64,000 nucleotides of DNA from Mizuhopecten yessoensis (taxonomy: Eukaryota). The position numbers were made by a program, and so were the translations under genes. The notes under the pieces are model-generated. The model was given only the letters and a program-made list of their open reading frames with translations, searched no databases and was not told the DNA's origin. Numbering within the stretch: the first letter of the stretch is position 1; each line of letters begins with the position of its first letter. The stretch spans positions 1 through 64,000 of the forward strand of contig NW_018479974.1 of the NCBI RefSeq assembly GCF_002113885.1, in the 5' to 3' direction. Below are positions 1 through 64,000 of the stretch, piece after piece.

Positions 1-3000
1 GTAGTGACAGACTTTGGTATGGTGGTAGTGATAGACTGTAATATGATAGTAATGACAGACTTAGGTATGGTGGCAGGGACAGACATTGGTATAGTGGTAG
101 TGAAAAGACTTTGGTATGGTTGGTAGTGACAGACTTTGGGATGGTGGGAGTGACAGACTTAGGTATGGTGGTAGTGACATACTTTGGTATGGTGGTATTG
201 AAAGACTTTGATATCGTGGTAGTGACAGACTTTGGTATGGTGATAGTGACAGACTTTGGTATTATGGTAGTGACAGACTTTGGTATATATGGTGGTTTTG
301 ACAGACTTTGGTTTGGTGGTAGCGACAGACTTAGGTATGGTGATAGTGACAGACTTTGGTATTATGGTAGTGACAGACTTTGGTATGGTGGTAGTTACAG
401 ACTTTGGTATGGTTGGTAGTGACAGACTTTGGGATGGTGGGAGTGACAGACTTAGGTATGGTGGTAGTGACAGACTTTTGTATGGCGGTAGTGACAGAAT
501 TTGGTATGGTGGTAGTGACATACTTTGGTATGGTGGCAATGACAGACTTTGGTATTGTGGTAGTGACAGACTTAGGTATGGTGGTAGTGACACACTTTGG
601 TATGGTCGCAATGACAGACTTTGGTATTGTGGTAGTGACAGACTTAGGTATGGTGGTAGTGACATACTTTGGTATGGTCGCAATGACAGACTTTGGTATT
701 GTGGTAGTGACAGACTTAGGTATGGTGGTAGTGACAGACTTTGGTAGGATGGTAGTGACAGACTTTGGTATGGTTGGTAGGGACAGACTTTGGGATGGTG
801 GTAGTGACAGACTTAGGTATGGTGGTAGCGACACACTAAGGTATGGTGGTAGTGACATTCTTTGGTATGGTGGCAGTGACAGACATTGTTATAGTGGTAA
901 TGAAAGACTTTGGTCTGTGGTAGTGACAGGCTTTAGTATGGTGGTAGTGACATACTTTGGTATGGTCGCAATGACAGACTTTGGCATTGTGGTAGTGACA
1001 GACTTAGGTATGGTGGTAGTGACATACTTTGGTATGGTGGCAATGACAGACTTTGGTATTGTGGTAGTGACAGACTTAGGTATGGTGGTAGCGACACACT
1101 AAGGTATGGTGGTAGTGACATTCTTTGGTATGGTGGCAGTGACAGACATTGTTATAGTGGTAATGAAAGACTTTGGTCTGTGGTAGTGACAGGCTTTAGT
1201 ATGGTGGTAGTGACATACTTTGGTATGGTGGCAATGACAGACTTTGGTATTGTGGTAGTGACAGACTTAGGTATGGTGGTAGCGACACACTAAGGTATGG
1301 TGGTAGTGACATTCTTTGGTATGGTGGCAGTGACAGACATTGTTATAGTGGTAATGAAAGACTTTGGTCTGTGGTAGTGACAGGCTTTAGTTTGGTGGTA
1401 GTGACATACTTTGGTATGGTGGTAGTGAAAGACCTAGATATGGTGGTATTGACAGACTTTAGTATGGTGGTAGTGACAGACTTTGGTATGGTGATAGTGA
1501 CAGACTTTGGTATTATGGTAGTGACAGACTTTGGTATATATGGTGGTTTTGACAGACTTTGGTTTGGTGGTAGCGACAGACTTAGGTATGGTGATAGTGA
1601 CAGACTTTGGTATGGTGGTAGTGACAGACTTTGGTATGACTGGAAGTGACAGACTTTGGTATGGTTGGTAGTGACAGACTTTGGGATGGTGGGAGTGACA
1701 GACTTAGGTATGGTGGTAGTGACATACTTTGGTATGGTGGCAATGACAGACTTTGGTATTGTGGTAGTGACAGACTTAGGTATGGTGGTAGTGACACACT
1801 TTGGTATGGTCGCAATGACAGACTTTGGCATTGTGGTAGTGACAGACTTAGGTATGGTGGTAGTGACACACTTTGGTATGGTCGCAATGACAGACTTTGG
1901 TATTGTGGTAGTGACAGACTTAGGTATGGTGGTAGCGACACACTAAGGTATGGTGGTAGTGACATTCTTTGGTATGGTGGCAGTGACAGACATTGTTATA
2001 GTGGTAATGAAAGACTTTGGTCTGTGGTAGTGACAGGCTTTAGTTTGGTGGTAGTGACATACTTTGGTATGGTGGTATTGAAAGACTTTGATATCGTGGT
2101 AGTGACAGACTTTGGTATGGTGATAGTGACAGACTTTGGTATTATGGTAGTGACAGACTTTGGTATGGTGGTAGTGATAGACTGTAATATGATAGTAATG
2201 ACAGACTTAGCTATGGTGGCAGGGACAGACATTGGTATAGTGGTAGTGAAAAGACTTTGGTATGGTTGGTAGTGACAGACTTTGGTATTGTGGTAGTGAC
2301 AGACTTAGGTATGGTGGTAGCGACACACTAAGGTATGGTGGTAGTGACATTCTTTGGTATGGTGGCAGTGACAGACATTGTTATAGTGGTAATGAAAGAC
2401 TTTGGTCTGTGGTAGTGACAGGCTTTAGTATGGTGGTAGTGACATACTTTGGTATGGTCGCAATGACAGACTTTGGTATTGTGGTAGTGACAGACTTAGG
2501 TATGGTGGTAGTGACAAACCTTGGTGGTAGTGACAGACTTTGGTAGGATGGTAGTGACAGACGTTGGTATGGTTGGTAGTGACAGACTTTGGTAGTGACA
2601 GGCATTGGTATAGTGGTAGTGAAAGACTTTGGTATGGTGGTAGTGACAGACTTAGGTATGGTGGTAGTGACAGACTTTTGTATGGTGGTAGTGACAGAAT
2701 TTGGTATGGTGGTAGTGACTTACTTTTGTATGGTGGTAGTGACTTACTTTGGTATGGTGGTAGTGATAATCTTAGATATGGTGGTTTTGACAGACTTTGG
2801 TTTGGTGGTAGCGACAGACTTAGGTATGGTGATAGTGACAGACTTTGGTATGGTGGTAGTGACAGACTTTGGTATAGTGATAGTGACAGACTTTCGTTTG
2901 GTGGTCGTGACAGACTTTGGTATGGTGGTAGTTATAGACTTCGGTATGGTGGTAGTGACAGACGTTGGTATGGTGGTAGTGACAGAAATTGATATGGTCT

Positions 3001-3572
3001 TAGAGACTGACTTTGGTATTTTGATAATGATAGACTTTGGTATGGTGGTAGTGATATACTTTGGTATGGTGGTAGTGACAGACTTTGGTATGGTGATAGT
3101 GACAGGCTTTAGTATGGTGTTAGTGATAGACTTTGATATTGTGGTAGTGACAGACTTTGGTGTGGTGGTAGTGACAGACTTTGGTATGATGGTAGTGACA
3201 GACTGTGGTATGGTGGTAGTGACAGACTTAGGTATGGTGGTAGTGACAAACCTTGGTATGATGGTAGTGACAGAATTTGGTATGGTGGTAGATACCAAAG
3301 TCTGTCACTACCATAATACCAAAGTCTGTCACTATCACCATACCTAAGTCTGTCTCTACCACCAAACCAAAGTCTGTCAATACCACCATATCTAAGTTTA
3401 TCACTACCACCATACCAAAGTAAGTCACTACCACCATGCCAAAGTAAGTCACTACCACCATACCAAAGTAAGTGATAGACTTTGGTATGGTATGGTGGTA
3501 GTGACAGACTTTGGTATGGTTGGTAGTGACAGACTTTGGTATGGTGGTAGTGACAGACTTTGGTATACTGGT
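1..3572. repeat. 24-bp minisatellite (consensus GTAGTGACAGACTTTGGTATGGTG), >=145 units, with higher-order blocks and an internal inverted segment
   Basis: Direct periodicity. Marker variants such as GACAGACATTGTTATAGTGGTAATGAAAGAC recur several times. It runs off the window start. Confidence 0.97.
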
Positions 3573-5002
3573 AGTATTAGGTCACATACTTAATTGCACT
3601 TGTGATGGTTTAAAAACAATAAGCCCCTCGGCTGTGATAGTATTATTGGTCTACGATGCGTTTAGTGTAAATTCTGTCTACGGCTGAAGCTAGCCGGGGA
3701 GATTTTAAGTAAAAGTTCTATCCTATCATATTTCTATTCTGTTTTGATGTAATGTAAGTGTTCTGTGCTTTTCTATATTCTAATAAGGGAGCAGATTGCT
3801 TCCAATATTTGACAGCCTCATATTGACTACATCGATGAAATTAATTCCTTATTTCTAAGTAATTCGTATACATGTACTATACAAACATGCATTTGTAAGG
3901 ATCCAGTGTTATGTGAGAATTTTCCTTTGTTGTCACTTCATGGACTAATATGGCAATGTTATATGTACAATAAAAGATATCCAAAACAGCATCTCTATAT
4001 CTGTTCGCACTCACAAATATTGTAAATGATTAACACTACACATTTAACATAATTGAATTCGGTATTACTGTGTTTTCTTATCACTTACATACTTCAAACG
4101 ATGAACTCTTATGTATTCATTCAAGTAAATAAAACTCAATATAAAGATATCTGATAAAACTCATATTTATTCATTCAAGCAAGCACCATGAAATATTTAT
4201 GAAATTAATAAAATTATCAATAATATCCCGTAAAACAAATGTTGTAGCAAATGATGTTGCATAACAAATAAGACAAGCAATACCTACTATACAAAGTGCT
4301 CTTACAGTATATACCGAAGCATCGATAAAATATGCGATTTTTATCACAACAATTCATCCAAAAAACTACTAGCCATCAAAATCTAGGCAAAAGTTCTTTT
4401 AAGCTCCAACATATCTAGTTCATAAAATAGTAATTACAATGTATTACGCCTACAGAATAGTTTATTTCGTTTTTAGCTCTTTTTATTTTANGTCTTACAG
4501 TATATACCGAAGCATCGATAAAATATGCGTTTTTAGCTCTTTTTATTTTATATATTTACATTTGAACTACTTTCATTACACACCGTCAGTCCGAAGTTTA
4601 ATTTTAGATGAAGAGGGACGCTAACTAAAGTTAAATTTCTTAACAAATTAAACGTAAATTATAGTCAGCTACTTATATATTATATCTATGAAAACTCGAT
4701 TGATTAACAGTATAATGAAAATTATGCTCAGTAATAGTAGAGTAATATTTCCTACCCAGTATATAAATAGACTATGTATACAAGGGCTATGCACGCTATA
4801 TGGCTGGGAATGGTGGCAGTTTTTCAAATGTCTCATTACGTTAATTAAATATGCACAATAAGGTGGCATAGTATGTCATTTTCTATATTAATTATCTTTG
4901 CAAAAAATTCTATTCGGATTACATAACAATACTAGAAATAGTTCTTTCATACGGCTTACCTCCCTTACGACGATTACCCCGCCGCATATGATTAAGTGTC
5001 TG

Positions 5003-5862
5003 CTACAAGTGCAAAGCTATATTACGTATTTCACAACACCGACGATTTTCTGTCACAAGTGCATAGCTATATTACGTAATTTCACAACACCGACGATTTT
5101 CTGTCACAAGTGAATGCAGTTGTAGCTATATTACGTGTTTTCACAACACCGACGATTTTCTGTCACAAGTGAATACAGTTGTAGCTATATTACGTATTTT
5201 CACAACACCGACGATTTTCTGTAACAAGTGCATAGCTATGTTACGTATTTTCACAACACCGACGATTCTCTGTCACAATTGCATACAGTTGTAGCTATAT
5301 TACGGATTTTCACAACACCGACGATTTTCTGTCACAAGTGCATAGCTATGTTACGTATTTTCACAACACCGACGATTTTCTGTCACAAGTGAATGCAGTT
5401 GTAGCTATATTACGTATTTTCACAACACCGACGATTTTCTGTCACAAGTGCATACAGTTGTAGCTTTATTACGTGTTTTCACAACACCGACGATTTTCTG
5501 TCACAAGTGCATAGCTATATTACGTTTTTTCACAACACCGACGATTTTCTGTCACAGGTGCATAGCTATGTCACGTATTTTCACAACACCGACGATTTTC
5601 TGTCACAAGTGCATACAGTTGTAGCTATATAACGTATTTTCACTAGACTGACAATTTTCTGTCACAAGTGTATAGCTTTATTACGTATTTTCACAACACC
5701 GACGATTTTCTGTCACAGGTGCATAGCTATGTCACGTATTTTCACAACACCGACGATTTTCTGTCACAAGTGCATACAGTTGTAGCTATGTTACGTATTT
5801 TCACAACACCGACAATTTTTCTGTCACAAGTGCATAGCTATATTACGTATTTTCACAACATC
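5003..5862. repeat. 51/59-bp minisatellite (GTCACAAGTGCATA[CAGTTGTA]GCTATATTACGTATTTTCACAACACCGACGATTTTCT), about 15 units
   Basis: Two length variants differing by an 8-bp indel. It lies about 190 bp 3' of the cGLR stop codon. Confidence 0.95.
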
Positions 5863-6050
5863 GGGAACATCTGTATTCGATTTTTGTTCAGGACTTAATG
5901 CCCTCGCAATAGCTAAAGACATATGAACACGGTCTATAGTATATATTAGTATATACATAATTACTGCAACGCTAAATTATAGCTACAGTAAGTCGATCAG
6001 AATAAAATCATGAACATCCGCCGGTCTTAAAGGCGACCGAGTACAAACGT

Positions 6051-7347
6051 TCAGGCTTCAACATTATCAAGAAAAGGCTTGATAGCGCATGTGTCCACGT
6101 GTTGGGTCTTGTCCAGCAGTTGTTGAAGGTTGAAGTGCTTCAGAGCCTTTGTAAGATCAGCCCGTACCTGTTGTATCTCCCCATCAGAGCGCTCCTCAAA
6201 CAAGTTCACCACGGGAGTACTCCTGATGTGAAATGCGTAATCTGGGAAAAAGGAACCAAGGCTTGGATTGAAAGAGAAAAATTGTGGTAATTTACTTCTG
6301 GTCAAAGCGCTCTTTAGCATGAAGACCAGATAGCCGAGAGCCTCCGAGACACTTGACAACGACACGGCATTGACCTTGGTCAGACACAGCAGGCTGTGGA
6401 GCAAGACGTTCTTGATGTGGTAAGACGTAAGGACATGGTGAAGCTGTGAGCTACAATTCCGGTCTTTATCCTCGACGCGAAGACCTTTTAGGATTCGTGC
6501 AGCTCGGACAAGACGTTTGCCAGTAACATTTTCGACGCCCCATTTATCAAAAATATGCATTTCAAAATGCGAATGGGACACACGCCAAACCGTAGCGGGA
6601 TCCTGAATACGGACAGTCCGAGTGACGTTTTTAGAGCTTGGAATCCACCGAGTCACCACAAACTTCCTTAATGAGGAGGAGATGGCAGATATCTCGAAGC
6701 CTGGAACGACATCGATGCTGACCATCTGCCCATTTATGATGACATCTAGTTTGATCGCCGGTGCGCTGGCCTGTCTCCTAATATTGAAGGAACTCAAGGA
6801 AGGGTCTTGGTTGAACTTCTGTACTGCTGTGTCGATCAAACCCTTGAAGAGTTTGTCATGGAAAACCTGTGAGCTGACATACCTCTCACCATCTCTCCCT
6901 ACAAACAACTCTACCGGTCGGATGGCCACTTTATTACTTATTTTCTTGATACATATTTCTGCTAAACCCGGAGGCAGATTGTTCTCGGGAGTCTCTATCA
7001 CCTTCGCAGTGATGCCGTCGAAGGTAAAAGGCAGCAATGCATCAAACTCGTTAGCTGCCCCGACCTTCAGACCTTCCCTGGAGCCACCTTGTTTAAGAAA
7101 TGGCTTTAGTCTCAGAAAGGGATGCGTCGATTCAGCACGCTTAAGCTCTGTGTATAAACTCTTCAGCAGCTGATCAATTTGCACTTGTACACCTTGGAAA
7201 CTTGCACCCCTAATGTTGACGTTGTCATCGTAAAATCGCTTCAACTCCTTGTCCTCTGGTCCACACCAAACAGAATCATCGTTAGAGGGAGGTAACCAAC
7301 AGTTGGGAGCGCTCACACCATGCGCATACCAAGCGTCGCCATTTCCA
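6051..7347 (-). CDS. Mab-21/cGAS-like receptor (cGLR) nucleotidyltransferase, coding exon 2 (main exon)
   Basis: Motifs: QGGSREGLKVGAANEFD (hG[GS]...E-x-D, same spacing as cGAS GSYYEHVKISAPNEFD), SIDVVP (third acidic residue), WRVSHSHFE (cGAS WRLSFSHIE), LTSYHIKNVLLH (cGAS SSYHVKTAFFH) and LPQFF...VNLF. Splice acceptor ttttAG at 7349-7348. The frame is open from 7347 to TGA at 6053-6051. Confidence 0.92.
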
Positions 7348-7609
7348 CTAAAACGTAAAAAGCTTTAGCATGAATATACAGTTACCATGACTAGTAAAGA
7401 ATATGCATTATCATCTAGCTAGTGTCCTCCCAGAAGCAAGTACGTTGAAGCTTTGACCTCAAATTCAATAGCAGTCCATTATTCCAAATGATGATTAATT
7501 AACAGATATCAGTGTTGCAAACGCATCATATTTTTCGAGCAAGGAAATGTTTGTGTTTGTATTACATATTTATAAGAATACTGTCATGCAAATAATCACC
7601 ATATATTAA

Positions 7610-8851
7610 TAAGCTCACCTGGTCCAAAGGACCAAGGTGTGCTTATGCCATACCGTGGCGTCCGTCGTCCATCCGTCCGTCCGTCCGTCGTCCGTCCGTC
7701 AACAATTTCTTTAAACGACTTCTTCTTCTTAACCACTGATTGGAATTTAACTTAATTTGACTGGAAACATCCCTAGGTGGTGGGGATTCAAAATTGTACA
7801 AATGGTGGGGCTGAGGGGCGGTGCAAAAAGGGGGCAATTTGGCTAAACTGCTTTAAGCGACTTCTTCTCTGGAACTAAGTGATGGATATCAACCATATTA
7901 GACTGGAAGCATCCCTAGGTGGCGGAGATTCAAAATTGTACAAATGGTTGGGCTGACCCCCAAGGGGGCTGAGGGGCGGGGCCAAAAAGGGGTAATTTGG
8001 CTATATTACTACAAACGACTTCTTCTGTAGAACTATGCATTGGATATCAATCATATTAAATCAAAAGTATTCATGGGATGCAGGGATTCAAAATTGTACA
8101 AATGGTGGGGCTGACCTCCCAGGGGCTATATTGCTTTAAGCGACTTCTTCTCTGGAACTAAGTGATGGATATCAACCATATTAGACTGGAAGCATCCCTA
8201 GGTGGTGGGGATTCAAAATTGTACAAATGGTGGGGCTGACCCCCAGAGGGCTTAGGGCGGGGCCAAAAGGGGGCAATTTGGCTAGATTGCTATAAACGAC
8301 TTCTTCTGTAGAACTATGCATTGGATATCGATNAGATCCCCACCCCAAAACTATATATACAAATGCTGGGCATAAAGAGACGAATGCAGTCACAATATCA
8401 GAATAGACCCTCGGTCTGACCGAAACCCTAGGGACCTAGTTTCTTAGTCACAGCTTGGAAACAGTTGAGATCCCCGACCTATAACCATATAGACATTTGC
8501 TGAGTATAAAGAGATGAATGCACATATGCTTCCAGGATGGCCTTGGGGACTGCCCCAACCTTGGAGACTTAACCCCTGGGTCATAACTTTGAAACGGTTG
8601 AGATCCCCACCCCAAAACTATATACACAACCGTAGGGACCAAGTTTCTGAGTCACAGATTGGAAACAGTTGAGATCCCCACCCCATAACCATACATAAAA
8701 TTGCTGGGCATGAAAAATCGAATACAGATATATATGCTACAAGGATTGGCCTTGGGGTCTAGCATATTCCCATGGATCTCATTTGGAGAATATTCTGCCA
8801 TGATTGCTTAGATATCCAGGTGAGCGATACAGGCCCAATGGGCCTCTTGTT
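7610..8851 (+). mobile_element. Helentron-associated non-autonomous element (HINE/pearl/DINE-1-like) in cGLR intron 1
   Basis: 5' subterminal AGCTCACCTG, (GTCC)n microsatellite, internal tandem core repeats, 3' CAGGTGAGC, then hairpin AGGCCCAATGGGCCT and TTGTTT. The internal repeat type changes at the N at 8333. Confidence 0.75.
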
Positions 8852-8921
8852 TAATACGCAATACAAGGTTAAGTTTTTATGTACTCAACAATCCTGGACA
8901 AAGAACTTATATAAATACGAT

Positions 8922-9990
8922 AACTGGTCCCAGTTGTTATGTACACACGATACCAGGTCCCTGTTAGTATTTACGCACGATACCAGGTCCCAGGTAGTAT
9001 TTACACACGATATCAGGTCCCAGTTAGTATTAACGCACGATACCAGGTCCCTGTTAGTATTTACGCACGATACCAGGTCCCTGTTAGTATTTACGCACGA
9101 TACCAGGTCCCTGTTAGTATTTACGCACGATACCAGCTCCCAGGTAGTATTTACACACGATACCAGGTCCCAGTTAGTATTTACACACGATACCAAGTCC
9201 CAAGTAGTATTTACACACGATACCAGGTCCCAGTTAGTATTTACGCACGATACCAGGTCCCAGTTAGTACTTACACACGATACCAGGTCCCAGTTAATAT
9301 TTACGCACGATACCAGGTCCCAGTTAGTATTTACGCACGATACCAGGTCTCAGTTAGTATTTACACACGATACCAGGTCCCAGGTAGTATTTACACACGA
9401 TATCAGGTCCCAGTTAGTATTTACGCACGATACCAGGTCCCAGTTAGTATTTACACACGATACCAGGTCCCAGTTAGTATTTATACACGATACCAGGTCC
9501 TAGTATTTACACACGATACCAGGTCCCAGGTAGTATTTACACACGATACCAGGTCCCAGGTAGTATTTACGCACGATACCAGGTCCCAGTTAGTATTTAC
9601 ACACTATATCTGGTCCCAGTTACTATGTACACACGATGCCTGGTCCCAGTTGTTATGTACACACGATACCAGGTCCCAGTTATTATGATCACACTATACC
9701 TGGTCCCAGTTGTTATATTTAAACGATACCTGGTCCCAGTTGTTATGTACAAACGATATCACTCTGGTCCCAGTTGTAATGTACACACGATATCAATCTG
9801 GTCCCAGTTATTATGATCACACTATATCTGGTCCCAGTTGTTATGTACACAGGACATTTGGTCCCAGTTGGTATGCACACACGATACCTGGTCCCAGTGG
9901 TTTATATATATGATCACACTATATTTGGTCCCAGTTATTATGTACACACGATATCTGGTCCCAGTTGTTATGTACACCTGGTCCCGGATG
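8922..9990. repeat. 30-bp minisatellite (CACGATACCAGGTCCCAGTTAGTATTTACA) in cGLR intron 1
   Basis: Homogeneous central units with diverged edge units. Confidence 0.95.
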
Positions 9991-10573
9991 TTTATAAACA
10001 CGATATCTTGTCCACTCGAAATTAACTAGTTTCTATTTGATATTGCGTATTATTCGACACATCGTTGTAGTCTGCAGATGAACGTTACTTCTACGTATGT
10101 ACGTAAGTTTTAAGTGACAAATATGTGCATTTTGTTGTGTATATTAAAACGCTTTCATTCATTGAAATGAACTACTAGGCTAGCTACCACGTGTACAGTC
10201 GTTCATGGTTAGCGTCATTTACGGTGCCTCTGAAGTGATATGTACAACGCTACTTCTGTAATAGTATTAGATATAAAAAGCACAGAATTATACTAATAAG
10301 TAATAAAAGCTTAAAAGAACACATAGGTGGCTGAATATCCCGCCATACACAGTATTATTATTCTTTCCATACAATAACAAGTTCTTCACACTGACAACAT
10401 ACTAGCAATTTCAGTTTTTAGTATATATCCGCATGTTTAGCGAGGTTGTCGTTACGCTAGATCTATTTTGTATTAGTCTATTGTTAGCTTTTTAACCCTG
10501 ACGTCTAATATGTATGCACTGCAAAAATTGCACGACTTCTGTGACGGGAAATCTATACCGTTTTACTCGGATG

Positions 10574-10583
10574 GGGATTTTCC
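10574..10583 (+). promoter_or_regulatory. NF-kB-type site GGGATTTTCC in cGLR intron 1
   Basis: Exact match to GGGRNWYYCC, about 350 bp into intron 1. Confidence 0.4.
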
Positions 10584-10935
10584 TTAAATGAAGGGATCCT
10601 AACACTAAACAAATAATGCAGTCAGAAATTCCAACTCTGAACGGTACCGGTGCACACGCCATGCACGTGCACACTTCTGTCTACATTATGTGTAGACCGG
10701 TTAGGTGTAGCAGACGCATAAATGCATACATCATCGTTACTCCAGGCGCAACATGGTCCCTGTATCTATGACATTATTTGGTGTTTTCTTGAAATGCAGT
10801 CTGGTTTCGATGGGATTGCCAGTAACCTGGCTTGTCAAAGTTACTCCTACAATCAACTGTACAATTAATTTACCACGTGTCTCTACGATAAGGACCTTAA
10901 ATGCCTGTCTCCTCCAACCCAATAACTTGACTCAC

Positions 10936-10946
10936 CTGTCCGCCAT
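10936..10946 (-). CDS. cGLR coding exon 1 (11 coding nt: ATG GCG GAC AG)
   Basis: Good Kozak context (GCG ATG G) and an in-frame TGA 9 nt upstream. The donor AG|GTGAGT is a perfect consensus. Phase 2 matches the acceptor at 7347 (AG+T = Ser), giving MADSGNGDAWYAHGVSAPNCW... Confidence 0.8.
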
Positions 10947-11011
10947 CGCTGCTCAGCTTTGTTCAATGGATGCTCTCCACGTTGTGCATCAGGTGATATG
11001 CATTAGGTGAT

Positions 11012-11351
11012 AACGAAACCAAAAGTAGATCGTCTACCTCCTTCTGGGAAACCGAAATCTCTTTCTGGAAAAACGAATCCACCTGTTACTGGTTAGCCTG
11101 CTTCAAAGCTCCAACGCTCCTTTCTTCATGTAAAAAAAACTGTTAGGCCAGTGTACATTGAAATAAAAACACAAAGATCAGCACACCCGAAGGCAGTGAG
11201 TCAGTACGACACGAGACTGATTCAGAGTTTCGTCATCTTCAAATATATTTGTGGTCCTGCTTCTTATTAAGAGCTGAATAAAAAAAATCTTTCTGTATGT
11301 TAGTTTCACTCAACATCATTTGTGACGTCAAAATTCTTTGGAATGACGTCA
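11012..11351 (-). promoter_or_regulatory. Candidate immune-inducible promoter of the cGLR (IRF-E/ISRE, GAS, AP-1, 2x CRE)
   Basis: Plus-strand text: AACGAAACCAAAAGT 11012-11026; TTCTGGGAA 11042-11050 overlapping GGGAAACCGAAA 11046-11057; degenerate copy TTCTGGAAAAACGAA 11063-11077; TGAGTCA 11197-11203; TGACGTCA 11323-11330 and 11344-11351. Confidence 0.6.
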
Positions 11352-11890
11352 CAGAGCGAAAGACAAGGTCATAGGGTAAAGTGGCAGTGAGTCGGACACG
11401 ATATAAAGTCGGACACTTTCTTTGTTGTTTTATGTGGTTTTCTATCCTTACAATCCGGTCTTTTCCTGTAGCTATGCTAACAAGCTTCTTATGAACATAT
11501 AATTAACTTTCTTTGGTTACTAATACCCTTCCTGTCTTTTTCAATACGGTCCCAGAGAAGTCCAGACAGCGGGAATTTTGAGCTAACCCAAATAAGAATT
11601 GTTCAATTAATGATACGGCTGGGATTTGATAAAGCTCTTGCATGATGAGAAAAGAATATACTGAAAAGAAAGTTATTTTCTAGACATTTTAAAGCATTTT
11701 CTAACTGGTGTTTTGTTTTTCAAGTTTAAACAAAAGTACCCAATTCGATATTGAATCGGACACAAAAATATGTGTGTATATGTGTGATATTAAGTCGACC
11801 CCTGTCCGACTCAACATCATGTTTCATTTATATTGTCTAATTGACTTCAAATAGATCGTTTGTTGTAGTTAGACTGGTGTTTTAAACAGA

Positions 11891-12658
11891 TTTAGACAAA
11901 ACGATCCTCTATTTCAAACATGGAAGTATTACGATAACAAAGTATATAACGCTTCTGCATCAATTTCTGTGCCTTATATGCCCATCTTTTCCTCGCCGCC
12001 ACCATTTCCAGCTATGATGCCCATCTCTTCCTCGCTGACACCACTTCCAGCTATGATGCCCATCTCTTCCTCGCCGCCACCACTTCCAGCTATGATGCCC
12101 ATCTCTTCCTCGCTGCCACCACTTCCAGCTATGATGCCCATCTCTTCCTCGCTGCCACCACTTCCAGCTATGATGCCCATCTCTTCCTCGCTGCCACCAC
12201 TTCCAGCTTCGTTGCCCATCTTTTCCTCGCTGCCACCACTTCCAGCTTCGTTGCCCATCTTTTCCTCGCTGCCACCACTTCCAGCTTCGTTGCCCATCTC
12301 TTCCTTGCTGTCCACGCTGTCCAAATCATTGTCTGTTTCTCCAAAACTTCCTATCCCGCCAGTACAACAAGCTCTGTCGTCATCAGCCTCTTCAGTTGGC
12401 AATACACTGTTTCCGTTACCCAAATTAACAAAGAAAAGACCAGCACAGGAATATTTTGTAATAACGGCAGATGATATATTTGACCAACGGAAGAAAGCGT
12501 CTGAATTAAAAATTATACAGGAACTAATTAAGAAGGAATAACGTTTAGAATGTGAAAAGAAAAGAGCAGCAAAAGCACTTGCCGTTACCAATAAGGGAAG
12601 TGGACGTGGATGTGGTCGTGGTCGTTGACGTGGACGCGGGAAAGGTCCGACAAAATGA
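11891..12658 (+). pseudogene. C-terminal remnant of a pogo-like transposase
   Basis: The frame reads FRQNDPLFQTWKYY...[P/S-rich repeat]...LFPLPKLTKKRPAQEYFVITADDIFDQRKK...KKE*RLECEKKRAAK...GRGCGRGR*RGRGKG. This resembles the tail of invertebrate pogo/DDE_1 transposases (recognised from memory, not searched). Two in-frame stops and no DDE core. Confidence 0.6.
11978..12304. repeat. 39-bp in-frame tandem repeat (13 codons, MMPISSSLPPLPA), about 8 units
   Basis: Direct periodicity inside the transposase remnant. Confidence 0.9.
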
Positions 12659-12877
12659 CCTGATATGAACTCTAAACAGAGAATAAATACATAATGGTTT
12701 CCGTTAATTTGTAATTGAAACTTTTGCTTTGTTTAACGTGTATATAGATCTGTATTGTGTAAAATGTGTTCATTGATCAGACATTATTATTTCGCAGCTT
12801 TATTACCAATAATGTACGCACTACAATAAAACGTGTTTTGTTTTGCGCATATTTCACCTTAGTGATAATGTAGTATA

Positions 12878-13475
12878 CAGTTATAGAATGGGTATGAGGG
12901 AAATAGCACATTTATGGTGAAAATTGCCACCGATGAAGGCCGTTTTGTTGTTGTAAAGAGGAGTTACAGCAGATTTTGGACGCTAAACGTAGCTTAAATA
13001 CAAAAGCTGTTATAAAGACTGCAGTGAATCCAGAACGGAATGCTGGAGGCGTCGACGAGTAGGGTCATGCAAGCTCTTTTAAAAAAAGTAGATAGGACTA
13101 GATCTAGATATGGTAGGGAAACAAATGATGACTATGAGATTCAGTCTATAAAAACACTTCTTGAATGCTAGAAAAATAAAGATATCATCAACGACGATGC
13201 ATACAGTACTTCCAATTGTAATTTTTCTCTTTCAGTCTTTGAAATTGTAAAAGGAAATGAATACATAAATTCATTTGTACAATTGCCTTTACTGGGTGAA
13301 TAATTTGTTTGGTTATAATAAAACAGTTATAGAATGGGTAATTCGGGAAAAAGCAAATTTATGGTCACCCTTGGTGAAAAACTATTGCCCTCGACGGCTT
13401 CGCCTCCTCGGGAAATAGTTTTTCACCTCGGGGTATCATACATATGCTATTTCCCTCATACCCATTCTATAACTG
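12878..13475. mobile_element. MITE nested in the pogo-like element
   Basis: TIRs CAGTTATAGAATGGGTATGAGGGAAATAGCA / TGCTATTTCCCTCATACCCATTCTATAACTG, flanked by TA(TA). A third, degenerate TIR copy lies near 13323. Confidence 0.8.
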
Positions 13476-16261
13476 TATAATACACCATGTCAGTTTCTAC
13501 TCCGACAGTCCCTATCCTCTTCCAGGTTCGTTGTAATTCTCTATCTTGGCGAGTATAATATTGGATCTAGTAAAATGGAAAACTAAACGAATTATATAAA
13601 GCTCGCCAACATTAATAGACTACTCATTTACACAAAAATTAAATAACAATGTTGGTAAGATGAAGACAACTCCGAAACAGTAACGTAAATCATACCTTTT
13701 AATGGTAGAGGGTGGTTCCAATAGCACAAGCTACAGTAACTACGGTGAAATAGGTCTTGACAAGTGATTGCACTCAAGATTTTGTAATAAATAATAATTT
13801 CTGCGAAAATGAAGTCAAGATGCCTGTACAACAAAAGAAAGTTAAGTAAAACAATGGAAAGAGCCGTGAAATACATTTAAAAAGTCAATAATTTGAACGA
13901 GAACATTCTTGCTTTTGGTCATCTGGAGACTGTCCGATTCTATATCACAAGGTAAATCAGGTGTCCGACTCAATATAGAAAGCGTCCGACTCACTATCAA
14001 ATTGCCATTTTGCGATTCGTTTCGTTTTGTCTTACGCTATATGATGGAAGGAGAAGAGTTCCGAGAAGCATTTGAAAGAGAAAAACGTAGACTATCGGAC
14101 GATATCCATTGCATTACGGTAGGTTATATAGAACGAAAGCAATTTGAGTTTTAACAGAGGAGGTGTCCGACTCACTGTCACTTTACCCTAAATGTGATGA
14201 GCTTCGACTTTTAGTAACAATGTAATACACAGTTCATCCACCGTCGTCTAGATACAAACTTTGATTCAGGCCATATAGGCCCTACACTAAAATATGGTTT
14301 CTATCGGTTTACTGCCAGATGGGCCATATATGTCATGTTTTAAAAATTGGAAAGTGTGCAATCGAATAAACGATTTATGTTACATATTAAATAACATTTC
14401 TTGTTTTTTGAACAATCAGTCTGTTTTAAAATTGGGTAAATGTAATATGTTTTAATTCATGTTGTAATCTTCGACATGGCCGAATACCAAAGACAAATCT
14501 AATTTTAAAGGTTAACGTGCTCCGCTGTTTTTTTACCAACAGCAAATTACAACCGTAAAAACACCCGCTGTTTAGTGTGTTTACAGCAGCGTGTCAAAAC
14601 TTGGGTTAAATAAACCTGAAACTATTTCAGTTCAGTTAAATTCTTTACATGTACTACCTTAAGCCTTACGGTTCAAAAAAGATCTCACACACACGCCCAC
14701 ACAAATAATTAGCAACGAGACCCTCCTCGTTACCTTCAAACATCTTATTGCTCAATTCAATACATTTTGCTAAATATTGTTCCCCGTTATCATAGCTTGA
14801 ACAAATGAACATGCTAGGAACAGAGACTTACATATCAATATTAATATTAATATATATATAATATATTTAATATACTGTAATATATACGTCTCTGCTAGGA
14901 ATGTTAAAGTAATGTTTCTTAATTAAATACATCTTCGCTGTCACCACTGATGCGGCATGCACATGTCCTTTCCATCCTTATAAATTACTAACCAACCAAT
15001 TAAAATTTTCAATTTATACAGATGTGTGTAGCTGGACTGTAAACGATGCGCATGCAAAGTTATCATCAATAGAAAATAGCTATCCTGGAGGGAGGGTCCG
15101 GCCCCTTCCATCCCCATCCCGAAAAATAACGAAACATACATGTAAGCTCTGTGATGCTATCCGATGTTTTTTAAGAACAATATTTGGGCGTTTAATTCGT
15201 TCAATATTTAGGTCAAACCAGCATGTTGATGTTTCATCAAATAATTCAATCATAAACTTGCTATATCGGTATCCAGTACCGTAGATTTTTAGCCGAATAC
15301 CACAGTAATACCGATCGTGTTCTTATACGAAAATCTATGGTTTATGATAGTGAACGTAAATAGCTGAACACATTTTTTTACCAAATTAAATACGAATTAA
15401 ATCACACATATTTTTTATGAGGATTTGTCTACATGGCAGCTACCCGCATTCTCGATTGCTTTCCTTCCCAACAGACATCATGTACATGTTTTTCCCATCG
15501 TTTCTGGGGATTGTCTTTCCTGTTATTGTCATTTTCTATTAATTTGACTTACAATTTTGTCCACGTGTGTTGATGATGTGGTATAGATTTTTGTTATTTT
15601 ATTTCAACTTTCTGTAAGTAGTCCTCAACACACCAACATCAATCAGTTTCACGCCTACATATAAATCGCCCTTAACGTCTGATGTAAAAACATTTACCTC
15701 TCTATAGACAGTCAAAATTGCGCAATAATTCTCAACATGGTGACATGTATCCAAAGTGCTCAACAGGACAACGGCAGAAGTACTCTGTATCCACCTCACA
15801 AAACCTCTATAGGTTCCAAGTTTAATAAAAAATGTCGAAAACAATCCTGTAAAACTGCTTTATTTGAGTAACGAACACAATTTAATACACTCCCTTTAAA
15901 CAACATACTCAAGTCAAATACATTATAACACAGGTATCTTAACATTCTTTCTTTTGTTTATTTTCACCTTTGAGGTCTTTACTTGAAATAACCCATTCAT
16001 CATCACCAAAGTATAAACGAATCTAAACTTCTGTAGCTTTTGTGAGCCATATTTGTTTTTCTGTTCCTTAATCTGTTTTACTTTTTTAAATAGAATTTAT
16101 ATAGATTGGGAACTAAACTGGACTGTGAAATAAATATAATTCCAGTTATTTAATTGAAAAGAGATTACACACTTTTCAAAAAGTAAAATGACTAGTTTAT
16201 ATATTTATATTTAAAATGACACAAATGTTTTTGTTACTAACATCTAACTTTCAAAAAAAAA

Positions 16262-16846
16262 AAATGTCTATAAGACATATGCCCCCGCTGCCATGTGAAA
16301 TTAGTTTCAGTGTTCTATAAAAAGTTACAACCACTTTGATCTTGATACCCTGAAACATGCACACACACAAAGTACTACACTTAAAGTTGATTTTAATATT
16401 CATGTTTTTTCTGTATGTTATTACCATCTCCATAACATATTGAATGAAGTTGCTAAGTGTTTAAATTGAATCAATAAATGATTTTCTATATACAGCAACA
16501 GTGACCTTGGCCTTGACCTTGGAACCCTGAAACACAACAATGTCCGAAGTATACTCATACTTGACCTTGGCATAAAGTTTGACCAAAATCCATGAAAGAA
16601 TGAAGTTGCTAAGTGTTTAAATTGAATCAGTTGATGATTTTCTATATATAGCAAGTGTGACCTTGGCCTTGACCTTGGATCCCTGAAATACAACGATGTC
16701 CAAAGTATACTCATACTTGACATGTGTATAAAGTTTGACCAAAATCTGTCAAAGAATGAAGTTGCTACTGTAAGTGTTTACATTGAATCAGGACGGGACG
16801 CGATAAGATGGACATGGGTAACACTATATGCCCCCCCCCCCCCCAT
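16262..16846 (-). mobile_element. Partial Helentron-associated element with about 160-bp core repeats
   Basis: Tandem GTGACCTTGGCCTTGACCTTGG...AAAGTTTGACCAAAATC units, GGACGGGACG, and an ATATGCCCCC subterminal motif at both ends. It ends at the N gap 16847-16904. Confidence 0.55.
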
Positions 16847-16905
16847 NNNNNNNNNNNNNNNNNNNNNNNNNNNNNNNNNNNNNNNNNNNNNNNNNNNNNN
16901 NNNNT

Positions 16906-17900
16906 ATAGCTGTTCCTTATGTGTCACACTCAGTCTCAGAACTAACTTAGACCTGTTCCTTATGTGTCACACTCAGTCACAGAACTAACTTAAAGCTGTT
17001 CCTTATGTGTCACACTCTGTCTCAGAACTTAGACCTGTTCCTTATGTGTCACACTCAGTCTCAGGACTAACTTAGAGCTGTTCCTTATGTGGCACACTCA
17101 GTCTCAGAACTAACTTAGAGCTGTTCCTTATGTGTCACTCTCAGTCTCAGATCTAACTTAGAGCTGTTCCTTATGTGTCACACTGAAGTCTCAGAACTGA
17201 CTTAGAGCTGTTCCTTATGTGTCACACTCAGTCTAAGAACTAACTTAGAGCTGTTCCTTATGTGTCACTCTCAGTCTCAGATCTAACTTAGAGCTGTTCC
17301 TTATGTGTCACACTCAGGCTCAGACCTAACTTAGAGCTGTTCCTTATGTGTCACACTCAGGCTCAGACCTAACTTAGAGCTGTTCCTTATGTGTCACACT
17401 CAGTCACAGAACTAACTTAGAGCTGTTCCTTATGTGTCACACTCAAGTCTCAGAACTGACTTAGAGCTGTTCCTTATGTGTCACACTCAGTCACAGATCT
17501 AACTTAGAGCTGTTCCTTATGTGTCACACTCACTCACAGATCTAACTTAGAGCTGTTCCTTATGTGTCACACTCACTCACAGATCTAACTTAGAGCTGTT
17601 CCTTATGTGTCACACTCAGGCTCAGACCTAACTTAGAGCTGTTCCTTATGTGTCACACTCAAGTCTCAGAACTGACTTAGAGCTGTTCCTTATGTGTCAC
17701 ACTCAGTCTAAGAACTAACTTAGAGCTGTTCCTTATGTGTCACTCTCAGTCTCAGATCTAACTTAGAGCTGTTCCTTATGTGTCACACTGAAGTCTCAGA
17801 ACTGACTTAGAGCTGTTCCTTATGTGTCACACTCAGTCTCAGAACTAACTTAGAGCTGTTCCTTATGTGTCACACTCAGTCTGACACTTTGTCTCAGGAC
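16906..17900. repeat. 43/44-bp minisatellite (GAGCTGTTCCTTATGTGTCACACTCAGTCTCAGAACTAACTTA), about 23 units
   Basis: Direct periodicity. It starts at an N gap. Confidence 0.96.
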
Positions 17901-18082
17901 TGACTAAGAGCTACCCCTAATGTTTGACCTCAGTACTTGGACTACTTAATTACTAGCATAATCTGCCGAATTCTACAGCCTTCTGTAACTAAATATTAAT
18001 ATTTAAGTTCAAAACATTCAAACTCCTCATTCACAAATACCTCTCACACAAAAATCCCTGTACAAATTTGAAGCTATCTTTA

Positions 18083-19365
18083 CTGACTAGAACAGTGATA
18101 TAGAAGTCTGTTTTTGTGACTAGTACACTGATATCATAGAAGTCTGGTTTCTGTGACCAGTACACTGATATCATAGAAGTCTCTGTTTCTTTGACCAGTA
18201 CACTGATATCATAGGAGTCTGTTTCTGTGACCAGTACACTGATTTCATAGAAGTTTCTGTTTCTGTGACCAGTATACTGAAATCATAGAAGGCTCTGTTT
18301 CTGTGACCAGTACACCGATATCATAGAAGTCTCTGTTTCAGTGACCAGTACACTGATATCATGGAAGTCTCTGTTTCTGTGACCAGTTCACTGATATCAT
18401 AGAAGTCTCTGCTTCTGTGACCAGTACACTGATATTATAGAAGTCTCTGTTTCTGTGACCAGCACACTGATATCATAGAAGTCTCTTTTTCTGTGACCAG
18501 TACACTGATATTATAGAAGTCTCTGTTTCTGTGAGCAGTACACTGATATCATGGAAGTCTCTGTTTCTGTGACCAGCACACTGATATCATAGAAGTCTCT
18601 ATTTCTGTGACCAGTACACTGATATCATGGAAGTCTCTGTTTCTGTGACCAGTTCACTGATATCATAGAAGTCTCTGGTTCTGTGACCAGTACACTGATA
18701 TCATGGAAGTCTCTGTTTCTGTGACCAGCACACTGATATCATAGAAGTCTCTGTTTATGTGACCAGTACACCGATATCATAGAAGTCTCTGTTTCAGTGA
18801 CCAGTACACTGATATCATGGAAGTCTCTGTTTCTGTGACCAGTTCACTGATATCATAGAAGTCTCTGATTCTGTGACCAGTACACTGATATGATAGAAGT
18901 CTCTGTTTCTGTGACCAGTTCACTGATATCATAGAAGTCTCTGGTTCTGTGACCAGTACACTGATATGATAGAAGTCTCTGTTTCTTTGACCAGTACACT
19001 GATATCATAGTAGTCTCTGTTTCTGTGACCAGTAAACTGATATCATAGAAGTTTCTGTTTCTGTGACCAGTATACTGAAATCATAGAAGGCTCTGTTTCT
19101 GTGACCAGTACACTGACATCATAGGAGTCTCTGTTTATGTGACCAGTACACCGATATCATAGAAGTCTCTGTTTCAGTGACCAGTACACTGATATCATGG
19201 AAGTCTCTGTTTCTGTGACCAGTAAACTGATATCATAGAAGTTTCTGTTTCTGTGACCAGTATACTGAAATCATAGAAGGCTCTGTTTCTGTGACCAGTA
19301 CACCGATATCATAGAAGTCTCTGTTTCTGTGACCAGTACACTGATATCATGGAAGTGTCTGTTTC
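18083..19365. repeat. 38-bp minisatellite (GTGACCAGTACACTGATATCATAGAAGTCTCTGTTTCT), about 33 units
   Basis: Direct periodicity. Confidence 0.96.
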
Positions 19366-19636
19366 AATTAGTGTTAAGTACAATCAGAACCGTATTGATA
19401 TACTATTAACTACATTCCGTTCTTTTTATAGTCCCACAATTCTCTCATCCTGTTCTGTAACTGCTCAAATTGTATGTTTTCTTCCTGTGATGGTACAAGA
19501 AAATATGGCCCTAAAAATGCACAGATTGTATGTTTTCTTCCTGTGATGGTACGAGAAAACATGGCCCTAAATCTGCATGTAGTATGCATGCATTACTTCC
19601 ATTGGTGGTCTGTCACTCTGACATTGTCCTTGAAAA

Positions 19637-19945
19637 TCCAGGGGTTACACTGCCTTACATTTTTGCACCCCTGGAATGTGTCATGACGAAATTAAAGGCT
19701 CTGTATGTACTACCTCTAGGATGATACTAGTAGACTAGTTTGATCATTCCATGTACATCAAAGAATTGAGCAGAAATGAAACTTTGAAGTCAGGTATTGC
19801 TCCTATATAACTTTAAAGGTATCAGCTGAATTTAATTATTTACACCTGAAACCAATCAACTAGCTTACTGCATGCCTTCGATTTTGTTGTGACATATTCC
19901 AGGGGTACAGAGAATATAAGAGAACACAACCGGTTACCAGTGGAA
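19637..19945. mobile_element. Old MITE just 3' of the VHL stop codon
   Basis: Imperfect inverted arms TCCAGGGG...CCCCTGGAATGTGTCATGACGAAATTAAAGGC / GCCTTCGATTTTGTTGTGACATATTCCAGGGG. Same family as 22966-23307. Confidence 0.55.
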
Positions 19946-20028
19946 TTTTGAGGATGCCCTGAACAGAACAAATTGTACATGTTCTTCCTCAGGCCGTGGG
20001 TGTTACCAGGTTTTAAAGCTTCACAAGC

Positions 20029-20216
20029 TCAGTGAACATCTTGAGAAGATTCTGCCACAGAATTATTGGGGCTGTCGGTTAGTCTCCTCCGTCTTGTTGT
20101 TTCCCACATGACATTAATTTCCTCCTTCAGTGTCTGAGGTAGGTCCAGCTCATTTATTCTGTCTCTGTTCACAAAACTCCTGATCACCTGCAGACTCCTG
20201 TCCTTAAGGGTGAAAA
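20029..20216 (-). CDS. VHL: von Hippel-Lindau tumour suppressor homologue, last coding exon (alpha domain: BC-box/cullin-2 box)
   Basis: Acceptor tttttcAG. It reads (V)FTLKDRSLQVIRSFVNRDRINELDLPQTLKEEINVM...VH*, aligning with human [34 protein letters not shown]. Missed by the ORF track. Confidence 0.9.
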
Positions 20217-20377
20217 CTGAAAAAGATACAGGTTACATATCACGTGACTGACAGTAAACAAGTAATCTATAAACATACACACATGTATACCAAATTTATT
20301 TTTAAGTATTTCTCCGACAACTGTATGAAACAATGTCAGTGCTTTTTGACCTGCAGATTTAAAGTCCTGACAATTAA

Positions 20378-21300
20378 AACAAACACTTCATTCTGCACCT
20401 CTCTAATATGTAACAGTATCGTGTGTTGTATCTGAACAAAACAAACACTTCATACTGCACCTCTCTAATATGCTACAGTAGTATCGTGTGTTGTATCTGA
20501 ACATAACGAACACATCATACTGCACCTCTCTAATATGTTACAGTAGTATCGTGTGTTGTATCTGAACATAACAAACACTTCATACTGCGCCTCTCTAATA
20601 TGTAACAGTATCGTGGTCTCGTGTGTTGTATCTGAACATAACGACCACTTCATACTGCACCTCTCTAATATGCTACAGTAGTATCGTGTGTTGTATCTGA
20701 ACATAACAAACACTTCATACTGCACCTCTCTAATATGTAACAGTAGTATCGTGTGTTGTATCTGAACATAACAAACACTTCATTCTGCACCTATCTAATA
20801 TGTAACAGTATCGTGGTATCGTGTGTTGTATCGGAACATAACAAACACTTCATTCTGCACCTATCTAATATGTAACAGTATCGTGGTATCGTGTGGTGTA
20901 TCTGAACATAACGAACACTTCATTGTGCACCTCTCTAATATGTTACAGTATCGTGTGTTGTATCTGAACATAACGAACATTTCATTCTGCACATATCTAG
21001 TATGTAACAGTATCGTGGTATCGTGTGTTGCATCTGAACATAACGAACACTTCATTCTGCACCTCTCTAATATGTAACTGTATCGTGTGTTGTATCTGAA
21101 CATAACAAACACTTCATCCTGCACCTCTCTAATATGTAACAGTATCGTGTGTTGTATCTGAACATAACAAACACTTCATACTGCGCCTCTCTAATATGTA
21201 ACAGTATCGTGGTATCGTGTGGTGTATCTGAACATAACGAACACTTCATACTGCACCTCTCTAATATGTTACAGTAGTATTGTGTGTTGTATCTGAACAT
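20378..21300. repeat. 62/65/70-bp minisatellite in the VHL intron (AACAAACACTTCATACTGCACCTCTCTAATATGTAACAGTAGTATCGTGTGTTGTATCTGAACAT)
   Basis: Direct periodicity, about 14 units. Confidence 0.94.
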
Positions 21301-21347
21301 GTGAATGATTTTATTTAAATCTGACTGTTAATTTTTCATTTTGATCT

Positions 21348-21366
21348 CCCCCCCCCCCCCCCCCCC

Positions 21367-21397
<31 letters not shown>
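21348..21397. repeat. poly-C run plus (CA)n microsatellite
   Basis: Seen directly. Confidence 0.9.
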
Positions 21398-21398
<1 letters not shown>

Positions 21399-22038
21399 AA
21401 TTAAAAAATTGGCCATTGATTTGGATTTACATCTCATTAAATGAATTTATAAATTTACAAGTCAAATGCAAAGTTCTAGATTTAACTTGGAGGCATGGCC
21501 TCCTGAAACCCTTTAGCCTGATCTTTTTCTATGAAACAATATTGAACAGAGGTTAAGTAACCCATTCTGGTATGTGACACTCCATCTGATCATAATATTG
21601 TTAAATGTATACTACATGTATATAACTAATGAAGAAATTTCTGTATTTTGTTTTTATTCGAGATATAAAGTCAAAACTTCATATTGCTTATCATTTTGAA
21701 TAATGTTGGGTTAGTGGAATTTGCACATGGACTACTTACATTGGAAACTACTAGCCCAACTGACCTGTGTTTTTAAAATTTATTTCTGGCCATGACTATG
21801 GTCAATCCCACTGGTAGTGCTCTTTATTTCAAGTATGGGGTCCTTTTAAAATTAAAATGGGTTTCTTCTGCAATGTTCAAATAAAACACTTGAAAAAGTG
21901 TGGGGGCCATTTGAAATTTTACATATAAAATGATATTTGGATGGTGTAAATGCAAACCCAATTTTAAACGAGGCTGTGAAGCTAACTATCATTTCATCCT
22001 CAGTTTACAATGATAGTGTCAAGCCCCTGCATGCCTAC

Positions 22039-22381
22039 CTGGAATGGTAATATTGATGACTTTTCTCCATGGCGGTACCCCATCAGTCGGAGTCCATCCT
22101 GTTGTCATTTCAAAAACCTCACGCAGTTGAACTACCATATGATCCCCAGTGTCAGAATCCCTGAAGATCCAAGGATGGCCGACAAATGTGTTCACATCAA
22201 CAAACTGACCTGGCTGTAGAGTCTTGTACTTGACACGAGCGCCTTCATAGTTCAACCACACAGTATCCACAAACCTGTGTGTCCGGTTCACAAAGCGAAC
22301 AAATGAGGTAACGGATGAGCGACCAGATCGGAGTCTATTATCTTTCTGTCTATCACTTCCATCATTTTGTTCTCCTGTCAT
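22039..22381 (-). CDS. VHL: von Hippel-Lindau tumour suppressor homologue, first coding exon (beta domain)
   Basis: LRSGRSSVTSFVRFVNRT...VWLNYEG...YKTLQPG...NTFVGHPWIFRD...NITIP matches the VHL beta domain. Donor CCA G|GTAGGC, phase 1, joins the exon at 20216. The full protein is 176 aa. Confidence 0.93.
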
Positions 22382-22965
22382 TTTGCAAACTAAACTGTAG
22401 AAAATGTCGTAGTTTGATTTAATATCCTCAGTAGGTTGGTAGCATTAGGTCTCAGCCTGGAGGGTCATCTTTAACACACTGCTTCATATCTGTTAATAGT
22501 AAAATGATTAAATTCAACTAACAAAGTTGTCAGTGGACAATAAATCTGTATATTTTGCTGGGTTACATCTACCCATGTAGTTGTTGATCAGCTTATTTAA
22601 CTTTAGTTAGTTATCTTCAAAATTAAAACTTCAAAATTAACTAACAAAAGTTTGATAAACAAAAGTCACATATTGTTACACTACTTTGTATAGCACAGAA
22701 GGATGGAGAACCTATGTGGACTGATTTTTCTTACCTCTTTCTCGTGTTATTTAGAAGCCAATCAGGGTTGAAGTCATGAAAGTTAAAGAAGATGGCCACT
22801 CCATTCAGATTTCCAATCGTAAGCCTGACTAGCTTAAAACTGAATTGAGGTGTCTGACATGGAAATGTCAGGGCATATAAACTATCATACAAGTAAGTTT
22901 GTTTCCTATCTTAGAATCACTACACCGACATTCAATAGCATACATACCGTGAGTCATCATTGATG

Positions 22966-23307
22966 CTCCAGGGGTTACGCTCACTTTTGCTCTCTGCACT
23001 CCTGGAATATGTCATAGCAAAATTGAAGGCATGCGGCTAGCTATTCGACTGGTGCTGGGTAGTAAAACCTGACAAATTGCAAGGCTGATACCTGGGTCTT
23101 TAAAGGTTAAAGACAAGTGACACCCAACTTCAAAACCAGTCAGTTTTACTGTTACGAGATCGAGAGATTCTTTCCATGTACATGCATCAAAGTATCAAAC
23201 TATTCTTCCTGTCTTATCCACAAGGTAACACACACCGAGCCTTCAATTTTGCAATTACATATGATAGTCCAGGGGTGCAGAAAGGGAAAGTGAACATACC
23301 CCTGGAG
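22966..23307. mobile_element. MITE upstream of the VHL coding region
   Basis: About 65-bp imperfect TIRs CTCCAGGGGT...AAAATTGAAGGC / GCCTTCAATTTT...ACCCCTGGAG. Confidence 0.6.
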
Positions 23308-23316
23308 TATCCGGGA

Positions 23317-26004
23317 CGGCTGTGTGTTTAGTGCTACCCAGTAAGTATTTAATAGGTCATCCTGTGAAGAGTGGCTGTGTGTTTAGTGCTACCCACAAAG
23401 TATTTAGTAGGTCATCCTGTGAACAGTTGCTGTGTGTTTAGTGCTACGTATACCCACTGAGTATTTAGTAGGTCATCCTGTGAACAGTGGCTTTGTGTTT
23501 AGTGCTATCCACTAGGGATTTAGTAGGTCATCCTGTGAACAGTAGATTTGTGTTTAGTGCTACCCACTAGGTATTTAGTAGGTCATCCTGTGAACCGTGG
23601 CTGTGTGTTAGTGCTACCCACTAAGTATTTAGTAGGTCATCCGGTGAACAGTGGCTGTGTGTTTAGTGCTACGCACTAGGTATTTAGTAGGTCATCCTGT
23701 GAACCGTGGCTGTGTGTTAGTGCTACCCACTAAGTATTTAGTAGGGCATCCTGTGAACAGTGGCTGTGTGTTTAGTCCTACCCACTAAGTATTTAGTAGG
23801 TCATCCTGTGAACAGTTGCTGTGTGTTTAGTGCTACGTATACCCACTGAGTATTTAGTAGGTTATCATGTGAACAGTGGCTGTGTGTTTAGTGCTAACCA
23901 CTAAGTATTTATTCGGTCATCCTATGAACAGTGGCTGGGTGTTTAGTGCTACCCACTAAGTATTTAGTCGGTCATCCTATGAACAGTGGCTGTGTGTTTA
24001 GTACTACCCACTAAGTATTTAGTAGGTCATCCGGTGAACAGTGGCTGTGTGTTTAGTGCTACTCACTAAGTATTTAGTAGGTCATCCTGTGAACAGTCGC
24101 TGTGTGTTTAGTGCTACCCACTAAGTATTTTGTAGGTCATCCTGTGAACAGCAGCGTCTGTCCACGTCAATTTGATTATTTTTCGATATTTCATGAAATC
24201 TACCAAACATTATACTGCATATATGTGTTTAGTGCTACCCACTAAGTATTTATTCGGTCATCCTATGAACAGTGGCTGTGTGTTTAGTACTACCCACTAA
24301 GTATTTAGTAGGTCATCCGGTGAACAGTGGCTGTGTGTTTAGTGCTACTCACTAAGTATTTAGTAGGTCATCCTGTGAAGAGTGGCTGTGTGTTTAGTGC
24401 TACCCACTGAGTATTTAGTAGGTCATCCTGTGAACAGGGGCTGTTTGTTTAGGGCTACGTATTCCCACTAAGTATTTAGTAGGTCATCCTGTGAACAGTG
24501 GCTTTGTGTTTAGTGCTATCCACTAGGGATTTAGTAGGTCATCCTGTGAACAGTAGATTTGTGTTTAGTGCTACCCACTAGGTATTTAGAAGGTCATCCT
24601 GTGAACAGTAGCTTTGTGTTTAGTGCTACCCACTAGGTATTTAGAAGGTCATCCTGTGAACAGTAGCTTTGTGTTAAGTGCTACCCACTAGGTATTTAGT
24701 AGGTCATCCTATGAACAGTGGCTGTGTGTTTAGTACTACCCACTAAGTATTTAGTAGGTCATCCGGTGAACAGTGGCTGTGTGTTTAGTGCTACGCACTA
24801 GGTATTTAGTAGGTCATCCTGTGAACCGTGGCTGTGTGTTAGTGCTACCCACTAAGTATTTAGTAGGGCATCCTGTGAACAGTGGCTGTGTGTTTAGTGT
24901 TTAGTGCTACCCACTAAGTATTTATTCGGTCATCCTATGAACAGTGGCTATGTGTTTAGTGCTACCCACTAAGTATTTACTCGGTCATCCTATGAACAGT
25001 GGCTGTGTGTTTAGTACTACCCACTAAGTATTTAGTAGGTCATCCGGTGAACAGTGGCTGTGTGTTTAGTGCTACGCACTAGGTATTTAGTAGGTCATCC
25101 TGTGAACCGTGGCTGTGTGTTAGTGCTACCCACTAAGTATTTAGTAGGGCATCCTGTGAACAGTGGCTGTGTGTTTAGTCCTACCCACTAAGTATTTAGT
25201 AGGTCATCCGGTGAACAGTGGCTGTGTGTTTAGTGCTACCAACTAGGTATTTAGTAGGTCATCCTGTGAACAGTGGCTGTTTGTTTAGTGCTACCCACTA
25301 GGTATTTAGTAGGTCATCCTGTGAACCGTGGCTGTGTGTTAGTGCTACCCACTAAGTATTTAGTAGGGCATCCTGTGAACAGTGGCTGTGTGTTTAGTGC
25401 TAGCCTACCCACTAGGTGTTTAGTAGGTCATCCTGTGAACAGTGGCTGTTTGTTTAGTGCTACCCACTAGGTATTTAGTAGGTCATCCTGTGTACAGTGG
25501 CTGTGTGTTTAGTGCTACCCACTGAGTATTTAGTAGGTCATCCTGTGAACAGTGGCTGGGTGTTGAGTGCTACGTATACCCACTAAGTATTTAGTAGGTC
25601 ATCCTGTGAACAGTTGCTGTGTGTTTAGTGCTACGTATACCCACTATGGATTTAGTAGGTCATCCTGTGAACAGTGGCTTTGTGTTTAGTGCTACCCACT
25701 AGGTATTTAGTAGGTCATCCTATGAACAGTGGCTGTGTGTTTAGTGCTACCAACTAGGTATTTAGTAGGTCATCCTGTGAACAGTGGCTTTGTGTTTAGT
25801 GCTATCCACTAGGAATTTAGTAGGTCATCCTGTGAACAGTGGCTTTGTGTTTAGTGCTACCCACTAGGTATTTAGTAGGTCATCCTGTGAACAGTGGCTG
25901 TGTGTTTAGTGCTACCCACTAAGTATTTATTCGGTCATCCTATGAACAGTGGCTGTGTGTTTAGTGCTACCCACTAAGTATTTAGTAGGTCATCCTGTGA
26001 ACAG
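23317..26004. repeat. 55-bp minisatellite (GGCTGTGTGTTTAGTGCTACCCACTAAGTATTTAGTAGGTCATCCTGTGAACAGT), about 47 units
   Basis: Direct periodicity. Interrupted at 24152-24225 by a copy of its own right flank. Confidence 0.96.
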
Positions 26005-26604
26005 CAGCGTCTGTCCACGTCAATTTGATTATTTTTCGATATTTCATGAAATCTACCAAACATTATACTGCATATATGGTAAATCATACATCAAATTCAA
26101 GAAAAAATATTTCCCTGTCAGTCTAGACTGCTCCCGGGATGATATTAAACATGGTTATGACGAAATCACATGTTTTCAGGAACAGCGTTATTTTACTAGC
26201 GGGACAGAATTTGCAACCTTGTCTATGTTATGGATGTATTGGCAGAAGAGGCAAGGTACCTATGGTATCAGCTCGAGTTTCCTCTGGCCCTGTCAAAACA
26301 CCCCTGCAGGTGGGGGATCGGGTAAAAAAGAATACACCTGCTGTTACCCACTGCATGTATCGTAGGAGGCAACTAATGAAAGAACCCCCTGCAGAATTGG
26401 GGATTTGCTTTGGTGTCCTCTATTTGGGGACACAAAAGCGACCCAAAAAAATCTGCTGCACCCATTGCAATATTTTGGATCTTTATCTTTCTTTCTACCC
26501 CTACCTACCTTTTATTTCCTAGCGCCTTGCTTGGCAACACCTCACTTTTGGCTTGAATGTTGAGCGTTTACGCCCAGGTGAAGAAGGCAATGGAATCTGT
26601 CCAC

Positions 26605-26780
26605 AGGCCGGGACATACCGATTTAAGTCCTTAAAAATGGTAGCTGTTATTCCCTGCTAAATGTTCAGCATTAAGGGAATGGCAACAACTGGTTCACCCG
26701 TTGTCAGTATAATTTGACAAAGCGGATGCTGAGCTTGTTACCTACAGCATGGCATTTCAGTGAGATAGCACTATAAAGTC
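26605..26780 (+). mobile_element. SINE remnant with Deu/Nin-like central domain
   Basis: TAAAAATGGTAGC...CAGCATTAAGGG...CCCGTTGTCAGTATAAT...TTCAGTGAGATAGCACTATAAAG resembles the conserved mollusc SINE core (recognised from memory, not searched). Confidence 0.45.
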
Positions 26781-27761
26781 TGTGCTCACGCTAGCCATTA
26801 GCTTTTTTGTTATTAATGAAACAAAATCCTTAATAAGTTATTTGCGAAAATAAAATAAACCCCTTTAGCTATATCTGCAAAAGCCTTTTGCCCTGGATAA
26901 TTCACTAAACATTGTGCATCTGCGTCGTCTTATAACATCGATATGAACAGAAAATGAACAAAAGCAACATCTCAACCAGACTCAGTCAGCAAAACGCTTG
27001 ACTTACAAATACAAATAGCCCTTTCCGATGCAAACATATATGTGACCGTGGCAACCCAAGCGCTTAAAAACGAAAGTGGAAGTTGAATGGATTCATCCTT
27101 CATTACAAAGACATTCCTGTGACAGGTCATTTTAGGGCCGTTGCCAACATGGGAATTGTTTATACATTGAATTCCATCACTCTTCAAGAGAACACCTTTA
27201 TTTAAATGATATTTGTACTGTAGAATACTTCTAAACAAGTTATTGAGTTGTTGCAATTTAGGACTATCTTGATCATACTTGTCCCAATCTTAATCGTATT
27301 AAAACAACACTACAAACATTCCCGATTGTAACGACCGGACGAATATAGGATATAAATATTGTGTCATGCACCGTCCGCCGGCGCTCCTATTGCCACACGA
27401 ATTAAAAGATCCCAATATATTGACATTGGCAATTTTTAAAAGACCAATCTCAACTAATTTCTACATGTTCCCCATCAATAACTAGAACCTTGATAGGTCA
27501 GTAAGGGCCCGGTCTTGTGGCAATATATTCCCCATAATCATCAAGAAGCTTTGTTAGCTTTGATTTGTTTTATTTCACCTTATATACCTCCTCCATCAAG
27601 AGCCAGGGTCAAAGTCAGAGATCCACTTTGTCTTTGACCTTTGGACCCAAATGACCTTGACCATTAACCCAGTGACCCTGATCTTTGGTCAGTTGACTTA
27701 TTCTTTAATTCAGACCAACTTTGCTTCTTAATATCATAACAAAATGTTCATCAGTGAAAAN

Positions 27762-29922
27762 CCTTAATTTAGTCCGATAATATACAGTCTAACGCTCAGA
27801 AAGATTAAATCCATTACATAGAGGTGTCAACTATGATACACTGACTGACTGTCCTTAATTTAGTCCGATAATATACAGTCTAACGCTCAGAAAGATTAAA
27901 TCCATTACATAGAGGTGTCAACTATGATACACTGACTGACTGTCCTTAATTTAGTCCGATAATATACAGTCTAACGCTCAGAAAGATTAAATCCATTACA
28001 TAGAGGTGTCAACTATGATACACTGACTGACTGTCCTTAATTTAGTCCGATAATATACAGTCTAACGCTCAGAAAGATTAAATCCATTACATAGAGGTGT
28101 CAACTATGATACACTGACTGACTGTCCTTAATTTAGTCCGATAATATACAGTCTAACGCTCAGAAAGATTAAATCCATTACATAGAGGTGTCAACTATGA
28201 TACACTGACTGACTGTCCTTAATTTAGTCCGATAATATACAGTCTAACGCTCAGAAAGATTAAATCCATTACATAGAGGTGTCAACTATGATACACTGAC
28301 TGACTGTCCTTAATTTAGTCCGATAATATACAGTCTAACGCTCAGAAAGATTAAATCCATTACATAGAGGTGTCAACTATGATACACTGACTGACTGTCC
28401 TTAATTTAGTCCGATAATATACAGTCTAACGCTCAGAAAGATTAAATCCATTACATAGAGGTGTCAACTATGATACACTGACTGACTGTCCTTAATTTAG
28501 TCCGATAATATACAGTCTAACGCTCAGAAAGATTAAATCCATTACATAGAGGTGTCAACTATGATACACTGACTGACTGTCCTTAATTTAGTCCGATAAT
28601 ATACAGTCTAACGCTCAGAAAGATTAAATCCATTACATAGAGGTGTCAACTATGATACACTGACTGACTGTCCTTAATTTAGTCCGATAATATACAGTCT
28701 AACGCTCAGAAAGATTAAATCCATTACATAGAGGTGTCAACTATGATACACTGACTGACTGTCCTTAATTTAGTCCGATAATATACAGTCTAACGCTCAG
28801 AAAGATTAAATCCATTACATAGAGGTGTCAACTATGATACACTGACTGACTGTCCTTAATTTAGTCCGATAATATACAGTCTAACGCTCAGAAAGATTAA
28901 ATCCATTACATAGAGGTGTCAACTATGATACACTGACTGACTGTCCTTAATTTAGTCCGATAATATACAGTCTAACGCTCAGAAAGATTAAATCCATTAC
29001 ATAGAGGTGTCAACTATGATACACTGACTGACTGTCCTTAATTTAGTCCGATAATATACAGTCTAACGCTCAGAAAGATTAAATCCATTACATAGAGGTG
29101 TCAACTATGATACACTGACTGACTGTCCTTAATTTAGTCCGATAATATACAGTCTAACGCTCAGAAAGATTAAATCCATTACATAGAGGTGTCAACTATG
29201 ATACACTGACTGACTGTCCTTAATTTAGTCCGATAATATACAGTCTAACGCTCAGAAAGATTAAATCCATTACATAGAGGTGTCAACTATGATACACTGA
29301 CTGACTGTCCTTAATTTAGTCCGATAATATACAGTCTAACGCTCAGAAAGATTAAATCCATTACATAGAGGTGTCAACTATGATACACTGACTGACTGTC
29401 CTTAATTTAGTCCGATAATATACAGTCTAACGCTCAGAAAGATTAAATCCATTACATAGAGGTGTCAACTATGATACACTGACTGACTGTCCTTAATTTA
29501 GTCCGATAATATACAGTCTAACGCTCAGAAAGATTAAATCCATTACATAGAGGTGTCAACTATGATACACTGACTGACTGTCCTTAATTTAGTCCGATAA
29601 TATACAGTCTAACGCTCAGAAAGATTAAATCCATTACATAGAGGTGTCAACTATGATACACTGACTGACTGTCCTTAATTTAGTCCGATAATATACAGTC
29701 TAACGCTCAGAAAGATTAAATCCATTACATAGAGGTGTCAACTATGATACACTGACTGACTGTCCTTAATTTAGTCCGATAATATACAGTCTAAACCTCA
29801 GAATGATTAAAGCCATTACATAGAGGTGTAAACTATGATACACTGACTGACTGTCCTTAATTTAGTTCGATAATATACAGTCTAAACCTCAGAATGATTA
29901 AAGCCATTACATAGAGGTGTCA
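27762..29922. repeat. 91-bp tandem repeat: 22 apparently identical units plus about 1.7 diverged units
   Basis: Unit CCTTAATTTAGTCCGATAATATACAGTCTAACGCTCAGAAAGATTAAATCCATTACATAGAGGTGTCAACTATGATACACTGACTGACTGT. It starts directly after the N at 27761. Confidence 0.97.
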
Positions 29923-30480
29923 AGCTTCATTATTCATTTCTTTTCTTTCCTAATGCTAAAAATAGAATGACATTCCTTTAAATCATTTTAATGCAATGTA
30001 TCATGTAAAAGACGACTTTATTTAAATATCAAACTGCTACTGTATCATCTAATTTGGACGTCCGATTCAATAAGTAAAAGTTGCTAAAATCAATCATTAT
30101 TTGCTAAAAGAAAAAAGGTGCCTTTCGCAACTTTTGCTAAAAGAAGTTTTGGTCTAGAGTGAGTGAGCACAGAAAGTCAGCATCAGATCCGCGTTATCAC
30201 AAGGAGGCAAGCACCACCACAGGGGCTTGACGTTGTATAAAATTAGCTAGAAATACATATATATAAATTTTTCGCTAATTTTATCATACAAGTCTATACA
30301 AGCCCCTGGCTGTGAACATAACCTGTCTCCTGCATGCATACACACATGCAAGCACGCATACACTACACACACGGAGGCACATCTTTAAATGTTAGCTGTT
30401 AATAGGACAAAAGTAAACCATACCAAACCAACCCTGTCAAAATGTCAAAGTCTAATAATGTCCAAGTCTGGTGGAAGGGC

Positions 30481-30676
30481 CACAGAAAACTCGGGCTACT
30501 GTGATATATTTTGTGTTACGTTACCTCAGATACAATCATTTTTGGAGGTGGACCTTTTACCAAAAATTGATTTAAATCCCTAAAACGTGTAAAATTACTC
30601 TTTAGTTACACCACGGACTTAGATCTAATTCCGTGGTTACACCTCATTTTAGGTCACAAATAATCAGGTCCCTGTG
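30481..30676 (-). mobile_element. Short CACAG...CTGTG element, related to the MITE at 37646-37830
   Basis: The right end is the reverse complement of CACAGGGACCTGA. It shares internal GAGTAATTTTACA...GGTAAAA sequence with 37646-37830 and contains a palindrome at 30610-30637. Confidence 0.5.
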
Positions 30677-30768
30677 GACTGCATGTCACCACAGGAGCCT
30701 GAAGTTCTGTCAATAATGAATAATAACAGTAATACAAAAGAAATACCTATAATATTAAGCATATTATA

Positions 30769-31231
30769 AGGACTCACACAACTAAATCAGCCAATCAGCA
30801 AGTGTTTCATACGTTTGTAGTTCCTATTTGAAATAAGTTCCGGCTAATAACTGGGCCACTGAAGGAGTTTAATAAGGAACTGATGACAGATTTTTAGATA
30901 AATGAAATGTTCAGGTATTTAACTTTTGAAAAATATATACTTTTGATATATTTCCATGTCTGTGTGCGGATTTGCACAGGGGCAAAATGTCTTGGGGCGT
31001 TTCTGTTTTGGGTCACCGGTTTTGCTTGTAAACCACCGGTTGTCAACTTCTTGGCGCTGTGACACTCCAATATGCCACTAAACCTACCAAAAAAAGTCAT
31101 TTTGTGGCCTTTGCAAGGTATGTATTTATGAATCTAGACAGTTGTCACTAGTTTTGAACTTCAAATATTAAAGTTATTAGCTAAAATGTTTGGTAATAAC
31201 ATATAGTAAATGATTTAGTTGTGCGAGTCCT
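30769..31231. mobile_element. MITE copy A (TIR AGGACTCACACAACTAAATCA), possibly Kolobok-like
   Basis: 21-bp TIRs, followed by TTAA. Near-identical to 32870-34462. Confidence 0.7.
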
Positions 31232-32869
31232 TTAAGGTAAATAGCCATGTGCTCAATGAACCTGACCTCTCACACATTTTCTGTGTGTTTCCAAACACTT
31301 TTTTTAAAATACAGCCACTGTTATTGGGTCTTAGCACATTTTGCTCAGTATGTGAATATATATATAACTTGATAAAACTTAATAATTGGGTTAAATCTGG
31401 GCTAAATATGGCTGTGCTAAAGCCAGTATAGTTGGACTGACCCTAATACTCAGGTTTTTATTAGGATTGTGTTCAATTTACTGAAATAATTTATCTGCAT
31501 GTGTTTCAATAGTACTATTATGATCTGTGTACTAGCTTTTAGCACCTAAATCTTCATAGAACAGAAATATAGTGTGCTGTCCTGCACAATTTTCATCCCC
31601 CCCTCTCCCCCACCCTGTCCAACCACCTCTTCTCAGCCATTCTTAGGCCACTTCCCTCATTCAAATTACATTTTTATCTATGTTTAAAAGAAAGCAATGA
31701 TTAAATTCTAGTTTAAAAACTCAATATCACTAAAAAGTTTCAAATTGAAACTTAAATAACCTGTTTCAGCATACCCCCATGTGTAAAAGTACACCACAGA
31801 TTTTAGCACAAGTTACATAGCACATTATTCACACTTTTTAAAGCACAATTCAGCATTAAACACCATTTTATTCTTCGGTATAATAAATGTGGTCATTCCA
31901 AGTGTATGATAGTTGTTAGCTGGCTTCTGACTGAAGTTGTACTGTCATAGTTTCATATTCAGACCCTCCAGATTTGAACATGCTTTTTTTCATTTTGTCA
32001 TAGGTTGAATGTCTCTACATAACAGTTATACCGTGGGCAACAAGACTATGAACAGCAAATAGCCCCTCGCCACCACAGAACAAGCTTTTACAAAAGTTGC
32101 ACATGTGAGTATCTGTATGTGTATGTGTCATATATAGGTTTTTTGGCTAAATCCAACTTAAATTCCATTTTTTTAGTGAATTGCAGATTTATGGTTATTC
32201 CTGTCATAATATATACCTTCACCAACATCTTGTTTATTGATTTAATGTGTTTCTGTTGTGTGTTTACTCAGATAATCAACTGTTTATAGCATTACATCTC
32301 CCCTACCCCCAATATTCTCCCTGTAAAGTGCCGGCACCCCAGGGAGCAAGAAGTGCTATATGTAAGTATGTATAATTGATAGCTGATCAGTTGAGATGGA
32401 TATCTGATAACCTTTTATGACTGGATATCTGATAACCTTTTATGACTCATGTTTTATGTAGAATTTTGGAGTTTTGTGTGAATTCTAAGTGTGTTTAATT
32501 GTCCAAATTCTATCAAATTTACTCAAATTAACTTTTGATTACTTAAGATACTGTAAAAATTACAGAAACAGAGTCACCAAGATTTCTTTTCAAAAATATG
32601 TGAGTGGTATGGGTAATAAATGTGTGTGCAAAATATGAAATTGCTGAGTGTGTGCTAAATTGGTGTGCTAGAGGTTCATGTTAAGTAAGTGAAATGAGAA
32701 TTGTTTGGTGCTGACTCTGAATAGCACATGTATATCAGGGGCTATAACTTGGTTTTTCTTCATATCTTATCATTTTATTTCCACCAAATTTAACTATTTT
32801 ACTCGGTTATGTATATACTTTCAAAAACTGACTTCATTTCAACATTTTAAAATGTAAAGTTTTCCTTTA

Positions 32870-34462
32870 AGGACTCACACAACTAAATCAGCCAATCAGC
32901 AAGTGTTTCATACGTTTGTAGTTCCTATTTTAAATAAGTTCCGGCTAATTACTGGGCCACTGAAGGAGTTTAATAAGGAACTGATGACAGATTTTTAGAT
33001 AAATGAAATGTTCAGGTATTTAACTTTTGAAAAATATATACAGGGTTGCCAACTCTCACGGTGTGAGAAAAAATCTCGAGCATTCGTCACGCTGAGACGA
33101 CCTTACTCACGCATAATCATGTCTCACGCCACGTGAGCCATAAATCTCACGGATTCGAAAATATTCTCCCTCTATCCCACGCGAAGCCATAAATCGATAT
33201 TTTTTAGCTTGGGTCGTACAAAGGGGAATAACTCTTATTGCAACGTTGTGCTTTGGAAGTGAGCTGACGCGAGGTGTCTCTTTACATCCAGTGGAAACGA
33301 ATGTAAATATATCGTAAGGTGAGTTGTTTTCACAATCGTCTGCTGGGTAACCGAACTACTCGTAGTGAAGCAGACGTAACACCTATCAATCAATCAACCA
33401 ATCAAGTTTTCACTCGTAAACTTAATATTGAACGTACCTATCGCACAGAAAAAGAAAGTTTTACTAATAATATTGTCGTGTATTAGGAAAGATTGTTTTT
33501 AGGTCGGGCCTTCACAAATATTAAGAGAAAACGATTCTTGTAACACGAACAGACTGTCGCTAATGGCTGATGAAAAGTTCGAAGTAATTTTTTGCAGTAA
33601 AGTGGCATATATTATTTAACACACCAGAGCCTTGTAGTAATAAACAATTTTAATCTGATGCGATGAAAAAATAACGAGTTTCGGGAAGTGCTTTAGCATG
33701 TTGGATAGACATAGTACGTAGGTAGTCCAATACATAATCATGCAACAAATCGGATTGCAAACGTGGTATAAATGCTAAGGGTCTAACTGTTATTTGTTGC
33801 TTAGGATAGTAGCCAGAAGTAATTGTAAAATATTTTTCCACTGTCAAATTATCATATTTTTTTTATCTTTCATGTTATGAAGGGTGGAATCGTTACAAGA
33901 AAGGCCCTTGATTATATAATGTGTTGCATTTCTGATGTCAGGTTTTTTTTATGTTAATCTTTTATATATCTGCAAAAAATGTTTTGTTTTATTTTCTTGA
34001 AGATCTTGAAGTGAAAATATCAACAATGCAGATGTTATAGTAGTCAGAGAAAGCCAGGATTTGTTCGATTCATTTGTAAATGTTATCTTAACACCCAAAA
34101 CGAGGTTACGCTGCGACGCCGTCAAAAGTCTCACATATTGTAAAACCCAGTGTAGTCCGAATTATTCTGACGTTTTATCGACTTTTTTTCATATCGGTCT
34201 GTCGTCGATAGGGGCAAAATGTTTGGGGGCGTTTCTGTTTTGGGTCACCGGTTTTGCTTGTAAACTTCCGGTTGTCAACTTCTTGGCGCTGTGACACTCC
34301 AATATGCCACTAAACCTACCAAAAAAGTTATTTTGTAGCCTTTGCAAGGTATGTATTTATGAATCTAGACAGTTGTCACTAGTTTTGAACTTCAAATATT
34401 AAAGTTATTAGCTGAAATATTTGGTAATAACATATAGTAAATGATTTAGTTGTGCAAGTCCT
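32870..34462. mobile_element. MITE copy B, same family and orientation as copy A, with a roughly 1.17-kb replacement insert
   Basis: Colinear with copy A up to about 33041 and again from 34210. Confidence 0.72.
33041..34209 (+). mobile_element. One-ended insert starting with hAT-like terminus CAGGGTTGCCAAC
   Basis: Replaces about 37 bp present in copy A. CpG-rich with subterminal TCTCACG/CGTGAG motifs. No matching second TIR seen. Confidence 0.45.
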
Positions 34463-35461
34463 ATAGGTATTTTTTTGTATTACTGGTATTATTCATTATT
34501 GACAGAACTTCAGGCTCCTGTGTTGTCACCAACATCGGAACCTAAGCTTACAAATGATCGTTTTAGATACAGTACAGTACAATGTGGGGAAACAATTCCA
34601 ACAGCTGCCTAATCCACGTCATACACATACAGTTTATATCAAGCATGTTGCTGCACAACAAAACCAGTGTCAAAGAAAAGAGTTTCACCTGTGTTGTTGA
34701 ATATAATTCAAGCCCAGCATCTTCCATCGCTCTACACTCTGAAGGCAAGTTTACTTTTTCTCGCCAATCAAAAGCTTCGATACAAGTAGGCCTAACACCC
34801 AATCAAATTCCTGGACACATTACACAAACAATATCGTTTCCGGTTTACTTTCGTTTCGTGTGAAATGTCACGTACGCATCTCACTAAATCAGAGTACGTC
34901 TCTGACTAAATTAAGTGTAACGTCGAAATCAAAGTTGATCAATTGTAACCAAAATAAACTTACCCATACGTTTAGTTTTGCTACATGCGTTACAAATGCA
35001 TACTCAGATATTCATTGAGCTTCATGTGAGCAATGAAATGCTGCAGTAGTCTCCCTTCAACCACAACCTGTGACCACAACGTAATTTTAAGTAAATATTG
35101 AGGTTTATGCACGAATATGCTGGAATTTATTTATCGGCATGTTTCGATACTTTGCCCCGTTATGAATCAGAAGAAAAAAGTGAAATAAATCGAATTCCCG
35201 GGCGCGCGGAAATCTCCCTGGACACTCATTCCTCCCAAATAGGCATTTCTATCGACGTATTTCGGTACTGTCTACTGTTACGATTGGCCTTAATTTTTTT
35301 TGCATACAGATAGGTAAGTGAATGAAATTTATGAATCAGAAGAAAAAGGTGAAAAAATGAATAAATAACGAATTCCTGGGCGCGCGAAAACCTCCCTGGA
35401 CACTCATTCCTCCCTGGACGAATCGAACACCAAAAGAGCGGTTATTGTGTCCTGACTTTCA

Positions 35462-36437
35462 TTTTTATACGCCCGTCAAATTTGACGGGAGGCGTTGTCC
35501 GTCCATCCGTCCGTCCGGCGTAAACTTTTGTTTGTCCGGCAATCTCCTCCTACATTTTTCGACCGATCACTTTGAAACTTGGTATACATTATAATCATAG
35601 AATTTTAGTTCGACAATTTTTCCAAAGGTTATTGCCCTTTGTTCATTTCAGTATTTGATTTTTGTCCGGAAATCTCCTCCTACATTTTTCGACCGATCTC
35701 TTTGAAACTTGGTATACACTATAATCATGATATGAAGTTGTGTATCCCTTAAAAACATTTTGTTTCGACAATTTTTCCAAAAGTTATTGCCCTTTGTTTA
35801 TTTCAGTATTTGATTTTTGTCTGGCAGTCTCCTCCTACATTTTTCAACGGATCTCTTTGAAACTTGGTATACATTATAATCATGAGGTGAAGTTGTGTCT
35901 CTCTCCCCTAAAAGAATTTGTATTAGACAATTTTTCCAAACGTTATTGCCCTTTGTTCATTTCAGTATTTGATTTTTGTCCGGCATTCTCCTCCTACATT
36001 TTTCAACGGATCTCTTTGAAACTTACTAGGCTAAATAATCATGATATGAAGTTGTGTTTCCTTGAAAAGAATTTTGATTCAACAATTTTTCCAAAAGTAA
36101 TTGCACTTTGTTCATTTCCGTATTTGATTTTTTTTGCCAGGAGATCTCCTCCTACCTTTTTGACAGACTTCTTTATAACTTAGTAGGCTAAATAATCATG
36201 ATATGTTGTTGTGTTTCATGTCTTGAAAAGAATTTTGATTCGACAATTTTTGAAAAGGTTATTGCCCTTTGTTCATTTCAGTATTTGATTTTTAACCGGA
36301 AATGTTCTCCTACATTTTTATAGCATGTCAGCTAACTACTCTTTGAATGATGCAGATCTTATTTTAATGTAAGAAAGTATATAACACTATATGGCATTCG
36401 ACCGGCGTATATTGTTCTGCCCCGCGGTACTCTTGTT
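35462..36437 (+). mobile_element. Helentron-associated non-autonomous element (HINE/pearl-like)
   Basis: 5' TTTATACGCCCGTCAAATTTGACGGG hairpin, (GTCC)n, about 5 tandem ~150-160-bp cores, 3' GACCGGCGTATA, small stem-loop and CTTGTT. Confidence 0.78.
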
Positions 36438-37645
36438 AAGTCTTATACTATTGTCAATTGGAAAACTCTTCTGGGGATAAACAAATTTATTTATTATACC
36501 CGTGTTGGCATATTATACCTGTTAAGATTAGAGAGGCTCCCAGTGTCCACGTGTACATTACGTAGATCCTATATTTATCGTTTACATATAAATTTCTAAT
36601 CACCTGGAAAAGATTGAAGTCAGTCTTTTAGCCGGAACAGCGAGTAAACGATATCTCAGAAAATAAACATACAGGTTTGTACTATAATAAAATCAGGGAG
36701 ACCGACACATCCATCCTTTACGAAAGCCAAGTAACGCGTTAGGCGAGTAACTGATCAACCATGGTAGAATAACATTAAATGTGAATATAAACCTTTTTTC
36801 GTAAACAAATTCACAGAATCATGTTTTCAAATCGGATTCAGCAACAAAGAAATGTGTGTGCTCCTGTCGCAAACTCGGTAAGAATGAGAATGTAGTCATT
36901 GAGAAGAAGAGTGAAATCTATGCACACCTTTGGACGGGAAAAGTGCCCCTTTTTATTACTGTTTTTACATAAATTTGCACATTTCATTCTTAAAACCAAT
37001 TACTTGCATATATATGCAAGATACTGGTTTGAAGAGTGAAAAGAGACCAAAGTAGTTTTTAAAAAATCGTAATGGAAAATTCTCCATCTGGAATTATGGA
37101 ATATTAATGCGTATAATATATAAGTGTGAGAAAAGAGAAATAAGGGAAACTCTAGATACTTTAGGGAAAGGAGAGATAATCAGAGATGTATGCCGAGCAG
37201 CAGTTTATCTAGTTGTACATATGTAAAAACTTATAGTTTCTTGTTGGTACTACAATGTATGTAAAGTGAGACTATAATGTTGACAAACCAGTGATAGCTC
37301 AGACTAGGTCTATAATATTTTTTCATATTTTCCACCCATTGCCTTAACGTAACTGTCAACTCTTCCTCATTAAGAGAGAGCTCGAGACTCCCTCATTTTG
37401 ACCAAAATTTACCAATCTCCCTCGAAACTCCCTCATTCAAGTCCAACTCACACAAACTCAAAATCTACACCCAGTGGTCAAATGTTCCCATAAGTTACTG
37501 GAGGGTGTGTAAAATGATCATAACAGGTGTGTCTGAATCAAATAAATGCTTTTTCATCGGAGTTATTTTGATACAAACAAAAGGAAAGATAAATTGAGCG
37601 AAGTAGTTTCAGTCGCATTACACGCACGTTCTCACTCATTGGAAT

Positions 37646-37830
37646 CACAGGGACCTGACAATTTGTTACAGCTAAATTTGGATCTAAACTAAGGTGTTCA
37701 GAGTAATTTTACATTTTGGGGGGCTTTAGATCGAATTTCGGTAAAAATGACACCCCCAGTGACCATATGCATTGTATACGACTTTACCGAAAGTTCAAAT
37801 ATAGCTGTAACAAATTAGCAGGTCCCTGTG
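37646..37830. mobile_element. 185-bp MITE with CACAG termini
   Basis: 29-bp TIRs CACAGGGACCTGACAATTTGTTACAGCTA / TAGCTGTAACAAATTAGCAGGTCCCTGTG (2 mismatches). Confidence 0.78.
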
Positions 37831-38329
37831 GTTGACACCTATGCCTTTACCCCGAGAGTTGTATTTTGCGACCTTATAATGACCACCAAGATACCTTGTA
37901 ATGCACAAATAGTACTTAATTATCTACCCTTCTATAGATCTCTGTGCGATTCAAGTTTCTCCATTAGCAGACGGTGTAGGGTATACGAAGGCGATCAGTT
38001 CTGTGAATTATTGTCTCCCTTACTCTATAGAACAAAAAGGTATTTAGGGTTGGCAGTTATATAATCATTTGTCACACTAAAAGCAACTTATTTGTGGATT
38101 TTTTTTGTTATATTCTGGTCTTTTAAAAAGTCAGTATTCTATTTTTTATTACTTCAAAATATGTGAGATAAATAAGCGCATTAAATGTTTAGCTGTTGCT
38201 ATATCTTTTTCTAAAATAGACCACGAATACACTTTGTTTTATACAAATACTGTTTAATTACTTGAATCATTTCTTATCTATTCTTCTTATATCTCTTTGC
38301 GATCAACATGACCAGTTTAGATCATTTAT

Positions 38330-38830
38330 AATATACAGTAATATGTACTAAGGGCATCAAACATTCTGAACAAATATGAATGATTGTCTCCCTTCCTCTG
38401 TTACATGTACTAATAGAGTGTTCTCAGTCGCCATGTCATCAATCAGTTTAACTCATTTGTTCGCACCATAAGTGGCCCAAACTGGTTTTTCATGTCTACA
38501 ATTACGTTTTTTATTAAACCATATAAGAGTGTTTAGCATTGCCACTTCATCGTGTCTTACATCCATCCCTTCAACTGGTGTTTGCATTTTTTTACAATAT
38601 TTGCAAGTACTTTTTCAACAAATTGTTATTAATGAGATGTTTACCTCCTTTTTGAACGATGCTAATCATTTGCCTTTGATCTTTATATTCGCCTGACCCA
38701 TCTTATTTTCAAAGCTTCTATATATGAAACATTTAAAACAACAGAAGTGAATCCATTCTTTCAAACTATTTTGGATTTTATAATATGTATTTTTATCTAA
38801 AGTTTTCGAAGCTGCTTTGAGTGTAATGCT
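38330..38830 (-). pseudogene. Decayed LINE (L1/Tx1-like) ORF2 3' fragment
   Basis: The minus strand at 38408-38361 reads TCNRGRETIIHICSEC (zf-RVT-like C...ETxxH...C). Upstream NTYYKIQNSLKEW. Frames are broken. Confidence 0.4.
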
Positions 38831-38947
38831 ATATTCTAAGTCATTACATTTTCTATAAAAATAAGTTTGATACAAAGCTGGCATAGTAAATGCATACAAT
38901 TATATATGCACACCCTAGAATTACAATTTGTCATCATCATCCTCATT

Positions 38948-39373
38948 NNNNNNNNNNNNNNNNNNNNNNNNNNNNNNNNNNNNNNNNNNNNNNNNNNNNN
39001 NNNNNNNNNNNNNNNNNNNNNNNNNNNNNNNNNNNNNNNNNNNNNNNNNNNNNNNNNNNNNNNNNNNNNNNNNNNNNNNNNNNNNNNNNNNNNNNNNNNN
39101 NNNNNNNNNNNNNNNNNNNNNNNNNNNNNNNNNNNNNNNNNNNNNNNNNNNNNNNNNNNNNNNNNNNNNNNNNNNNNNNNNNNNNNNNNNNNNNNNNNNN
39201 NNNNNNNNNNNNNNNNNNNNNNNNNNNNNNNNNNNNNNNNNNNNNNNNNNNNNNNNNNNNNNNNNNNNNNNNNNNNNNNNNNNNNNNNNNNNNNNNNNNN
39301 NNNNNNNNNNNNNNNNNNNNNNNNNNNNNNNNNNNNNNNNNNNNNNNNNNNNNNNNNNNNNNNNNNNNNNNNN
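38948..39373. other. Assembly gap (426 N) flanked by (ATC)n microsatellite
   Basis: TCATCATCAT on the left and ATCATCATC on the right. Confidence 0.95.
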
Positions 39374-40738
39374 ATCATCATCTATAACAACAACAAAGTT
39401 ATACCAATGTAGCAGCATCGTCAAACAGCAGAATCACAAAGACGTTTTCAAGAAAGTATAATTCTGAATACGGGTTTTTGGATCATTCAAAATTATACAT
39501 TACCATTCTCCAAGAATATCACTACGCTTTGTTATTGCTTCATTTTCCATTTGTATTTTAAAGCGCGATAAGAGATATGAAGTAAAGCGTGAACAAATTC
39601 ACATAATTGTGTTTTTCAAATTGAATTCAGCAACAGAGCAATTATTATGCTTCTGGCCCAAACTTGGGAAGAATAGTTAGGGGCATATTGATAAGTAGGC
39701 TGAAATCTGTGCACATGTTTAAATTGAAACATCATTCAGATTTACTACGTAAAAGTGACAACGTTGATTGTGAAAGACAAAAGAACCCAGTGATTTGAAG
39801 TGTATCCTGAACGGAAATAGTAATGAATACATCATTTATCAATATGATCAAAATGTCGAAAGCGCATAAAAAAGGCTGTGACGTCACAAGTTCAACGACT
39901 GTGCCATACAGTGTCATAGAGCGAATTAACATCAGTTTTGAGATTACACTTTAAATTTTATGCTACATTTTTACGCAGTGGTAAATTATATTTATCTCGA
40001 GAATATATTTGAATAATGTGATTATTTTTTTTATACATTTTGGTTCAATAATGAATATCATCTCGATCCAACCCTTAGCCTTAGGTGTGACGTCACACCT
40101 GTGTTCAGTTCGGACAACAGGATGCCACAACTTTGTACCTGTGTCCATGTATACGTATGACGTCAAAGAGATGTCAGCAGGTGGCAAAGGGGTACCTGAT
40201 GTTAGAACAATGTACTTAGATTATGTGTTTTCCAAATTTCCATTTAACAACAATGTCCCCAGGCTAGAAAACGGGAAAATGCATAAGGAGCGATTTCAAG
40301 GTAAATATGCATAAATGAATTGCGTAAGTTGATCATAAACTAATACAGTTCATAGATACAACCTGTTCATTAAACCTTATTACAAAACTTATTTCCATGA
40401 CCATGGATACAGTTACATGTTACTTACATGTTTGCAGTGTACCAAGGGACAATATAAACGAACTTGCCATAATCACATGCAATATAAAATATAAAGTATA
40501 AAGATGAAATTCATAAAATTGATGATGCTGTTTTTCAGGTGTTTTTAGTCCTATCATATTTAAGGGGAGGTTTTTCTATAGAGACTAGGAAACGAAAGTG
40601 AGAAGGCAGAGGAATGTGAACAAAATGCATGGATAAGGAATAAACATAACTTTAACCGTATCGTTGAACTCAGAGTCTCGACACGAAAGATTAAGATGGA
40701 TATTGGAGAGATGTATTGATTGAAATGGGAAGTCTGCA

Positions 40739-43012
40739 AGATGGAACGGTGGAGGTGGATGTAGTGGGGACGGAGAGAGGGAGTTGGAGATGGAACGATG
40801 GAGATGGATGTAGTTGGGATGGAGAGAGGGAGTTGGAGATGGAACTATGGAGATGGATGTAGTGGGGACGTAGAGAGGGAGTTGGAGATGGAACAATGGA
40901 GGTGGATGTATTGGGGACGGAGAGAGGGAGTTGGAGATGGAACGTTGGAGATGGACGTAGTGGGGACGGATAGAGGGAGGTGGAGATGGAACGATGGAGG
41001 TGGATGTAGTGGGGACTGAGAGATGGAGTTGGAGATGGAACGGTGGAGATGGATGTAGTTGGGACGGATAGAGGGAGGTGGAGATGGAACGATGGAGGGG
41101 GATGTAGTGGGGACGGATAGAGGGAGGTGGAGATGGAACGATGGAGGTGGATGTAGTGGGGAATGAGAGAGGGAGTTGGAGATGGAACGATGGAGTGGAG
41201 GTGGATGTAGTGGGGACGGATAGAGGGGGTTGGAGATGGAACTATGGAGATGGATGTAGTGGGGACGTAGAGAGGGAGTTGGAGATGGAACGATGGAGAT
41301 TGATGTAGTGGGGACGGAGAGAGGGAGTTGGACATGGAACGATGGAGATGGATGTAGTTGGGATGGAGAGAGGGAGTTGGAGATGGAACGATGGAAGTGG
41401 ATGTGCTCGGGACGGAGAGAGGGAGTGGGAGATGGAACGATGGAGATTGATGTAGTGGGGACGGAGAGAGGGAGTTGGAGATGGAACGTTGGAGATGGAC
41501 GTAGTGGGGACGGATAGAGGGAGGTGGAGATGGAACGATGGAGGTGGATGTAGTGGGGACAGAGAGAGGGAGTTGGAGATGGAACGGTGGAGATGGACGT
41601 AGTGGGGACGGATAGAGGGAGGTGGAGATGGAACGATGGAGGTGGATGTAGTGGGGAATGAGAGAGGGAGTTGGAGATGGAACGATGGAGCTGGATGTAG
41701 TGGGGACGGAGAGAGAGAGTTGGAGATCGAACGATGGAGGTGGAAGTAGTCGGGACGGAGAGAGGGAGTTGGAGATGGAACGTTGGAGATGGACGTAGTG
41801 GGGACGGATAGAGGGAGGTGGAGATGGAACGATGGAGGGGGATGTAGTGGGGACGGAGAGAGAGAGTTGGAGATCGAACGATGGAGGTGGAAGTAGTCGG
41901 GACGGAGAGAGGGAGTTGGAGATGGAACGGTGGAGATGGACGTAGTGGGGACGGATAGAGGGAGGTGGAGATGGAACGATGGAGGTGGATGTAGTGGGGA
42001 ATGAGAGAGGGAGTTGGAGATGGAACGATGGAGGTGGATTTAGTCGGGACGGAGAGAGGGAGTTGGAGATGGAACGGTGGAGATGGACGTAGTGGGGACG
42101 GATAGAGGGAGGTGGAGATGGAACGATGGAGGTGGATGTAGTGGGGACTGAGAGATGGAGTTGGAGATGGAACGGTGGAGATGGATGTAGTTGGGACGGA
42201 TAGAGGGAGGTGGAGATGGAACGATGGAGGGGGATGTAGTGGGGACGGATAGAGGGAGGTGGAGATGGAACGATGGAGGTGGATGTAGTGGGGACGGACA
42301 GAGGGAGGTGGAGATGGAACGATGGAGGTGGATGTAGTGGGGAATGAGAGAGGGAGTTGGAGATGGAACGATGGAGATTGATGTAGTGGGGACGGAGAGA
42401 GGGAGTTGGACATGGAACGATGGAGATGGATGTAGTTGGGATGGAGAGAGGGAGGTGGAGATGGAACTATGGAGATGGATGTAGTGGGGACGTAGAGAGG
42501 GAGTTGGAGATGGAACAATGGAGGTGGATGTATTGGGGACGGAGAGAGGGAGTGGGAGATGGAACGATGGAGATTGATGTAGTGGGGACGGAGAGAGGGA
42601 GTTGGAGATGGAACGGTGGAGATGGACGTAGTGGGGACGGATAGAGGGAGGTGGAGATGGAACGATGGAGGTGGATGTAGTGGGGAATGAGAGAGGGAGT
42701 TGGAGATGGAACGATGGAGTGGAGGTGGATGTAGTGGGGACGGATAGAGGGTGTTGGAGATGGAACTATGGAGGTGGATGTAGTGGGGACGTAGAGAGGG
42801 AGTTGGAGATGGAACAATGGAGGTGGATGTATTGGGGACGGAGAGAGGGAGTGGGAGATGGAACGATGGAGATTGATGTAGTGGGGACGGAGAGAGGGAG
42901 TTGGACATGGAACGATGGAGATGGATGTAGTTGGGATGGAGAGTGGGAGATGGAGATGGAACTATGGAGATGGATGTAGTGGGGACGGAGAGAGGGAGTT
43001 GGAGATGGAACG
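40739..43012. repeat. 49-bp purine-rich minisatellite (GATGGAACGATGGAGGTGGATGTAGTGGGGACGGAGAGAGGGAGTTGGA), about 46 units
   Basis: Direct periodicity with extreme G/A strand skew. Confidence 0.96.
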
Positions 43013-44814
43013 ATTGTGATATGGAGATGAGAGATGAAGAGTGATGGAAATGGTGAGATTGAAAGAACGAGTAACGGAGATGGAGAGATGAGATGGAGAG
43101 AAAGAAAAGAGATAGATTTGAAGACGGAGACGGAAAGAAATCTTGGATGGCGATTTGAAGATGAAGAGAGGTTAGGAGAGAGAGAAAAGTGGAGAGGTTT
43201 TCTCTCTGACCTTCAATGTGTCTGTGGCCTCCAGAAACAATGGAGTAAAGTTGATGCGTTGACGTGCTTACGGAAACCATCTCTAGTCCAATATCTTTTT
43301 GCTGGCATTCACTTTCCCCTTGAACAGGGTTTTAATTTTTTAACGCTACGTAAAAAATCGAATGCTTCCAGACGTGTATGTACATTTCAACAAGGGCGCA
43401 ATGACATTTCAACTGATCTGTTTTCCCATTTGACGTCACCACTGGTATATGTTTTATTTGAATTACGTCATTACTGCAGAGCGAGTCTGTGGCAGTATTG
43501 ATTCTGTATCTAAAACCTTCATGGGCACCAAGGTTTCAGCGACTGCATTTGAGGATTGGATATGTTTATGCTGTTGCTCTTATTCCAGTAAAAACCAACA
43601 TGGGAGAATAGCTGCAGCTACCCCAATAAGATTCGGCCAGCATAGCGTAACACCAATTCAAAAGGGAAAGCTGTTCGGGATGGTCCTGATGTACGCATTA
43701 CTTACATTTATATTTCTCTTCTATTCCTCCTAGTCTAGTACTATATTGTGATAACAATAATACTTTAAAATGCAGTTTTGTATACAGAGCTATTTATTTA
43801 CTTAAGTATTAGAACAAAACTTGGATTATAAAAGACAGTGGTAGTACATGCATTTCAGCATTCCCCAATGGTTCTAGATATTGGACAACCAGTCAGGATA
43901 CGTCAGACCCCATTAGCTTAGAGTTAACCAGTGGTTAGGGGGAAATTTCAAATAATGAATACACCATAATAAAAAAAATCTTATATCATTTTCAAAATTG
44001 TTATACATTAGCATATTATTGAGACAAATCAGAATAATGTGTTTTGAGGATTTAGTTTGCATTGGAAGCCCTTGCTTCTTATTGGCAATAATTTGAATAT
44101 TTCAATAACCACTGGTTAAACATTTACCGACCTTTGAGCACCATGGATTGCTAACATTTATTGAAAACTCAATAGAGTCACCACGCTAACGAACCCTTTT
44201 ATACATGAAGTTGACGTTCGTTTATGTTTCAGAGCATCACCCCGGAGCTATAACTGCCCATGGCCGTTTTCGTTTAAACGGTCAAACCGGTCGGACCACT
44301 GTTGTTCGTTTATTAAATAAGGTCGGACCTAGTAATCTGATGCTGCTTTCAGGCGACTCTCTACAAAGCTTTGCAAGGCCTGCATAAACATTTGCAGGTC
44401 CGCCAGGATTTATACCGGAAAATGTTACATTTATAAACGGTCAAACCGGTTGTTCCGCATAAACGAACAGGCCCCAGGTTATACCGAAGGAAGATGAAGA
44501 GCCCGTATGTATTATCCTATACCAACTGGTGATTTGAAGAAAATGAAATAAACGTATTGGTGTTGTGTCATCACCTCCGTTGATTTAAAACTCTTAAGCC
44601 AATTCACAAATGACAAACCCATCGAAAGTTTTAAAATGGAAACGTTGCTTACGTAGGAGCTATTGATCGTGTGCCGTAAGCGGCTGTGCACTCCCAAGCA
44701 ATTGTTCGAATATTTAATACAGACTTTGAATGTCTTGGAGTACTATGCTTAACGTATATAACCTACATGTTGTAATTCCTAAGGAACAATACAAATTTGG
44801 TTTAGCATTGTAAT

Positions 44815-47800
44815 ACTATAATATCTGATAACACGTGACTTATTGACACTACAGTATCTCTGATAACACGTGACATGTAGACACTACAGTATATCTGAAA
44901 CACGTGACTTATAGACACTACAGTTTATCTGGTAACACGTGCCTTATAGACACTACAGGGGCTGACAACACGTGACTTAGAGACACTACAGTATCTCTGT
45001 TAACACGTGACATACAGTTGTGGGATCGCCCAACGTTACACGATGTGCGGTGTGCGCACGATGTGTGCACGGTGTGTGAACGATGTGTGCACGATGTGCG
45101 AACGATAAAAAATTGGGCGATCATATCTTGCGCACATTTGTGTGCACGATGGACGATCGTTGTGCGATAACAATCGTGGTTGGTGTAAATTGAGGAATGC
45201 CTTAACAATATATACGGTTTCGTGTTTAAACATATAAACCTTGATTTTAACGAATGTTTCTATATTCTACCTACACCTATACACTTATCTTTATATCTAT
45301 ACTTTCTTAAATTTAGCAATTGTGTTTTCGGTATTTTTTAAACGACCTTAATCGACACCTGTGAAATCACAACACAGTCCCGTATACAGGTAAACATAGC
45401 CACTAGCCGTCTTCATGTACCTGGACGGTAGTTTTCCCCCGCCCGGGGCGCTTACGTATTTCGTCGGGTAGGGCCAGGGGTGTGAAAAGACAGGTGAAGG
45501 GGAGCTATAGGCAAACCGAATGCAAATAACAAATACTAAACGTCCAGCTGTGTTTTCATTACGGTCATACAGTATCGCATATAAGCTCTATGTGTCAGGT
45601 ACAGGCCAGGTCAAACCCCGATAACTCATCAAATTGTTATTTACATATTCTGTTTCCTTGGTGTGAAACCCATTCTTGACAGTCTTACGGTCACTGTATT
45701 GCTGTGTTACACGCATTGTAAAACTGTACATAATCGTCATTACTGTGATGAGAAATTACAATAATACATATAGTTTTCATTATTGCATACGACCTTCCGT
45801 ATTTTTTTTTCATTCCGTAATATTGATCTACAAATTGTACCCAATCACACAGTTGTGCGGAGAGAAGCGTACAACGGGGCGAACGATTGTTAAATCGCAC
45901 AGTTGTGCGCATCATGTTTGGACGATGTGCGGACGGTGTGTGAACGATGTATGCACGGTGTGCGCATGATATTTTTGGTGCGCTGTGCGGTCACACAACT
46001 GTATATACACTACAGTATCTCTGATAACACCTGACATACGTATAGACACTATAATATCTGATAACACGTGGCTTAATGACACTACATAATCTCTGATAAC
46101 ACGTGACATATAGACACTACAGTATATCTGAAACACGTGATTTATAGACACTACAGTATCTGATAACACGTGAGTTATAGACACTACGGTATCTCTGATA
46201 ACACTTTACTCATAGACATTATATTATCTCTGATAACACGTGACTTATAGACACTACAGTATCTGATAACACATGACATATATACACTACAGCATCTCTG
46301 ATAACACGTGACATACTTATAGACACTATAATATCTGATAACACGTGACTTATTGACACTACAGTATCTCTGATAACACGTCACATGTAGACACTACAGT
46401 ATATCTGAAACACGTGACTTATAGACACTACAGTTTATCTGATAACACGTGAGTTATAGACACTACAGTATCTCTGATAACACGTGACTTATAGACACTA
46501 CAGTATCTCTGATAACACTTGACTCATAGACATTACAGTATATCTGATAACACGTGACTTATGGACATTATATTATCTCTGATAACACGTGACTTATAGA
46601 CACTACAGTATCTGATAACACGTGACTCATAGACATTACAGTATATCTGATAACTCGTGACTTATGGACATTATATTATCTCTGATAACACGTGACATAT
46701 AGACACTACAGTATATCTGATAGAACGTGACTTATAGACACTAAGGTTTCTCTGATAACCCGTGACTTATAGACACTAAGGTATCTCTGATAACACGTGA
46801 CTCATAGACATTACAGTATATCTGATAACACGTGACTTATAGACACTACAGTAAATCTGATAACACGTGACTTATATACAATACAGTATATTTGATAACA
46901 TGTGAATTATAGACACTACAGTATCTCTGATAACACGTGACATATATACACTATAGTATCTCTAATAACACGTGACTTATAGAAACTACGGTATCTCTGA
47001 TAAAACGTGACTTATAGACACTACGGTATCTCTGATAACATGTGACTTATAGACACTACAGTATCTTTGATAACACGTGACTGATAGACACTACAGTATA
47101 TCTGATAACACGTGACTCATAGACACTACAGTATCTCTGATAACATGTGACTTATAGACACTACAGTATCTCTGATAACACTTGACTCATAGACATTATA
47201 TTATCTCTGATAACACGTGACTTATAGACACTACGGTATCTCTGATAACATGTGAATTATAGACACTACAGTATCTGATTTCACGTGACTTATAGACACT
47301 ACAGTATCTGATAACAAGTGACTTATAGACACTACAGTATCTCTGATATGATAAAACGTGACTTATAGACACTACGGGATCTCTGATAACATGTGACTTA
47401 TAGACACTACAGTATCTCCGATAACACGTGACTCATAGACACTACAGTATCTCTGATAACATGTGACTTATAGACACTACAGTATCTTTGATAACACGTG
47501 ACTGATAGACACTACAGTATCTGATAACACGTGACTTATAGACACTACAGTTTCTGATAACTCGTGACGCATAGACGCTACAGTATCTGATAACACGTGA
47601 CTTATAGAGACTACAGTATCTCTGATAAGACGTGACATGTATACACTATAGTATCTCTGATAACACGTGATTTATAGACACTACGGTATCTCTGATAACA
47701 TGTGAATTATAGACACTACAGTATCTCTGATAACACGTGACTTATAGACACTACAGTATCTCTGATAACACGTGACTGAAAGACACTACAGTATCTGATA

Positions 47801-50800
47801 ACACGTGACTTACAGACACTACAGTATCTGATAACACGTGACTGATAGACACTTCAGTATCTGATAACACGTGACTGATAGACACTACAGTATATCTGAT
47901 AACACGTGACTTATAGACACTACAGTATCTCTGATAACATGTGACTTATAGACACTACAGTATCTCTGATAACACGTGACTTATAGACACTACAGTATCT
48001 GATAACACGTGATTTATAGACACTTCAGAATATCTGATAACACGTGACTTATAGACACTACGGTATCTTTGATAACACGTGACTTATAGACACTACAGTT
48101 TTTGATAACACGTGACTTATAGACACTACAGTATCTGATAACACGTGACTTATAGACGCTACAGTATCTGATAACATGTGACTTATAGACACTACAGTAT
48201 CTCCGATAACACGTGACTCATAGACACTACAGTATCTCTGTTAACATGTGACTTATAGACACTACAGTATATCTGAAACACGTGACTTATAGACACTACG
48301 GTATCTTTGATAACACGTGACTGATAGAAACTACAGTATTTATAGACACTACAGTATCTGATGACACGTGACTTATAGACACTACGGTATCTTTTATAAC
48401 ACGTGACTTATAGACACTACAGTATCTCTGATAACACGTGACTGATAGACACTACATTATCTGATAACACGTGACTGATTGGCACTATATTATATATGAT
48501 AACACGTGACTTATAGACACTACAGTATATCTGATAACATGTGACTTATAGACACTACAGTATCTCTGATAACACGTGACTGATAGACACTACAGTATCT
48601 GATAACACGTGACTTATATACACTACAGTATATCTGATAACATGTGACTTATAGACACTACAGTATCTCCGATAACACGTGACTCATAGACACTACAGTA
48701 TCTCTGATAACACGTGACTGATAGAAACTTCAGTATCTGATAACACGTGACTTATAGACACTACAGTATCTGATTTCACGTGACTTATAGACACTACCGT
48801 ATATCTGATAACACGTGACTTATAGACACTACATTATCTGATAACACGTGACTTATAGACACTACAGTATCTCTTATAACACGAGACTGATAGACAATAT
48901 AATATCTCTGATAACACGTGACTTATAGACAATACAGTATATCTGTTAACAAGTGACATATATACACGACAGTATCTCTGATAACACGTGACATACTTAT
49001 AGACACTACAGTATCTCTGATAACACGTGACATATATGTATAGAAACTACAGTATATCTGATAACACGTGACTTATAGACGTGACTTATAGATATTACAT
49101 TATCTCTGACAACACGTGACTTATAGACATTACATTATCTCTGACAACACGTGACTTATAGACATATCATTATCTCTGATAACACGTGACTTATAGACAC
49201 TACAGTATATCTGATAACACGTGACATATACACACTAGTATCTCTGTCAACAAGTGACTTATAGACATTACATTATCTCTGACAACACGTGACTTATAGA
49301 CATATCATTATCTCTGATAACACGTGACTTATAGACACTACGGTATCTCTGATAACACGTGACTTATAGACACTACGGTATCTCTGATAACACGTGACTT
49401 ATAGACACTACACACGTGACTTATAGACACTACAGTATATCTGATAACACGTGACATATACACGCTAGTATCTCTGTCAACAAGTGACTTATAGACATTA
49501 CATTATCTCTGATAACACGTGACTTATTGACACTACAGTATCTCTGATAACACGTGACTTATAGACACTACAGTATCTCTGTCAACACGTGACCTATAGA
49601 CATTACATTATCTCTGGTAACACGTGACATATACACACTACAGTATATCTGATAACACGTGACATATACACACTAGTATCTCTGTCAACAAGTGACTTAT
49701 AGACATTACATTATCTCTGATAACACGTGACTTATAGACACTACAGTATCTCTGTCAACACGTGACCTATAGACATTACATTATCTCTGGTAACACGTGA
49801 CATATACACACTACAGTATCTCTAATAAGACGTGAAATACTTATATACACTACAGTACCTCTGATAACACGTGAATTATAGACACTACAGTAGCTCTGAA
49901 AACACGTGACACATATACACTACAGTATCTCTGTTAACACGTGACATATATACACTACAGTATCTCTGATAACACGTAACATACTTATAGAAACTATAAC
50001 ATCTGATAACACGTGACTTATTGACACTTCAGTATCTCTGATAACACGTTACATGTAGACACTACAGTATCTCTGATAACACGTGACATGTAGACACTAC
50101 AGTATATCTGAAACACGTGACTTAGAGACACTACAGTTTATCTGATAACACGTGAGTTATAGACACTACAGTATCTCTGATAACATTTGACTCATAGACA
50201 TTATAGTATCTCAGATAACACGTGACTTATAGACACTACAGTATCTGATAACACGTGACATACTTGTAGACACTATAATATCTGATAATACGTGACTTAT
50301 AGACACTACAGTATATCTGATAACACGTGACTTATAGACACTACAGTATATCTGAAACACGTGACTTATAGACACTATTACATCTGATTACACGTGACTT
50401 ATTGACACTTCAGTATCTCTGATAACACGTGACATGTAGACACTACAGTATATCTGAAACACGTGACTTATAGACACTACAGTATCTCTGATAACACGTG
50501 ACTTATAGACACTACAGTATCTCTGATAACACTTGACTCAGAGACATTATGTTATCTCTGATAACACGTGACTTATAGATACTACAGATCTCTTATAACA
50601 CGTGACATACTTATAGACACTATAATTTCTGATAACACCTGACTTATTGACACTAAAGTATCTCTGATAACACGTGACATGTAGACAGTACAGTATATCT
50701 GAAACACGTGACTTATAGACATTATTACATCTGATAACACGTGACTTATTGACACTACAGTATCTCTGATAACACGTGACATGTAGACACTACAGTATAT

Positions 50801-52285
50801 CTGAAACACGTGACTTATAGACACTACAGTTTATCTGATAACACGTGAGTTATAGACACTACAGTATCTCTGATAACACGTGACTTATAAACACTACAGT
50901 ATATCTGATAACACGTGACTTATAGACATTATATTATTTCTGATAACACGTGACTTATAGACACTACAGTATCTCTGATAACACTTGACTCATAGACATT
51001 ATATTATCTCTGACAACACGTGACTTATTGACACTACAGTATCTCTGATAACACGTGACTTATTGACACTACAGTATCTCTGATAACACGTGACTCATAG
51101 ACATTACAGTATATCTGATAACACGTGACTTATATACATTATATTATATCTGATAACACGTGACTTATAGACACTACAGTATCTCTGATAACACTTGACT
51201 CATAGACATTATATTATCTCTGATAACACGTGACTTATAGACACTACAGTATCTGATAACACGTGACTTATAGACACTAAGGTATCTCTGATAACACGTG
51301 ACTCATAGACATTACAGTATATCTGATAACACGTGACTTATATACATTATATTATATCTGATAACACGTGACTTATAGACACTACAGTATCTCTGATAAC
51401 ACGTGACTTATAGACACTACGGTATCTCTGATAACATGTGACTTATAGACATTACATTATCTCTGATAACACGTGACTTATTGACACTACAGTATCTCTG
51501 ATATCACGTGACTTATAAACACTACAGTATTTCGGATAACCCGTGACTTATAGACATTACGGTATGTCTGATAACACGTGAGTTATAGACACTACGGTAT
51601 ATCTGATCACATGTGACTTATAGACTCTACAGTATATCTGAAACACGTTACTTATAGACACTAAGGTATCTCTGATAACATGTGACCTGACAACACGTGA
51701 CTTATATACATTATATTATATCTGATAACACTTGACTCATAGACATTACAGGATATCTGATAACACGTGTCTTATAGACACTACTTATATACACTACAGT
51801 ACCTCTGATAACATGTGACATATAGACACTACAGTACCTCTGATAACACGTGACTGATAGACACTACAGTATCTGATAACACGTGACTGATGGACACTAT
51901 AGTATATCTGATAACACGTGACTTATAGACACTACAGTATCTCTGATAACACTTGACTCATAGACATTATATTATCTCTGATAACACGTGACTCATAGAC
52001 ATTACAGTATATCTGATAACACGTGACTTATGGACATTACATTATCTCTGATAACACGTGACTTATAGACACTACAGAATATCTGATAACACGTGACTTA
52101 TAGACATTATATTATATCTGATAACACGTGACTTATAGACATTACGGTATGTCTGATAACACGTGACTTATAGACATTATATTATATCTGATAACACGTG
52201 ACTTATAGACACTACAGTATCTGATAACACGTGACTTATAGACACTACGGTATCTTTGATAACACGTGACTTATAGACACTGCTG
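44815..52285. repeat. 30/32-bp satellite (GATAACACGTGACTTATAGACACTACAGTATCT[CT]), about 200 units, interrupted by a transposon
   Basis: Direct periodicity. Most units carry CACGTG. Higher-order blocks recur near 44815, 46325, 50000 and 50730. Confidence 0.97.
45015..46001. mobile_element. Non-autonomous TA-target DNA transposon inserted into the satellite
   Basis: TIRs CAGTTGTGGGATCGC / GCGGTCACACAACTG. TA at 45013-45014 and 46002-46003. Removing it restores a satellite unit. Confidence 0.8.
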
Positions 52286-55200
52286 TATCTCTTTTTTCTT
52301 ATGAAAATAGAATTTCTTTTTATTGTTGGTCACGTTCATGTCGAAACAGGGTCAAGTTCGCTATACTTTCTGAGTAACAGACACGTGCGTTGCATGTTCA
52401 TATGTGTGCAGAAGCTCGAACCGATGTATCTATGGAATGCTTACACATCTGAAGACGCCCACCTTAGGAATTCTTAAAAATTCAAAGGAGTGAGTGAGTT
52501 GACTCGGTATGTATTGCAGTTATTTACGTGAAACATATTACCGGGATAACAGGGGATGGGGTTATGTGATAAACTTATATTAATCTATATCCCCAATTAT
52601 GTAATAGAAATGATACTAGACAAAATATAGCGATGTGCATACATATAGTCCGCAGTGTCACTTGATATTTACTACAGTATACCAGGAGAGGTTTCTGAAT
52701 GCACACTGTAAGTTCTCTGTTTTCTATAGAATGTTAGTCCAGTATCAGGATACGAGAGCACATGGTACACATGTCTGTTGGTGTGTGATGGTGTGCACGA
52801 TCTGGCACCGTTTTCCAATGTACCGAGTGACGCATACTAGTAATGTTGTTTGTAAACATTGACACGTGGACCCGTTAGGTATCGGGGACGTCCCAATATA
52901 TATGAATACGCGTCATAGACCACGCGATATATATTTAATTAATGGATATGAAGTTTAAGTGAACACAACTATTTTATGCGGTGTCTAATAACCTAGTTTT
53001 TAGCGGGGCGTTAATCTATTGGTATTCCGCTAAAAGATTATGATCTTAAATTCCTAGAGATGAGCTAGTCTTTTTCGAAGTATACTAAGACATTGTCAAT
53101 TTTAATCCACTCGCGAAGATTTATAGCATTTTTTTCCCACTTGTGTAAAGGTGGCATGAACAAAGAAAGCTGCCGATATCGTAGTCTGAAAGTTTGTTCA
53201 TTTTTTTTTTTTATCTTATTTAGTTATATATTTATTCTTTATCCTATGAAATCAGATATGTCGGAGCTACGGCACATGTATATACAATTACGTATGGTCT
53301 GATATATAAATTAAAATCACTGTTGGAATTACAGGTTAAATTTTATATAACAGAAATAATATTTGAAATAACATTATGACAGTACGTACTAACTAAGTGC
53401 AGGCCGTCATCAGTCTCATAGACTTCATAGAATAGGAGAGACTGTTATAAACAAAGGATCGGCAAAGGACAAATTTACATGTAGCTGTTATTTTTTTTAT
53501 AAATCTAGTCTAGCATACTCTTCGACAAAATGTCAAGGAACTTCCTGATTTGTGTAAATTTCAATTATGAACGCCTGATTCCACTGGAAGTATTTCTCAC
53601 CTTTTGAAGTAATGCGTAACGTTCGCTGACCAATGCCAAGTGTATACGTTTGCAAAAATTGTATTGGACCTGTCCAAATCTACCCACAAAAGACTCTCGA
53701 AAGGTCTCCTATTTCCATGTGTATTTTGGCGAAAGTATTGTTGGATACTCATATTCAGGGAGCCCAGCGATTGCAGTTTTTGGGAATGTTTTCGATTTTA
53801 AGTGATTATTTATTGATAGTGAGCAATGCCTACAGACAGATCCTTAACCTAGGGTCTATTTACTACAGCATTGTTAACATGTTACCAATGTAACAGACCG
53901 CTCTTACGGCTGTTTCGACTTAACCGTGAACAGGTCACAGTTACTACAGCATACAAAAACACGGTCGAATTGCCAACAAAATGGAAACATTTATACTTAA
54001 ACGGACAGAGTAGCTATTCAATGAAGACGCTCATTTCCTGCATGTTATCTTAGGGTCATTAGACGACTATAATTGTCATACATAATGGCCCAGTTGCTTA
54101 AATCTCAGCAAATCGAAAGACAAAAACCGTAATAAATAAAACACGAATAGAAATGAAAGTTTACCAGCTTCAAAATCCTTTGGCTTTATGAGTCTGTATA
54201 GAGCCCCTTATCAAACAATGACTTTAATGTGTTCAAAGTCCGGAGTGTTGCTTCACTAACTATTGTTGCATTCAGAAATCCCCATATAAATACATAATAG
54301 TACATCAGAAGGCTCGTTACATATGTATAGGAGAATTTCCCTCGGGTGTACAGCAGAAGCCCGATACTTACTATACTCGGGTTTTAAATCGACTCGGCCA
54401 ATTTTATATTAAATCGATGTTGCATAAGCTATCTGGGCACTTTGCGGAGTGTCTAAAGGGCAATGAATTAAATACGGTATGCTATATAGGACGGTACTTG
54501 AGTAGTAGATGACAGGTGGCCTACAGCTTATACATCAATTAAATAGATCGGTCATCGATATTCTGATACAATCAGAAGGTAAATGAAAACATTAAACAGG
54601 CGGATAGGTGGGAATTTCTGATTTCATTACATGTAAGTAAGAACCCTACCAAGCTGGCGATGTAAAGACGTTTTCCATAGATTGTTGGAAAAAAACTACG
54701 CACGCACAATTTCCGAAATCTAACCTCATCCCATATAACGGTCACGCCGCTTTTAATGGTAGCGAAATTATATTCCATAACATTTTTGACGTGATCGAGT
54801 AGATATGATTATAAAGTGTTACTCCTGTCCTAGATCTACGACCTTCGTCTCTTGTTAGATTGTCATGGATGTTCACAAACATCATTTCATGAACAACTTA
54901 ATGCTTTAATCGTCTGGGTCAAAAACAAATGGAAATATTCTCGCCATCATCGCTCTGCACATTCATAGTTTAATCTATTGCCATAAATCGTATATTCATA
55001 TATGGATGTTGACGTATATGACCTCTTGCATGAGTTTGTGGTTTTGACCGTCAGGTGTCAAAAACAAGTCATCATCATTACAAATCAAATTTTGCTGTCA
55101 TCTTTACAGACTTCACTTCGTACCGATGGTCATGAATCTTAATAAAATCAAGTGTTTTTAACATATCTTTAATTTGGCGTATTGACGTTTCGATATTTCT

Positions 55201-55914
55201 GAGATCATTGTTGCTACACAAGAATAAATAACATCACGGACCATAAGTTGCTCTACACTTAGTACTCTGATCACTTCGACTCGCGAGGGTATTGGTGTTG
55301 TGTGCGAAGCTTTGATACTTTTTTCCTACTTTTTTCCTAAGTTATTCATGTATATATTCCGCCATAATACATGGCATTACAAGTATGTTCCCTTTTGTTT
55401 TTTGGTAGGTCATTACTTTTCTGCAAAATTACTGGGGAAAATATCATGTTTTTGCCAATCTACTAGATAGCCATATGCAACCTGCGACTGTCTTTGTACA
55501 TGTACTACGAATATTGAGAAAGGTATTGGGATAACGACTAAAATATTCCATGAAATTGAACTTTATTTTGTGATACACTGCCACGTTATCAGACAACACA
55601 TTTACAGATCAGTCGTATCCTTGGTTAAGTAATTTAGAATGTTGTGCTACGACTGGAACCAGACTAAGGGTGTCAATCCCTACGTCATCACAGACAGCGC
55701 GGGTCACGTGCAGCTCGAGACGTGTGGGATGTGGACTGCTGACGTAGTCTCTCCGTGGATTCCTCCCGTCCAGCTGTCTGCATATATGTAGCCGCGAAGG
55801 CGTATGAGAAAATAAGAAATGTAATAATGAAGACTGCGTCGGTTAACGATGCATGAATTTTCATTTTAACAAAGGGTAACCGATTGCTACTATACATGTT
55901 ATGATCGAGCAGTG

Positions 55915-56582
55915 GATTGATCGTAATAGATGTCCTTCGTAAGTTGTTGGTTGATCCTAACGACTGTCCTTTGTGAGTGGTTGGTTGATCGTAACGACTG
56001 TCCTTTGTGAGTGGTTGGTTGACCGTAATAGATGTCCTTTGTGAGTGGTTGGTTGATCGTAATGACTGTCCTTTGTGAGTGGTTGGTTGATCGTTATGAC
56101 TGTCCTTTGTGAGCGGTTGGTTGGTTGTATCGACAGTCTTTTGTGAGTGGTTGGTTGGTCGTAATGGCTGCCCTTTGTGAGTGGTTGGTTTGTCGTAATG
56201 GCTGTCCTTTGTGAGTGGTTGGTTGGTCGTAATGGCTGTCCTTTGTGAATGGTTGATTGATCGTAATGGATGTCATTTGTGAGTGGTTGGTTGTCGTAAT
56301 GGCTGTCCTTTGTGAATGGTTGGTTGATCGTAATGGCTGTCCTTTGTGAGCGGTTGGTTGATCGTAACGATCGTAATAGATGTCCTTCGTGAGTTGTCGG
56401 TTGATCGTAATAGATGTCCTTCGTGAGTTGTTGGTTGATCGTAATGGCTGTCCTTTGTGAGTGGTTGGTTGGTCGTAATGACAGTCCTTTGTGAATGGTT
56501 GGTTGGTCGTAATGGCTGTCCTTTGTGAGTGGTTGGTTGGTCGTAATGCCAATAATTTTTGAGGGGTTGGTTGACCGTAATG
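55915..56582. repeat. 34-bp minisatellite (GTGAGTGGTTGGTTGATCGTAATGGCTGTCCTTT), about 19 units
   Basis: Direct periodicity. Confidence 0.94.
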
Positions 56583-57264
56583 TTGTTGCTTCCTCTCCTT
56601 CCCACCCATAGACGCTAGACCAAGGAATCGAATTTAGCTCTGTGCGTGGATGGATAAACAAAACCAAGTAATATTTGCTACATATGATTTTACAATTTAT
56701 GCAATAAATATAGTATATTTATACACACACATTATACATATATGTTAATGCGAGTTCAATTATTGTGTTTTTAACGGTCAAAATGAATATATATTGTTAC
56801 GTGTATGTGTGTTGTCCGTAATTCAATTCAACACCCGCAATGCCATATATACAATATTGTATATTGGTTTGTAATATAAATGTGAATACCTACAAGCTAG
56901 AAACACGACGTTGTTGTGAAAAAAATGTATTGCAATTACATGCCACAATTTAGCCGTCCTGCTGTTAGGTTACACATTAATTTAAACTCTGAACTTCGGA
57001 CTGATGGGCCGTGAAACGTGAATTGCATTGTAATGAAATCATTAATAGGATTTCACACTTATTTTAATGAAGCTGTGCTGTGTTTAACATCATAAACATC
57101 GGAAATGTGTACACTGTTGCTATGGGGAATCCAGTCGACAGCACTAACGGGTCAACAATAGAATTGGTACTCAAAAGCCAATAAATTGATCGGCGTTCAC
57201 TATACTACACCACTTGGACAAGAAATCGATCTGCTGATCCTAAAGGAGCTCCGAGAATCATCAC

Positions 57265-58745
57265 AACCACAGAGTCAAACCATCAATGATGTCGATAGCA
57301 TCATTATGACGACAAACCACCAGTGATGTAACTGACATCACAACAGCGACAAACCACCAGTCATAGCTGGCATCGTCAGGGCGACAAACCACCAGTAATG
57401 TAGCAGGCATCGCTACGGCGACAAACCAACAGTGACATAGCTGGCATCACCACGGCGACAAACCATCAGTGTTGTAGCTGGCATCACCACGGCAACAAAC
57501 CCCACCAGTGATTTAACTGGCATCACCACGGCGACATACCAACAGTGATGTAGCTGGCATCGCCACGGCGACAAACCATCAGTGATGTATCTGGCATCAC
57601 CACGGCGACAAACAAACAGTGATGTAACTGGCATCACCATGGCGACAAACCAACAGTGATGTAGCTGCCATCACCACGGCGACAAACCACCAGTGATGGA
57701 ACTGGCATCACCACGGCGACAAACCAACAGTGATGTAGCTGGCATCACCACGGCGACAAACCAACAGTGACATAGCTGGCATCACCACGGCGACAAACCA
57801 TCAGTGATGTAGCTGGCATCACCACGGCAACAAACCCCACCAGTGATTTAACTGGGATCACCACGGTGACAAACCATCAGTAATATAGCTGGCATCACTA
57901 CGGTGACAAACAACCCGTGATGTAGCCGGCATCCCCACGGCGACAACCCAACAGTGATGTAGCTGCCATCACCACGGCGACAAAACATCAGTGATGTAGC
58001 TGGCATAACCACGGCGACAAACAAACAGAGATGTAGCTGGCATCACCACCGCGACAAACCAACAGTGATGTATCTGGCATCACCACGGCAACAAACCAAC
58101 AGTGATGAAGCTGGCATCACCACGGAGACAAACCATCAGTAATATAGCTGGCATCACTACGGTGACAAACAACCCGTGATGTAACTGGCATCACGACGGC
58201 GACAAACCACCAGCGATGTAACTGGCTTCACCACGGTGACAAACCACCAGTAATGTAGCTGGCATAACTACGGCGACAAACCACCAGTGCTGTAACTGGC
58301 ATCACCACGGCGACAAACCATCAGTAATGTAGCTGGCATCACTACGGCGACAAACCACCAGTGATGTAACTGGCATCACCACGGTGACAAACCATCAGTA
58401 ATGTAGCTGGCATCACTACGGCGAAAAACCACCAGTGATGTAGCTGGCATCACCACGGCGACAAACAACCAGTGATGTAGCTTGCATCACCAAGGCGACA
58501 AACAACCAGTGATGTAGCTGGCATCACCACGGCGACATATCACCAGTTGTGTAGCTGGCATCACCACGGCGACAAATCACCAGTTATGTAGTTGGCATCA
58601 CCACGGCGACAAACCATCAGTAATGTAGCTGGCATCATCACGGCGACAAATCACCAGTGATGCAGTTGGCATCGCCACGGCGACAAACCATCAGTAATGT
58701 AGCTGGCATCACTACGGCGACAAACCACCAGTGCTGTAGCTGATA
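57265..58745. repeat. 37-bp minisatellite (GCATCACCACGGCGACAAACCACCAGTGATGTAGCTG), about 39 units
   Basis: Direct periodicity with degenerate edges. Confidence 0.95.
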
Positions 58746-58832
58746 TCAATGCCAAACTTGCAATGTAACTGAGAACATAAATGTATAGCAATGTTAAAAC
58801 CAGTCATGTCACTAGCATCTTTATGTTGTTAA

Positions 58833-60496
58833 AACCGTGATGTAGGCTAGCTGGTGATCTTAATTTCTATATAGTGGCTCCAAACTGTGATGTAGGCTAG
58901 CAGGTGATCTTAATTTCTATATACATTGTAGTGGCACCAACCGGGATGTAGGCTAGCTGGTGATCTTAATTTCTATACAGTGGCACCTAACTGTGATGTA
59001 GGCTAGCTGGTGATCTTAAATTCTATATAGTGGCACAAAACTGTAATGTAGGCTAGCTGGGGATCTTAATTTCTATATAGTGGCACCAACCGTGATGTAG
59101 GCTAGCTGGTGATCCTAATTTCTATATAGTGGCACCAACCGTGACGTAGGCTAGCTGGTGATCTTAATTTCTATGTAGTTGCATGAAACTGAGATGTAGG
59201 CTAGCTGGTGATCTTAATTTCTATGTAGTTGCATGAAACTGAGATGTAGGCTAGCTGGTGATCTTAATTTCTATGTAGTTGCATGAAACTGAGATGTAGG
59301 CTAGCTGGTGATCTTAATTTCTATAAAGTGGCACCAACCGTGATGTAGGCTAGCTGGGGATCTTAATTTCTATATAGTGGCACCAAACTGTGTTGTAGGC
59401 TAGCTGGTGATCTTAATTTCTATAAAGTGGCACCAACCGTGATGTAGGCTAGCTGGGGATCTTAATTTCTATATAGTGGCACCAACCGGGATGTAGGCTA
59501 GCTGGTGATCTTAATTTCTATAAAGTGGCACCAACCGTGATGTAGGCTAGCTGGGGATCTTAATTTCTATATAGTGGCACCAAACTTTGATGTCGGCTAG
59601 CTGGTGATCTTAATTTCTATACAGTGGCACCTAACTGTGATGTAGGCTAGCTGGTGATCTTAATGTCTATATACATGTAGTGGCACCAACCGTGATGTAG
59701 GCTAGCTGGTGATCCTAATTTCTATATAGTGGCACCAACCGTGATGTAGGCTAGCTGGTGATCTTAAATTCTATATAGTGGCACAAAACTGTAATGTAGG
59801 CTAGCTGGGGATCTTAATTTCTATATAGTGGCACCAACCGGGATGTAGGCTAGCTGGTGATCTTAATTTCTATAAAGTGGCACCAACCGTGATGTAGGCT
59901 AGCTGGGGATCTTAATTTCTATATAGTGGCACCAAACTTTGATGTCGGCTAGCTGGTGATCTTAATTTCTATACAGTGGCACCTAACTGTGATGTAGGCT
60001 AGCTGGTGATCTTAATTTCTATATAATGGCACCAAACTGTGATGTAGGCTAGCAGGTGATCTTAATTTCTATATACATTGTAGTGGCACCAACCGTGATG
60101 TAGGCTAGCTGGTGATCTTAATTTCTATATACTGGCACCAAACTGTGATGTAGGCTAGCTGGCGATCTTAATTTCTATATAGTGGCACCAACCGTGATGT
60201 AGGCTAGCTGGGGATCTTAATTTCTATATAGTGGCACCAACCGTGATGTAGGCTAGCTGGGGATCTTAATTTCTATATAGTGGCAGAAAACTGTGATGTA
60301 GGCTAGCTGGTGATCTTAATTCCTATATAGTGGCACCAACCGTGATGTAGGCTAGCTGGTGATCTTAATTCCTATATAGTGGCACCAACCGTGATGTAGG
60401 CTAGCTGGGGATCTTAATTTCTATATAGTGGCACAAAAACTGTGATGTAGGCTAGCTGGTGATCTTAATTTCTATATAGTGGCACCAACCGTGATG
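58833..60496. repeat. 49/50-bp minisatellite (GTGATGTAGGCTAGCTGGTGATCTTAATTTCTATATAGTGGCACCAACC), about 33 units
   Basis: Direct periodicity. Confidence 0.96.
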
Positions 60497-61097
60497 GAAC
60501 CAAAAAAATACAGAAACCATGGACTGCTTCCCAATTTTAACGAATAAATAGTCGGTTTCACCTATTACCAGTAACAAACTGACTTGAAGACAGATGATCA
60601 GAGTGGAAAAGTGCCTAATTGCATTTCAGATTCTCTGATGTAAGACGCATACATAGACATTAATCATTCTACGCCTCAGCTAGGTCGTTTTGTGAGGCGT
60701 ATTTTTAGATTAAGCTATTTTGGTAACACGTTAGGCTATAAATAGTTACTACCTGATCTACTGCCAGATGATTAGCATAGAGAGGCATGATCGGCCACGC
60801 TATTTTTAGATGCAAATCCGGTAGCCGCTAGATATAGCGGTATACGTAGGTAATGGAGGTATTTACACAGCTTTTTGTTTTACTGACGTTTACCGAGAAA
60901 TGTATTGACCTACCAAGCATATGTCACTCCACTGATATTTTTTAAGGTTCCTGGTAAAACCCAACACGAAAGTTTATACTACCTCTCTGCAATATCTTTA
61001 TTACACTATAAACATTGTTCATACAGCCCATGTCCAGTCTACATACTTTCATTGCTTGACTTTTTTTTCTATAAGACGAGAATAAACACAAAGTATT

Positions 61098-61300
61098 GCG
61101 GGACCTCTTCCTGGTTGTGAACAGATTTCCAACACATACGACCGGGTTCGATTCCAGATATATTATCGGCGCGTGGTATTCAGAGGTGCCTCTTCCTCGA
61201 ACAGGGCCCGTGCAATCATGTGATTTTAGAAATTAACGAGTAGGTTATGCCTGTTTCAAGAGACGCATTCTAAGTGGCTATAAAAAACTTGACTAAAGGT
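61098..61300 (+). mobile_element. Possible tRNA-derived SINE remnant
   Basis: Pol III B-box GGTTCGATTCC at 61145-61155. No cloverleaf. Boundaries approximate. Confidence 0.3.
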
Positions 61301-61796
61301 ACCAAAAGCAAAGTGATTTACATGACTGAACTTGAGCATAAATATAAGCATGAGCATAATCAAGGATCTCGTAACTTGGCAACCCACATTGACTCATCTA
61401 CTTCCTCAATTTATTTCAGTATATTCTAAAAATAGCCCTATGATACGTACACACTGCATACCGACGCGATACACTGCACGTGTGTCGATGGTAGCTGATA
61501 CAGGTGCAGCCTGGGCGTAGAGCGCGAGTAAATAACTTTGTTCCCATGGTTTCTAAATATAGGTAGGCCTACTGACGCCCCAGGTGGTCTACAAAGGTAA
61601 ACTTCGATCGGTTGAATGGGAACGAATTATTCAAAAATTATAAAGAATCGCCAAAAATAATGCGTTACAAAAAAAAGTGTCATCGTTCCTCATTAATGCC
61701 ATCCTCGCTACTGCAGTTACGCTCACTTACTTACAGAGAGTGTAATTAAGTGGTGTATTAATGCTTTCGGTGTTCAAATATATATATATGGTCAAT

Positions 61797-62620
61797 TGTT
61801 ACAGCAAAAAGTGTGAACTTGCATATTAATACAGCAGATTGTGTTATTGAATTGGTTACAGCAGTTTACTGGTATTTACATTTGATTACATCGGAGACGT
61901 GGTATTATAAACGTTTACAAAAAATTAAATGTGCTTACAGCAGAAACATGAAGTTTCATAAAATTACAGCAGATATGTCGAATTGTGAATACTTAAAGCA
62001 GAGATGTACAATTACACACATTTACAGCAGAGACGTTTAATTACATATGTTTACAGCAGAGACCTGTTATCACTTATATGTAATTGCAGTAGATATGTCG
62101 AATTACGCATGTTCATAGCAGAGATGTACAAATTCACACGAGTATAATAGTGGTTTATGTACACATAGTTACAGCAGAGACGTGGTATTAACATATTAAA
62201 AGGAAAAACGTGTAAATTACATAAGATTACAGCAGATTTGTCGAATTACGCATGCTCACAGCAGAGATGTACAATTACACACGGTAACAGCAGAGACGTG
62301 TAATTGTATATAATTATAGCAGATATGTCGAATTACGCATGAATTTAGCAGCAATGTACAAATACACACAGTTACAGCAGACACATATTATTACACGCGT
62401 TTAATTACAGCAGATATGTCGAATAACGCCATAGCGTTTTTAAAAACAGGATGGGTCATTTTCCAACATTATGGGTCAAACCACGGAATCTAAGTCCGTG
62501 GTCAAACATTTAAAAACAACATATTCAAAAATTTAACGCCGCAAACAAAACTCAATAGCAGAGATATACAAATAATGACACGTGTTGCAGCAGAGACGTT
62601 TAATATTGTTACAGCAGAAA
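61797..62620. repeat. Old degenerate tandem repeat (about 32 bp) with core TTACAGCAGAGA
   Basis: TTACAGCAGA recurs at about 30-35 bp spacing with diverged linkers. Confidence 0.75.
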
Positions 62621-62863
62621 GATGGGAATTTCGGTCGGATGAAGGTTTTTAAATCCGAGTAACCATGTCCAAATTTCGAGTCAATAACACAAGAAATAAA
62701 CAAGTAACTACACCTGGTCCCGATATATCTGGTAAATATTTAGTTGAGACACGGAGGTAGATACATGTAAGAGGCACTGCTATATCAGTCCTTTGTTGAA
62801 ACCCTGTATGTCCTCCTAAATACATAAATGTGTAATAAACACGTGCAATGGTGTACTGATGGT

Positions 62864-63554
62864 GGCATATTTCTGCCATCCACTTGCGACTTACGAGTTA
62901 CGTATGTCGACATAATTGTTGAAAGATGTCGACATAATCTGAGAATATGTCGACATAATCTGAGAATATGTCGACATAATCTGCGAAGATGTCGACATAT
63001 TATCACATTTGCCGAGATAATTTTGCCGAGATAATTATCTCGTAAGTGGGTAACTCGGCTTTTTATCGTGTTAATGCTCGGGTGTGACATCGACTTACGA
63101 CTTGCCACTTACGACTTAATGATGTAAAATCCCTCTTTGATTGATAAACTCTGTACATCATAGTAACCTACTGTAATATCCATATCTTTGATTTCCAATA
63201 TTTACATTGATTTTACCAAGTTACTCACCAGTATAGTCACCACTGTTCAGTCCCCATCAGCCCACCTTCGCGGTCCTCGTGCACAAGCCTCGTTTTGGTA
63301 AGTCGGCAATAATCTACTAGGATGTCGACATAGATAAGTCGTAAGTGGCAAGTCGTAAGTGGCAAGTCGATGTCACACCCGAGCATGAACACGATAAAAA
63401 GCCGAGTTACCCACTTACGAGATAATTATCTCGGCAAAATTATCTCGGCAAATGTGATAATATGTCGACATCTTCTCAGATTATGTCGACATCTTTCAAT
63501 AATTATGTCGACATACGTAACTCGTAAGTCGCAAGTGGATGGCAGAAATATGCC
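62864..63554. mobile_element. Foldback element/MITE with long modular inverted repeats
   Basis: Arms 62864-63118 and 63335-63554 are near-perfect reverse complements, with internal ATGTCGACAT modules and a spacer of about 216 bp. No clear TSD. Confidence 0.82.
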
Positions 63555-64000
63555 TAGTACTGTACTAGTGTGTCACAATGTATTCCTATGTAGATTCCCC
63601 GAATCTGTGTATCATTATCATATGCATCAATATGCAACCACTTTCGCCCTGCCACCCTCCCCTCACCCAAAACCTTGCTTCTTTTCATCCATTATCAACC
63701 CATCCCAGGGAAAATATCTACTGTGTTTCCATTCATAAAATCTTATATCACGATTTTTTGCATGATAAAGAATGTACCAATGTCCATTCATGTAATCAAT
63801 TAGTTTATTGCAACTATGATTAATGAGTGTTTCTTTTATTGTAAACGGCATGGACAAAGCAATGCATTCTGATTTGTTTAAAAATGTATAGAAAATTTGT
63901 CAATGTGTTTATCGCTTCATTTTCCTTTGCCTGTACAATGTGTGTCAATTATGAAGGTTTGAATGTCATATTCTTGACCTAGATAGATTAATCAGTAGGG

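Follow-up and report, generated by a model that had tools for sequence, protein, structure and literature searches.

Positions 11012-11351 of the 64,000-nt stretch of Mizuhopecten yessoensis DNA analysed here (the window) hold a set of sequences resembling the control elements of vertebrate interferon-stimulated genes (ISGs), just upstream of what a first-pass annotation took to be a gene for a cGAS-like receptor (cGLR). The question raised by this locus is whether the segment is the promoter of such a gene and, if so, which of its elements and which factors are likely to control it.

The gene downstream is M. yessoensis LOC110441867, located on the minus strand, with a database protein (P0001) of 435 aa. 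It consists of the following parts:

10936..10976, minus strand: exon 1 in its minimal extent, from contigs of runs X2, X4 and X7
7342..10935, minus strand: intron 1, phase 2, from the sequence and spliced contigs
6051..7341, minus strand: coding part of exon 2 including the stop codon, encoding the Mab-21 nucleotidyltransferase and Mab-21_C domains

The ATG of exon 1 lies at 10946-10944 and opens 11 coding nt, the last base of which, 10936, is followed by a GTGAGT donor. Exon 2 begins at 7341 after a TTTTAG acceptor, with the frame joined in phase 2, and runs to the stop codon at 6051. The N-terminus of P0001, MADSGNGD, agrees with what this two-exon model predicts. Contigs from X2, X4 and X7, which come from three studies, all leave the window at 10936 with an overhang that matches, in reverse complement, the opening 30 bases of exon 2. 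Because these contigs run from 10936 into exon 2, the splice between the two exons and the RNA origin of the contigs are proven, so that the ATG exon, originally an inference from the letters, is real. In run X4, exon 1 extends to 11326 or beyond.

The protein searches were done with exon 2 itself, and P0001 served as the full-length stand-in for the two-exon model. In exon 2, Pfam detects PF03281 (6.9e-9, 36.5 bits) and PF20266 (7.6e-7, 29.6 bits), both above the cut-offs. A single-protein phmmer search against the PDB gave no match, and a profile of the nine-member family was required to reach PDB 8gjy, 'cGAS-like receptor 1', which it matches over almost the full length. The predicted active site (GGS at residues 91-93, E104-F-D106 and D216) is invariant in 9/9 family members and aligns to the corresponding residues of the 8gjy cGLR1. 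Given the Mab-21 domains, the profile match and the invariant catalytic residues, the LOC110441867 protein is, as judged from its sequence, a cGAS-like receptor with an intact catalytic triad, in agreement with the first-pass assignment. In word-based protein searches the subfamily was found in scallops only; homologues outside the scallops, which were sought in order to carry the promoter footprint to oysters, did not appear, and the same nine proteins were recovered. The locus names of the gene are not mentioned in the papers searched.

The M. yessoensis genome carries a close duplicate of this gene on contig C2220, a more distant paralogue on C76705 and a distant Mab-21 cluster on C3577. 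In the C2220 cGLR (protein P0002, C2220:13829-15256), ~56 residues of the nucleotidyltransferase region are duplicated internally, and the gene may be a decaying copy. Intron 1 of the window gene contains a satellite with a period of roughly 30 bp at ~8900-10030, which is also found in the C2220 duplicate (C2220:8640-13470) and has grown there to nearly 5 kb. Another tandem repeat, at window 5000-5860 just 3' of the gene, is common to the window and C2220, and the X4 contig stops at its edge (5825).

The elements 5' of the ATG are as follows, with those at the top nearest to the gene:

11012..11026, minus strand: proximal ISRE-like site, core at 11015-11024, 69-78 nt 5' of the ATG
11042..11057, minus strand: composite GAS/ISRE, TTCTGGGAAACCGAAA, 96-111 nt 5' of the ATG
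11063..11077, minus strand: degenerate tandem copy of the composite, with TTCN2GAA spacing and two mismatches to the ISRE core
11197..11203, unstranded: AP-1 consensus TGAGTCA, by sequence reading
11323..11330, unstranded: proximal CRE palindrome, TGACGTCA, with the 5' end of the long X4 contig (11326) inside it
11344..11351, unstranded: distal CRE palindrome, TGACGTCA, 18 nt 5' of the end of the long contig
11371..11886, unstranded: multi-copy, transposon-like repeat of ~515 bp, at the start of an insertion relative to C2220

By direct reading, every motif that the first-pass annotation named is present where it was placed, and the distance it gave for the GAS/ISRE region, 66-130 bp upstream, is correct for an ATG on the minus strand at 10946-10944. 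In the composite, a GAS palindrome (TTCN3GAA, 11042-11050) overlaps the 12-mer GGGAAACCGAAA (11046-11057). This 12-mer had been called the core of the ISG15 ISRE, and it is indeed included in the standard ISG15 ISRE oligonucleotide (PMC2677155). Measured against the ISRE consensus used here (GAAANNGAAA, or (A/G)NGAAANNGAAACT in its extended form), the composite has a perfect core at 11048-11057. The proximal core at 11015-11024 reads GAAACCAAAA in the reference allele, with one mismatch to the consensus, and becomes a perfect core, GAAACCGAAA, in the X4 contig through an A>G change at 11021; the proximal site is therefore represented by a natural allele pair, a one-mismatch and a perfect ISRE core. 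The third site, at 11063-11077, is weak as an element: it is adjoined by a 22-nt insertion in C2220 and is unrecognisable in the Ylistrum promoter alignment. Exact matches to the composite pattern number one in the window and 2,231 in the 987.6-Mb genome, which corresponds to ~0.14 expected per 64 kb and 4.5e-4 per 200-bp promoter. As for the factors that could bind such sites, IRF DNA-binding domains were found at four loci or more in this genome and STAT DNA-binding domains at two or more, as the first-pass annotation had expected for a mollusc.

The 5' boundary of the promoter can be set at 11373, where a 2.8-kb insertion (11373-14189) relative to the C2220 duplicate opens with the ~515-bp repeat. 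Copies of this repeat at 87-96% identity are found on at least seven other contigs, and homology to C2220 resumes at 14189-14269. Inside the inserted segment, at 11969-12541, there is a 39-bp tandem repeat with ORFs on both strands (190 aa and 205 aa).

Conservation was assessed in two groups of promoters. Group A consists of the window gene, its C2220 duplicate and the orthologue in Ylistrum balloti. With blastn, the window aligned to the Y. balloti orthologue over exon 2 and 33 bases around the ATG, and nothing else matched 5' of exon 1. Within the Ylistrum promoter, the composite TTCNNNGAAANNGAAA fits the 16-nt pattern exactly, in unchanged orientation, and is followed after a 16-nt spacer (17 nt in the window) by a second ISRE with an identical TCTAC before it. 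The module of composite and second ISRE is present in Y. balloti as a tandem duplicate ~225 bp upstream, and both copies match the 16-nt pattern. The C2220 promoter is 83.6% identical to window 10586-11373; its composite has one change, and each of its two ISRE cores has one mismatch. The TTCN3GAA half is kept in 4/4 group A promoter copies, and the adjoining bases differ. In an alignment of the window, C2220 and both Ylistrum copies (A3), the best-conserved 20-column windows are centred on 11012-11026, so that the proximal ISRE-like site is the best-conserved element of the group A promoters. No TATA box was found in group A promoters. An ACGTG core lies at window 10975-10986 and at the matching places in the Ylistrum group A promoter and in C2220, the latter with a complete CACGTG.

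Group B is represented in M. yessoensis by the C76705 paralogue (P0005), with 56% protein identity to the window gene. Here an ISRE that reads TTTCGGTTTCG along the gene precedes a canonical TATAAATA by 15 nt, and the ATG is ~80 nt beyond, in a 5-nt coding exon with the same phase as in the window gene. The arrangement of ISRE and TATA box is unchanged in the group B orthologues of Pecten maximus and Ylistrum balloti. When the promoters of the three species were aligned over 347 columns, invariant runs of five or more positions were confined to both halves of the ISRE, the TATA block, the ATG and its donor, and a CACGTC motif. Group B-like transcript contigs of a further scallop start just 3' of the position of the TATA box, with a leader of ~57 nt (L039/L040), and the group B ISRE therefore lies upstream of the start. 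The GAS was absent from the Pecten and Ylistrum group B promoters. The CACGTC/ACGTG core, which is conserved between the TATA box and the ATG (L033, L036, L037), is a possible bZIP or bHLH site. In both P. maximus and Y. balloti, the group B cGLR is flanked by genes for Ro60 (TROVE) and a P5A-type ATPase (L036, L037), a case of conserved synteny.

The AP-1 and CRE sites had been read as further parts of the promoter, and here the comparison gave a different result. The AP-1 site and the distal CRE are kept in C2220, and the proximal CRE is lost there. With a background identity of 84%, an 8-mer survives by chance in about one case in four, so the sharing of these sites with C2220 is uninformative. 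Neither AP-1 nor CRE sites are present within 600 bp of the ATG of the Ylistrum orthologue, and conservation of either beyond the recent duplicate was not found. Conservation at the orthologous promoter, on which the first-pass annotation had staked its reading in advance, is thus divided. The ISREs are conserved in alignments A2 and A3 across three genera (Mizuhopecten, Pecten and Ylistrum) and two paralogue groups, at orthologous and paralogous promoters alike and between flanks that cannot be aligned; the GAS is conserved in group A only; and AP-1 and CRE are not conserved. As far as comparison of promoters goes, the ISRE part of the interpretation is well supported, and support for the GAS part is confined to group A.

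How these sites would act depends on the position of the transcription start. One contig from X2 and one from X7, runs of two different studies, stop at 10976, 30 nt 5' of the ATG. A start at this position would place the motifs at -36 to -101, with the proximal core (11015-11024) at -39 to -48. Contig ends do not prove true starts, however. Both contigs are also interrupted within exon 2, so that the end they share may be a polymorphism rather than a start. The transcript contigs of other scallops have short leaders, with 52 nt of 5' UTR in a group A-like case (L038) in addition to the group B-like leaders given above. A long leader at the window gene would include seven upstream ATGs, with 11003 and 10989 the positions closest to the gene, and a start at 10988 or nearer to the gene would leave the leader clean.

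The X4 contig gives another picture. Its 1,908 nt begin at 11326, cross every one of the ISRE, GAS and AP-1 sites without a break and continue into exon 2 and on to 5825 in the 3' UTR, at the highest depth of the three runs, so that at least some transcripts carry the motifs in their 5' UTR. No polyadenylation signal (AATAAA) was found near its 3' end, and the contig stops at the tandem repeat; its ends are therefore not transcript ends. It could be argued from this contig that the real promoter is formed by the two CREs at 11323-11351, which lie directly on the 3' side of the transposon insertion. The ISRE and GAS would then lie in a long 5' UTR at about +250 to +310. There they might work as a downstream or intragenic element, if they work at all, or owe their conservation to some RNA-related cause. 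The 5' end of the contig is only 18 nt 3' of the distal CRE, and two CREs at a distance of 21 bp are more than would be expected for an 8-mer with 1.16 expected occurrences in the whole window, where six are found. This reading is nevertheless unlikely. It would burden the gene with the seven upstream ATGs, and it is at odds with the 52-57-nt leaders of orthologous and paralogous transcripts in other scallops, with the position of the group B ISRE 5' of a canonical TATA box, with a Ylistrum orthologue lacking both CRE and AP-1 and with the loss of one CRE in C2220. The distal CRE may instead be part of an upstream alternative start, and it is possible that the gene has two promoters, a minor CRE-associated start upstream and an ISRE-associated proximal one. 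The other four CRE palindromes of the window lie at 39879-43438, where the GC skew is very strong (40-44 kb; ~0.6), and this region is probably a repeat array.

The explanation that we consider probable is that the segment is the proximal promoter of a scallop-specific cGLR gene, with an ISRE pair as its functional core through which IRFs would induce the gene. The core would consist of two IRF-type sites 16-17 nt apart, the upstream one overlapping a GAS-like palindrome. When nucleic acid is sensed, signalling through cGLR/STING/TBK1 or RLR/MAVS, the routes described in oysters, would activate scallop IRFs. Bound to the ISRE pair, these would increase transcription that begins ~30-60 nt 5' of the ATG, and the sensor would in this way be induced by the pathway that it feeds, in a feed-forward arrangement. 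The AP-1 and CRE sites would not be required, and the CRE pair would at most serve the minor upstream start.

Several lines of evidence argue for this explanation. The group A footprint keeps the composite, the second ISRE and the spacing between them in promoters that are otherwise unalignable. The invariant runs of group B include the ISRE halves, at a genomic frequency of one ISRE core per ~7.3 kb. The short leaders, the shared end at 10976 and the leader free of upstream ATGs hint at a proximal start, and the X4 allele restores a perfect proximal core. The IRF loci of the genome and the bivalve IRF and cGAS findings cited below point the same way, and the division of runs into those with nearly complete and those with almost no exon 2 fits switch-like expression. 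Counted against it are the passage of the X4 contig through the motifs, the lack of a TATA box in group A, the one-mismatch sites in the reference and in C2220 and a genome-wide enrichment of the ISRE core that is modest.

The last point comes from scans of the whole genome with each pattern and its reversed control. The ISRE core GAAANNGAAA gave 135,932 matches against 94,282 for the control (ratio 1.44), the extended 13-mer 71 against 42 (ratio 1.7) and the fused composite 2,231 against 1,183 (ratio 1.9). The composite with a second ISRE within 8-30 nt gave 8 matches, the same number as its control (ratio 1.0). The fused form makes up 1.6% of the ISRE cores (2,231/135,932), which is about the frequency of a random TTC at that position.

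These numbers bear on the proposal of the first-pass annotation that the fused GAS-ISRE marks a wider regulon. A regulon defined by the strict two-element module was rejected on its 8 matches against 8, and one defined by the fused element was not convincing, since its 1.9-fold excess falls to ~1.3-fold after correction for the ISRE core, which on its own is in 1.44-fold excess. Enrichment of the GAS with the ISRE was not seen genome-wide, where the fused pattern occurs at the chance rate. Because the fused share of ISRE cores is about that of a random TTC, the fused element as the mark of a regulon is not supported by the genome-wide counts.

The same numbers weigh on the fuller version of that proposal, in which IRF and STAT co-occupy the fused GAS-ISRE in an ISGF3-like or GAF-plus-IRF1-like manner, AP-1 and CREB/ATF contribute as well, and the fused element is the mark of a wider antiviral regulon. 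We regard this as quite unlikely. The TTCN3GAA half is retained throughout group A despite its differing neighbours, STAT DNA-binding domains are encoded, and composite sites of ISRE and GAS are known in vertebrates with spacing from 0 bp (PMC10287828). Set against these points are the group B promoters of Pecten and Ylistrum, which do without a GAS, a composite no commoner than an ISRE core with a random TTC, a two-element module at the level of its control, and AP-1 and CRE sites that are conserved no further than the recent duplicate. Molluscs are not known to have an interferon, IRF9 or STAT2, and an ISGF3 complex can for that reason not be assumed in the scallop. The narrower claim, that the fused GAS-ISRE, with its spacing to the second ISRE kept between scallop genera, is a joint site for STAT and IRF, is highly doubtful. 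If it were true, ISGF3-like or GAF-plus-IRF control of antiviral sensors would predate vertebrate interferons and would operate in lophotrochozoans.

Another alternative concerns the identity of the bound factor. An IRF need not be the protein that binds the conserved GAAA-repeat elements: a zinc-finger protein of the PRDM1/Blimp type or of another kind, among others, could do so, and the elements would then set tissue-specific or basal expression rather than antiviral induction. Conservation speaks for constraint and does not identify the binding factor. Runs within one study contain either almost the complete exon 2 (0.93-0.95) or hardly any of it (0.00-0.04), which fits switch-like expression and could equally reflect tissue. 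We consider a factor of this kind very unlikely, however, given the agreement of the sites with the IRF consensus and the presence in the composite of 12 bases that open the ISG15 ISRE core. Sites of this type are also recognised by bivalve IRFs, and a bivalve cGAS homologue is inducible by poly(I:C).

Control of the gene by IRFs would have several precedents. Mammalian ISRE and IFN-beta reporters respond to oyster IRF2 and IRF8 (PMC5557890), CgIRF1 and the scallop CfIRF1/2 are reported to bind the ISRE (PMC13524488), and poly(I:C) causes a 13-fold increase in oyster CgcGAS, which belongs to a cGAS/STING-TBK1-IRF axis (PMC8218723). The cGLR families of bivalves are expanded (bioRxiv 10.1101/2023.02.22.529553). 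The nearest parallel is therefore the oyster IRF-ISRE axis (CgIRF1/2/8 and the CgIFNLP promoter), in which ISRE reporters respond to the IRFs of another bivalve and poly(I:C) induces a cGAS homologue (PMC5557890, PMC8218723, PMC13524488). The oyster work differs in having used mammalian ISRE reporters or the CgIFNLP promoter and not the own ISRE of a cGLR gene, and no endogenous ISRE of any cGLR gene is described in the papers searched. The proteins differ as well: CgcGAS is reported to have zinc fingers (PMC8218723), whereas the scallop protein is without them, with two Mab-21 domains as the only Pfam hits, and belongs to a subfamily that the searches recovered from scallops only.

Vertebrate promoters offer parallels of a different kind. 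As in vertebrate ISG promoters, the ISRE lies within ~100 nt of the start codon or start site, and the scallop composite contains the 12-nt core of the ISG15 ISRE oligonucleotide. The overlap of a GAS half-site with the scallop ISRE resembles the vertebrate ISRE and GAS composites, whose spacing starts at 0 bp (PMC10287828); the scallop element, a predicted site, differs in that its fused form is not enriched in the scallop genome.

Mammalian cGAS (MB21D1) is itself an interferon-stimulated gene with ISREs in its promoter, a sensor induced by the pathway that it triggers. The scallop gene would share with it the combination of a nucleotidyltransferase sensor and ISRE-driven positive feedback, if the loop proposed here operates. 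It differs in being a lineage-specific cGLR and not an orthologue of cGAS.

The scallop promoter would be a further well-defined case of a known kind of control, expected and not new, and it leaves the current picture unchanged, IRF-ISRE control and an inducible cGAS homologue having already been reported in oysters. What is new is an endogenous ISRE pair, conserved across genera, that adjoins a lineage-specific cGLR, together with a second module of ISRE and TATA box adjoining a paralogue. Studies of the 'interferon-like' response of bivalves have relied mostly on mammalian reporter elements. The ISRE pair and the ISRE-TATA module provide short native targets for work on scallop IRFs and a testable lophotrochozoan case of cGLR feed-forward control.

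ISRE matches elsewhere in the genome were also inspected. Among 30 sites with the extended 13-mer, a TATA-like element within 40 nt was found downstream in six and on the other side in three, which is not significant at a background of 17%, and a Pfam scan of 10 ORFs near such sites returned nothing informative. The Mab-21 cluster on C3577 (33% identical) was considered and set aside: the ISRE-core matches found up to 1.3 kb from its ATG exons belong to a minisatellite and give no promoter information, and its true first exons are non-coding. Two sites on this contig, C3577:717954 and C3577:823511 (L079, L080), each carry a triple GAAAC-repeat ISRE with the extended 13-mer in homologous contexts and are duplicates of each other; both fall within the 116-kb stretch of C3577 that carries the distant Mab-21/cGLR cluster. 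Perfect extended ISRE pairs 44 bp apart are found in two duplicated units on C3955 (1029809/1029853 and 1057986/1058030; L083-L086). Their flanks resemble those of the proximal site in the window, and the ORFs 650 nt away have no Pfam match. At C4422:272591 (L043:2700), the extended ISRE 13-mer in the form of the X4 allele lies ~1 kb 5' of an exon encoding an IRF DNA-binding domain, which could reflect IRF autoregulation.
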